NCBI GenBank assembly: GCA_965644295.1
Contig: CBFFRP010000319.1
Coordinates: 1-64,000, forward strand
Direction: 5' to 3'
Origin: Paraphysomonas bandaiensis
Taxonomy: Eukaryota > Protista > Chrysophyceae
DNA: 64,000 nucleotides
Below are positions 1 to 64,000 of the stretch, in pieces (the stretch's first letter is position 1; every line of letters begins with the position of its first letter). A program made the position numbers and the translations under genes. The notes below the pieces were generated by a model. That model had not been told where the DNA came from. It saw only the letters and a program-made list of their open reading frames with translations, and made no database searches.

Positions 1-272
1 TTTGGTAAAGTCAATCGCTAGTAGTTATCACATGCATTCTATGTAGCAATGAAATACAGAATATACATGACTACAGTATAGGAGTAGCTATTGCAAGTAT
101 ACAAAGAAACTGAAAATATAGTAGCTGCTAAAGATATGATTTGTAGAACAGAATGTTGATGTTGGTGAATGACGTGGTTCCCAACTCACAGGGCTACAAC
201 ATCATAAACTTACTATATCTCCCTATAATATCAATCAGTCAATATTGCACTAACTAAAAGCGTAAATTAATA
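1..272 (+). repeat. 5' LTR (partial)
   Basis: Near-identical to 4831-5099 (a few transitions and two small indels); ends ...AATTAATA directly before the PBS. Confidence 0.93.
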
Positions 273-3200
273 TGGCAGCGGATGGAAATTTCACGAATGT
301 CGCCTCAGGCTCAAAGGTACCTCCCTTCGAGGAACTGAACTTCAAGAAATTCAAGAAGTTCTTCACCTCATTCCTCATGAGACACAATCGAGCTCATCTT
401 GTCCTCTCAAAGGATAAACCAAGGCACATTCATGATCTAGACTCTACAGTCCCAGCGGGAGCTCATATGACTGATGCACAGAAGAAGCGACTACGCAAAG
501 CGAAGAAACTCTGGAACACCCGGAACGAGACCGCGTACTCCTTCCTGATGGAAGTGTGCAATGCTCACCCAAAAGCAGGCACAACAGCGGCTCTCTACGA
601 AGGAAGTACAGCAAAAGGGTTACTACAGGCACTGGAAGAGAGATTTCTCAATGTTGAAAAGAATACAGTACAGGCAGAGGAGCAGAGTTCGTCGACAGCG
701 TTGAAGCCCAGGCCAAGATTCTCGAGAATCTAGGTCGTGAAGTCACGGAAGACGACAAGCTCACTCGACTAAAGGAAGGTCTCACAGACAAGAGATATTC
801 CCAACTAGCACACAGCCTGTATACAGCAAACGATGTGACATACGCAAGAGCAAGCAGCCTAATCAAAGGGTATGAAAACACATCATTCGGCAAGCATGCG
901 TTGCAAAATTCAGGGGAAGACAGTGTCAATCAAGCAGTGGATGACAGTAAATGGAAAGAGCACAAGAGAAAGGGCAGATGCAATAAGTGCAAGAAACTTG
1001 GCCACTTTGCTAGGGAGTGCAAGACTCCAGAGCATGTCATAAAGAGGATGAAGGGGACAAGATCACAGAGAAAAGATAGAGATCACAGAAACAGGGGTGA
1101 TAACAAAACAAAGCTACCTGTGTGTGAGATATGTGACATCCCAGGCCATCAGACTAAAGACTGCTTCCACTTGAAGACTGCTAAAGCTGCAGTGGTCAGT
1201 TCTAAACGGGGGCGAGACTCTAGAAGGGAAACGGCACCCTACAAGAACAAGAAGAAACCGCGAGTGTCTGTACATGATTCAGAAGATGAAGCGGGATACG
1301 AATCGATGATATGTGTGGAAGAAGAGGTGAATCTAGCACAGAGCATGTCAGATGTTATTTATTTAGACAGCGGGTGCAACAAGATGATCCTTACCTCCAA
1401 AAACCACATGACCAACCTTCAGCGCGCTGATAGGCAGATGTCCACAGCGAACAAAGGTAAACTGTCAATACACAGTGTTGGCGATGTAGGAAGCTTTAAA
1501 AAGGTGTACTACGCACCTGAAGCAAGTAAGAACCTCGTAGATATGAAGAGCATCACAGATAGGGGTTGTGTTGTGACGTTCGATAATGATGAAGTCGTCA
1601 TTCGAAATAAGACTACGAACAAGACACTCATTAGACAGAGAAGTGTTAATGGATTATATCCAGTTCGACTCGAAGACTTACTTCAGCTTGGAGAAGAATC
1701 CTCAGCAGCACTTGAGGAGCAGGGGTTTGATGACCAGCGAATTCTATGGCACAAAAGACTTGGCCATGTCAACTATGATAAACTGACTGAGTCCGACCGC
1801 CGAGGCCTAGTTGATGGAATAAATCTGGACAAGAAATATTTCAGAAAAAAACACAAAAAAACGATATGCAAATGTAATACCTGCATGCGATCGAAACTCA
1901 CGAGAAAGAACTTCAGGACTCCACGCCAGTTGATGAACTTAGACAACAACCCAAAGGAGAGAGGGGTGCTCAGTGCAGATACGATGGAAGTCCTAAACAC
2001 GCCATCGATGGAAGGCTACAAACATGTGTTACTATTCAAGCACAGTGATGCAAAACATGTATGGGCTTATGGGTTGAAAAACAAGACTGGGAGTGAAGTG
2101 TTAAAGTGTATGAAGGACATGGTAGAGACCCAACTTGTCAAAGAAGGATTGCAACTACGACGATATCATGCAGATGGCGCAGGAGAACTAGTAGGGCAAC
2201 ATGTCAGGCAGTACTTACGTGAAACCACCAGCACAAGGACTGTACAGGTTACTTGGACTCCACGTGACACACCCGAAATGAATTCGCTATCGGAACGCAC
2301 TAATCGTACAGTGAAGGAGATGGCCCTTGCTATATTGCTCGATAGTGGCATGCCATCAGTATTTTGGTTCAAAGCAGTCTTGCATGCTGTATATCTGATC
2401 AACAGGTTACCTACGAAGACAACGAAAGGATACATCTCACCTTTTGAGTATATTACTGGAACCGCACCAGATGTGAGTGACTTGAAGATCTGGGGCTGCA
2501 AGGCATGGGCTATTGTGCCGAAGGAGCAGCGCCGCAAAGAGTGGAAAGAAAAGGGAAAACCTGGATACTATATGGGACAATGTCAACAACCTGTTGGACA
2601 CCAAATATATATTCCAGACCTGAATGCTATTATTGTTGCAGTCAATGCACAGTTTGATGAGTCAATTCCAGAGCGTTCACAGGAGTATTTCGACGAAATA
2701 GATAATCTACAAATCGACACCTCAGAAACAGCAGAGAGTGTAAATGACTATCAGTACCTGGTGGGCCTCAGACATCTTGATGGACACCTGTGTTATGTTA
2801 CCACCAGAGTGATAGAGAGAAGAGGAGTCATTGTTGCATATAGGAGATTAGATATGAAAGGAAATACTACCGAGGAGCAAACTCCAATTCATATCAAAGA
2901 TGTAGTAAAGATGACTCACTCTACAAAGTGTCAGACCGACAAGTTTAATAGTTTGCGAAATGAGTTGGATCAGACTTGTAATGACAGTGACAATGAACAG
3001 AGGACTCCTGACCGCTCAAATCGGGGCGCATCTTCAACAGGTGGGGCAGATCGAAATCCCAGAACTGAAAAACGACCTCGAAAAAAACGGCACATTGTTA
3101 ACGTTGGTGTCCTCGGCGATGTCTCATTGTTTCTTGATTCCTCCAACAGCACAATTAAAGAGCCACAGACGCTGGCAGAAGCAAAGAAGACTCCACAGAG

Positions 3201-4744
3201 AACATACTGGATTGAAGCTACCAGGAAGGAGGTGCACAAGCTTGAACGAAGGACATGCTGGAAGATTGTCCGAAGGCCGAAACACCGAAAAATCATAAAA
3301 TCTAAATTGGTCTTTAAAGTAAAGCGCGACCATCTTGGAAAAATTAAGAAGTTCAAAGTTCGACTTGTGGCGAAAGGGTTTACTCAAGAACAAGGAGTCG
3401 ACTATAATGAGACATTCTCCCCAGTAGCTAAAGGTGTATCATTTAGGCTAGCACTAGCACTGGCTCTGCGATACAATCTGCAACTCCGTCAACTCGATGT
3501 AGAAACGGCATTTCCGTATGCAGATCTGGACGAAGACGTGTTTATGTCTCCACCTGCAGGAATAGATATTCCACAAGGCTGTTGTTTGAAGATTCTGAAG
3601 AGTTTGTATGGCCTAAAACAAGCGCCTCGAAATTGGCATTCAATGCTGAAGGACAGTATAAAGGCGATGGGGTATAAACAATGTGTTCTTGACCCATGTT
3701 TATTTGTACTCAAGGGTACTGATGATAACCTACATATGATACTTGTGTATGTAGATGATATCATTGTGCTCAGCTCTGACAGCCGTCATATTGAAGAAGT
3801 CATCAGCGCCTTTAAGACTCAATATGCCATGCAAGATATGGGGGACCTTAAGCATTATTTAGGTCTTACCATTGAGCGTCATAATGGCCAGATTAAGTTA
3901 CATCAGTCTGCATATGCTAAAGATGTTGTGGCCAGATTCAATCACTTGTTGTCAGAAAAGAAGAGACGGTGCAAGGCAACCACACCTCTACCACCTGGCC
4001 TAAAGTTGTCCAAGGATGCAAAAGAGGAAGAAACTCGAAAACAGAGAGAATACGTTGATGCATTTCCCTATCAATCTGTTATTGGTGCCTTAATGTATTT
4101 GGCAGTGCATACTAGACCAGACATGGCATATACAGTAAATCTTCTCTCCCGGTTCACCACAAGACCCACGTACGCTGCATGTCAAGCTGCTCTGCATACT
4201 TTATTGTATTTAGAAAATACAGTTGATCAAGGTATCATATTTCCTAATTTCACAGATGAAGACCCTCTATGTGTGTACTCTGATGCAGATTGGGCCGGAG
4301 ATCTGGATACATGCAGATCCACTACAGGGTATATCGTATATCTGTGGGGTGCTCCAATTGTGGCAGTCCAGACTGCAGCCAACAGTGGCTACGTCGACTA
4401 TGGAAGCTGAATATATGGCTGCATATGCTGCAATTCAGGAGATTGTATGGATACGAGGGGTGATGACAGAGCTCGGAATTCGTGGATTTGAGCTCAGTAA
4501 GAATGCGTCTCCAACAATCTTGAATATGGACAGCAAGAGTGCGATTGATCTAGCTCAGAACCCGGTAAATCATAAACGTTCCAAGCATATTCGGATCAAG
4601 TATCATTGGATTCGAGAGCAAGTGGGAGGCTGTATCGTCAGGCTGAATCATGTGCCAACGGCAGAGATGACAGCAGACGTGATGACTAAAGCCTTGTCCG
4701 AGAAGCTGCACTATCAGCATGTGCACACTATGGTATCGCACTAA
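272..4744 (+). pseudogene. Copia gag-pol polyprotein with two frameshifts (~680 and ~4360)
   Basis: Gag continues in another frame as AEFVDSVEAQAKILENLG...LKEGL; two CCHC knuckles (CNKCKKLGHFAREC, CEICDIPGHQTKDC); protease YLDSG; GAG-pre-integrase WHKRLGH; integrase D-D-E; RT YVDD; RNaseH YSDADWAG continuing in a shifted frame as WQSRLQ...STMEAEY...KHIRIKYH. Confidence 0.93.
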
Positions 4745-4792
4745 GTAGACTTGCTCATCACAGTATATTCTGATATGTTCATTGAGTGGGAG

Positions 4793-5099
4793 TATTGAAC
4801 TACAACCAACTCCTACGTGCGTACTTGAAGTTTGGTAAAGTCAATCGCTAGTAGTTATCCTGTATTCTATGTAGCAATGAAATACAGAATATACATGACT
4901 ACAGTATAGGAGTAGCTATTACAAGTATACAAAGAAACTGAAAATATAGTAGCTGTTAAAGATATGATTTGTAGAACAGAATGTTGATGTTGGTGAATGA
5001 CGTGGTTCCTAACTCACAGGGCTACAACATCATAAACTTACTATATCTCCTATAATATCAATCAGTCAATATTGCACTAACTAAAAGCGTAAATTAATA
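4793..5099 (+). repeat. 3' LTR, 307 bp, TATT...AATA termini
   Basis: Begins right after the PPT; identity to the 5' LTR ends at 5099. Confidence 0.88.
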
Positions 5100-6337
5100 G
5101 TATGTGGCCGTACAGCCGTATAGCGATTTATATTATGAGTACTAACTAATAATTTATTTTACAACAGGAACATGCAATACTTGTCCTTGGACCAGAGATG
5201 TAGTTTACATGTTTGCATGACATTACGTACTACGTACAGTGAAATGATGCATATATAAAGAGCTAGCATTAAAATGAGAACGATTTACCGAAATCAAACG
5301 ATATATTCCTTTGAATTACTTTACTAAAAGATAAATTAGGAAAAATGAAAGTGTATACATTATAGATAAATACGAATTCTGCACTTCCTTGTGTTTTACA
5401 TAATATTCGATTCCGAAAACTACTTTTTGCACCGAAGAGAAGATCTTATGAAAGTCAATGTAGGCGTACTACACAACCTCTCATTTTATTAGGTACTCTC
5501 TCATGCATTCGCTCTTCTTCTTGTCCATTATTTATCTTCTTTCTTCGTCGTGTCATGTCAATAAAGATTCTCTCTACTTTTGTTTTCAGACGAACCGCCG
5601 TGTCTTCTTGCTTCTTCAGCGTATTGATGTTCAGAGCCTCCTCACACAAACACTTAAATTCAGGTGCAGCAGCCAAGTACGGTGTATCTCAGAACTGTTA
5701 TTTCTAGGAAATATGCTCATAATGAGACACTCTCAATTGATGTGGCCACAATGACGTATCAGGTAGTCTCTAATGATATCACTTAACATATTCCAATTCT
5801 ATTAATATCACATTACCAAACCAATTCTTCCATAATATTATCTGATCTTCAATTGACTAGATAATGATCCTTAACTATAGATACTCTTGTCACTGTATCA
5901 TACTAGAGCTATGCATAAGAGTCTGTGAGCAGATCGGCATCCTCTGTATATTTTTGTTCAGAGATGCCTCTAATATTGAGACAACAATTATCTGTACTCC
6001 AGCTGTAGTTATATCTCACTAATATAGAGTATTTTTGCTTCAATATATTTCCGAAAAATAAGATGTTGACTGTCCATATGCATAGTGGATAAAATCAGTC
6101 CTGTACTGTATATTTCTGTATTCCATGTCGGTATTCCATATTGACAGGTCATCGAAATCCAATTGTGATATTCTATAAGCAGGAATTTTCTACTCTTTTT
6201 CCAGTCCATCCAGCCAACAGGTTTATGGAGGTGTATGTCTACACATATCTAGACATCCTCCTATATAGAGAGATAGACAACTAACTTCAGTCATTTTCGT
6301 CGACAAAGTTATCCCAAAAGACAAATCCCTTTCTTCT

Positions 6338-7227
6338 ATGTCAGAACAACCTTGTATATTTGTTAATCATGGTGGAGGACCCCTTCCTCTCCTTGGCAGA
6401 CAGCCGGATGTGGCTAGCCTGCTATCAGATTATAGGAAGTCCCGCCCCACCCCAAAAGCCATATTAGGTATACATCCGCAACTTGAAGTAATCTGCTAAT
6501 CAGATGTATAGTTATTACTGCTCATTGGATTGAGGATTCGTTTACTGTTTCCTCTGGTGAATCTCACCCTCTGTTGTTTGATTATTATGGATTCCCTCGT
6601 GAGGCCTACCAATACACCTACAACGCTCCTGGATCCCCCCAATTAGCTCACACAGTTCATGATATGCTCCAGTCAGCTGGTTTGGAGTGTAAAGAAGATT
6701 CCAAGCGTGGTTGGGATCATGGTGTATTTGTCCCACTTAAACTCCTTTATCCCAATGGTGATATTCCAGTTGTGGCACTCTCTTTACAATCTTCGCTTGA
6801 TCCCCAGCTACATATTCGCATGGGAGAAGCATTACAACCTCTTCGCCGTCAAGGTGTCTTAATCGTTGGTTCGGGGGCATCATTTCATAATTTTGACTAT
6901 TTCTTCGCACGAGACGAAGCTACTCGTCGGGAAGGCCTCCGCCATAGCCATATTTGGAATACGTATCTAGAAGAAACATTTACTTCACCTTCTATAACTT
7001 CTAATGAAAAGTTAAATCGACTAATTAATTGGTTCAATGCCCCATCTGCTCGGGAAGCCCACAAGAAAGGGCAAGAAGAACATCTGATTCCTTTACACGT
7101 CCTGTATGGGGCCGGGAAACAGGGAAAATGCCGTAGAATTGGTGGAATTTCACCTGCTGATGAAATAGCAATGGCAAACTTTGAATGGAGTGAAAGCGAG
7201 AATATAGTTGAAGGAAGATCCTTGTAG
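6338..7227 (+). CDS. LigB/DODA-type extradiol ring-cleavage dioxygenase (intron 6468-6511)
   Basis: MSEQPCIFVNHGGGP, ITAHW, DYYGFP, RGWDHGVFVPL, GSGASFHN, EEHLIPL motifs; 44-nt GT-AG intron restores the frame. Confidence 0.92.
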
Positions 7228-7739
7228 TTTATCACTGCCGATTGACTAATTATGTAGAGGTGACAACGTATACCAACATTTTCCGTTGGTTACGCCCATC
7301 TTGATAAATATTGATTTTATGTACATGATATGTGCAGACGACTGGGATAGCAATAGTTGTCACATGTACACTATGCTACTTGGTGTCTTGCGATATCTCT
7401 TCTATCGTATATACTTGTAATAACAGACCATGACAAATATTCCCGAATCTGGATTTGCCATGCCTAAGTACCACGTATGTCATTGTTATAGTTCTTGCCA
7501 ATACTATAAGTGGTCTGTCAACAATATTATTGTACACAGAAGCATACTGCAACATATAAATAGTTGACTAGTCATGATATATCTACTGTCCAAAAGTTAC
7601 GACTTTACGAACATACTATTTTTCGGCATTTACCGTTTGGACGACATCGCCATTCCAACCATATAACACTTATGTCCATAAACGGCAAGAACTTATAACA
7701 AAGAACAATGGATATTATTAGAGAGCTAAGTGAGTTTAG

Positions 7740-8900
7740 AGATGAGATTTTACTGCAAACTGCAAACGAAGCAGGTACGGTTAGCTGAGCAGCGTGGCTT
7801 GTTACGTGAAGGCAAGGATAAAACGAGCATGAAAGGGTACATATTTCTTGACGAGAAGGCTGCTAAACAGGATAATGACTTTGAACTTTATACTTTTGTT
7901 ATTCCTATTTATTGCTATGCTGAAATTAGATAGCACATATAATGTACGATCACGTATCTTGGGAGGAAGATGCAATGACCATTAATATTGGCAAACAGAA
8001 GAATGATCAAGAAGGAAGCAATAGATTCCCGCGTCGTATATACGCAAATCCAAAGAACCCTATAATAATAAATCCAAAGATACCCATATTATCAATATTA
8101 TGGGTATTTACTCAAGACTATCATCGTGAAGGCTATCACATACGCACACACAGAAAGAAGAGGGGCAACAGGGCGAGGCTCTCCGTATCGTAATTTATTT
8201 TATTACTCCTTCCTCTTTACTCTACTATTTTAAATACTTAATTATTTTATAGTATATATAATATGTAGTAATATTAATATTACTATACTTTAAACTTTAA
8301 ATAATACTACTCTGCCTGGCTTTGCCATATCTACTTTTTTCGCTGGCATACCATCGTGACTGGCTGTTGGAAGAACTTTCGCCAAATCATCCTTTGTGTC
8401 TTCAAAGGGTTCGGACAAGTGCTATTCTACAACGTCTACGACCGAAGGTATAAACTGGTGTGTTTCGTAATGATGTGTCAAGAATGAATGCAACTGGAGT
8501 TCCACCCTATGTGAATTTAGCTTATTGCATTTCGTCGCTGCAAGAAAATGTTGGGAACTAGTCTAGTGATATGAAAGGAATGAATAGTACTTTACCGGAA
8601 GCATTATGTCAGAAAATACTAGATAATTTTACGGTTAATGGCACGGTGCCTGTAACTAGTACCCACCTCGACAGTCCACGTGATACACTTTTAGCAGAAA
8701 TTAGAACAAGATGTACATCACATAATGCAGAAACAGCAGAGCAGCTATTGGTACATCGGAGCAGCAGAGGACATTACTTAAGTACTACCACGACAACGAG
8801 ATACGTTATTCAATTGTGAATATATTCGCGGCTGCTAATCCCGTTCATATGATGATATGCGCATCGGAGAAATGTCATATACGACACTCTACGATTACAT
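7740..8900 (+). mobile_element. Decayed Crypton (CryptonS-like) tyrosine-recombinase element remnant
   Basis: Fragments WEEDAMTINIGKQKNDQEG..PRRIYANPKNP, LPYLLFSLAYHRDWL..HPL, MNATGVPPYV, LPEALCQKILDNFTVNGTVPVT, with stops and frameshifts. Confidence 0.72.
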
Positions 8901-9449
8901 GAAGGGCTGCCAGAGGAATAAGCGTAACGGAATGCAATAGAGCAAACGACTGAAGATAATTGACTAGCGCATGTCTATGTTAGTGTCGTATGTACGTGAG
9001 GGGGGTCTGTGAGACTCTTAACAGTCCCCTTCACGTATATATATGAACAGGCATCGCATTAGTGAAGGGGGTAGATGAGAATATGACGGTCAAGTAGATA
9101 GATATCGGCTTCTGGTAGAGAAATCATCTTGTTTCATGGCACTGCTGACAGTTTAATGTAACATATAGAAATGTACGTTAGTGGTTGACATATACATGTA
9201 TATACCTTCATACAGTGTATCCAATAGTAGGTATACACGTAAATACAACACACTACGTACCGTAAAAGCGGACCTACCAGTACTGCTGTACATATATACA
9301 CGGTACAGCCGTACATGTGTATTACATACAGCCATATCATACTATGAACAATCTCACAAAGTTTGCATCCATTGTGTTTATATCCACACAATTATAAGAT
9401 ATGTAAACTTTCAAAGAGTTCGTTTCCAATACATGCCCATATCATAGAT

Positions 9450-10032
9450 ATGAGTTTCTCATCTCCCTTGTATAGCACTAAAATTGCTATATTGGTAGCC
9501 TTATTATGGTGAGTTTATGTCGGCTTGATGTAATAAGTATGTATTGATGCTTTATCGTAGCTGTATAAAATATTCAGAGTGGCAGACGTTACTATCCATC
9601 TGCTTACTGATTAATTTTGCGTTCGTTATGCTTGATATCTACTTTCGAAGCAAGTATACATTGACACTTCCACCTTTGGAACACTTGCAGCTCGTATTGC
9701 TATGCACAGGAGTTATGACCTGTGTACTAGTGTTTTATGCATGCCCTGTATTCAAGTCTTTTTCTTTATATTCCCTTTTAGCAGATATTCAGTTATGCCT
9801 GATTTTTGGCTTTCCGTTATCACAATGTTATATATATTTACGCTACTCGAATTCAGAATGCCACTTCCCCTTCTGTGCTGCAACTTTATTATTTGCCGTC
9901 TGGCTGTCATCTCCGTTGTATTTACTGGATTGGGAGAAACATTGGCAAGTGTGGCCTGTACCAACGTTATATGCCTATATTGTTGGATTTATTGTTGGCT
10001 TATCTGTTGAATATGTAGTTATCATAGATTGA
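9450..10032 (+). CDS. PIGF: PIG-F/GPI11-like GPI-anchor biosynthesis membrane protein (intron ~9509-9560)
   Basis: Hydrophobic protein with the C-terminal WLSSPLYLLDWEKHWQVWP signature; GT-AG intron joins ATG 9450 in frame. Confidence 0.72.
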
Positions 10033-10444
10033 TTAGAGATTAGCTGAGGTATACTTACATATGTAGCACCAATGCTCACATACTACCAACGCGTCATTAT
10101 AATATATTCGTATTTAATAGATTTATAACCGAATGTTATGTTACTCTGTGAATTGCAAACGCTTCACGTCAAGAAAGCATATCAGATATATGAAGAGATC
10201 TTTGTTAGATTTCAGAGTTGCACGACGTTTCGACTTTATCAAAGCAAGCACATATAGAATACAATGCTCTCAGAGTGATAACTTGATATAGTAATTGCGT
10301 AATGATAACAATAATAGTATCTATCTTACTCTATACTTTAGGGCTTTAGGGTAACTAGTAATTATCTCGTCAATAGAAGATTAGACGATATGTTTGGCAA
10401 TGCAACATAGATAGAATTGGAATATATTGAAAGATAACAGAAGA

Positions 10445-10920
10445 GACCCATACTTCATACCATAAATTCTCTTCCAACCGTTGTGTCACGCACGTTGAAT
10501 TAGAGGGTCATTTCAAGGGGAATTGTTGCCATCACTTCTAGGTCCACCACCAGGCCGACAAGTTGCATTCATCGTGTTGCTCATACATGAGAATATATTA
10601 AACGTTCGGGGCATAAGCCGCTATAGGCCAGCAAGTAATACTACTGTTCCACAGAATTTATCGCTCCCTATCGCACGCATTGTCCCTGGAAACCGAAATC
10701 CAAGCAACAGTGTTGTAATCTGCTGTCGCGACAGGAATGTAAAGTGAACATGCAGCCATGTTCCTCTAATGATTCAACCATCAGAAACTTGGGACCGTCG
10801 CCCAAATGATGGCTTACGTGGGCTGTCTGAGGTACATAACCAGCCACCTTGTGCACACACAGGAGGATCATAATTAGCTTCCGGATATGATGCAATTCGA
10901 CAACGTCCAATGTTGTCACA
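10445..10920 (-). mobile_element. Decayed PIF/Harbinger (DDE_Tnp_4-like) transposase fragment
   Basis: Minus strand reads FNIFSCMSNTMNATCRPGGGP...DPLIQRA*HNGWKRIYGMKY, matching the Harbinger FIDxT..CRP..QRAxYNGxKxxHxxKY core, with stops. Confidence 0.65.
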
Positions 10921-11627
10921 CGAAGTTAGCGCCTATAAAATGACAGTTTGTTACCAGGAAGTCTCTTACTCGATTCATATCTAACGATATATTATGACCA
11001 ACTGGTATATTAAGCATATGCGACTTGTGTATATATTATTCCGCAAATTCGACTAAAAAGTGCATTCCGTAAACCCATTTCCCAAATTATTCCACATATA
11101 TCATCAGTGTTACCCTCAACTCGTGCGGATTTCACCAATCCAGAGCACACTAATCTCATTTATCCTCATAAGGGTGTGTCTAAATCTATTGGAGGAAGAA
11201 ATGTATGGTTAAAAAGATAATGTCACTGTCATCATTGTCGCTGTCATTTCAATCACTTTCATCTTTAATACACAACATTCATCAAACATCATTTCACTAC
11301 TATATATAGTCTATCAGCTATACTTCTAAGCATTAAGATATCAACTATCTTCATATGGTGTATATCATACGATCATTCCATATGGTTATCGCGCGCCCAT
11401 ATATGGGATTTACCGTTTTTGCCAGTTTTATTACCTTTTTTCCTAGAAACAGGACTATAAATACTAGAAACTAGAATATTCATGAAAATAATGGTATTTT
11501 TCTGACTGATAGCTACATATATGGTGATATTTTGTATATGGCAGTTTACAGATTGTGCATATATGGACTTGTTGTCATTCTAATGGACTCATTTCATATG
11601 AGGATAGATGATAGAATTATAAGAGCA

Positions 11628-14605
11628 ATGCAAGCTTTATGGATAGTGATATGTATGTATTGTGTTAGTATTAGTGCTCATATAGCAGCTAATAATGAGG
11701 CAATATTGCTCACTAACACCGGAACGAATTGCTTAGAGAATGGAGACTTGCAGTGTGCACAGAGGAATTATGAGGTGTGTTTTATGCACTCTAACTGCAA
11801 TATATCACATTTTTTGCTCATAGGAAGCGATCAAACTTCAGTTCAATTTTGATATTGCACATTATAACTATGGGATATGTCTGGAGAACATGAAATTCTA
11901 TGAAGCTGCAGCGCATCATTACAGACAAGCTGCAATATGGGCTACGAGTGACGAGATAAAGGCAAGTGCATTGATGCATATGGCAATTATTGCATATCGA
12001 TACCGGGCAACGGATTCGGAGATTAAGAAAAGTGTGGAGATATTGAAAATTGCCAAGAAACTTAACCCAGATGATGATGCGATAGCTCAAAACCTGGGAT
12101 TGTTGTATAGCAATATGGGAATGCATGAGCATGCCGTAGATCTGTACGAGGAACTTGTCTTACGGAACCCCAGTAATATCAATGCCGCTATTGGCGCTGG
12201 TAATGGGTTCTATCAAATGGGTACTTATGCGACTGCGATAGAATGGTACAGGAAGGCCATAAATATGGCATTAATTTCTGTTGGTAGCGATTCGAGTGTG
12301 TTAGCTCAGTTATATGGCAACGTGGGAGGATGCTATAAGAAGCTCGACGACATGTTTTATGCCGAAGAGGCCTTTAAGGTTTCAGCGCAATATGCCCAAG
12401 TCACCTCTGGTGGCACGAAAGTGGTTCGTCTCAAGGGGTGGGCCCTCAGCAACCTCTGGGTGGCACGGGGTATGATGTGCGAATGGCGAGGAATGGAAGA
12501 ATTGGAGCACGAATTGGGTGCCGCTCTAAAGGATGTAGTGACTGTAGCTGCAGATGACCAGGCAACATATGCACAAGTTGCGCCGAGTGAGTGGGGTGAG
12601 ATGGATTCATTTGGGTTCATGTTTAACAGGTACAACGTATATTGTGCATGCGATAAGGCATATATGTAATCTTCATTGTTTCAGATATGCCAGTATTATA
12701 TCTGATCGATTACTGGCAGAGGTGAACTGCCTCTACCATTCATCTCTATCATCTGCACTTAGCCTAGCTGTGTCTAATTCCCAAAGCTTTGACGAAACTC
12801 GGAAAAAAACTCTTAGAGTGGGATATCTAAGCGGAGAGTGGAGAGACCACCCCACTGGTAGACTCTCCAGCTGGTAAGGTGCTGTGTTTATAGTAACGTG
12901 TAGAATAACTGTTGTACACTGGGTTACTATACACTCGAGTTATGATAGTGCTAACCCGTTCCGTACAGGCTAGTGACACACCACAATGGCTCAATCGTAT
13001 CATCTCTAAGTATCAGCTATAGTGCAGACGATCAAAGTGATGCACTTCAATACATTATTTCCCACTCACCTGAATTCGTGGATCTCAGCGGCCACAGCAC
13101 GCCAAAGGCGGCATCTATAATTGCGTCTCATACGCCAGATATTCTAGTAGACTTATCAGGTCTACAGAAAGATAGCAGAGCAGAGATACCTGCCATGAAG
13201 CCTGCTGCAGTAGTAGTAAACTATCTTGGGTATCCTGGTACCACAGGCTGTGTATCCCACGACTTTATAATTGCGGACAGATGGGTTTTGCCACCAGAGG
13301 TGGCCGAAAGTGTTTCTGAACGGATAGTGTACGTCTTTGGTGGTAGAAGCTATCAAGCGAATAACATGCCCCTCCATATTAGCCCCTGCTCTATGCTCAG
13401 TGGTAAAACGCAGTGTAGGGAGAGGATGTTGCACTCCCTACAGAAATATTCGCAGGATCATCTGATAGGCGTGATAGATATATTTCAGCCACGTCGTTTG
13501 CGTGAAGTTAACGTACTTCTTTGTGCCATGAATTCGAAGTGGAAGTTTGAGCCCCACGCTTTTACAGGTGCACCTGCCATGGTTGATGTTTCTTCGTTGA
13601 TAAGTATACCATTATGTTATCAGTGTGGATGAATATATTGCGACGAGTTCCCACGGCACTTCTTCTTGTGCTATCACCTGGTCGTCACGCAGAGCTAAAA
13701 CTCATTCTAGAAGCTGCTACTCATGGAATTTCGCCAAATAGAATTATTTTTCTTCCACCGGTAAGTTTAGTGCTCAGTGATTGTACTTCATCTCGACGCT
13801 GCCATTTACAACTCCTAAGCAACCACTTATCACAACAATGTGTTACTTAGTTACCTTGGAAGGACCACTTGTATCGTTCCGCAGCGTGCGACATGATGCT
13901 GGATACCTTCACTGTGGGTGCTCACACTACAGCTGCAGAAATGTTGTGGCAATGGGTTCCTATTATAACTCTCCATGGTAAGATATGGAATATATGCTCT
14001 GTATTATTTTCAGTCAATGAATTGATCCTGTCATAGAGCGAGGAAGTGGTAGAACACCGTCCAGGATCGCAGCCTCTTTAGTAAACTCAGTTGGAAATGT
14101 CGCTCGGCTCTTAGTAGCATACACTGTACAGGAGTATGAGAATATTGCTATCAGGTAGTATGCTTTCAATTGCTTGTTGATTGTGTAACGGTTCATCATA
14201 TAATATAGATTATGTTATTCTTCTCATCTACGTGGAATTAAAGCTTCAATTGCCGAAAACCATCTATCGTCTGCTACGTTTGATAAGTTTTCTTTTCAGA
14301 AGTCGATGGAACAAACCTACCAGCAGATATGGGAGGTACGGCGCTATTCTAAAGTGAAAGAACAGAAATTGTTTCACATCCTTGGTGCATCGTCTCCTCC
14401 AAGGAAGAGTGCGAAAAACATCACGCAACCTTCACAGCTACAAACGCATGCACGCCACGTTCTAGAGGAGCTTAAACGCCTGAATGAGAATCGTGATTTA
14501 GTGTTAAGTTATAGCGAAGATGCTGCTGCCGCTCTTCGTGATTGTGGTACCGATATTAGTGCATGTATAGATTCGTTACGAATAAGAGTTGGTCAGGCAA
14601 TATGA
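11628..14605 (+). CDS. TPR + GT41 O-GlcNAc transferase/SPINDLY-like glycosyltransferase, multi-exon, predicted signal peptide
   Basis: TPR repeats; RVGYLSGEWRDHPTG; DILVDLSG; YLGYPGTTG..DFIIAD; DTFTVGAHTT; hydrophobic N-terminus MQALWIVICMYCVSISA. Confidence 0.85.
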
Positions 14606-15047
14606 TTATTGAAAAGACAACGTCGTTATTTACCATCTACCTGTGGATAGTGTTTAGCCATTAGTTTCTTTGCGTGTTAAAAATAAACTATTTTCTACAT
14701 CAAGTATATTGTAATATGATGGGTGAGTAGTTCCCAAAGAAATAAAATACTTTATTATGGCGTCCGAAAAATGAGATGATTTGTACGATTCTGATATGAT
14801 GACCTTTGCTTAAAGTTGAATAATTAGTACTGTAAATTTAGCTATCCTTCTTGGTTGATTATTATGTCAATTCATCATATATATGCTGGCACCAATAAGG
14901 AGAATTGTGATCTGCTCTCTAAACTTATTAGGGCACACAGTATTCAGTATTCCTTCCTACTACATGAATCCATTTCTTGTCATAGGTGAAAGTGGTACTT
15001 GGTTCATATGATGATAGAATCAATGAGTACGTGGTAGTGATAAAATG

Positions 15048-15370
15048 GGGAAATATTATTCAACCTAGTCAAATTGGTTGAAATGCTTTTGTCGGTATTT
15101 CTTTCTATATGTGTTAAATTATCACGCCGGGGCCTGCAGGGCTATGTAACAAAAAATTGTCTATTAATAGGTCCAGGTTGTAGTCAATTATAATTATAAT
15201 TACAATTTACTGTCCCATTTTCAACTATTGCAATGCCTATATGGGAAATATTATTCAACCTCTAGTCAATTTGGTTTAAAAAAAACTAGTCATACCAAAA
15301 TTGGTTGATAACGTAGTCAAAGTAATAATTATTGAGCCTAATAGTCAATTTTGGTGTGTAACCTAGTCAT
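15048..15370 (+). repeat. Two solo fragments of the Mutator-like MITE TIR (GGGAAATATTATTCAACCTAGTCA)
   Basis: Copies at 15048 and 15243 match the TIR of the 38316-38658 element. Confidence 0.75.
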
Positions 15371-15685
15371 TCTTATATCCATTAATTACACACTGTGAGT
15401 GTCTAAGATTCCAGCTCACACCACACACTACATATTAAAAGTAACATTCAAACATAACATTTAATTCATTTATACATATCTACTTAATACAGTGTACGTG
15501 TATGTGTATCCAGCCAATCTATATAGCTTATAACTATATATATAGCGATGGGTTCCTTGTGTTGTAAAACTTTACTTTGGTGGAACAAGTCCTCCATTGC
15601 GGTGAAGAAATAAGATATATTGCCATTTTGTTAGACTGAGTCGATGTGTTTACAGTTTACAGGTAGTAGTAGTAGTGGTGGTTGT

Positions 15686-16140
15686 CAGGGCTGCGTATCT
15701 ATTAATCTCAAGTTGTAATCAATTATAATTGCAATTATTACTTGTTGTCTCAATTTCAATTATTGCTTGCAATTATTTAATACTAAACACTAAATTACAT
15801 TTATTTGCTGTCAATATAGCTACCTCAACTGTCTTTTCATTCCAGAGACGACGGTTCATGCGTAAAAACATCAGTAACTCCAAATGCCGAGGAGTCATAC
15901 TCTTGCGCAAATCCGTCATAACAACCTTTCACTTTCAACCTTATTGGTTGTGGCATTCAAGTTCTTCATGCTGCGGTAACGAGTTTTCTGGTTAAGACGT
16001 GCTCGCTTCCGCTGTCTGCTACCATCAATCAAACGTTGCGCTGCGTCATCATTCTGAACTAGACTCTCACTGTCATCATCTTCTTCATCCTCATGAGCAA
16101 AAATACTTAATTTGATCCATACTTCACTGGTTGGTGGTAG
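15686..16140 (-). mobile_element. hAT transposon 3' remnant (C-terminal dimerization domain plus TIR)
   Basis: Minus strand RYRSMKNLNATTNKVE / VVMTDLRKSMTPRHLELLMFLRMNRRLW (frameshifted); TIR CAGGGCTGCGTA at 15686. Confidence 0.78.
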
Positions 16141-16242
16141 TGTGTAGTATAGGCATGTTGTAGAAGTTCAATGAATTTACTTGTATAATATATTGCTTGC
16201 TTAGAATATAAGCTACCTCATCATGTTAAGTTATTTCTAGTT

Positions 16243-17069
16243 TTATGATACAGTTTTCCTAAGCTTCTTCCTTTTTTTCTTCTGCTTACCAATATATTTC
16301 GCTATGTCTACATTGCCAATTTCATACGCTAAAGCATTACCATCAGTGATATCTGGACGGGTGTAGGTGAAGAAACAGATTCTACGCACACCTATAGTAG
16401 GGTCCGTATTATTTGGGGTCTGCTTGTTGGCAAGTCCCCTGTGCACAGTGCGTCCATCCAAGACCAATATATCACCTCTAGAGAGTGAGACATGTTCCTC
16501 CTTCTCGACGACGATACCAGGCTTATGAGAACCAGGAATAACAGCAGTTTTGCCACATCGGTCATCTGTGTTCTGTAATGGTATCAAAATGCCAATATAA
16601 TGCAGGGTGGATTGCCACTCTGTCACAGCAGAATCGGATTCGTCTGTCGGGATACTGTCCGTGTGTGCTGGCTGGTCTTCAGAACCTGATTGCAATTTTT
16701 AGTTATGATAAGTGCATAATACCCAATAACAAGAAGCTTCACTAGCTCACCTGGCTCACTAACAATACAAAAACACTCCGCAGGCATCAAGTCAGGACAC
16801 AGATCCTTAACCAGTGCAGTGAGAGACTCCAATTGGAAGGTATCACTCTCTGTGCCTTCTCTCTTTCTCTTCCCATCATCAGGTACAGCACGTGATAATG
16901 AATATTCATATCTCTTGGGGTCAGAGGATTGACTGTATTGATGTCTCAGACTCTGATCAGGGGCCTGCTCTGCTACACGCCTATCAAGACGCTCCATATC
17001 TGATGTAGACAGATATTGACGAACAACAGTGTATCCTGACTCCAGGAACTGTTTCCTGTGTTCTGTCAT
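16243..17069 (-). CDS. PhyH-family Fe(II)/2-oxoglutarate dioxygenase (intron 16686-16750)
   Basis: FLESGYTVVRQYL, QPAHTD (HxD), IPGSH, GDILVLDGRTVHRGLAN. Confidence 0.88.
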
Positions 17070-17156
17070 AGGAGGAGATGGAGAGTCAGAGGAGATGTCG
17101 CACAAGAAGAGGATTATGCGGGGTAGCTATGCACAACTCTCTCGACCACTCCAATG

Positions 17157-17730
17157 TATGTATGTATGTATGTATGTATGTATGTATGTATGTATGTATG
17201 TATGTATGTATGTATGTATGTATGTATGTATGTATGTATGTATGTATGTATGTATGTATGTATGTATGTATGTATGTATGTATGTATGTATGTATGTATG
17301 TATGTATGTATGTATGTATGTATGTATGTATGTATGTATGTATGTATGTATGTATGTATGTATGTATGTATGTATGTATGTATGTATGTATGTATGTATG
17401 TATGTATGTATGTATGTATGTATGTATGTATGTATGTATGTATGTATGTATGTATGTATGTATGTATGTATGTATGTATGTATGTATGTATGTATGTATG
17501 TATGTATGTATGTATGTATGTATGTATGTATGTATGTATGTATGTATGTATGTATGTATGTATGTATGTATGTATGTATGTATGTATGTATGTATGTATG
17601 TATGTATGTATGTATGTATGTATGTATGTATGTATGTATGTATGTATGTATGTATGTATGTATGTGTATCTAGGTAGGTAGGTAGGTAGGTAGGTAGGTT
17701 GGTAGGAAGGTAGGTAGGGTAGGTAGTTAG
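17157..17730. repeat. Perfect (TATG)n microsatellite, ~127 units (17157-17664), followed by degenerate (TAGG)n
   Basis: Directly visible. Confidence 0.99.
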
Positions 17731-18854
17731 GTATGTACATTATTCGCACTGTATATAAGTACGAAATACATTAGTACAGATTCAAGCAACATCTCGCATT
17801 CATAGAAAGGAGCTCACTTTACAGTCTAAAGTGCATCTTCCTCAAACTATTCTAGTATAGTACTCCTCACGCATATCCGCCACACTCCACTCTAAGTTAT
17901 CATCATCTCTAGTTGATTATTCCATCGGATTTCATTAATTAAGATCTACTATCCGCATTTTTAGATCAATTTAACAGTCTGAACTGCTATTCTACACGTA
18001 TTAAACTGACACTTATTCATCGCACCTGACTACATCCATTGCCACAGTACGTATGCTCATTTATTTCATGATACTAACTACTAGAAGTGAAGTGATACTT
18101 AATCTCCTTATTGTTTGAGGGTATCAGTCGACAACCTCCGGTGTTGAGACATCTGCCCCCTTCCGAGCGTGTAACTGTTGCGTCGGGATATAACACAAAC
18201 TTTTTACGTCGATTTCACATAGTCACTCATCAGTGTCCTCATCTGTTCGTGTAAAGTATTGCGAACAAACGTAACAACTCCCAACCTGACGAAGATGTAT
18301 TGTGTTGATTTGACAATACGCACAAAAGTAAATACTCCGGAATTATTGTGATCATTTATATGTATTGCTTATATTAATTGCAACAACCTTTCGATGGGGT
18401 AACGCCCTCGGAGTAGAAAACACCTGGGAAGGCGTGTGTTGAATGGTAAGAGATCCAAAGATTATCACTTTTGATAAATACACAATGAATCTGTGTTCAC
18501 GGACTGCTTTAGGCATTGTCATCACCCTTTACTACATCATATATTGCAATAGAAAAGTACGCAGTAGTGCTAGGAACTAAATATATGACGTTTGATCGGT
18601 GCAGTGTAGCATCGCTCAGTATTTATTAGGATTCAGCTTAGTACAAGATTGTATCTGTGAGTTTAATGTTCAATGAAATATATTACAAACTGAATTAGAC
18701 AAAGTATCTGTTGAAGATACATGATCGTCAGTATCAGTTATACTTCTAACTATTCCGTCGTGCATGATAGTGTGTGTTCATGCGTTCATCACTTTACACT
18801 CTAATAATCAATAATCACAATTGATCTTACAATTCTTTATTGTATTATAGTTAT

Positions 18855-18974
18855 ATTTAACCACGGGCAATAAGGAGGCTATATCGTCCCGCGCTCAAAA
18901 TTTTGAAACGAGGGCGAAAAGCCCGAGTTTTAAAATTTAGACAAGGGACGATACTCCTTATCCCTAGGTTAAAT
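18855..18974. repeat. 120-bp imperfect palindrome (hairpin element)
   Basis: ATTTAACC..ATAAGGAG..TATCGTCCC..AAATTTT..GGGC-GAAAA-GCCC..AAAATTT..GGGACGATA..CTCCTTAT..GGTTAAAT. Confidence 0.8.
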
Positions 18975-19825
18975 TGTAGCTTATCCTCATGACGTTGAAA
19001 AGTTAATATTAGATTGTATAGCTATTTGTAGCATGCTTGCTGTATTAAGAAATAGATGTTCCTTGATTAACATTAATAACACAAATGAGAACTCATATAG
19101 TTTTAAATGAATGATATGTATACTGTAAGTGTGATGATAAATGTAAACAGTTGAAGATGAAAGAGATGCTTCTTATTGCCTTAATTAGCATCATCATCAC
19201 ATTTATATACAGCAGGCTTTACCTCTGCAAGTGCACCTGATCGAAAGATGTGTGTATGATACGAAACACACAATATCCTGAGAAGCATGATACGGCTCCA
19301 ACCCTGAAAGAACTGGGTGCCACTGCTCCTAACCACCTATATAGCATCAGATATGGTACTTAAACTCTCCTGTAATATTCTTGAAGTTGTTTCGAAGTCC
19401 TGGATATGAAGACAGATCACTTGCACTGACCTCATTATGATCTTCTACAGCAGTCGAAGGATGGAATATAACTTGGAGTTAGATGATCTGCTCTTGATAT
19501 TTGGCTCATGATTGTGGTTTCTCTATAATTGTGTACTATAATGAAATCACGTACATTCGACTGTCATTATCATAATGAAGATGGAAGTGAGCTTCTGTTG
19601 AACCGAATATTGAAGTTGAATGTCTATATTTGCCCGGTGGTGATATGAGCGCCCTGTTGAGCCCAAATCAGGTCAAAAAAAAGCATTTTTTGAGACAAAA
19701 TGGGGATAAACATATTGTGCCATCCCACAAGGTGTGTATGAAGAATCCACATTCCTTCGCTATCACTAATTGATGTTGCACTTGCTGGCTTGTAGGAAGT
19801 CAATTTTACTACTTCATATGTATAC

Positions 19826-19942
19826 CAGGTTTGCGTAACAATTAATTGGTGACAGATGTCCAACTATAATATTTGCAATTATTAATCAAGCATCCAATTA
19901 TTGCCAATAAATTGAAAACTAATTAATTGTTACGCAAGCCTG
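19826..19942. mobile_element. 117-bp hAT-type MITE
   Basis: 22-bp TIR CAGG(T/C)TTGCGTAACAATTAATT; 8-bp TSD ATGTATAC at 19818-19825 and 19943-19950. Confidence 0.93.
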
Positions 19943-20360
19943 ATGTATACCACTTAGGAATTTATGCCCTTAAGGAAGTTATCGTTGTTATTTTACAAAG
20001 GTGTGATTGTATCTCTTTCTCTGCGTACACAGAACGAATGATAGCCAGAAAACAAAATAAGGGCTATGTTGAAACAAAGTGTTAAATATTTCTGACAAAA
20101 TCATTCTCATATTTTACTAACAGCTTGTCAGGTTTCCATTCTGCACAGGATGTAACTTCAAACAGAGTATTACTTACAACAAAATGCAGATGTGGAAATA
20201 GCTACCCATCACTTAACTATGCAGCTCACAGCATGTCGCCAACACAGGCAATACTCCATATCCACTACAACATAATTATTCATCGCTCTTACACTCTATG
20301 TTACTATTCGACATCGCAAAACGGCAGATTCGCTCAATAAGTAAAATTAAGAAAACGCAC

Positions 20361-20693
20361 CTAAATAGAAAGGCCAAATACAACTACAATGCACGTCATG
20401 GTTTCATTTTCAAACTTAACCGTCACAGAGCCGTCATGTTTGGCATCCCATAGACTGACAGCAGAATAGTGCAATCCGGCACCAACCTTCTGCTGGACAA
20501 TAGAACTAACAACATACTTAAAATTAGGAGACAGTTTCTTCAGGTTATCGACGCAGCTATTGTTTATTGAATCGATCCATTCAGCAACTTTTCCAGCAGA
20601 ATATCTTTGGTCTCTTAAAACCTGACTTGCTAAATTTTGAATTCTACCCGATATTTCATCGTGCAGATCGTTGAATGCAATAACGTCAGACAT
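20361..20693 (-). CDS. DYNLT1: Dynein light chain Tctex-1 family
   Basis: 110 aa; FKYVVSSIVQQKVGAGLH...WDAKHDG...CIVVVFGLSI. Confidence 0.92.
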   Translation of the reverse strand: MSDVIAFNDLHDEISGRIQNLASQVLRDQRYSAGKVAEWIDSINNSCVDNLKKLSPNFKYVVSSIVQQKVGAGLHYSAVSLWDAKHDGSVTVKFENETMTCIVVVFGLSI

Positions 20694-21553
20694 TTCTAAG
20701 GAATGTTTACTCGATATAAGAACAGTGCTATACTACGCAATGATATTGCTGTATATAAGGCTACTGGCACAAGTTGATGAATATAAGTGTCTGACTCTCC
20801 GCACAATACTTTAGAGTAACATACATGTGACAAGCAAGTCTATCATAACACAGACATACATGTCTATATACTGCTCTACGTATACATGTATAGTATGTAG
20901 AGTGTAGAGTGTATATACCGCCCCATACAAATAAAAGAAAACGAAAGGTGTTCCGGTATTCCTTTGTATTATCCGTATTCTCTCTAAAACTGAAATATTT
21001 TGAAATCTTGTTGTAGGAATTCCTAGTATTTTTTTTATTATGCTTCTGGAAAAAAATATGGTATTATTATGTGTGGATGGTATTGTGTTGGTGTGTATGT
21101 ACCAAGTTCAATACCTATCATACCTAAACAAAAGCTGATGATTGGATATGTCCCTTATCAAAGGCTGCTGCCAATTTCCCCAGCTCGATATGTTGTAGTA
21201 GTTGTATTATACCCGTATACTCCAGATATACAGTACGTGTCCTGGAGACATTTACCCACAACAGTCTACATACATACACACACATACCACTGCTATGTGC
21301 TGTCTTGTTGCATAACAATCAATGCATACTAGTTTATATATTGCACAGAATTAATTAAGAAGAGCATTTGTAGACCTCTTCTCGTGTATATTTGTTGTAT
21401 CCATATATTTGGACATTTCTTATCTCTCGTTCAGTGCAATAGCAGTGCATGAGATTGCTTCATATCTATAGGTAGAGGTAATCCCCAGGCGGGTAGCAGT
21501 TGACACTATCGTTCATACAACATTCTTTATCAGTTGACCTCTATACATGAGAT

Positions 21554-22793
21554 ATGGATAAATGCAATTTGATAGTCAACTACCTCCCGCCAGATGTTAA
21601 TGACGCCCACTTAAAGGCATTTGACTGTGTATGTATTCGTCTTGACTTGATTGACTTTATCTGCAGGCTCTTTTCACACAATACGGCAATGTGGTACATT
21701 CTAAAGTTGTTAAAGAGAAGATAACCGGAAAGAGCTCATGTTATGGCTTCGTTCTGTTTGAAAAAGAGGCTGAAGCAGCAGTTGCACTCGATGCAATTAA
21801 CGGCATGGAAATTGGTGGCAAAAAATTAAAGGTCAGCGTTGCCCGACCCAGAAAGAAATCATGCGTATCGAATACGAAACTTTTTATTACTGGTCTGCCG
21901 CTCTTCTACAGGGAATCAGATGTGAAACAACTCTTTTCTCAGGTTTGTATGCCGAGATATTGTTTCTAGATGTGACGATATTTATTCAGTATGGTGACGT
22001 TGTCAGTGTTCGTCTTCTAACTCATAGTAGCACTGGCAATAGCAAGGGCACTGCATTCCTTGAGTATAATGAGTCTAGTGAGTGTGAGAAAGGTGTGGGC
22101 ATGTCTATCACTTTGTGTTGCTTCTAATTGTGTGCTGCAACAGCGACATCTGCATTGCACAACACAAAACTGGCAGGATCCCAATCTGTACTAGCTGTTG
22201 TACGAACAAATCCCAATCACTACGAAATGAAAAAACTCGGTAAGGTGAAGAGCGATAGCAGAAGTCAACAAGATAAGACTGAGCCTACTTCTGAATGCCC
22301 TGTAGCTGCCAGTGCTCCGTCATCAACGCTAACTGTCGAAACACGGGGAAGCGGATCTCTGCACTCTACTACGTCCCCTCACGTGATAACTTCACCTAGA
22401 CATGGACAGCAATCCCTTACTGTGTTCCCGGTGGTTTCACCCATTCCATCGCTCGGTCCCTCGATATTTTGGAACGAAACTACCCCGTCTGTAGCTGCCC
22501 CTGTGGCTGCTGACGTGACAAATCTGCGGTATACTCTCAAGATATGGGACCTTCCAATGTATGCTAACATCGGCCACTTGTATCATATATTTTCTCCGTA
22601 TGGTATTGTAATATCAGCAACTATAGATATTGCGGTTTCTGCAAATGGATTTCTTGCAGGTTATGTCTGTTCTGGCACGGGCTTTGTCGAAATGATTGGA
22701 TCTTCACTTTGCAAGGACGCCGCCTTAGTCACTCTTAATAGTGCTATTGTGTTCGAAGGATGGAATCCACTCAGAGTTGCCATCGTCTGTTGA
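21554..22793 (+). CDS. ELAV/Hu-like multi-RRM RNA-binding protein (3 introns)
   Basis: NLIVNYLP (RNP2), YGFVLF (RNP1), KKLKVSVARP; second RRM KLFITGLP/KGTAFLEY; divergent third RRM after a Ser/Pro linker. Confidence 0.85.
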
Positions 22794-23716
22794 TGCTAAT
22801 GGGCTTCAACATCAACTATTCTCTTCCCTTTGTATCCGTTTGTCGTTTGTACCTCTATTTCGTGATTTGCTTACGATACAGTCATAATTTCCACGATTAT
22901 TTTGCCCTACTATTGAGTCTTTGCGTATATATTCATTGAGGACTCCACAATGTGTTTTATCTTGCATATAAGTCATGTTTCACGTTTGACTACTGGATAG
23001 TGGCATAAGTCTTGTTTCTCTCTGGCCGGACGAGTGCTTCAATATCTACAGGTTTATACTGGGATACAGATTCAGCATTGTTTTAATTTTTGACGCCTGC
23101 GTCACCTTCGCGATTGTTTCTACGATACAATGTATAATTTGCGTGCTATATAGCAATATGAATAAGATTGTGTAAAATATTGTGTTTGGAGCAGCTTCGT
23201 AGTTAGCTGACAGTTGTACTGTACAGGATGTAAATATTATGAAGTGTGTGGAAAAGACTTGGATTAGTACTTGTTCTACATCGTCCTGTATATTTTACTG
23301 TGAAAGAGCTTGTGCATAGCTTGCCTACACTAGCGGCTACCTGACTTACTATCACCACTATTTGAGAAGCCAGCTATCGAATAGCAATTCTATGCAGTTA
23401 AATACTTATAAATAGTTGTCACACAGAGGAGAAGTATTTCAATAGCTGTGGAAAGATGGCTCTTTTAATACCTCCTACTTATCACATGATGGGCTTTTAT
23501 CCGTAAAGCAAAATCTTGAGCCTGTACTGATTGACGAAATATATTATAGTCAAAGATAGAATAAGTTATCCTAAATGTCATATTGAAAGTCCTTTTATTT
23601 AGCAATAGGCGTTAGAAACCTGTACCAATATAGTGGCTAGTTGAATGCTAGACATACTAGTTTGACCTCTACCCATAACTAATCCGTACAAATTCCATTA
23701 TCCTACTATTTTAACG

Positions 23717-25500
23717 CTACAGAAGCTGCTTGTGCGTCGCCGCAAGCACAAGGTGCAACCACTTCCGTTCTTGATGTTGTTTGTGGGTTTCGCCCTGCTC
23801 GTGCGTCTTTGGACTCACTGGCGCGTGTTGTCTGGGGGTCTCCCCTTGGGATACGGTTCCACCAGGCTCTGTGGTACAGGGTTCTGCATTAAGGTCCGAA
23901 GTGTACCGAGCACTAGATGTGTGTGCTGAGAGGTGAGTGGTGTGGTGGAAGGTGGCGTTGTCTCCGTGCATCGTTTGGGCGTCAGGCATAGGTGGAGTTG
24001 CCGGAGACGGCGTCTTTGTCTAGGACCTGATGGTTTCATTCGGTCCGGTGCTTTATTCCTGCGTGTATGAGAGGTGGGGTTCGTGTTTGCGGTGGATGGT
24101 ATTCCAGTCTCTGGTCGTCTTTGGACTCCTAGTAATCGTAGCACCCTTGGGCGTTTCCATTTCTGTTTATGTTTTGCACGCGGTCGCGGGAGTTGCCTAG
24201 GGGGTCCTTTGTGTGAGGTAATGTATCGTCGACTTCGATCCTGGATCATTAGTTTTGCTGCAGCGAAAAGTGGCAGAAGCAAGCTGATGACCGCTGTTTC
24301 AGTGTTGCGCAGACCTTGGGGTGTCAAGGGCTCATGGATGTGATCTCCAAAAATCGTCTCGAGTTGTGCAGTGGTGATCTAGGCACATGTGCATGAGGGA
24401 GTCTAGTCTAGATCCGCAGTCAGAACAGACGGCTTTGGTCAGGTCTAGTCCGTGTTTAGTTTTAGCCCGGTTTCTTCCTATGCTGAAGGATTTCTCCCAT
24501 GTCAATGCTGCATTGAGCACTCGTTTTGGCGTATGTAGGTGACGGCTATCTTTGTCCGTTGATGGACCACCATCTGCTTGCGCCAATTTGCGCGGGAGTA
24601 GTGCCCCACTGTCTGTCCAATATCTAGGTGCCCGGTCGGGATTGTGACCTCTAGTGTTGATCTCTGTATGCAGTGAAGGACTCCAGCGTCCGTTGCCTGC
24701 GGAGGGAATGGAAGTCCGTGAGTAGGGGGCTCGTACGAAATGGCCGTCGTTCCCCCGATAGGCGCCAGTGCCATAAGCCCGCGGTGAGTATTCGCTCAAT
24801 GGCTTGGTCCACTTCTATGTTACAAACAGTGTAATTTTGTCGGCCCAGTAGGCGATCAACCCCAAGTCAGTCCTCTCCGGCTATTGCGTCTGCAATGTAA
24901 ATGCCTTTGTCTTCGTATAAGTCCATTCAGATTCGTCAGTGGTGCGTCGTTCCGGGTGTGATCGAACCCATGCTACTTTCCAAGTACAATCTGTGGTTGC
25001 TGCAATACTTTCGAGCAGGACACCTTCGGCATGATGTTCCAGGGCTCGACGTCTGGTCTTAAATGTCTAATGAGTTGTCGAATGAGTTTTCAGTTGGTTG
25101 CGGTAACGCACAAGCGTGCCTTCTAGGCGTGAGTGTCTTTTTACATTGGCAATTGGCGTTTAAGAGTCAGAACTAATGTAGTATTGCAAATTAACTATTT
25201 ACATATATAGCAGACTAGGCTTCGTCGCTTCTTCCAGAGCTGAGTATGGTTTGTTGCTTGAAGTGTAAGGGCAATTTGAGACGGTCTCAGCGAGAAAGTT
25301 CATGGAGTGGACGATTCCAGTGTGCTTGCATTATTCTGCACTCCCCTATATCGGACATATGTATATATATTATGTACACATATGCCGGAGACACGACAGC
25401 AACTTGTTTGTGTTAGGACAAGTAGATTGAGCAGGAGCGTATGATCTAGCTTAAACAAGCAACTCATTCTATGCCCATGTAGCTAACTAAATCGTGTTGT
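23717..25500 (-). mobile_element. Decayed non-LTR retrotransposon (LINE) 3' part with RNase H and zinc finger
   Basis: GC-richer block; minus strand WKVAWVRSHPERR..EW..GIYIADAIA (RNase H, ~24880-24985) and CSDCGSRLDSLMHMC (zf-RVT-like); multiple frameshifts; boundaries approximate. Confidence 0.7.
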
Positions 25501-25998
25501 ATAGTTGAGCACTTGTCGGTGCATGCAATAGTTACTAGATGATAGTCATGTTATGCTTAGTGTCGCGCGAGTTGTTAGGTTGGTTGTGGCAATGCACAAG
25601 CTTGCGCTTCTTAATTGTCAGACATTCAATATAATATATTTATACAGAATATCCGCTTGACCTCCATAGAGGCCTGCATAAAATAGCAATCCCATCACAT
25701 ATTTGCAACTGAGATGGGCGCTCTGTATCATAGCTTGCGGGGACATGCCAAGTTTAACAGTTCAATAGATATTGAATTTATTATCGTATTCTATATTATA
25801 AAGAATTTTAGTTTGGAATCACTTTCATTATCACATATCGCCTAATAACATAGTGTATAGTAGAGTGGCATTATCGACAAGAACAGAAAAACTTTATTGT
25901 AAAACAACATATATTCACAACACAAAACCACTGCCTGCTCAAGAAACTCGTGTCCAAGAAACGTCGAGCTACCAGGATATAGTAATATACTTCCACCT

Positions 25999-28900
25999 CT
26001 ATGGCAATGATGATATGAGGGCTTGAGTAATTTTTCTTTGGGGATTATCTGGAGTTATATGAGTATGTTGTACCTCTTCAAAAGATACGTTTCCTGTGCC
26101 ATGGATGTCCATTTTGCTGTACCAGTCATTAATCACAGTAATAAGCTCGGGGTTGATGGCCCCTACTCTAACTAAAATTAGTACTGTAAACTCGCTGTTG
26201 TCGATACATCCGTCATTGTTATCAAAGCCGTAAGTACGCATCATGGCAAGCTCTGGCTCGGTGATAAGAGTATTCAGGGCTTTGGGAAGTGCGTCCCTTT
26301 GACCCATAGTAGCAGCTGTGTACGCCAATATGCTGAACGATACGGCCATAACGGGGACACCCATAGTCACGTACAAACCGACAATCCCATACATCCAGTC
26401 AGGTGAATCAGCTGGAATCGAATAGAGTCCACCACTGGCCATTGCAGAGAGAGAAAAATATAAACCATCAACAAATGACCACCCTACAGCTGCACAGCTC
26501 CAAACTACCCCGATTACTACAAAGCACAAAAACGCAATGTGCACTTTTCCCTTTGGGCCGTAGTAATCTAGCCACGCTAAAATGTACTGTCGCACTCCCT
26601 GCGAAAGAACCGTCTCGGCCACCCTCTGCCTCCTCACAGCATCGACATACCTATGCATAAATAAATATATATGCACAACTGAAATGTATTTACAGTTACC
26701 AGTCGTGCTTCGACTCCACAAGGAATTGCGCCACAGTTGCACGCATAGATGCCATTGCAACTGTACCTAGAAGCATATGCATAATTGTGTAGACTTTCCT
26801 GATAGTATCATATTTGAGTGTCATCCAAAACATGCCTACACCGACGCTAATGCTCGTATATATTCCTTTCAAAAAGGAGTTCTGACCGTTCATTCCACCG
26901 TGGAAAGTGTAGAACAGCGCACCTGCAAATAGCCATGTACACCTGGAAAAAAACATGAACAACTGCAAGTATATGGGAGTTGTAATACCAAGCAAAGCAT
27001 AACCGCCAGTAAGGATTTTCTACAAACATACGAATAAGCCAAATACACCAACTGGACTCGATTCTGAACACATGATTTCCGCAAATATTAACATCTACAG
27101 GCTCAGACATGCTGTTGTTGGATCGACAACTAGCGTCCGAAAACGCTCGCCCTCTACCACTGAACCGAGGTGTCAACTCCATAGTATCCGGAGCACTCTG
27201 CCGCAGAACCCCCAGCATAACATGCACCGATACACTCCGCCTTCGATTTTGAGAAAGTGAAGGAAGGTCGCCCAGCGCATCGTCATCGTCGTTTTCAAGC
27301 CTCTCACTGTCGTCAGCATCATTTGGGATCTGGCCTTCCTTTAGTTTGGATTCCTCGTCAAACTTTAAAACCTGTGATACTTCACGGCGGCGGGGCATAA
27401 TCACTGTGTTTAAACTATCTGGTGTGTCGTCGTCAAATCTCCAACCCTCAGGTAACGTGCTGTCGCTTTCAGCCCGCACTCTCGCCTCCACCTCTGCTAT
27501 CACTTGGTCATCGTCGAATGAGCGAACCGAATTTTCGCTCTCCTGAGCATGAATAGATACCCTAGAAACTCGTTGTTGTGCAGGTACTGTCGACAACGTT
27601 TGATTAATAGGATTTTCTACATCCCCTGATGTGCTATCATCGCTTACAACGTATTTATGGGAAATGACAGTGTAAGTGTGCGTATCGGGGTTGCACATCT
27701 CTATATCATCGTTACCGCAGTCACCGGTGGGATATACTTTCCTACTTGACCTACTGACAGCGTTGTCGACAGCATCTGCAAAAGAACTCATGTTCACCGA
27801 GCTCAGGCCGCGGGCAAACATGGCTTTCCGTTGGTCAATTGTGGCTGCCTGTCGCCTTCCCACTATAATGTCTTCATAAGCAATCTTGCCCTGGTGTCGA
27901 CGGTCCAACTCCTTAAACCGAGCAGTAATCTGGCCTATCAGCTCAGGGGATACTGATCCAATCCTCAACATCATTAGTAGCACGAACTCGGCCCTGCTAA
28001 TCATGCCGTCTCCATCTGTTGATAGGCTTGGCGTAAGAAGATATATATAGAAACACAGTGGTTCCCTACCTTCAATGCCGAAAGAGACCATGAAGTCCAA
28101 TTCCTCCTGCGTCACATCCGCAAATAGACGAGCTAGTAGCGCAGCATTTGAAGGACGAATGAGCAGACTCACGAAGAGGCCTGCAAAATCATGCACGGAT
28201 TTAGCATAACCGCAATACAACAGTTGTACACGCACCCATCCCTATAGCCATTAGAGGCACACCAATAGAGCAGTATATAGCGGTAGTAGTGAAGACCCAA
28301 TCTGGAGAGGATGATGGTATAGATTTGTACCCGGACCCGGTAAGGGATGACACTACAAAGTCTGCACCCTGGGCCACTGTCCAGCTGGGTTGCATGAAGT
28401 GACACCACACCATTCCCACTCCAGCCCACACGATTAGAAAAATTACAACACTGAACTTAGGGATGTAGAACGCTGCCAAGGCTAACCATAAGCTCCACTT
28501 GCTCGAGGCTTTACTAAGACTTTGTCGTTGGTGAGCTTCCACGACCCAGTTATCCTTATTAATGGCCACATGTGAAATAAATATGGCAATGATACCCAAG
28601 AATACTGTGCCAATAGATGTGTATATCAACGAAAAGAGCTTGCAAAAGTGACTGTTATACAAATCAGGAGCAAAATCGACTGTCCAATTTACACCCCAGC
28701 CTGTGAAATATATAAGTAAAAAAAGCAATGCAAATATCATCTACCTATATTGACACTGATGTACAATCCTTTCGCCCAGCCAAACCCCACATACTGGCCA
28801 TAATATAGAGTCCCAATAAATATCCATATTAACCTGCACAGCAAAATGATAATATAGTCACATACTTCATAACATCATCCTACCACGCAAAAACTGGCAA

Positions 28901-29041
28901 GTAGGCTTTGATCTCATCCAAGAGAGACTTTTTCTTTACCGAATTTTCTAATTCTAAAGTTTCCACAGCTGACAGTATCTCTACACTAAGTTGTTTCCTC
29001 CTGTCGAGGCGAGAACGAGAACTTCCATGGGCTGGCTCCAT
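25999..29041 (-). CDS. Tandem-duplicated two-pore (TPK/KCO-like) K+ channel with EF-hands, multi-exon
   Basis: Two modules, each with two pore helices and an EF-hand pair (DGDGMISRAEF; DNNDGCIDNSEF), joined by a ~280-aa acidic/Ser linker. Confidence 0.78.
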
Positions 29042-29789
29042 TGTTAAAGCGTTTGTTGGGGCATGACCACTTCTCGATATCTTATACCTTAAGAGATGCA
29101 ATAAGGTAATAACGGACACGTAGCCCTGATATTGCTACTATTACAGCAAATACAAGCTCACAGACAAGAGTACATATCTTCGACCAATACTGTGTTCAAA
29201 GACAGTTGAATGGTGGAACTGAGTTGCTAATCACAGGACTCTTATCGGTCGAGTTGAGGCGGGCACAAGTTTGGTGTCTGTATCGTCATATATACACACC
29301 AGTACAGCTCTTCCTAATACCGTTACGAGTACGAGTAGAACTCTATATGCAACTACACACAGCAGTACGAGAGCCATCTGTATATTTTTTTGTAAATTTA
29401 TTTGGAATTCTGGCTGAATTCGAAAATTTTGGAGGTAGTCACGTCCCATAGTCTCGATAGGGTAGAGATGCGTACAATGAGAGTAAAAGGGTGTAACTTT
29501 TTTTTTCTACCATTTTTACCCACTATCCCATTAAAGTACCATAGTACTTTCGTACCAACATACAGTATACTAGTACGTATCCAAAGTATCATCGCGATAT
29601 ATCACGAGTAGTATGTATCTATACTCTGCTGTAGATACGAGCGAGTGCTGCTGTAGATACAGTGCATAGATACATACATACATCCATATGGCTATATACA
29701 CACCATCCCATCATAGTAATTTCTATTACTTCATTGTATTAAACGATACACTCCCACTCTACTGCTGTTATTACCATCTCTTGAACAAT

Positions 29790-31619
29790 ATGAATCGTCT
29801 TCTCTTTCGTAATATCTCTGTGGTAAAGAGAGTGGTTAGCTATCCCTCCTTCACGACACGATCACTCTCTCTATCTGTACCTGATAACTACACAGTCAGA
29901 TCACCAATAGATATATCCTCATCCAATTCAATTAATATATCAACTGAACAAACACTGACGAGTTTTGTGTTGAGTTCTTGTATGAAGAGTGATGTAAAGG
30001 ATCGTATAGCTATAGTGGATGGGTCCACTGGTGCCTCCATCTCTTATGGGGATTTATACAATCAAACATACAGATTTGCTAAATACTTAAAAGATGCTGG
30101 ATGTAACAGTGGTGATTGTATTGCTATTATGAGCCCTAATGATATTGACTTCTTTGCCTCTTTCCATGGAGCTGCTGTCAATGGTTGTATCGTAAGCCCG
30201 ATAAACCCGTTGTACACTGAGTCAGAAATCCAATACCAAGTGGATACCACATCTACAAAGTTTATTATATCACATCCGGCTTGCCTGGAGAGGGTGAAGA
30301 CCGTTGCCACTGCCAAGTCAATTCCTGTTGTGGTTATGGGAGACACCAGTGACACCTATGCCACCAGCATGGCAGACGCATTATCCACAGTTCCCAATGC
30401 AGTCGACCCGTCTTCCTTCGACGCTATAGATCCTGACTCAACTGTGGCTGTACCATTCAGTTCTGGTACCACCGGTTTGCCAAAGGGTGTGGAGTTGACC
30501 CATCGTAACATTACCTCCAATATGTTACAAACTCAGGCCATGGAGTGCGATATTGAAGACCACTGCTGCTACATTGTTCCCATACCATATTTTCACATTT
30601 ATGGGCTTGTGATCGGACTTTTGTATCCAGTTTATCAGGCTCGTAAGAGTGTTTTCCTTCCTTCGTTTGACTTCGTCAAGTTTCTGGAACTAATCCAGAC
30701 CCACAAAGTGACCAGAGCCTTTGCGGTGCCTCCTATTGTGCTCGGACTGGCCAAGCATCCTATAGTGGAAAAATTTGACTTATCTTCGCTTATAACAATT
30801 AGCAGTGGTGCAGCCCCTCTGGGTACTGAAGTACAGGTGGCATGTGCTAGTAGATTGAAGTGCAAGGTTGCTCAGGGATGGTAAGTGGCCACGTAGTTAT
30901 ATTACGCTTAGTATCATTGTGTGATATATTCTGTAGGGGCATGACAGAGATTTCACCGGTTGGTACGATGGTGAATGACACAGATGCTGCGGACATGTCT
31001 CGATCAGCTGGAAAGTCTGGGCGGCTTCTCCCGGGTACAGAGGCTCGAATCATGGATCCCACAACGGGGAAGTACATAGACCCCGGGACAGAAGGGGAGC
31101 TGTTGATTAGAGGCCCCCAGGTAGTTTTGTGTGTGTCGTTGAATCGCGTAATAGTCATGGTAATGTGTACAGGTCATGAAGGGGTACTACAGAAACCCCG
31201 AAGCTACTTCTGCGACTATCCGATCAGACGGATTCATGCATACAGGCGACATGGGGTACTTTGATTCTGAAGGATGGTTAGAAATCACAGGGCGCATCAA
31301 GGAGCTGATAAAGTATAAGGGGTTTCAAATTGCTCCTGCTGAGCTGGAGGACACTATAAATACACTTGAAGGAGTACAGGACGTAATGATCATTCCAGTT
31401 GACGATGAGGAGGCAGGAGAGGTACCGAGGGCATATGTGGTCAAGCAGGAGGGAGCTAACCTGACGGAAGAAGATATTCTAGCCTTTGTAAAAAAGAACT
31501 TGTCTCCACACAAGCAGCTCAAAGGAGGTGTCCGTTTTATTGCCTCGGTACCAAGAGCTGCCAGTGGAAAATTATTGCGGAGGGAGCTGATCGCATATGA
31601 CCGTGAAAATTCAGCCTAA
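29790..31619 (+). CDS. 4-coumarate-CoA ligase/luciferase-like acyl-CoA synthetase (2 introns)
   Basis: FSSGTTGLPKGV, PYFHIYG, QGWGMTE, GELLIRGPQVMKGY, HTGD, RIKELIKYKGFQ, SGKLLRR. Confidence 0.93.
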
Positions 31620-32236
31620 AATTGGCTACCATGAGTTTTTGGAAAGAAAAACGTTATTTTCAGGAAGACCTTCCACTGAATGTAAAGAAAATGCATGCAT
31701 TTATCATTTCTTGCTTTGAGCATTTTCCAATATTCGTTGATTTTAACATTAAAATCATAATCAATATATTATTTGCCAGATGTATTAAGTATTTAGTTGG
31801 GTTATCGTTCGAGGTGAACATGTTACACTAACCACTCACCTATATAAAATTACTGAAGTCACATAGGTTTCCTTTATGCGATAAAAATACAACTATATAC
31901 GATATAGATATTCTCTTGAGAGAGTTGACTACGGGTGCCAGTTGTATTTGATTTTCGGGAAGAGGAAAACAATGTCCCATATTCGGGCGACATGGATGAT
32001 GAAACTATTGAAAAAAGAAGCGTGATGGCAAAGTTAGAACTAGCTGTACCTATTTCATAATACGACGTATTTATAGTTGTTTGTAAATGGCTCATATATA
32101 CCGACCTATTCTGCTCATATAGGTCGAGTAGAGTACACTGAACACATATTATGATTACAACAGGTACAACTCAATATATCTAAGAAAAGCATGTAATGCT
32201 ACAGTTATAATACTAATACAACAAAGATTACACGTA

Positions 32237-35200
32237 CTAACTGGAAATAGAGAATTCTCGCCGCCTATCTTCTTTAATTTTCGCAGTCCTCTCCATGGTT
32301 TCTTTATGCGTTGGCATAGCTCTCTCTGCATCCAAGAAGTGCTCATTCGCAAGTGACCTCAACCGCGCAATAATCTTTGGGTCATCCCCCAATGTAGACC
32401 TATTATTAGCCATTTCTTGAAGCATCAGGCCCGTTCCAAAGTCAACGATATGCATGTACTTAACTTTAGCTTCAAGTGACGCAATATCTTGAACGTCAAA
32501 TTCAAACTACAATTCGAGTAAGTCATTGAAAAAGTAAGTTACGAGCACATACCTCGTACGGATCTGGATCACACATAAATTCATTCATCACCTTTTCCTT
32601 AAGTTTCAGGCCAATCATATCGAGAACCTTCTTCAACATAGCTTTTAAAAACTGGGGACGCTTTCTTACTCTCTGCAGGTGATCGATATTGTTGTCAATT
32701 GCACAGCCACCGAAACGCTGGATAATGCCCACAAACACTCTTTCCGACCAAAATTCTTCGGAATTCTCGTGACTTCCAACTACCAAATTGACGAACTGCG
32801 TCAACAAAATAAACATGCCTTGCTCACTGGTAGACTGCTCGCTCTTCATCCATCGCCGCTGGAACTCTCTGGCGATATTTTTTAGAGTTCGAGTGACAAT
32901 TTGAAGAAGTAGTGCCGTGCGAATTGGTATGTTGCTGTGTTCAGCAGGAATATGACTGCGCACAAGCCCCATATGTCTAATGTTAACGCCATGAAAATGG
33001 AAGTACACCGAAAAATTCATACTACAAATATCTATGGGTTTCAGTTTCGTGAGATCCAATGCAACGGCTGGAATAACTTCTTTCATCAACCGCTCCGTGG
33101 CTCGTGTAACCTCTCTATTTCTTTCAGGTGCATATGGATCAAAGTTAGAAAATGCGCTCAAAGCATCTGGTGAAAGAGCCGCAGGGGACGCATCAGGATC
33201 CGCCAACTTTCGAGTCGTGTCAAAGTTTGATTTGCTCGTCACACCCATACCACCCGAATAGATGTCATAGTGCTCCAAAATATCCACTTCGCGCTCAATA
33301 AAACTATGAGACTTATGTTTATTGGCTCCTTCAGTGAAAGTTAGCTTCGATATTGCGCTTGCAACAACCTCCCCCTGAAGTGGAGCCGGATATAAATCTG
33401 TACCACTACCACTACAATCCTGTTCATCCTCGTACACATCACCAGAGCCAGTCCAGTCGAATGCACCATAGTCACCGGGTAAGGACTCCTCGTCGTATTT
33501 ATCATCCACCGGGGTGTTAGGTTTTGACACTTCGTCATACTTATCATTTATGCTTTCTTTCAGCGGTGACTCCTGGTCAATTTCTCCAATAGTATCAGCC
33601 CCCACCACTTCCTCACACTCATCCATCTCACCACCGGGAAGTACCGGCGTATCCTCAAATTGATCGTACTCAATACTATTGTGTTCCTCGTCAAATGAAT
33701 CATACTCGGGAGTCTCCTTCGTATTGCTTAAATTGTCGGTAGATGTATCAAACTCATCATAGTCCGGGCTAGCATTGGAGTCTCGACACGGGCTCGCATT
33801 CACTCTGTCAGTTTCCCCATTCGTTTCGAAATCGTCATAAAGCACCCCAGGCGGACCTTCCTTTGTCTTCTTTTCTTCAATCAAATCCACATGGGAAACG
33901 GAGTGTGAAGAAGTGGCATTCTGATCGCGGTCCACATCTTCAATATTGAGAGGAATAAGCCCTTTCCCTCGATCCTTCACATACTCAGGCCTGAAAAATA
34001 CGTAGCAATGAATAAACAGAAATGATAACGAAGGCTAATTCTCACAGTGAGTACCTTAAAAGTCTCCAAAATATGGAAAGACTCTTGCGCTGTATGCGGG
34101 ACGCGGGAAATCGGTGGGCCACAGATCCGTCTTCAAATAGGATATCGTAAAACCTTCCGTGGGAGTACGCTCGATGTACAGTTCCATTCATGTGAATAGC
34201 ACGGGAAGGAAAGTTCGGGTCATAAACACGTATAAGAACGATAGACCCATCCTCATACAGATCATCCAGGTGAGTTGTGAGGGTCGGTGACTCGGGAGGA
34301 AAGGTTCTAGACATATCAAGAAGATAAAATCGATTGTCCATTCCGACGTGGCCCTCTGCAACATGTTTATCAGTGTACAACCGTCGAATATACATACATT
34401 GCATTACTACACTCGCAAAGCATAAGAGTAAATAACGCACCTATATCAACGGCAGCGTGTAACTCCTGGGCTCGGTCCAATTTTCCAACAACATGTCCTC
34501 TGATATTGAGAGCCTCTGCTGCCCGACGCATCGCATCGTTGAATTTCTCATTGGACTTATGTACCGTCCTACCCCCATCTGCACTGCCATACACCAGACT
34601 TTTCTCACCAAGAGGAAGGAATGCCTGTGCTGACATTCGAAATCCTTTGTAATCTATAAGCGCCATCAACGGTAGGTGGAGTTCTTTCACACCACAGTTA
34701 TAATAGTGGATGGAACCTTTGAGATCATGGCCTGCAGCTTTGGAAGCGGCTTCGTCAGAACCGTTGTAGGGCCCAGATGATCCATCTGCCATTTTAAAAA
34801 GAATACCTCGCCACATGTATTTCTTTCCTCCGGCCACGCCGCCCATATCTTTAGCCACGATACTTTTGTCTTTGATATGCAGAAAGTATTCCGATATGAT
34901 GGTTTGTGCGTAAGACTTTGCAGTATTTACAAAGTCATGATTAAGCATTGACAATAATGAATACTTTGCCGACCTCTCCAATGGAGTATTCTCGGGCATG
35001 CTAATAATTCGCTGGTACCGTTGATTCCAGTTGTCTCCGGAGTCATTTATCGTGATCTTTCTGCGTCCTGTAAAAAGAAGTTTTTCAATCTCTCGAAATT
35101 TCAATCTCATAATCTTTTGCTTGAGCTCTGCAGCAGGATCTCCTTGACTACATGTATCACATGTCGCCACACACTGTGTCCCATCCTTCTCTATAGTGGG

Positions 35201-35440
35201 ATGAGTCATGCGGTGATTATAACAGTCTTTCTCTTGTTTGAGTGCAGATACATGTATACGAGCTATTCGACTCCTCCATGCAGACTGAAGTGCCACTGCA
35301 TACTTTTTTTCCATGCAACGAAGTGCATCTATATCTATGTCCTCTGTGTGTCCCTCATTATCATCCGAATTATCGTCCAGACAGCTAATGACGAACTGAC
35401 TTATCTTATTCTTGTAGCCCGCCTTAGAGATAGACTGCAT
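32237..35440 (-). CDS. CLU (clustered mitochondria)-domain protein with an N-terminal IQ motif, multi-exon
   Basis: LIDYKGFRMSAQ, LVYGSADGGRTV, DIEGHVGMDNRFYLLDMSRTFPPE, FHFHGVNIRHMG; IQ-like LQSAWRSRIAR. Confidence 0.85.
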
Positions 35441-35543
35441 ACTGCTATACTATATCAGATACAGTGCAGTAGATAGATAGACAAGTAGAGAGACTGAGAG
35501 GAAATAGTCTAGATATGCCTGTATATACGACAGATCATACAGA

Positions 35544-35965
35544 CATACATACATACATACATACATACATACATACATACATACATACATACATACATAC
35601 ATACATACATACATACATACATACATACATACATACATACATACATACATACATACATACATACATACATACATACATACATACATACATACATACATAC
35701 ATACATACATACATACATACATACATACATACATACATACATACATACATACATACATACATACATACATACATACATACATACATACATACATACATAC
35801 ATACATACATACATACATACATACATACATACATACATACATACATACATACATACATACATACATACATACATACATACATACATACATACATACATAC
35901 ATACATACATACATACATACATACATACATACATACATACATACATACATACATACATACATACA

Positions 35966-35995
<30 letters not shown>
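35544..35995. repeat. Perfect (CATA)n microsatellite, ~113 units
   Basis: Directly visible. Confidence 0.99.
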
Positions 35996-35996
<1 letters not shown>

Positions 35997-36101
35997 GCTG
36001 ATGTACGTGTACATATAGGTAGGTGTGGATGTCGGATATTTGAATATGGCTGGAGCGGCTATCACACTAACAGCTTCAAGCAAAGATACTAATAATATAA
36101 A

Positions 36102-37545
36102 ATGGTAAATATATGCATACGCTGCATATGGATGTCTCTCTCGCTCTCATGTATCTCCTTATACTTCACGTTCAGTAAAGACTTATACTCGGTGCGGTGT
36201 TGCATAGATACTAACATACCGCTAATAATATATACCAATACTTAGGTACTTGATATACCGAAGACTGCCTCTCTTACTGAAATAAAGAAAGCATACAGAT
36301 TGAAGGCGAAGATGTCGCATCCTGATAAGAATCCGGGTGTTGATGTTGAAAAGGCTTCTGAAGAATTTCGATTAGTAGCTGAAGCATATGAAATTCTTTC
36401 AGATGTCACATCAAGGAGTGATTATGATCGTACAGGTCTTACACCAGAAGAAAGAGAGGCTGCTAAACGTTCCACGAGCTCTCGATACCACAGCCATTCC
36501 ACGTTTTATTCACAGTTCACACGGTCCTGGTCGTGGAAAAACCAGCAGTATGATTCTCGGAGGTTCCACAAGTTGTATAGAAACCCCCATGTACAGAGAC
36601 AAGTAAAAGCTTCACAAAGTAGGGTCTTGAAAGTTAATGGTTTGTCTCACCTTAGGACTGTCGTGTTGGATGGTAGTTCTGAGGTACTTGATCGGTTCGT
36701 TCTACTTGCCCTATACGACAGTTCAGTGCAAGGGTGCGTTGACGATATGAAGTACCAGGTTATGTACCCTTGGCCGTTTGCGGGATATACTAGGGAAGGA
36801 GACCGGACAATGTGGTGGGAAGAAACTCTCATTGCACTCGCTGTCGACATCCGAGATGCAAGTTCTAATTCTGAATCTGCTGCACTTTTGAAGCACCTTG
36901 GACTGAGTTTCACCTCCAACCATCGCTCCAGCTGCTCAGCTGTAGCCTTCTTTCCTCGTAAAGGAACCCTGTCAGACTATCAAATATGGACTGGGGGTGA
37001 ACAAGAATTCAGAGATTGGGTGTGGCCAAAGCTAAATATGGAAGTTAGGGTCGTAAACAAGACTCCGTGGACTCTTCACCAGTGGTGGTTAGACGGTACA
37101 CGTGGGAAAAAACTGGACAACATTCCTCCTGGAAAGGGCTATAAAATGAGCACTTTCCTCTCCCATGCATTTATATATAGAGCGCACTTTGTATCGGGCA
37201 ACGCACTTAATAACGAGGTCTGCATGTTGTAATTTTCTCTGTGAATATTAACTCAAAGTTATGAAGAGCTCGTTATTTTGGTACACGTCGCGAATTGAGG
37301 ACGATGGCACGGACATCGAGATTTACCCTCGGTGCTTCGACTACAACAGTGATTGTGCAAGATGGGCGAAAGAAGGTACCATTTTTCACTTCAGTATACT
37401 TTATCTATAACTAAGAATGTCGCTTATACGTGAAGGATTTTGCGACGTGAACTCTAAGGTTTCGAAGATGAAAAAAGATACTCACGATTTTGTAATGCGG
37501 TCTTGTTTTGTGTCATGTTTGTTGGGGTGTCCCTCAGAGCGATAG
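36102..37545 (+). CDS. Secretory-pathway DnaJ protein with a C-terminal ShKT-like Cys domain, multi-exon
   Basis: Hydrophobic N-terminus, KDLYSVLDI..IKKAYR..HPDKN; C-terminal CFDYNSDCARWAKEGFC...SCFVSC. Confidence 0.82.
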
Positions 37546-38315
37546 ATGTTAGTTAATTATTTCTGTCCGTTGCATGCCACTCAGTGGTGGTACCCATCCT
37601 GTGAGAGTTCTGAGTAGCATTTCGGTGATCAAAATACACATTGAGTGTATTGCTCTAGTGTTTTATTTTACCTGACTCTGCATGGTAAGAAATTTCTCTA
37701 TATAGTGCCAATGAGAGTTATTTCCTGAAGGTGTTGAACGAATCTCCATCTAATTGATCGGGAAGATATGAACATGTGCCATTAAAAATGGTAGATACAG
37801 AAGGGCCTGTTATTTGAATATAACATAGTTGACTTACTTTACTATTGTGTTTTAATTGTTGGTGATTCACTCTCATAACCACATATGTCTTGGGTTGATA
37901 TACTTTTCCCTGATGTGCATGGTAATCTCACACTGACACTCTTTATTTACCACAATATAATATGTAGTATGTGCACTATATGTAAAACGAAATCGAGTAG
38001 GGCAGGATGAAGGTGGGTATGAATATATCAATATCAAAATGTATTGATTTATAGAAGATGTATACTTGTGAACTCATGCTGAACAGGTGTTCAGATGAAA
38101 ATGCTTTATTTGTTATTTACTAGCCATTGTACTTTCTTCGGGTACTATTGTCGCCCATATTTAAAAACCAAGCTATTTCATTTACTAAAGTGGAGCAGGC
38201 TCAAGTTTACTTTTAATTATGCCCAGAAAGTGTCAATATTCTATTCGCACTTTTTGACAGTAAGGTCAGAAAAAGATATTTATACAATATTATCAATTTC
38301 TTGCATATTTTGATT

Positions 38316-38658
38316 GGGATGTATTATTCAACCTAGTCAAAATGGTTGAACTACCTAGTCACACCAAAATTGGCGTAAAAACCTAGTCATTTAATAATTC
38401 ATATTTTCAGTTTACAATGACTAGATTGACTAGGTGTTTTAGGGTATTCACCTAGTCAAAAATAATAATTTCCACTCAAACATGCTGCCTTGGTTTCACT
38501 TTACCTGCTGTGTGACTTCATCGTTCTTTAATGCGTAGTTATATGCGAGTACATTTTATGACTAGGTTGAATCATTTATTAGTTTGACTAGGTTATTCCA
38601 CCAAAAATAGTGTGACTAGGTAATTCAACCAATTTGACTAGGTTGAATAATATTTCCC
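38316..38658. mobile_element. 343-bp Mutator-like (MULE) MITE
   Basis: ~75-bp imperfect TIRs starting GGGA, with CCTAGTCA subrepeats; 9-bp TSD ATTTTGATT at 38307-38315 and 38659-38667. Confidence 0.92.
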
Positions 38659-39097
38659 ATTTTGATTGTGAAATAACTTACGTGACTGAACTTAAACCCT
38701 CACGATAATCAATTAGTTAATCTATACTGAACTTCTCTTACCTTTCATTAATATTCGCTACATTTATATTCTCTCTACTATCAGTCATTATTACCAGATC
38801 TTATATAGCCATGATCTTCTTATACAGTCGAAGTATTTCAGTCTCGCTAACACAATTCATATCATCAAAATTCATGTACTCGTACAGTTATCAACTACAG
38901 AAGCTATTCTTAAACTAACGGTCATAATTCAAATACCATTTAATATAGTTTTATTTGTTTGAAAATAAGCAAAACTCAACAAATATCAATTGATTAAATA
39001 CTTCTCATGTGTACTCAATTCGTTTATATATACATCTACTTTCGCCGGCGTGAATTCAGTATACACCTCTTGCTCATCGTATAGAACAAACCATAAC

Positions 39098-40556
39098 TTA
39101 CAATCTGCTGCTTTTCGTCACAAGATCCAGAACTGCATCCCGAAGTTCACAGAAATCCTCCATAGTATTGTACACAGCTGCAGACAAACGCAAATAGAGT
39201 CTGTCACCAGGTACCGGGTACAACTTCTGCACAACAATACCCTTCTCCCGCAGAGCCACACGCAATTTCTCGCTGTCTACCCATGAGTCACCTAACTCCC
39301 GTGGACACCCTACCATTCCCATTGACCCGCATAAATTTTTGGGAAGTATGTAATCAGTAGTTCCCCAGGCCTTTCCCAGCATGTGCATAGCTTGTACACA
39401 AAGCTCATGATTTCGCCGTGCCACCACTTCCACTCCACCTATAGATTCTAGAAACGCCACGGCTGCCGGGACCGCTAGCATTGCAGAGTAGTCCTTCGTG
39501 CCAAGCATTGCACACTCCGCAAAAAGCCCCATGCCATAGTTATGCGAAATTATGGGGTGATGCAGGGTGTTTCTCAGTGGTGTAGTGGGGGAAATCCAGA
39601 GAAAGGCCGCAGCTGTCGGAGCGAAGCACCATTTGTGGAGATTCGCCATATAATAATCCGCTCCCAGACTTGGGACGACCTCCAAATTTAACTGGCCAGG
39701 AGCATGGGCACCATCCACAACCACCTGAGTCCATGAACTGAAATCAATATAGAAACGTCATTTTTATACAAAATGCTTGCACGAACCTCTTCCACGCCGT
39801 GCTCCCTACACAAAGCGACAATTTCCTTCACAGGCATAATCATTGTTGGAAGAGAAGATATATGATCCAACAACGCCATTGCTATTCGCTTCTTACTACT
39901 GGACAATCTGCTGAGAGTATTTCTATACGCCGATAGTATTATATCATTGGCTTTATCTCCATCCAGAATGGGAAATGGAATGTCGACAACCTCTACAGTG
40001 ATAAGATGTTCGACAGCGCGATTGGACACAATACTACAGCAGTGGCGAATGGCCTTATAAACTGCAGGGTATGTAAAGTTTGAAACAACGATTACCACGT
40101 TGCTATCTGCAATATTTGCTATAGTCCCATACGCAACTGAAGCAAATGCAACCGTTAGGTTTTCTACGATAAATATATTATCTGCTTGGCTTCTATCACT
40201 CCCCATCAAAGATGCGACTGCATCACGTGATGCTTTGAATTTATCGTCTAAAGTGTACCAAAAGTCATCTGATGGCAACTCATTATCTGGATAAAGCAGC
40301 TTTGATCTGAAATATTCAGTCATACCTGGATTCTCGTACCACTTTTGCTGTAGATCATGCTGAGCTTTCAACACATAGTCAGGACAAGATCCAAATGAAC
40401 CGTTATTAAGTCCTACAATAAACAAACAACAATCCATTATAAAACTTCATTATATTATTGTAATTATTATTTACGTGTGATGTTAGTTTTATGCAGTTGA
40501 AACTGAGATGCCTTCAGATTAACACCAAAGCCTGACTCCATTTCAATCCTATCCAT
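39098..40556 (-). CDS. Class V PLP enzyme (isopenicillin N epimerase / L-cysteine desulfhydrase / Egt2-like), C-terminal SRL
   Basis: LNNGSFGSCP, LDHISS, VDGAHAPG, ANLHKW (PLP lysine), GTKDY, RLSAAVYN; several short introns. Confidence 0.88.
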
Positions 40557-41084
40557 GATCATCTTTACTGCACTTGATCATCAGACTGTAGAGGTGATCA
40601 GTGGAATTACTTTGACATCTATGAGAAGATTGTGTCATGTGGTCGGCTCTGATGCACATGGCAAGCCATATGATAGAATTCTAGGAACAGGACAGCGATA
40701 TCTATTCCTCTAGGATATATACGTATTTCAACTGCTGTATGCTGCTGTATACATATGTTTTGTAGGTAGGTAGGTATGGACGTTGTATGTATGGGCGGTA
40801 TAGGTATGTACATAGGTACTGCTGTATGCACTACTCTGTAGATAGGTACTGCTGTATGCACGTACTGCTGTAGGTACACGTACTGTAGGTAGGTACTGCT
40901 GTATGTATGATGTATGATGTATGTATGTTGGTACTGCTGTGGGTAGGTATGAGGTGCATATTCTTTCGTTTATTCTCTATGGTACATGTATATGTCCGTA
41001 TCAAGTGGTTGCTGTGGTGTTGATCATACTTCAGTGTCGTTGGTATTTAGACCTGACATTGTCTTGCGATAACTTTCTTATATA

Positions 41085-44000
41085 ATGGGTGATGATTTTG
41101 AGGAACAACTTCAGGCTCTTTCTCAAATAGAAGACCTGAAAAAAGAGTATGAGTCTCTATTGTTGTTACGTGAATCCAACTCTCCCATTAAAGCAGAAGA
41201 TAGCAGAAAACAACATGATTGCAGTCGTTTAAAATCAGATTTAAAAAAAACTACTGCATTTGTTAAAAAAGTTCGTGCTATTAATGCCGAGGGTCTCTTA
41301 CAGTGCATACGTGATGTTCAGTCTCTAAATTTAACGAAATATATAAGTGAAATCGTATCTGCTATCGTAGAAACAAATTTTAAAGCAACTGATGTTCCTA
41401 ATGTCATTAAACTTTGCAATGAACTTCATCTTAGGTATGATGATTTCACAAGTCCGCTGTTGTGTGGGCTCAAAGATTCCTTGCTGAGTTCTTCCGATGA
41501 TGACTCGGGGAAGAAAAAACGAATTCAGCTGAGAATGATGATGGAGCTATATCAGATAGGGTTGTTCCGCGAAGAAAATTTCTTTAGTCAACTTTTGCTT
41601 GTCTTAACGGGAAAAACCGCTTCACAGTAAGGCCAGAGCGATTGACAAGTGCTGTTGTAACAATGTTGTTTACGCAGTCAAACGGTGGATCTTGCTGGTC
41701 TCGTTACCTTTGTGAAGTATGGATCTGAGATTTTAATGGGGTATCACCCCCGAAGGTGCGTTATACTTCGGTGTGTGCAATATCGTTATGCTGAGTGTGC
41801 AGACATCATGTGTTGGCCCAACAAGCCGGGAAAGCCGTCAGCGATATACCAACCAAAATCTTAGCATCTCCTAGGCTATGTAACGAACTCCAGATGCAGC
41901 TCACTGCGGTGACTGATAAACTTGCGGAGGACCTAGTAAAGGCTCACAAGGAGCTACGAACTAAAGAAAAGAAAAGTGAGAAGGATAAGCAGATACACGG
42001 CAGGTATGTGTAGGTTTACGTGATAATCGTACAAGATAGCACATTTCAGACTATTGGCGTAGTTGTATTGGATCTGTATATATAATGGAATAGGCATGTA
42101 TTTATGGTTTTGCAACACAGCCTTAGCGACCAGAAGGCCACGGAACTAGAAATGGCCAAGCGTTTATTCGAGAAGCTGCTCTCTTCCCTGTCTTCCATTT
42201 CTGATTGTACAGGACTCGATCTGGTACCACAGCTACAAGAGGAAGAAGAGAGCACGGATGGGTCAGGTGGAATTTCTCTTTGGGAAGGAGCTGGGGGAGC
42301 AGGGGCGGATTATGGTCCATGGGGAGACGCGGAGACGAAGGCTTTTTATGAGGAGCTCCCGGATTTGCTTGTTATGGTACCTCTTGCGGCATTAGGGCTC
42401 ACACCCGAGCAGGTATTGCGATTCCAAATTAAGAGGTGTAGTAAACTATAATTTCTAATTAAAATAATTACGCAATGTACGATGACATCAGTTATTGCTA
42501 CTTATCTCTAGTGATTGTGTTAACCCAGTGCTCCATTTATCGCACCCATGATAATTTTTTTGTGGTTTAGGCAGCAGAGATAAAAGAAAAGTGGAAGTCC
42601 TCGAAAGAAAGGCAGGCGATGGGCGATGGAGACAATACTATACCAGAGGAATCTAGTGTATCTGACGAAGTGGAGAAAGAAAAAGTCGGTGACACTGAAA
42701 TGGAGCGAGTGGTTCAACTGCAAGACACTGAAGAAGAGGAATCGGAGCAGAAATCTTTTACTGAAGATGAGGGGGACAGAGAAGAAAGTGGAGATGCCGC
42801 TGGTATATCTATGCACAATAAGCTGATGACATTACTCCAGGAAAAGCTTCCAGAAGCCATCAATCGACAAAAAGCAGATGAATTTTGTGTTAGCTTTTGC
42901 TACTGCAACACAAAGAAAGCCAGGAAGCACTTAGTGAGTTCCCTCCTCCGTGTTCCCCGAACTCGCTTTGAGTTGATTCCGACTTATGCTAGAATTGCTG
43001 CCTCTCTTGCCCGCATTTACCCAGATATCGTCCCTCCTTTACTGGATGGACTGCATAAGGAGTTTCACGGGATATTCAAAACGAAGCACCAGTCGCATAT
43101 CGAAAGCAAAATCAAGAACATTCGATTCATAGGGGAGCTAGTCAAGTTTGGCGTAGCCCCCCCGATAATGGCATTCCGCATATTCAAAAAATTCTTTCAG
43201 GATTTTTTACATCATAATATTGAATTATGTGCCACATTACTAGAGACCTGCGGCCGATATCTCTATTTAGCACCCTATACTCACGAGAGACTGGACAAAG
43301 TTTTAGAGACTGTGATTCGACTACGTCGTGCCAAGAACCTGGACTTCCGTCAACAGACGGCACTGGAGGCTGCGTATTTTGCTGTAAAACCACCCGAGAG
43401 GGCAGAAAAAAAGAAGAAGGAGTACAGTGATGTCCAACTCTACACCCGCTACCTCATATTTGAAAAACTGAGCAAGAAGAGTGTTGATGGTGTTATTCGC
43501 CAACTACGCAAGCTTCCATGGGGGGATCCTGTGGAAGATATTGAGCGCATAGTTGTCAAAGCTACTCTCAAATTGTCCCGTCTCAAATATACTAACGTGC
43601 CTTTGGCAACGGATTGTTTGAGTGGCTTGTCGAAGTATCACCCAAACACTGTGGTTCGACTTGTTGACACCGTGTTTGAAGAACTCTCTCGTGGTTTGGA
43701 GGCTCCACACAAGAGAGAACAGCAGCGCATGATAAGCTACGTTCGACTAATTGCAGAATTGTATAACTTCTCTGCGTTGTCTTCTTCAACCGTATTTGAT
43801 GCGATGTACATGATTCTGTCCTATGGCTATCACGAGGACCCCGTCGCAGTTGGTTCTGTAGGTGGCAACAACACTGTTGTGTCACTGGAGACAATATTCA
43901 AGCCTAAGAGATTCGATACCCGTCGCCCATGTGAGATTGATGCGCCCTATGATTGTTTCCGAATTCAGCTGCTCTGTGAGCTTATCCAAGGATGTGGAAT

Positions 44001-45402
44001 GTATTTTGTTCGTGGAATAGCGAAAGTAAAACTCGATCAGTTTCTCATGTATTTTCAAAAGTATTTGCTCTGCAAACCCAGTCTGCCGTCCCACATCGAA
44101 TTTTCTGTCTTGGACATGTTTGATAACCTGGAAATGTATGCGCATGAAGCCATGAAGAAAGAGAGGTCTAAGGGTGGCAAGGGCAAGAAAGAGGTAGTGA
44201 GCACAGAAGTATGCTTCAAACGCTACACTTCTCTAGAGGAGGTATCTGCAGCGGTACACGAGTTAGAAGAGAAGCAAGATCAGGATGAAAGGGAGAGACG
44301 TACTCGTACCGGTGAAATGGGCATGTCGCCTGATATGCATGGGGATGAAGAAGATTATGGTGACGATGGGGAGGACGAAGGAGAAGGAGACGATGATAGC
44401 CATGGCCGAAGGGGTGGTCGCAGTGCGGAGAGCCTTCATGATGACGATGAGGAGGAGGACGATGAAGACGAAGAGGAAGAAGAATTTGATGATAGTGGTG
44501 ATATCGCACGAGCGGAGGCAGCTCGTATGCTTGAGCGCATGCGTGCGGTTGAAGAGGACGAAGAATTCGAAAAAGCATTTAAGAGCCTTATGCTGGAAAG
44601 TGTGGAGGGAGTCAAACCTGCAGTTGGTACGGTACGATCTGGCACTGTAGACCGAATGGCGATGCCAGCCTTCCTACCTCGTCCGAAAAATATAGTATCA
44701 TCATCAGAACATAGAGAGAATGACAGTGATGAAGGCAGTGATGATGACGATGATGACGACGACAATGAGAAGAACGGACCTACCACGAAAGAAAAAATGC
44801 AGTTTAAGTTGCTGGGGAGGGACGCTAAAGGAAGAGTGGAGACTCGTCAGATATTGATACCCAAAGACAACAAAATCGCACTTAAAGTTCAGCAGGCTGG
44901 AGAAGCACAACGGCTGGAAAAAGAAAAACTTAAGGAAAAGGTGTTGCTGTATGAAAGTATGCAGAGTGTTGATGGTCAGTACTACGGATCAAGTGTAAAC
45001 AACACTAATCCGGTGGAATATTTGGGAAACAAAGACCATTTTTCCAAATCTCCGAGTCAACCAATTATAGAAAGTAATCGCTGGAAATCTAGTGGTGGAG
45101 CAGGGAAGACATCATCCTCTGCTCCCGCAACATCTGCCTCCTCGGGAAATACTTTGAATTTGAGTGAGTTCTTAGCTGAGTCCAGTGCGGCCGAAGCAAG
45201 ACGTTTCAATACAGCTGGAAGGGGGACTGTTGGAAGTGCAGTGGCGGCCACAGTCACCGGAGGGCGAGGTGGAAGGGGTGCTGGGGACCATGGCAGAGGG
45301 TACAAAGGAGGGGAGCATGGGAGGAGTGGAGGATATCGTGGAGGGTACCGAGGTGGCTACAGAGGAGGGGGAAGAGGAGGTGCTGGTGGGAGAGCTGGGT
45401 GA
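41085..45402 (+). CDS. UPF2: Nonsense-mediated decay factor UPF2 (MIF4G domains), multi-exon
   Basis: LKSDLKKTTAFVKK, LNLTKYISEIV, FYEELPDL, FIGELVKF, LLETCGRYL, LRKLPW, acidic region, RGG tail. Confidence 0.95.
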
Positions 45403-46432
45403 CTTTGTTGTGTCCCTTCTATGTTAGTTTAACGCTTTCCCTGTACCTTTTTGGTTCGTACAAGCATAGGTATTGGTAGTGTAGAATAGACGTATTATTT
45501 GTAGATTTTCTCTGCCATGATTCGTGGACTGCCGTTGTTACTTCAGTTTGTATTACAGATCTGGGAGAGGCTACGTACATCATGTGCGGTAAATTTGCAT
45601 ACGTCTTTCTGTAGCCCTACATATACTATATATGTTCTTGTTTTAATCCTGGCTTCTTCAGTATTTCCTAAAGTCTTGAAGGGGAATTAGATTTTGTACC
45701 TATCTTGCACAGTGAAGTTTCCATAGTTCCTTGTGCCATTGTTCATTTTCTAATTAAGAACTCAAATAATGTTCGGGGTAATAGTACAGTTCATTTACTA
45801 CATTTCGCAAACAGATATTCGTAGAGTATTTGTTGAGTGTCAACTGGGGATACAAATAAGAATATCCAGATTATTCTGATATGACGTGAAGCCACTCAGT
45901 GTTAGTCCTGCAGTTATACGCCTTGTTGAGTTCTGTAGTATGATGCAATACAGTATATTGTGCAGTTGAAGTGAGTTCATAGTGTGCAATAGCTGAAATC
46001 AACGTATAGGTATAACGGGTAACGGGTGAATATAGTTACAAAGGAAGTAAATTCAGTTACTGCTGCCTGATTTATGACTACCATATATACGTTATAGGAT
46101 TGCTGTTATCAACAGGATATAACAACACATCCCAGGTAAAGTGTTGACGTTACTGCTTTACAGGAATATCAGGACTACTGTACTAACAGATAACAATTGA
46201 TGCCATTCATTACGTAATTAATACTTGCGCCGTAAAAGTATGTCCTAAAAGTAGCTGAAATATAAGTAGAATAAAAACAAAAAAACAAATCGATACACAG
46301 TTCAGTTCGGCATTCCTATGTCATTTTTACAACTGCTTCACGCGTATGCTCTTCTAGTTTATATAGAGGCAACGCAAGAGCTGCAACTTCGGTCACATCA
46401 GTTACCAACTAAACCATACAAAAATGGCAATT

Positions 46433-49400
46433 TTACAAGGTATTATTACTTTTGCGAAGCTTCTTGTACAGTTCTATTAACACGAACGCATCCAGAGCGG
46501 CATAAGCTATCTGCTCGCTACACAGTGGGCGCAATTGCCAATCTGATGTCTGCATCGATTTATCTAGCCGGTAGCCCAGGACTTCTTTACACAAAGTCGC
46601 CAAACCTGCCCCACAAGTACTATAACTAGATATCTCATGCACCCCTTCTATGCATTGATAGTGATGAGAATCGGGAAAACTTTCTCTCAAGCGATTTACA
46701 TCTCCACTCAACTTATATCCTGTGTGCACAACAGTAGTTAGCAATGCAGACGAAAATCCACTATATACTAATTGCACCTAGTTTTAAAATATTTCGGTCC
46801 GATAGTAACCTCGACATAAGGCCTGCATAGGAATGTTGAATATCGGTTCGTTTTGATTCTCCAAACAGGCTACCGCTGTCAGTATCATCACACGAGCCGC
46901 AACTATTAGTGGATGTCCAAGCAGGCTCCAGAACCATTAGATCGAATATAAATACAACTTTCGGAGATGCCACCTGAAGGAGACTACACTTGTTCGCATG
47001 ACCGTGTCCAAACGGTCTCCACTCTACATCCAAAGCTATAACTCTTCCATCGTCACAAGTTTGTGTGTCTTTCTCCAGAGCTCTAGCAGCATGCATGAGT
47101 GTTTCCATATCATTCACAATAACCACCTCTACTCCATACACGTCAATCGTAAGTAGCGGCAGGAGATTGTCGCCATCAGCACCAAATTCTGCATCCAATT
47201 TCTTATCAGAGGGGACAGCGAAGAGCTTCTCAGATGGTTGCAGAAGACTTCCGAACTCGTCTTCGAACACCTGAAATCGACATAAAACTTTCGTGGCAAT
47301 ACTCTCTGCATGCTGATTTATTAACAGACGGCATATACGTCGACATGCTTCCACTTTGCTACAACGATCGCCGATATATGTTGTGAGTGCCATCCAATTT
47401 AACTCAATATCCTGCACGCAATGTCGTACAAGAAGTTCCTCTAACCTACTGACATCCAATGCACTATGGATATCAAACTGCTTTACAATTTGTACAATCT
47501 TCACTGGAGTTGCTTTATTTTTCTCCAGATACAGGACTAAGGTCCGAGACAACTCCGTTTTAAAGTCCTCTTCCGCTGCTGCATTACCACAGCAACGAAG
47601 GGTGTATTTGTAAACCTCTTTGAGGGCTTCCAGACATGGTAAGCTACATTCGACACTAGTCATCAAAGTTCGTAATAGAGAATACGTGAGTACAGGAGAA
47701 GGACTATGGCCTGGGACAGTTTTAGAGAGACTTTGTAGGATAGTTCCTAATAGCTTCCCTTGTTGTTTGGTTGATAATACTAACAAATCCAGAGAGCGAA
47801 GTGCGGCGCAAAGAAATTCCCCTCTCTCCTCTTCAGAAGGTAACTTGAAAACAGAGCGAGCCACAGCATCATGTACTCGCATCTTCTCCTCCTTGGAACG
47901 AATACAAATCATGAGAGCCCACACGTGTTGCAGATACACAGTCATTAGAAGGGTTCGGTTGTTACATACCCTAAACTGTGTTACGTACTGATCAAGTATC
48001 TGGTCACAACATTCCTCGCACGTGGACTCGATCACCCTCCCACTATGTGAATTCGGTTCGTATGTGGAAAATACACCACGAAGATCGTTCAAATATGGGC
48101 CCAAACCCAAAGGCTCACATACATCATTTCCCAACCCGCTGAATTGTGCTGTGGTCAATAGATATTCGACCAATTGGCGTTTGGTTTCGCAAAGTTTGAC
48201 TGCACCTGTGCGCAAGAACCCTCTGTAAGGGAGCGAGGTCATAGCACTGGACACAGCCATCTGAGACGTACCATCGACAAAACAAGCTAGCAGTTCCAAA
48301 GTAATTGAGTAAATGAATGCAAAAGGCGGTAGGTAACCATGCAACTGCCACTCAGCAATGAAGTCAAATGCTGCAGGTATGTTCTGCAGGCTGCAAGCGG
48401 CAGAAAAACATATCATAACAAAATCTAGTCTGTCTGCTTGTACGGTCAATGCAACTGCTGAACGCAATACCTCGTGCTGGGACTGTGATAGCAATAGTAC
48501 CAGCATTTCAATTCCTTCCGGTCGGCCAAGAATAGCACACGATTCCATAAGAGGAAGCACAAGGTCCACAAGGGTCTTACTCCTACTTTCAACACAAACA
48601 CTTCCTGTGGTGATAGTGTCCATACATCCGACGATATCATTAAGAATTTTCTCCGCGTTAGCCAAATCGCCTCCTAATCCTCTCATCAGCCCAATTACTG
48701 TATCCCACTGAGGAATAATTCCTTTACTACGTAAAAGGAGGTAGGCTGATGTTGCTCTTTCTGAATCCCCACAGTGAAGGAATCCTCCAGCAATGAAATG
48801 CAAAAAAGGAGAGTCAAAGTCAACATCACTTTCCACTGCAACACAGAGAAGATCCCAGGCCTTTTGGGAACAGTGGGAGTGAAAAAAACCATCAAGAGCT
48901 GCTTCATAAGTGAATTGGGTAGGTGTTAAATGGATAACTGGGGGCACGTCAAGTTCAGGTAGTCCAACCTGACTCACCTCCACCATACGACTAACAATAA
49001 AACAAATCTGATCACTCCATTTACGCTTGCGGCATTGATGTAACAGCGTTACAAAGTCATTTTCTGTGAGTTGGGAGCAGTCCTCCGGTTCGAGACGATC
49101 TAAGAGCTTCCCAATGTCATGAAGGATCACAGACGCACGCAAACTCTCTGGTGCATCTGGACCAAGACATCCTGCGTATAGCTTCTTCTCAGACAAATTT
49201 GCATCTTTAATGTCTACGTATCGTTTGATATACTCACTGAGACCTGATAAGCGCTCCGTGTCTATCGCTTTAACATCTGTAAGCAAATCCACATATTCAC
49301 CAACTTCCGAATACTCGCTCCTGTGTCGATAATAATACTTGGACACTATATCGAGGGTGAGACTTGTCCACTCGATTTTCTCGGACTGCATGTCCCGTAA

Positions 49401-50097
49401 AACATGAAGCAGTCCTTTCAAATTACCTAATCTCACAAATGCAGACAAAGCTGCATTGTAAATGGATATGACTACTTTACCATCTGCATCTCCGATCTGT
49501 GCACCGTTGTGTGCACTGACAAGAGAATGTGCATCGTTGAGAAGGACATAAACTTTTTCCACAGCAACATCCTTGTCATCCAAATTACTTACAACTCGTA
49601 TCAGCGTAACAAAAGTTACTACATTAGGTAGGTTTTTCCCTCCATGTATCATGTCTTTGTACATGTCAAATGCAAGGTTGAAATTGCCATTCCGTCCAAC
49701 GACATCAAGAAGTGCAGTTAGAGTGAACACGTCAGGCTCGTAACCGTCAGATACCATACAATCATAAGCTTTAAGTGCTATACAGTGATCATTGTTTCGT
49801 TGGCACATTGTGATAATCGTGTTGTATGCATATTTCGGTTGTATATGCGGCTGTCGTGATACACCTAATGAACTATCACCTGTACACATTGAGAGGCCAT
49901 CACATATAATACAATAAACTACCTTTCTCTTTAACAAGTATCATCCATTGAACATATTCAAATGCTTTTGTTGGATTAAAATGTTTGCTACCATTCTTCA
50001 TCCACTTAAATATGGGCCGCAAGAAGTCTCTTGTATCAGCTTTACTATTTCTAAGTATATCCACCACCCCAGATGATAGGGAGTCCTTGTGCCACAT
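46433..50097 (-). CDS. PPR-repeat protein fused to a DEDDy 3'-5' exonuclease (Mut-7/EXD3-like)
   Basis: PPR motifs (YNTIITMC..GYEPDVFTLTALLD..PNVVTFVTLI); ExoI ALDVEWRP, LQVAS, ExoIII DWQLRPL..QIAYAALDA; start codon uncertain. Confidence 0.85.
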
Positions 50098-50818
50098 CTC
50101 TTCTTCACCATATAGTGAATAAGATTAAATAATAGTCTGAAGATTGTGTGTGTGTTATATGAGAGATATCTATGCTATGAGGAATGTGTGTGTGTTGTTA
50201 TAGTGATCTATATACATATATATGTATACTGCTGCTGCTGCTGCTGTATATGTATGGGGTATGAGGTATGCTGGTATACCGGTATACGCTTCCTGGTGTT
50301 CCTACCCACAAGAAAAATATGTAGAATGCACTGTATATTCTACATCGTATTCTACTATACAGATATTACGATATACCACAGACCACTGTAGGAGTTCCTA
50401 CATCTATCCGTATGTCGTATATATCAATATATGCACTCTTATTTTCAGTTTATTGGTTGTACTGATGTTGAAGAAGATATGAGTGGAATTAGGTAGGAGT
50501 TTTTCATACCATGAATATGGTAAAAATGACCGAAATTTGATGATCTTTTTGCCATTTTTCAGTAAGAATTAAGTAGCATCTTGAGTGGCCATTATATTTG
50601 AATGGATATTCGTTGATGAGAAATTAGATACTCTATCTACCAGTATATTATCAGATCATCTCGGGGGTCGACTTATTGTATATAATTCTCAATTCAACGG
50701 AAATATATACATTAAGTAAGTTATTTTAGAACATTTGTATTATTCAAGTGTTTGTTGTTTTATTTCATTGTATTATATATAGATGCGTATTTGTTTAAAC
50801 AATCGATAGCAAGAAATA

Positions 50819-52916
50819 ATGTGCAGTGAAGAAACAGATATTCTGTTCTATGAGAGAAGATTCTTTGATGTCTTCAATAAATATGCTGCTGATCATCCAT
50901 CAATGACAGTAGATCCAAAACAAAATTTATTGAGCTTATGTCTTGAACATCTTATTCCTTTTGCTCTATGGGCAAGAAAGGATGAAGATACCAGCACTTC
51001 TATTCATCGTACGTTAATGGGAAATGCTGATTTGCGTCCTGAAGTACGGAATGGACTGGCTCTTATAGTGATATACGTGTTTTCAGCTGCTAAGAAATAT
51101 CTTGCTGGTGGTAACACCGATATGTTTGCTATACTTCTCGATTCCGAGAACGGTCTTGGTATTGTAAATAAGACTTCACTGAAAATATATAATGACCCTT
51201 ATAGCTACTTTGAATTTATCAAGGTAAATATAAATTTTCTCAATATTTATCTAAACTAGTGTGTTTAAGAGCTGCATATCGGGTCTTATTTATGCAAAGG
51301 CCATTCCTGAAAATGAGAGACAGAACCGGGTATGGTACTGCTTATTGTGCTACTTGCGCATTTACTGAATGATAATGTAATCATAGCCAAAAAAAGCACG
51401 GCAACTTATCCAAAGCACAGGGGAGGTGGAACACTATAGCACTCTGTCCAACCAGCTGATCAATCTTCTGCGTGCTGGTAGACACGACACAGCACGTGTT
51501 CTGGTCAAACAAGTCCTCCTTCTTTGGCAAAGAAACAAAAATGTATGTCGTGTTCTCGTCGTTTATTTTCTTGCATTTTTATAACAATTGATGTAAATAT
51601 TCCCGTACTATTATATTTCATCCTTGCTATTGTAGAGCGTTCGAGACACCAGGTTCAAATTTGCTGTTGCATTCATGAATGCAGCTATGTGCCACCTTAC
51701 GAAGTCAGCTTCTTCACAAGACTTGTTAGGTTATGACACAATATTCGATGACGAAGAAAATGGGGATGTTGCAATGATGGACCTGTTATCTGCGTCAGTC
51801 GACTTCGCACCATCCGCATGTAAGAGCCACTCCCTTGAAGGGGGATTCCTTTCCGAGCAGCCAAGTAAAATTCCTCGTACGGATTCTCAATCTTATGCTG
51901 CAACTGGCGCGTACCCTCCACCGGCATCAGTAGCCACTACTGTAGATGCGTACTCTTCGCGTGACTTTTCTTCCGGGGCGGCCTCAAGTGTACCGGTCGC
52001 CCAGCCAATGGTGTATGTGAATGATGGTATGTCACATCCAGCACTGCAAATCATGCGCTTTGAGAGGAGCAGTGCAATTTCGTGGAATATATCTGTCACC
52101 AAGGTGTATAATGCTTCGAGTCTTTTGGATTCTAATCCTCGTAGCTCCGTATATTTAGTGGACGAGCAGATGCTGCCGGTAGAGGAATGGCAGGGTCGCC
52201 GAATCACTTGCAGGACATCTAATTGTAAAGTAGCACTGACTACGGAACTAGAGGCGAGAAACTGCTTGATCACTCGGTGGTCATCGGACGAACATGACCA
52301 GCTTCTACACTTGATAGCTGACTGGGGAAATGCTGTTAATAGATCCATGGCAACATCATCAGATGTATCAGCTACCTCTCTGATATCCGTTTGGAGCTCT
52401 GGGGTATTACCTATTCAATCTCGTCTCCACTCATCGGGCATATTAGCTTATGAAGTAACACCAATGGAAGGATTGGTAGTGCGGGCATGCCCTGAACTGG
52501 GGTTGGTCGAGGACGTATGGCGATTTATGTACTCCGATGATTTCGTGCCGCCCCAAACTTCTCACGTGCCCACTTGCGGTGATTTTCTCTCGGCTCTGTT
52601 TCCTCAGATAAGTGCCGCCGTGCAGCGTGTCTTATCCTGTGGCGTAAGCGCAGACGTCACAGTGAAGTACGCTTCTCACCCGGCTTCCAGCGAGGATGAA
52701 GTGTCGAAGCGCAATACGGCACCTACTATGCTGAGTGCAGCCGCGTATCAGACCGTGGGTTCATTGTTGACGCCTGCTAGCGATATCATTGCCAGGTACT
52801 GTTGCGAAACTATTGAAATTGGTGTTGTAATGTTTTTGATCAGGTACGACTGTCATAGATATGTTTTCCACGATGTTGTACTAGTACCCATTGCGCCTCC
52901 GGCAAAATATATATAG
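50819..52916 (+). CDS. Hypothetical protein, multi-exon
   Basis: 146-aa and 413-aa ORFs on the same strand separated by GT-AG intron-like segments; no recognised motif. Confidence 0.55.
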
Positions 52917-53367
52917 TTTGAATTTATGAACTGAGCTGAGTGGAGCAAACTTGTCGCTGTCACTTTGTACGCATCTGTCAACATGACGTCAGTTTTTTAT
53001 TGTGTTGTGAGCATTTCTTCTGGATATGCAATTTCTGATTTTAATGCTCACTCGGCATCCGCCTGAATATGGCTGAAAGAATAGTGTACTCTATTATACG
53101 CTGCAAGACTTGCATCGTATTCTTCCCTATACACTACTGAATTCCTCATAGAACATCATTTCAATAGTATTATTAATTTCAATATTATTTCCGTAGCATT
53201 TTAGGTGTAGTACTCTTGATTTCTATCGATGGTATTCCTTTAAAACATCTAACTGCTAATGAGTAAAGTTGCACAAATAGCTAATAATTATCACTTATAA
53301 TTGTCAATTTTATGCTGTGCAGTTGTCTTTTGAAAAGTGCAAGGAAAGCTAACATACTACTACTGAG

Positions 53368-53410
53368 CAGGGATGCGTAACAATTAATTGAATTGCAATT
53401 AATTGGTAAC
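53368..53410 (+). repeat. Solo hAT-family TIR
   Basis: CAGGGATGCGTAACAATTAATT matches the TIR of the 19826-19942 MITE. Confidence 0.75.
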
Positions 53411-54024
53411 TATATAGTATAAGGATATAATATTTGAATTAGAAGTTGGAAAAAATTAAGGACATTATTGCCCTGAATGGTCATCACCCTTATGGCTATT
53501 ATGATTGCTATTAAAATGGTGGGAACGTTGGCCTCGCATTGTAAACTTATTTACACATATTTAAATGGTGCTGTTTATGTGTGCGGTCGATTACATTTCT
53601 TTTCTCCTGACCTTGAGCTACAAGAGTAAGTTCAGCGCGATCCAAATATAGTAAATGTAGTAAATAGTTATGTTTATCTGTAAAACTGGTGTCGTGACTA
53701 GAAACAAGTAGCATTTTTTAAATTGGCAAAGATTACACAACAGAACTGAGAGGCGTTCTGTCCGAACTTTTGTAATAAAAATGGTGATAACACCACCGAT
53801 GCAAAGTGAATGCTATGAATGCTGGTAATGTAAAAAGCTTGGTGCTATCTGCCAAACTAATGAAAAAAGGATATCTGCCGAATTCAAAATAATAATCATC
53901 AAGGACAGAAGCCTCCCTAGGGGTTTTTGGATGGTAAAAAAGCTCGCCTTCTCCTCTTGTCGCTTTTAATCTCGAGTTTGCGTCAGAGTGTGCAGCTATA
54001 AACCATCGGTGGGACTCTCGCTGA

Positions 54025-54370
54025 GTACCTATAGGTACGTACCTATAGGTATACCTATAGGTACTTTTATAATTAAAATCGAAGGTACCTATTAGGTACC
54101 TCTGTCTACCTATAGGTACATTTTTGAGCAATAGGTGGTACCTAAAGGTTTTCGAATAGGTACCACCTATAGCTACCCAGTATACCTATAGGTACCCCCT
54201 AATACACGTACCTATTCGTCTCCCTATAGGTGGTACCTATGACCTCTAGATTTCCTACTGATAGGTATCCCTATTTATATTAAAATGTACCTATAGGTAC
54301 TGCCTACATGTATCAATACTACCTATAGGTACTACCTAAAAATATAATACCAATACTACCTATAGGTACT
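54025..54370. repeat. Left subterminal array of the palindrome TACCTATAGGTA and variants
   Basis: About a dozen full or half copies with irregular spacing. Confidence 0.92.
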
Positions 54371-54675
54371 ATAATTAGCAATAATAAACACAGTATAATA
54401 TATATATTGCAAAGTAGAAAAAGCAAGCAATGCAGATCTGTAATCATGAATGAGTAGACAAACTATGTATTCAATTAATATAGACGGCATTAACATAGTT
54501 CGAAGTAAAAATTAACGGCAATTAATTACTACTTAGAACCTACAAAATACATACCACGACAAATTTGAACCACATCGTAAGCTAGCTCCCAATCACCTGC
54601 TAAGAAGTAGAAGCATTGTGCACTTCAGAAGCCTTCACCGCCAATCTGAAGTTAACAGGGAAGTATCGTCATTGT

Positions 54676-56177
54676 TCAGACTGTCGTCGTCCTTCTTTGA
54701 ACCATACCCCAACGTTTGAACCATACTAACCTTTCATTCTTGAAAAAATTCAAATCACTGTCACTTATCACAAGCTCACGCCGGGAATCCCGAATAGGAT
54801 TCATACCGTCGGTCGCTCTGGAGCAAATTTCAGATGTCCATGCTTCTCGTGGAGGACCTAAAAGCATTTGTTGAGCCGTTGACTCAACCATGATGCTAGT
54901 CTGGTCCATATAAAGGCCTCAGGATCTTCATTTTCATCGAAATCGTAGGCTCCAATCATGATGCATACTGCCTCAATGGCAGTCTGCATATATGACCCCT
55001 TGTTGTCCACTTGATACTTTCGTGGACTAATACCTTTTCAACAGAATTACATCAATTGGCACAATATAATAAATACTTACCATTTTCCAATACTTCGGCT
55101 AATTCCCGTCTAAATGATGCAGTCGCCCACAAAGGCTGTGTGGAGAACAGCTTGGCGTGACAACATCTAATCTTGGTCTTCAAATTACACGACAATTTGC
55201 GAATATACTTCTTGACATACCTGCAATGATATTAGAAAAAAGTAAATAATATGAGCAGTATATACTTGCACGCCGAAAATGCAGACACCACCTCACTTGC
55301 TAACAATTTTTCATCAGCTTGCAAAGCACCTTCTTTATAAGCGAGAGATAATGCCTACTAGTGTGTTATTCACAATAATAATATAATAGTAGCAGATGAC
55401 TGGGCACTGTAAAATGCGATGCGGCACGATATATATATTATGCTGTACTGTATGATATGATATATATATAACGTAATGATACAATAATGAATGGTATAAA
55501 ATATATATATGTTATACGATATATATCATACGATATCATAATATTTGATATGGTTGTTCAAAAAACACAAGAGGTATCTAATACAATGATAGATATGAAA
55601 TGTATAATATAACGGTGTACGATATGTTAATACATGATAAAAGGAGGATGGTATTTGATGATGTGAGGGTATACAATATATGATGATATGTGATGCTATA
55701 TGATTCAAGATATGTGGCAGAGAAAACAACATGAATAACCTTGTTATGAGGAGCTTGAGTTGCAACCCCCTCCTTTGAAATCACCACCAAAATCAGCTGA
55801 ATCAGTAGGTCGAAGTGCTCTTCCACTGAAACCACATCTCCTGTGTCCAGTTTAACAAAGAGACGTTCATACATCATCTCTTTGTGATAAGCACGGAATC
55901 CTGGAAGAGTGGAGAGTTTTTCGGCGCTCTGGCGTCCAATGCACAGCTCATTCGTTGTGAGAACCGTCGCCAATATCCTGGACTGGACTTTCTTATGCCT
56001 GAAAGTCGTGTACACTGTCGAGTTGGACGAAGAGTTACATGGAGGCATCCTGGCTTCTCGAGGTGAAGCATCTGACTGTTCGGCGGCGAAGTTGTCGTCC
56101 ACGATGGATTGCTGTTGACAAGGCCTTTTCTGTGCCCTCGCAGACACAGCAGATGCAGTTCGTTTTCGCAGGGGCAT
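54676..56177 (-). CDS. Transposon-encoded orphan protein (4 exons; possible frameshift near 54910)
   Basis: Exon 1 56177-55740 (MPLRKR...HNK) and GT-AG-joined exons ALSLAYKEG..., YVKKYIRK..., GISPRKYQ...; ends at 54858, or at 54676 if frameshifted. Confidence 0.6.
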
Positions 56178-56450
56178 CTCAGAGTAAATTGTGGCATTAA
56201 GTCACCATGAATTCACATGTTTGAAATTCAAATATTCGCATACTCTCTGAATATATTCACATACTCACACTTCGCCTCTTTGCTTCTTTCTTTCATATAT
56301 GTAGTTATGTGATGCACTTCTTCGAAGTCAACTTCGAGAGAAGTCCAGGAAGTGTGTGCTATAATCGTGCACTCGTTTTTATATACAACACTGTAGTATA
56401 CTGCTGTACCGTATAACAGATTGCAGTAGATACGATCGTAGCAGTATATT

Positions 56451-59400
56451 ATGGACAGCTTGTGGAAATGCGCAATATGTCAGGGAATATTCAGTTCAAG
56501 TCAGAGTCTGGGGAACCATGGAAGATACTGCTCGCCACTGTCTTCAGAATCAGAGATTTGTACATCAGAGCAGTATTCTAAGAAACGAAAAGCTGCATAT
56601 GGACCTCAGGCTTACACTATTCATGATGATTACAATCAAGATGACAGTGGAATTGATGAGTACAGTGACTGTGAGGACTCATCAATTCCTATGTACATGT
56701 GGCAACATCAGAGACTGGAGGAAGCAAGCCCAACTGGAAATACAGAGTTTCCAATCTGTCATCCAGATTATGACGCGGAAGACAAACCACTCTCCACGTA
56801 TAAGAAGCTCCAGGAAGTGTTTTACGACAAGTCTTATGGCGTGGATGCATTGGGAGCTATGAATCTTGAAAGCTTTACTGAAGCTGTCAGCACTTCGAGT
56901 AATCATAACATGTCAGATATTTTGCTTCTCAAGTTGTATGCATTTGGAAGAAAGTGCAAGTTAAGCCGATCTACAGGAGATGCACTTCTGGAATTGATTC
57001 GCTTATTCAAACCTTGTGAAGAACTTCCAAAATCATGGAAGACAGTTGTGTCGAATTTCAAAAAGAGAACACAACATTACAGATATGTTGAAAAGTCTAT
57101 AGGTTGGCCATCTTCGTGGGAAATGGAATCTTGGAAAATTTCTGGACAGAAACCTGACGAAATCATTGTTCGAGCACGAGACCCATTGGAAATGCTAAGT
57201 TATCTGGCCGTCGACCCGACAATTCAGTTCTCGTGGAAAGAGCACGTTCATTATGATACATTTTCCATGACAGATATTAATACTGGTGAGAACTATGTTG
57301 GTGATCTCATGTCATCATCCTGGGCGAAGAACACGGAGCGAGTTATACGCCAAGAAAAAAATCGTGAAGGCAAATTAATGCCATGTCTACTGTATCATGA
57401 CGGGGTTGCTATGGGGCATGGTGCCAACATCAAGTCTGTGCCAGTCCTGGGGACATGCGGCAATTTCAGCGATGAGTTAATTCGGAAAAATATTGCAAAG
57501 TTTTGCTTAGGTTTTATTCCTGACATCACAAGCACGATAAGTGTCGAAGCTCTGATTTCTCATTTGATGGAACGTGGAATGAGCCGAACCGCAGCAGGGA
57601 AGGAAGTCAGGTGGTTTAACTTGCACTTGGAAAAAGAATTCTGGAGTATGGTTACGGCTCCTCTCAAAGCTGCTTCTTCTAGAGGTGCAGAGATGTATGT
57701 GTTAGGAAAGGGTTTAATTACCGTTTATACCTTTCATCCTTTTAGCATTGGAGATGACCCGGCCATCCATCGACAGTTTGGCTTATACGAAGGAAATTCC
57801 CGCTTTGCATGTGTTACATGTGAGTATCCTCTGAGGGCCGGTGTTTTTTATAACCCAGACCTTCATCCGAGGAGAGATGGCAATGCCATTGCTGAACAGT
57901 GCCGAAATGTGAATAGTGGTCAGCTATCAGACAAAGAAGAGAAGTATGTTCGTAAGTTACTTGATAATAGATGCATCATGCCGTTTGTAAACGCCTTCCA
58001 TCATGCGTTTATGGGCTACAACAACCATTGCTTCAATAATCCTCAAGACTTATTTCACCTGTTTTGTGCTGGTATTGCAAAAAGTCTTGTTTTATGGATT
58101 CTTAGCGTTGTTGACAGTATTAGCACAACAGTAGACCGAACATTTCGAAATATTAAGGGCGTGTTGGATGCCAGACTTAAGTTGATGCCTCAGGTTCCTG
58201 ATATGCCACACGTGAATTGGACAGTCTTCAAGAAAGGCTTGATGCACATTATGAGCAATAAAAGTAAAAAGGAAAAGGGTCACTCGACTGGTTCCGGAGG
58301 TGGATATAGATCAAGTGAATTCATCACGGCACTATTGCAACTTCTGTTTGCGGTATGTTTTTCTAAATTGTATTCTCTATATTATGTGCTTGACATCACC
58401 TTTTTACATTAGATTGGCACGGATGGTCAAGTGCTACCGACAGATACCAACTACAGTTATTGCAGCAAAAATTCACGGCACCTGCGTTTAGGCAATGTAA
58501 CAAAGAAAGTGTTACAAGCAATTAAAGCCGTGCTGAACGTCTATTTTGAGTGCAAGAAAAGCTGTTTTACTGATGGTGACATCCTGAATGTGGACCGTAT
58601 GTGCCACGATATGGTTGCTAAGGTTTTACTGGTATGGGATTTGAAACAAACACTTCTTGGTAACCAGCCATCAAGTCCATTAATGCGCAAACTCCATTCT
58701 GTAATGCATCTTTCACTTAATATTTCCATGTTTGGGGCATTATCAAAGTCTGATGCGGGTACTTGGGAATCAAGCAATCGCTATTTTACAACCGAAAACT
58801 GGCGACGCACAAGCAGGAGGTATACTTCTTCTAATGTGGAGATGCTAACATTAGCAATATGCCAAGATCATTGTCGAGTACTTGAGTTTATAGCCGCGTG
58901 CCACACACACGACACTGAATACATAAACTCTCTGAAGCCAGAAATTCCACCGGAGGTCGTTCTAGTTTACCCCATGAGAAATGTCAAACATGTGCGGTTA
59001 TGTGTTGATGCTAACCACTCCTTGTTTATTTGTGAAGAAGAAGGAATAGAATTGGAAGAATTTATTGGACACAAGGAATTATCTAGTAACTCCCTTACTG
59101 ATTTTTGTAAACAAGCTCTTGGTGATAAGAACTGGAACTGTTTACAACGTGGTGACATCTCGTTGAAGTTAATACAGGCCCTCACCTACAATGCCAACAA
59201 AGAGAGTGGCATTGGTAAAGGATTTCATCATGCCATGAAAGGGGCAGAGAGTCGAAAACCACGCTTTGATTTCATATGCATCCAAATGGAAAGTGGAGAC
59301 ATACAAGTTGCTCAAATAGTATCGATGCTTCAGTTGTCAGCGGCCAACAACACTAAATATCTCTATATTGTTCAATACATGGAAAAATGTACGACCACTA

Positions 59401-59828
59401 TTCTTGACCCGTTTTCAAAATATAAGTGGGAGGTACTGCGCTACAACAGGCGACGACAACCTCAGTTTTTTCAGGATATTATTAATTTTGAAAGTATTAT
59501 TGACACAGCTTTTATAATACCAGATTCTTCTTGCGATGTCGTCGTGGGTAAGCCTCAAATTTCAGATCGTTTTTGGTTTATTCCGAGGAAGTTTTTTGAT
59601 CGTTGTGGGTGGGATGATTTGGATTTTATTAACTGTCATCATATAGAGGGAATGCAACAATATATCAGACAAAATAGCTCCGGTGCAATTGTTCTTGAAC
59701 GTAATGTGCATGGCCACGACAGTCATAACGCAAACAATGAGAGTGGCAGTAGTGACCACTCATCAGAATGTGATAGCAATCCCAGTACTGTTTACAGCAC
59801 CGGTGACTCTTCTGACAATGACACATAA
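56451..59828 (+). CDS. Plavaka-like transposase, ~1105 aa (intron 58353-58412)
   Basis: N-terminal C2HC finger (CAIC..NHGRYC); LLYHDG..PVLGTCGN..LGFIP; IGDDPA..CVTC; DLFHLF; HSVMH..MFG..GTWES; 60-nt intron joins the two ORFs in frame. Confidence 0.85.
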
Positions 59829-59987
59829 TTAATGTTGCGCGCTTATTATTGATTATGATCATAGAATGCACAGCCATACTTGTTTAGTAATAATAATATA
59901 TAACAAAAAAAGATATATTATACTATTCACCGCTGTGTTGCCTATGTACATTGTGAAACTTAAAAAACATCTGATGGTTCAAAACTC

Positions 59988-60276
59988 AGGTACCTACAGG
60001 TCTTTCGTCTTATACCTATAGGCAACGAGTAGCACTACCTATAGATAGTACCTAATCCTTCGATACCTATAGGTGGGACTTGAGGTACCTATAGGTAGGT
60101 GCCTAACTCTTATCACCTATAGGCAGGGTAGCTAGGTATACCTATAGGTAGTGACAGCTAGGTACCTACCTATAGGTAGGGTCCTTAGGCATGCCTATAG
60201 GTGGGTACCTATTAGGTAGGTACCTATTAGGTACCTGCGATGGACCTATAGGTAGGTCGAGCGACCTATAGGTACT
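59988..60276. repeat. Right subterminal array of TACCTATAGGTA palindromes
   Basis: About a dozen full or half copies before the right TIR. Confidence 0.92.
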
Positions 60277-60807
60277 AAATTCGACCCACCGATGACACTC
60301 AATGTAGCTCCTGATTTAAACAAACTAACATCTTTGGTCGAAAACCAGCGAGCGTGGTTGTGATCTTTAAGACGATAACGATGCTGATGAAGACAATGAC
60401 AATGATTCAGGTGATTGCCTCTAGTTTATTTGTTGTAGAAAAATTTATCAACTATACTTTCTACACTGAATTACTGATGGAGGTTTGGTGCAATTTTTTT
60501 GAATAGTGTTGTTGGTAGGCCGCCCATGACATATCGCATAATTGTTTATAGACAAAAAGTCAAGCAAGTCGGAAACATATTAGTGCTCGATTACTATGTT
60601 GTTAATTAATGGGCTCTACTACGCATGTCGATTACTACAGTAGGATTGAAATAATAAAATCATGAAAACCTATGAATGCACAGCAACCATTCCACAAGTT
60701 ACGGTAATATTAGCCGTGGATCAGATATGGAGAATGAATAGGCGTAGTAACATACACAACAATGCACAATATGGCAGTATCTACATGTCGCTAATTTACG
60801 TCAATCA

Positions 60808-61077
60808 TTACCACTTGGCCCTTCTTTCCTTCATAATTCTCTCCCTTTCCTGTTTCCTACACTCCTTATAATTCTATGATAATAATAATTAATTATAAAT
60901 AATGTTTATATATTCACGTACATCATAATGCTCCTTACATATTTCATCAGCTGTTGCTGGATTCTTCATAGTACAGTTGAATGATATGTTTGATAAATAT
61001 TGACACTCTGTATGATACTGACTGACACTAGTAGATTTGTTATTGGAAGATTTTTCATTGTTTATTCTTTCTTCCAT
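60808..61077 (-). CDS. Twin-CX9C mitochondrial intermembrane-space protein (COX23-like; intron 60874-60921)
   Basis: Spliced product has C-QYLSNISFN-C and C-KEHYDNYKE-C and ends ERRAKW*. Confidence 0.8.
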
Positions 61078-61191
61078 CCTGTAAGAGTCTTATGGTTATA
61101 AACAGAGCAGTGAGCTGTGTTGAGTTGAGAAGAGATATATATACAGTACATGTCAATCTCACTGCATAACAAAGCAAGACCAGGATCCACA

Positions 61192-62007
61192 CATACATAC
61201 ATACATACATACATACATACATACATACATACATACATACATACATACATACATACATACATACATACATACATACATACATACATACATACATACATAC
61301 ATACATACATACATACATACATACATACATACATACATACATACATACATACATACATACATACATACATACATACATACATACATACATACATACATAC
61401 ATACATACATACATACATACATACATACATACATACATACATACATACATACATACATACATACATACATACATACATACATACATACATACATACATAC
61501 ATACATACATACATACATACATACATACATACATACATACATACATACATACATACATACATACATACATACATACATACATACATACATACATACATAC
61601 ATACATACATACATACATACATACATACATACATACATACATACATACATACATACATACATACATACATACATACATACATACATACATACATACATAC
61701 ATACATACATACATACATACATACATACATACATACATACATACATACATACATACATACATACATACATACATACATACATACATACATACATACATAC
61801 ATACATACATACATACATACATACATACATACATACATACATACATACATACATACATACATACATACATACATACATACATACATACATACATACATAC
61901 ATACATACATACATACATACATACATACATACATACATACATACATACATACATACATACATACATACATACATACATACATACATACATACATACATAC
62001 ATACATA
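61192..62007. repeat. Perfect (CATA)n microsatellite, ~204 units
   Basis: Directly visible. Confidence 0.99.
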
Positions 62008-62203
62008 ATTTTTTACATAGGTTTTTCACTATATATCACGGTATTGTGGTGTGGTATCATATGCCGAGAAGTATATATGGGGGATTATATCTATTCCTCA
62101 TTAATCTATCGGGCCTGTGGTATAATGATAGTTATAGTTTAATATTTATCCCTTTCCACTTCCCTCAACTAACTATCTGTCTATACCACCCTCCACATCA
62201 GCG

Positions 62204-64000
62204 ATGGATTTAAATGATCCAGGTATATATACTGAACTTATAGATAGCATCGTCTTACTCTCTTTTATACATCTGTCGCTTAGTAGTCGATGAAAATTTA
62301 TTTGGTCAACAAGCCAAACAGCTGATGAAGCAGCAGTGGGTCCGCAGACAGATGAAAAACTGGTAATCTTCCCTCTGTATCTGTCCTGTATGTTTAACTA
62401 TACACATAGCAAGGACAACTACACGGACCCACAGCAGTATAAAGTGTTTTGTGGCACATGGAATGTCAATGGTCGGGCGCGATTGGATGCAGAAGGGATG
62501 ACTGACTGGCTGATACCGAGTGACGGTATTGAGCATGATATTTATATCATAGGCTTCCAGGAGATTGTTGAGTTGACCCCTGTAAATGTGGCGACTGACA
62601 TGATGGGCCCCCAACGGACCCAATTTTGGTTAGATAATATTGCAGAATGTTTTTCTAAGAATGCCACAGCGCGATATGTTAACATAGGGGTTAAGAATTT
62701 GGTGGGAATATTGCTCTGTGTTTATGTGAAAACCTCTCTTGTCACCGTAGTAAGTGACCTACGGTGGACAACTACATGTGTGGGTGTTATGGGTGTGATG
62801 GGAAACAAGGGTGCAGTGGTGACACGCTTTAATGTTCACAGCACACCAGTGTGTATAGTATGTGCTCACTTGGCCGCCTCGAGAGACAATGTCCAGGGGC
62901 GAAACAGCGACTACAGAAACATAATGGACCGAACTGTACTTGTACCTGAGAAGTATACGATGGAAGCTGCATCCATTGGCAAATCGGTGATGATGCAAAG
63001 CACTTGGGATGGCATTGATGACTCTCTTTTTGGAATATCTGACCACGATATCATATTCTGGATAGGAGATTTCAACTACCGAATCGATGTTTCGTTGTCT
63101 TTGGAAGACATTATGGCACTGCTACAGAAAGAAAACCTCATGGCACTGCGCAAGAAAGATCAACTGAACATGGAGCGAGAGGCCGGAAATGTCTTCCAAG
63201 GGTTTGAAGAGGGTCCACTAACGTTTCAGCCGACATACAAGTTTCAGCCAGGCACGGATGTGTATGAAACTCGACCAGAGAAGAAGTTGCGTCCTCCGGC
63301 ATGGTGCGACAGGATCCTATGGAAGGAGAGAGTCATCCCTGGATCAGAGAGCAAGGGTATTATACGGCTTTTGAATTACCGCATATCTCGCTTGAGACCA
63401 TCGGATCACAAACCGGTCAGTGCATCATTTGAAATAGTGACTCGGGTTGTCGACACCGTCAGAGAGAAAGCAGAGTACATGAAACTCATGCGAAAGCTAG
63501 ACAGAATGGAGAACGCAATACAGCCGAAGGTAGAGGTGGGGCCCCAGTTGGACATCATCATTCCACCTGTTCGATTCCAGGTAAATTGATACTTAAACAC
63601 CAGTGTGATGTATACTGTCTTACCTTTATCATTTATGGGAGTTATTTATGTTTTTTATTGCTCTATGTCATCCATTAATAGGACCGGAGGCAAAGCGAAT
63701 TTTATATTACTAATATCGGGACATCTCTTGCGAATTGGCGATTTGTGCCAAAGAATGAGGATGTACAGCTGAGCGCTCAGTGGTTACACGTGGAGCCGAA
63801 TATGGGAATAATTGCCCCTGGAGAGGTCAGTAACATTTCGTGTGTGTTGGGGTGCCTTACACCTGGTTTATGAAGCAAGCGAAAGTTGTGGTTGAGGTAT
63901 TTGTCGATTACCGGTCTCTAGATCGTGTATCGGCCGCTCTTGGTCCGGACTTTATCGTATCCAAAAAAAAAAGTGGTGACGTAAGTGGTTTTACATGTGT
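62204..64000 (+). CDS. Inositol polyphosphate 5-phosphatase (OCRL/INPP5B-like), runs off the window
   Basis: GTWNVN, IGFQE, MGNKGAV, FWIGDFNYR, PTYKF, PAWCDRILW, SDHKPV; an ASH-like segment follows. Confidence 0.92.

Follow-up and report, generated by a model that had tools for sequence, protein, structure and literature searches.

A Plavaka-group cut-and-paste transposon with subterminal palindrome arrays and an orphan second gene in a stramenopile

Organisation of the element

The window (the whole 64-kb stretch of DNA that was analysed) contains an element of 6,291 bp at positions 54004-60294, which carries two genes in divergent orientation between terminal inverted repeats and subterminal arrays of a short palindrome. 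The features of the element and its flanks are as follows.

54002..54003, no strand: left copy of the target site duplication, AC, directly outside the left end
54004..54013, plus strand: left terminal inverted repeat CATCGGTGGG, exact, 10 bp
54027..54367, no strand: left subterminal array, 11 sites T-ACCTATAGGT-A (8 exact), from motif scan and logo
54253..56177, minus strand: second gene, head-to-head with the transposase gene, from RNA contigs and a spliced model
56177-55740, 55354-55266, 55220-55081 and 55033 onward, minus strand: coding exons of the second gene, from RNA contigs
56178..56450, no strand: intergenic region, 273 bp between the divergent start codons, from gene geometry
56451..59828, plus strand: transposase gene, with exon 1 at 56451-58352, intron at 58353-58412 and exon 2 at 58413-59828 including the stop codon
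59992..60273, no strand: right subterminal array, 11 palindrome sites (6 exact), from motif scan
60285..60294, minus strand: right terminal inverted repeat, CCCACCGATG on the plus strand, the exact reverse complement of CATCGGTGGG
60295..60296, no strand: right copy of the target site duplication, AC, directly outside the right end

The original prediction of 10-bp terminal inverted repeats with AC on each flank was borne out exactly. Only two exact matches to CATCGGTGGG occur in the window, one at each end of the element and on opposite strands. The same terminus is also present at four other insertion sites, and in a diverged subfamily it takes the form CATCGGTGGA.

Palindrome arrays had likewise been described at both ends. 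The core palindrome ACCTATAGGT occurs in 14 exact copies in the window, as compared with 0.06 expected, and all of these lie within 54027-54367 or 60065-60273. When up to one mismatch is allowed, each end has 11 sites. The left array extends over 341 bp; the right one covers 282 bp, and its sites are spaced 20-28 bp apart with the exception of a single gap of 51. A logo drawn from 52 sites widens the motif to T-ACCTATAGGT-A. The element had been called complete-looking, which holds for its ends, its arrays and the open transposase frame, but not for the second gene, which is frameshifted by an extra TA in the window copy.

Target site duplication

The copy in the window is flanked by AC on both sides, and a copy at another locus (L001-L003) by AT on both sides. 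In addition, a contig of a marine metagenome (X4) represents an empty site, in which position 54003 is joined directly to the right flank; compared with a direct fusion of the two window flanks, this contig is shorter by one AC and retains a single copy of the duplicated AC. The predicted 2-bp duplication is therefore based on two insertions for which both flanks are available and on one empty-site contig. As the right flank at the empty site reads ACAC, dinucleotide slippage is a formal alternative there. A duplication of 3 bp is ruled out by the flanking trinucleotides, which are AAC/ACA at one of the two insertions and TAT/ATT at the other. Shifted boundaries were also rejected, and CATCGG ends with a 2-bp duplication are the sole choice that fits both insertions and the empty site.

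Transposase

The transposase gene, when spliced, encodes 1,105 amino acids from an ATG at 56451 to 59825 with no internal stop, as anticipated from the sequence (~1105 amino acids after removal of one intron). The intron is 60 nt in length with GT..AG borders, and a polyA metatranscriptome contig of 3,298 nt shows the same splice. A profile search, which had been proposed as a check on the Plavaka-type identity of the product, supported that identity: the protein matched Pfam PF18759 (Plavaka) over amino acids 204-550 with 46.2 bits (cut-off 26.3, E 4.7e-12), and the match spans profile positions 2-325 of 325. At E 0.1, neither transposase exon product matched any other Pfam family, CACTA-type included. 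All ten transposase relatives tested also match the Plavaka profile.

An exhaustive protein search with exon 1 returned 308 relatives, the best of which is 42% identical; the 150 listed are unannotated representatives, and ten that were looked up derive from metagenome or run assemblies. A word-based protein search with exon 1 returned the element itself only, and an exact look-up of the window allele of the exon 2 open reading frame gave no record.

The catalytic triad consists of D317, D435 and E753, and is accompanied by the zinc motifs C454-x2-C457 and H729-x3-H733. An alignment with eight relatives, most of them full length, shows no variation at any of these positions, which match the published Plavaka signature of a D-D-E triad plus C(2)C and H(3)H (PMC12730594). 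The N-terminus carries a further zinc finger, C7-x2-C10-x12-H23-x3-C27. In comparison with the diverged subfamily L014 (see below), dN/dS was 0.10-0.13 for the two pieces that aligned better and 0.22 for a third, short one, which indicates that the transposase is under strong purifying selection.

An AlphaFold model of the transposase (pLDDT 76.7, pTM 0.70) was compared with the PDB using Foldseek, and the top 44 matches were all RAG1 or ProtoRAG (BbRAGL), with E values down to 3e-7. In VIA-align, the model aligned with RAG1 over 347 residues (Z 10.4) and with HzTransib at a Z of approximately 6. A sequence-profile search of solved structures gave only weak zinc-finger matches to the transposase N-terminus, at E 0.37 or worse; the link to RAG1 is visible solely in the predicted structure.

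Second gene and expression of both genes

Spliced contigs of both genes are present in polyA marine metatranscriptomes, and in one of these the contig of the second gene is deeper than that of the transposase gene. RNA contigs define minus-strand GT..AG introns of 385, 45, 47 and 195 nt in the second gene, of which the 195-nt intron lies in the 3' UTR at 54357-54551 or as much as 3 bases to the right of this. A polyA loose end in these contigs marks an alternative polyA site at ~54451. The 273-bp region between the two start codons is presumably a shared bidirectional promoter, a function suggested by its geometry.

In the L001-L003 copy, the spliced model of the second gene encodes 359 amino acids. 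In the window copy, the reading frame is lost at codon 264 owing to the extra TA at 54908-54909, and a stop at 54860-54858 leaves 280 amino acids, such that the last quarter of the protein is lost. The additional TA is missing from all contigs at that place in four runs, and likewise from three metagenome copies and the transcript of a cultured strain. Hence, either the second gene is frameshifted in the window copy or the assembly is wrong at that point. If the second gene is essential, the window copy would not be autonomous.

The transcript from the cultured strain corresponds to a Paraphysomonas MMETSP1103 peptide, which is 94% identical to amino acids 101-355 of the 359-residue model. As judged by a dN/dS of 0.37 against a diverged copy, the second gene is under purifying selection. 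Its product begins with a basic stretch (PLRKR...KRP) that resembles a nuclear localisation signal, and has no Pfam match and no detectable DNA-binding domain. A word search found no relatives outside the family of the element (candidates of ~110-348 amino acids), a feature search of the ESM Atlas with the first exon gave only sub-threshold scores (0.77), and a single-sequence structure prediction was uninformative (pLDDT 32). Of the divergent second gene in the original prediction, the gene itself stands, being transcribed, spliced and under purifying selection, but it has no detectable homology outside the family from which to diverge.

Classification and comparison with known systems

The element belongs to the known Plavaka group of cut-and-paste DNA transposons. 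Plavaka lies within the CACTA/EnSpm-Mirage-Chapaev-Transib clade, from which RAG1 descends. As in other members of the CMCT clade, the termini have the form 5'-CA..TG-3', the element starting with CA and finishing with TG. Residues 151-634 of the transposase model superpose on RAG1 residues 458-865, which comprise the dimerisation/DNA-binding, pre-RNase H, RNase H and zinc-binding regions, and the catalytic and zinc ligands are arranged as in RAG1, Transib and ProtoRAG. However, sequence identity with these proteins is only 10-14%, the element has no RAG2-like partner, and its duplication is 2 bp whereas that of Transib is 5 bp. As judged by the model, the resemblance to RAG1 marks a shared clade rather than membership.

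Maize En/Spm also has short inverted ends, subterminal arrays of several hundred bp built on a 12-bp motif, and a second protein beside a DDE transposase of the same broad clade. En/Spm makes both proteins from one transcript by alternative splicing, and the second of them serves its 12-bp subterminal repeats. The element shares the CACTA/EnSpm-like traits of subterminal arrays (11 sites per end) and a second spliced gene, but under a strict definition of CACTA/EnSpm it lacks both the CACTA termini and the 3-bp duplication, having CATCG and 2 bp instead. Moreover, its motif is a perfect palindrome, whereas that of En/Spm is asymmetric and present in both orientations, and its two proteins are encoded by divergent genes, the second product being without homology to TnpA.

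Within Plavaka, PlavakaB families have the termini 5'-CATCA..TGATG-3' and duplications of 2-3 bp, while PlavakaA has a 2-bp duplication and the termini TGT..ACA (Kojima 2025, PMC12730594). The CATCG..CGATG termini of the element agree with those of PlavakaB at four of five positions and differ from TGT..ACA. These non-CACTA termini had been put forward as a departure, but beside PlavakaB they are close to canonical (PMC12730594). Like PlavakaB of Agaricomycete fungi (PMC12730594), the element has CATC...GATG ends and a 2-bp duplication. It differs in having G rather than A as the fifth terminal base, a stramenopile rather than a fungal host, and an orphan 359-residue gene in place of the TET/JBP dioxygenase gene; against the fungal-seeded Pfam model it scores a modest 46 bits.

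The view that Plavaka elements are found mainly in fungi, from which the original prediction started, is outdated, as they have been reported in red, green and streptophyte algae and in an ichthyosporean. The giant Plavaka of the red alga Bostrychia moritziana (10.1101/2025.02.11.637652) is also non-fungal with accessory genes; inverted-repeat arrays have been noted inside these elements, and an element-encoded binder has been proposed. Those elements are 17-19 kb in length, carry three accessory genes, PAG1-3 (methylase/SET and ParB-like/oxygenase domains), and are mostly degenerate and weakly expressed. In contrast, the present element is 6.3 kb, has a single orphan gene and carries its palindromes in the subterminal regions of the two ends; its copies are transcribed and differ very little from one another. 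EnSpm-Plavaka elements of Auxenochlorella (10.1101/2025.02.07.637104), likened here by description only, are potentially active with insertions polymorphic between haplotypes; the evidence for recent activity is of the same kind as that for the element, but the host lineage is green algal.

Related families and recognition of the ends

In subfamily L014, the transposase-coding DNA is only 76% identical to that of the element, but the CATCGGTGG terminus is kept and the left end includes 15 exact copies of the 10-bp palindrome. This conservation across diverged subfamilies shows, at the level of sequence, that the motif is functional, whichever protein binds it. A more distant relative from lake metagenomes (L004-L010, 15 kb), whose transposase is 37% identical, carries unrelated accessory genes, and arrays of another near-palindrome, ACC-C-GGT, lie at both of its ends; its contigs end inside the 13-bp arrays or in adapter, short of the true termini. 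In another relative (L011 and L012), no terminal arrays were found within the available sequence.

The element is very probably an autonomous cut-and-paste transposon of the Plavaka lineage in a marine stramenopile flagellate. The host genus is probably Paraphysomonas, as judged by the single transcriptome peptide of 94% identity. In the proposed mechanism, the transposase would recognise the CATCGGTGGG termini together with the subterminal TACCTATAGGTA palindrome arrays, excise the element and reinsert it with a 2-bp stagger, which would account for the 2-bp target duplication. The transposase, rather than the second-gene product, is the favoured candidate for binding the palindromes because the lake relative combines near-palindrome arrays with unrelated accessory genes. 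The second gene would then encode an accessory factor.

A different assignment, in which the second-gene product binds the palindromic sites as a dimer and pairs the ends in the manner of TnpA, perhaps with a regulatory role, appears doubtful. It would fit the En/Spm precedent, the retention of this gene under purifying selection across diverged copies, its spliced, polyadenylated and in one sample deeper transcript, and the basic start of its product. Against it stand the failure to detect a DNA-binding domain, Pfam match or outside relative, the uninformative structure prediction, and the related Plavaka in which ACC..GGT arrays occur with no homologue of the second gene; in addition, the transposase of the window copy is intact, whereas the second protein is missing its final quarter. 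That the orphan gene encodes a new dimeric family of TACCTATAGGTA-binding proteins, required for transposition or regulating it, is a somewhat longer shot still.

It is improbable that the arrays act mainly through DNA structure, as cruciforms or as single-strand hairpins at replication or cleavage, rather than by protein binding. The single-stranded ends do fold far beyond shuffled controls (z -7.8 and -6.6), but such folding is automatic for any repeated palindrome, and palindromes of 10-12 bp are too short for a stable duplex cruciform. Furthermore, it is the exact motif sequence that is conserved between subfamilies, and not merely its self-complementarity, which points to sequence-specific recognition.

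Insertion polymorphism and recent mobility

The L001-L003 copy is 99.4% identical to the window copy across all 6,291 bp, and its transposase frame is open, with four amino-acid differences. Further insertion sites are represented by L090, L094 and L095 and by RNA read-through contigs, and at least five distinct DNA insertion sites were found across independent assemblies. The element is polymorphic for insertion in wild populations. It is young and very likely still mobile, in line with the young, possibly active protist family that had been proposed, given the near-identical copy, the number of sites and the spliced transcripts. An immobile relic, with AC/AC due to coincidence or slippage and the polymorphism due to metagenome assembly artefacts, is highly improbable: the empty site is a single contig with ACAC in its flank and the second gene of the window copy is frameshifted, but the AT/AT flanks at the second locus, the near-identical copies with open transposase frames, the multiple insertion sites, the spliced transcripts of both genes and the strong purifying selection on the transposase all argue against it.

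An internal-deletion derivative, in which 54841 is joined to 59448, was also found. Contigs matching the element ends are deeper than those matching the interior, though contig depth does not equal copy number. A search of the metagenome contig collection found no match to the combined pattern of terminus and palindrome. Relaxing the pattern to three palindromes close together gave 75 loci. These were judged to be unrelated repeats because they all lack the terminus, have no transposase match and show no similarity to the element in their DNA.

Significance

The element extends Plavaka, a group known almost entirely through genome annotation, to a stramenopile. No earlier report of Plavaka from a stramenopile, and none in which mobility or end recognition of a Plavaka was tested at the bench, was found in the searchable literature. 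If the orphan gene does encode a palindrome-binding protein, this would be the first Plavaka with a defined two-component end-recognition system, and in a compact element. Likewise, if its mobility is confirmed, it would be a naturally active element of an ocean heterotrophic flagellate, with insertion and excision trackable in public metagenomes. Otherwise the element is a clean and well-preserved but ordinary representative of its class, and not of a new kind.

Conservation of the repeat motif between subfamilies and selection on the accessory gene make both directly testable. The element is suited to the bench in its length of 6.3 kb, its defined ends, its intact RAG1-like transposase and its nearly identical copies, together with an empty site in a wild population and transcripts in ocean metatranscriptomes and a cultured strain. 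An active element could seed a genetic tool for chrysophytes.

Transposase gene and its classification

The element, located at 54004-60294, is 6,291 bp long, and its G+C content (0.403) matches that of the window (0.409). The transposase gene consists of two exons, arranged as follows:

56451-58352, plus strand: exon 1, beginning with the ATG (ORF)
58353-58412, plus strand: 60-nt GT..AG intron, skipped in an RNA contig
58413-59825, plus strand: exon 2 (ORF)

The spliced frame encodes 1,105 aa and includes no internal stops, and a 3,298-nt contig from a polyA marine metatranscriptome (run X15) lacks exactly the 60-nt intron, confirming the open transposase with one spliced intron anticipated in the original prediction.

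Assignment to the Plavaka type was likewise upheld by a Pfam profile search, in which the exon 1 product covered the entire Plavaka profile (PF18759) and scored 46.2 bits (cut-off 26.3); no other Pfam family was matched by the transposase at E 0.1. When 1.84 billion representative proteins were searched exhaustively with HMMER, just 308 relatives reached E ≤0.001, the closest among the matches listed being 42% identical. All 10 relatives that were looked up scored above the Plavaka threshold, and all were from metagenome or sequencing-run assemblies. Residues D317, D435, C454-x2-C457, H729-x3-H733 and E753 were conserved without exception when the protein was aligned with eight relatives, mostly full length; E753 and the H(3)H motif are encoded by exon 2, and the same arrangement of catalytic residues and zinc ligands is described for Plavaka and its clade by Kojima (PMC12730594). 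A conserved zinc finger, C-x2-C-x12-H-x3-C, is present at the N-terminus. The AlphaFold model of the exon 1 product (pLDDT 76.7, pTM 0.70) gave 44 significant PDB matches, every one of them RAG1 or amphioxus ProtoRAG. Using VIA-align, model residues 151-634 were placed on RAG1 458-865 with Z 10.4 over 347 residues, and comparison of the model with Transib gave a Z of about 6. As judged by Pfam, the relatives, the catalytic residues and the predicted structure, the transposase is a Plavaka enzyme in the wider RAG1-related clade.

Terminal repeats and palindrome arrays

Exact matches to the 10-bp terminal inverted repeat were found in the window at just the two element ends:

54004-54013, plus strand: left terminal inverted repeat, CATCGGTGGG
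60285-60294, minus strand: right terminal inverted repeat, the reverse complement of CATCGGTGGG

AC lies immediately outside each end. The 10-bp palindrome ACCTATAGGT occurs in 14 exact copies in the 64 kb (0.06 expected), all within the two subterminal regions; tolerating one mismatch raises the count to 11 at each end (left, 54027-54367; right, 59992-60273). The predicted repeats, flanks and palindrome arrays were thus all recovered by these counts. A logo of 52 sites lengthened the motif to T-ACCTATAGGT-A. Single-strand folding is strong at both ends (z -7.8 and -6.6), as any repeated palindrome gives such folding.

A diverged subfamily is represented by a Tara Oceans contig (L014, 1-5410), in which the transposase-coding DNA is 76% identical to that of the window copy. 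Over three aligned pieces dS is 0.8-1.8, and dN/dS is 0.10-0.13 for the two better-aligned pieces and 0.22 for the short third piece. Its left terminus is CATCGGTGGA with a diverged 12-bp spacer next to it, and exact copies of ACCTATAGGT number 15 within 700 bp of the left end and 6 or more on the right. Exact 10-mers would seldom survive unselected at such divergence, so the terminus and the palindrome motif are functional and under selection. The 700-bp array is twice as long as that of the element; the transposase lies in three ORFs without its 5' half, and the subfamily is apparently decayed. A further 75 metagenome contigs (L015-L089), many with identifiers of the Ga01233xx or Ga01318xx series, carry at least three ACCTATAGGT palindromes near one another. 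No similarity to the element was found in these, and there the 10-mer belongs to some other kind of repeat.

Target site duplication and mobility

An empty site is seen in a marine metagenome (X4), where a contig matches the left flank to 54003 and then the right flank, and lacks one AC relative to a direct fusion of the two window flanks. This contig is an empty allele and fits a 2-bp duplication. As the right flank at this site is ACAC, dinucleotide slippage in place of target duplication is formally possible. A second full-length copy, found at another locus in three independent ocean assemblies (L001-L003), is flanked by AT/AT; the predicted 2-bp duplication is therefore seen as AC/AC at the window copy, as AT/AT at the second copy and as the missing AC of the empty site. 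The second copy is 99.4% identical over 6,291 bp, with four amino-acid differences in the transposase. Additional flanks were seen on the left (L090, ending AA) and on the right (L094 and L095, beginning GA and AC), and two more left flanks in RNA read-through contigs. No target consensus past the 2-bp length was evident among the insertion sites seen.

An internal-deletion derivative, joining 54841 to 59448, was present in one run. Contigs are several-fold deeper over the ends than over the interior, which, though depth does not equal copy number, suggests non-autonomous derivatives. Rearranged DNA contigs from X4 and X12, in which 56395 is joined back to 55072 or 56384-56386, between the two genes, is replaced by 37 nt, suggest structurally variant copies. 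The family is compact and young, resides in a marine protist and is very likely active.

Relationship to known Plavaka and CACTA elements

PlavakaA elements have TGT..ACA termini and 2-bp duplications, and PlavakaB elements have CATCA..TGATG termini and 2-3-bp duplications (Kojima 2025, PMC12730594). The CATCG..CGATG ends share four of their five terminal bases with PlavakaB, and the 2-bp duplication fits; hence, these ends are no anomaly, and the view of them as a departure from the canonical form has been overtaken by recent literature. Strict CACTA membership was ruled out by the termini, duplication length and Pfam families. The original description of Plavaka as known mainly from fungi is out of date, the group having already been reported in red algae (10.1101/2025.02.11.637652), in chlorophytes, streptophyte algae and moss, in Auxenochlorella, with polymorphic insertions (10.1101/2025.02.07.637104), and in the ichthyosporean Amoebidium. 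No report of a stramenopile Plavaka was found in the searchable literature mentioning Plavaka, and a literature search for Paraphysomonas transposons found nothing. The element is a further example of a known group, valuable as a tractable model of the Plavaka lineage.

The second gene

The second gene is head-to-head with the transposase gene, the two start codons lying 273 bp apart in opposite directions. RNA contigs defined its introns:

minus strand: coding introns of 385, 45 and 47 nt, GT..AG
minus strand: 3' UTR intron of 195 nt, GT..AG

An alternative polyA site near 54451 was also seen in RNA contigs. The spliced frame encodes 359 aa in L001-L003, and the gene model is confirmed by a transcriptome peptide (MMETSP1103, labelled Paraphysomonas) that is 94% identical to residues 101-355 and matches across all coding exon junctions. 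The same peptide suggests that the host is a heterotrophic chrysophyte. Given a dN/dS of 0.37 against a copy with 88% DNA identity, the gene is real and under selection. The picture of a complete two-gene element holds as regards this spliced, selected gene, but not for the window copy, in which two additional bases, TA, at 54908-54909 cause a frameshift at codon 264 and a stop after 280 aa. This TA is missing from all covering contigs in four runs, as well as from L001-L003 and the MMETSP1103 transcript.

The protein had no Pfam match and no informative ESM Atlas neighbour, and a word search (candidates of about 110-348 aa) found no relatives outside the element family. Its predicted structure is all-helical and of low confidence (pLDDT 32). 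At 54662-54706, the 3' end of the coding region, copies differ in length through 15-nt and 19-nt insertions. The acidic C-terminal tail, in which the Paraphysomonas transcript carries an additional 5-aa repeat (DDTVN), is therefore a hotspot of length variation.

Candidate palindrome-binding proteins

A lake-metagenome relative of about 15 kb (L004, 1-15001, and L005-L010), present in many assemblies, encodes a 1,261-aa intron-free transposase 37% identical to that of the element and a 1,601-aa Ulp1-type C48 protease, and has three small ORFs upstream. At each end it bears an inverted tandem array whose 13-bp unit, TGCTAAACCCGGT, contains the near-palindrome ACC-C-GGT; at least 23 copies are present on one side and at least 80 on the other, the contigs stopping within the arrays. 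No similarity was found between its accessory genes and the second gene. Symmetric repeats of the ACC..GGT type are common to both families, whereas accessory genes are not, which mildly favours the conserved transposase as the palindrome-binding protein; it would bind by its zinc finger or by the region aligned to the RAG1 dimerisation/DNA-binding domain. By analogy with En/Spm, the second-gene protein may instead be the binder, the absence of a counterpart in the lake relative weighing mildly against it.

Neighbourhood of the insertion

The host genes nearby are of ordinary eukaryotic types:

42619-45399: UPF2 homologue (MIF4G and Upf2 domains)
46761-49934: PPR-repeat protein
62336-63586: endonuclease/exonuclease/phosphatase-family protein

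The insertion site overlaps none of the neighbouring ORFs scanned in the window. A perfect (ACAT)204 microsatellite (61191-62007, 817 bp, 100% matches) lies 900 bp right of the element and accounts for the extreme GC skew of -0.73 in that kilobase.
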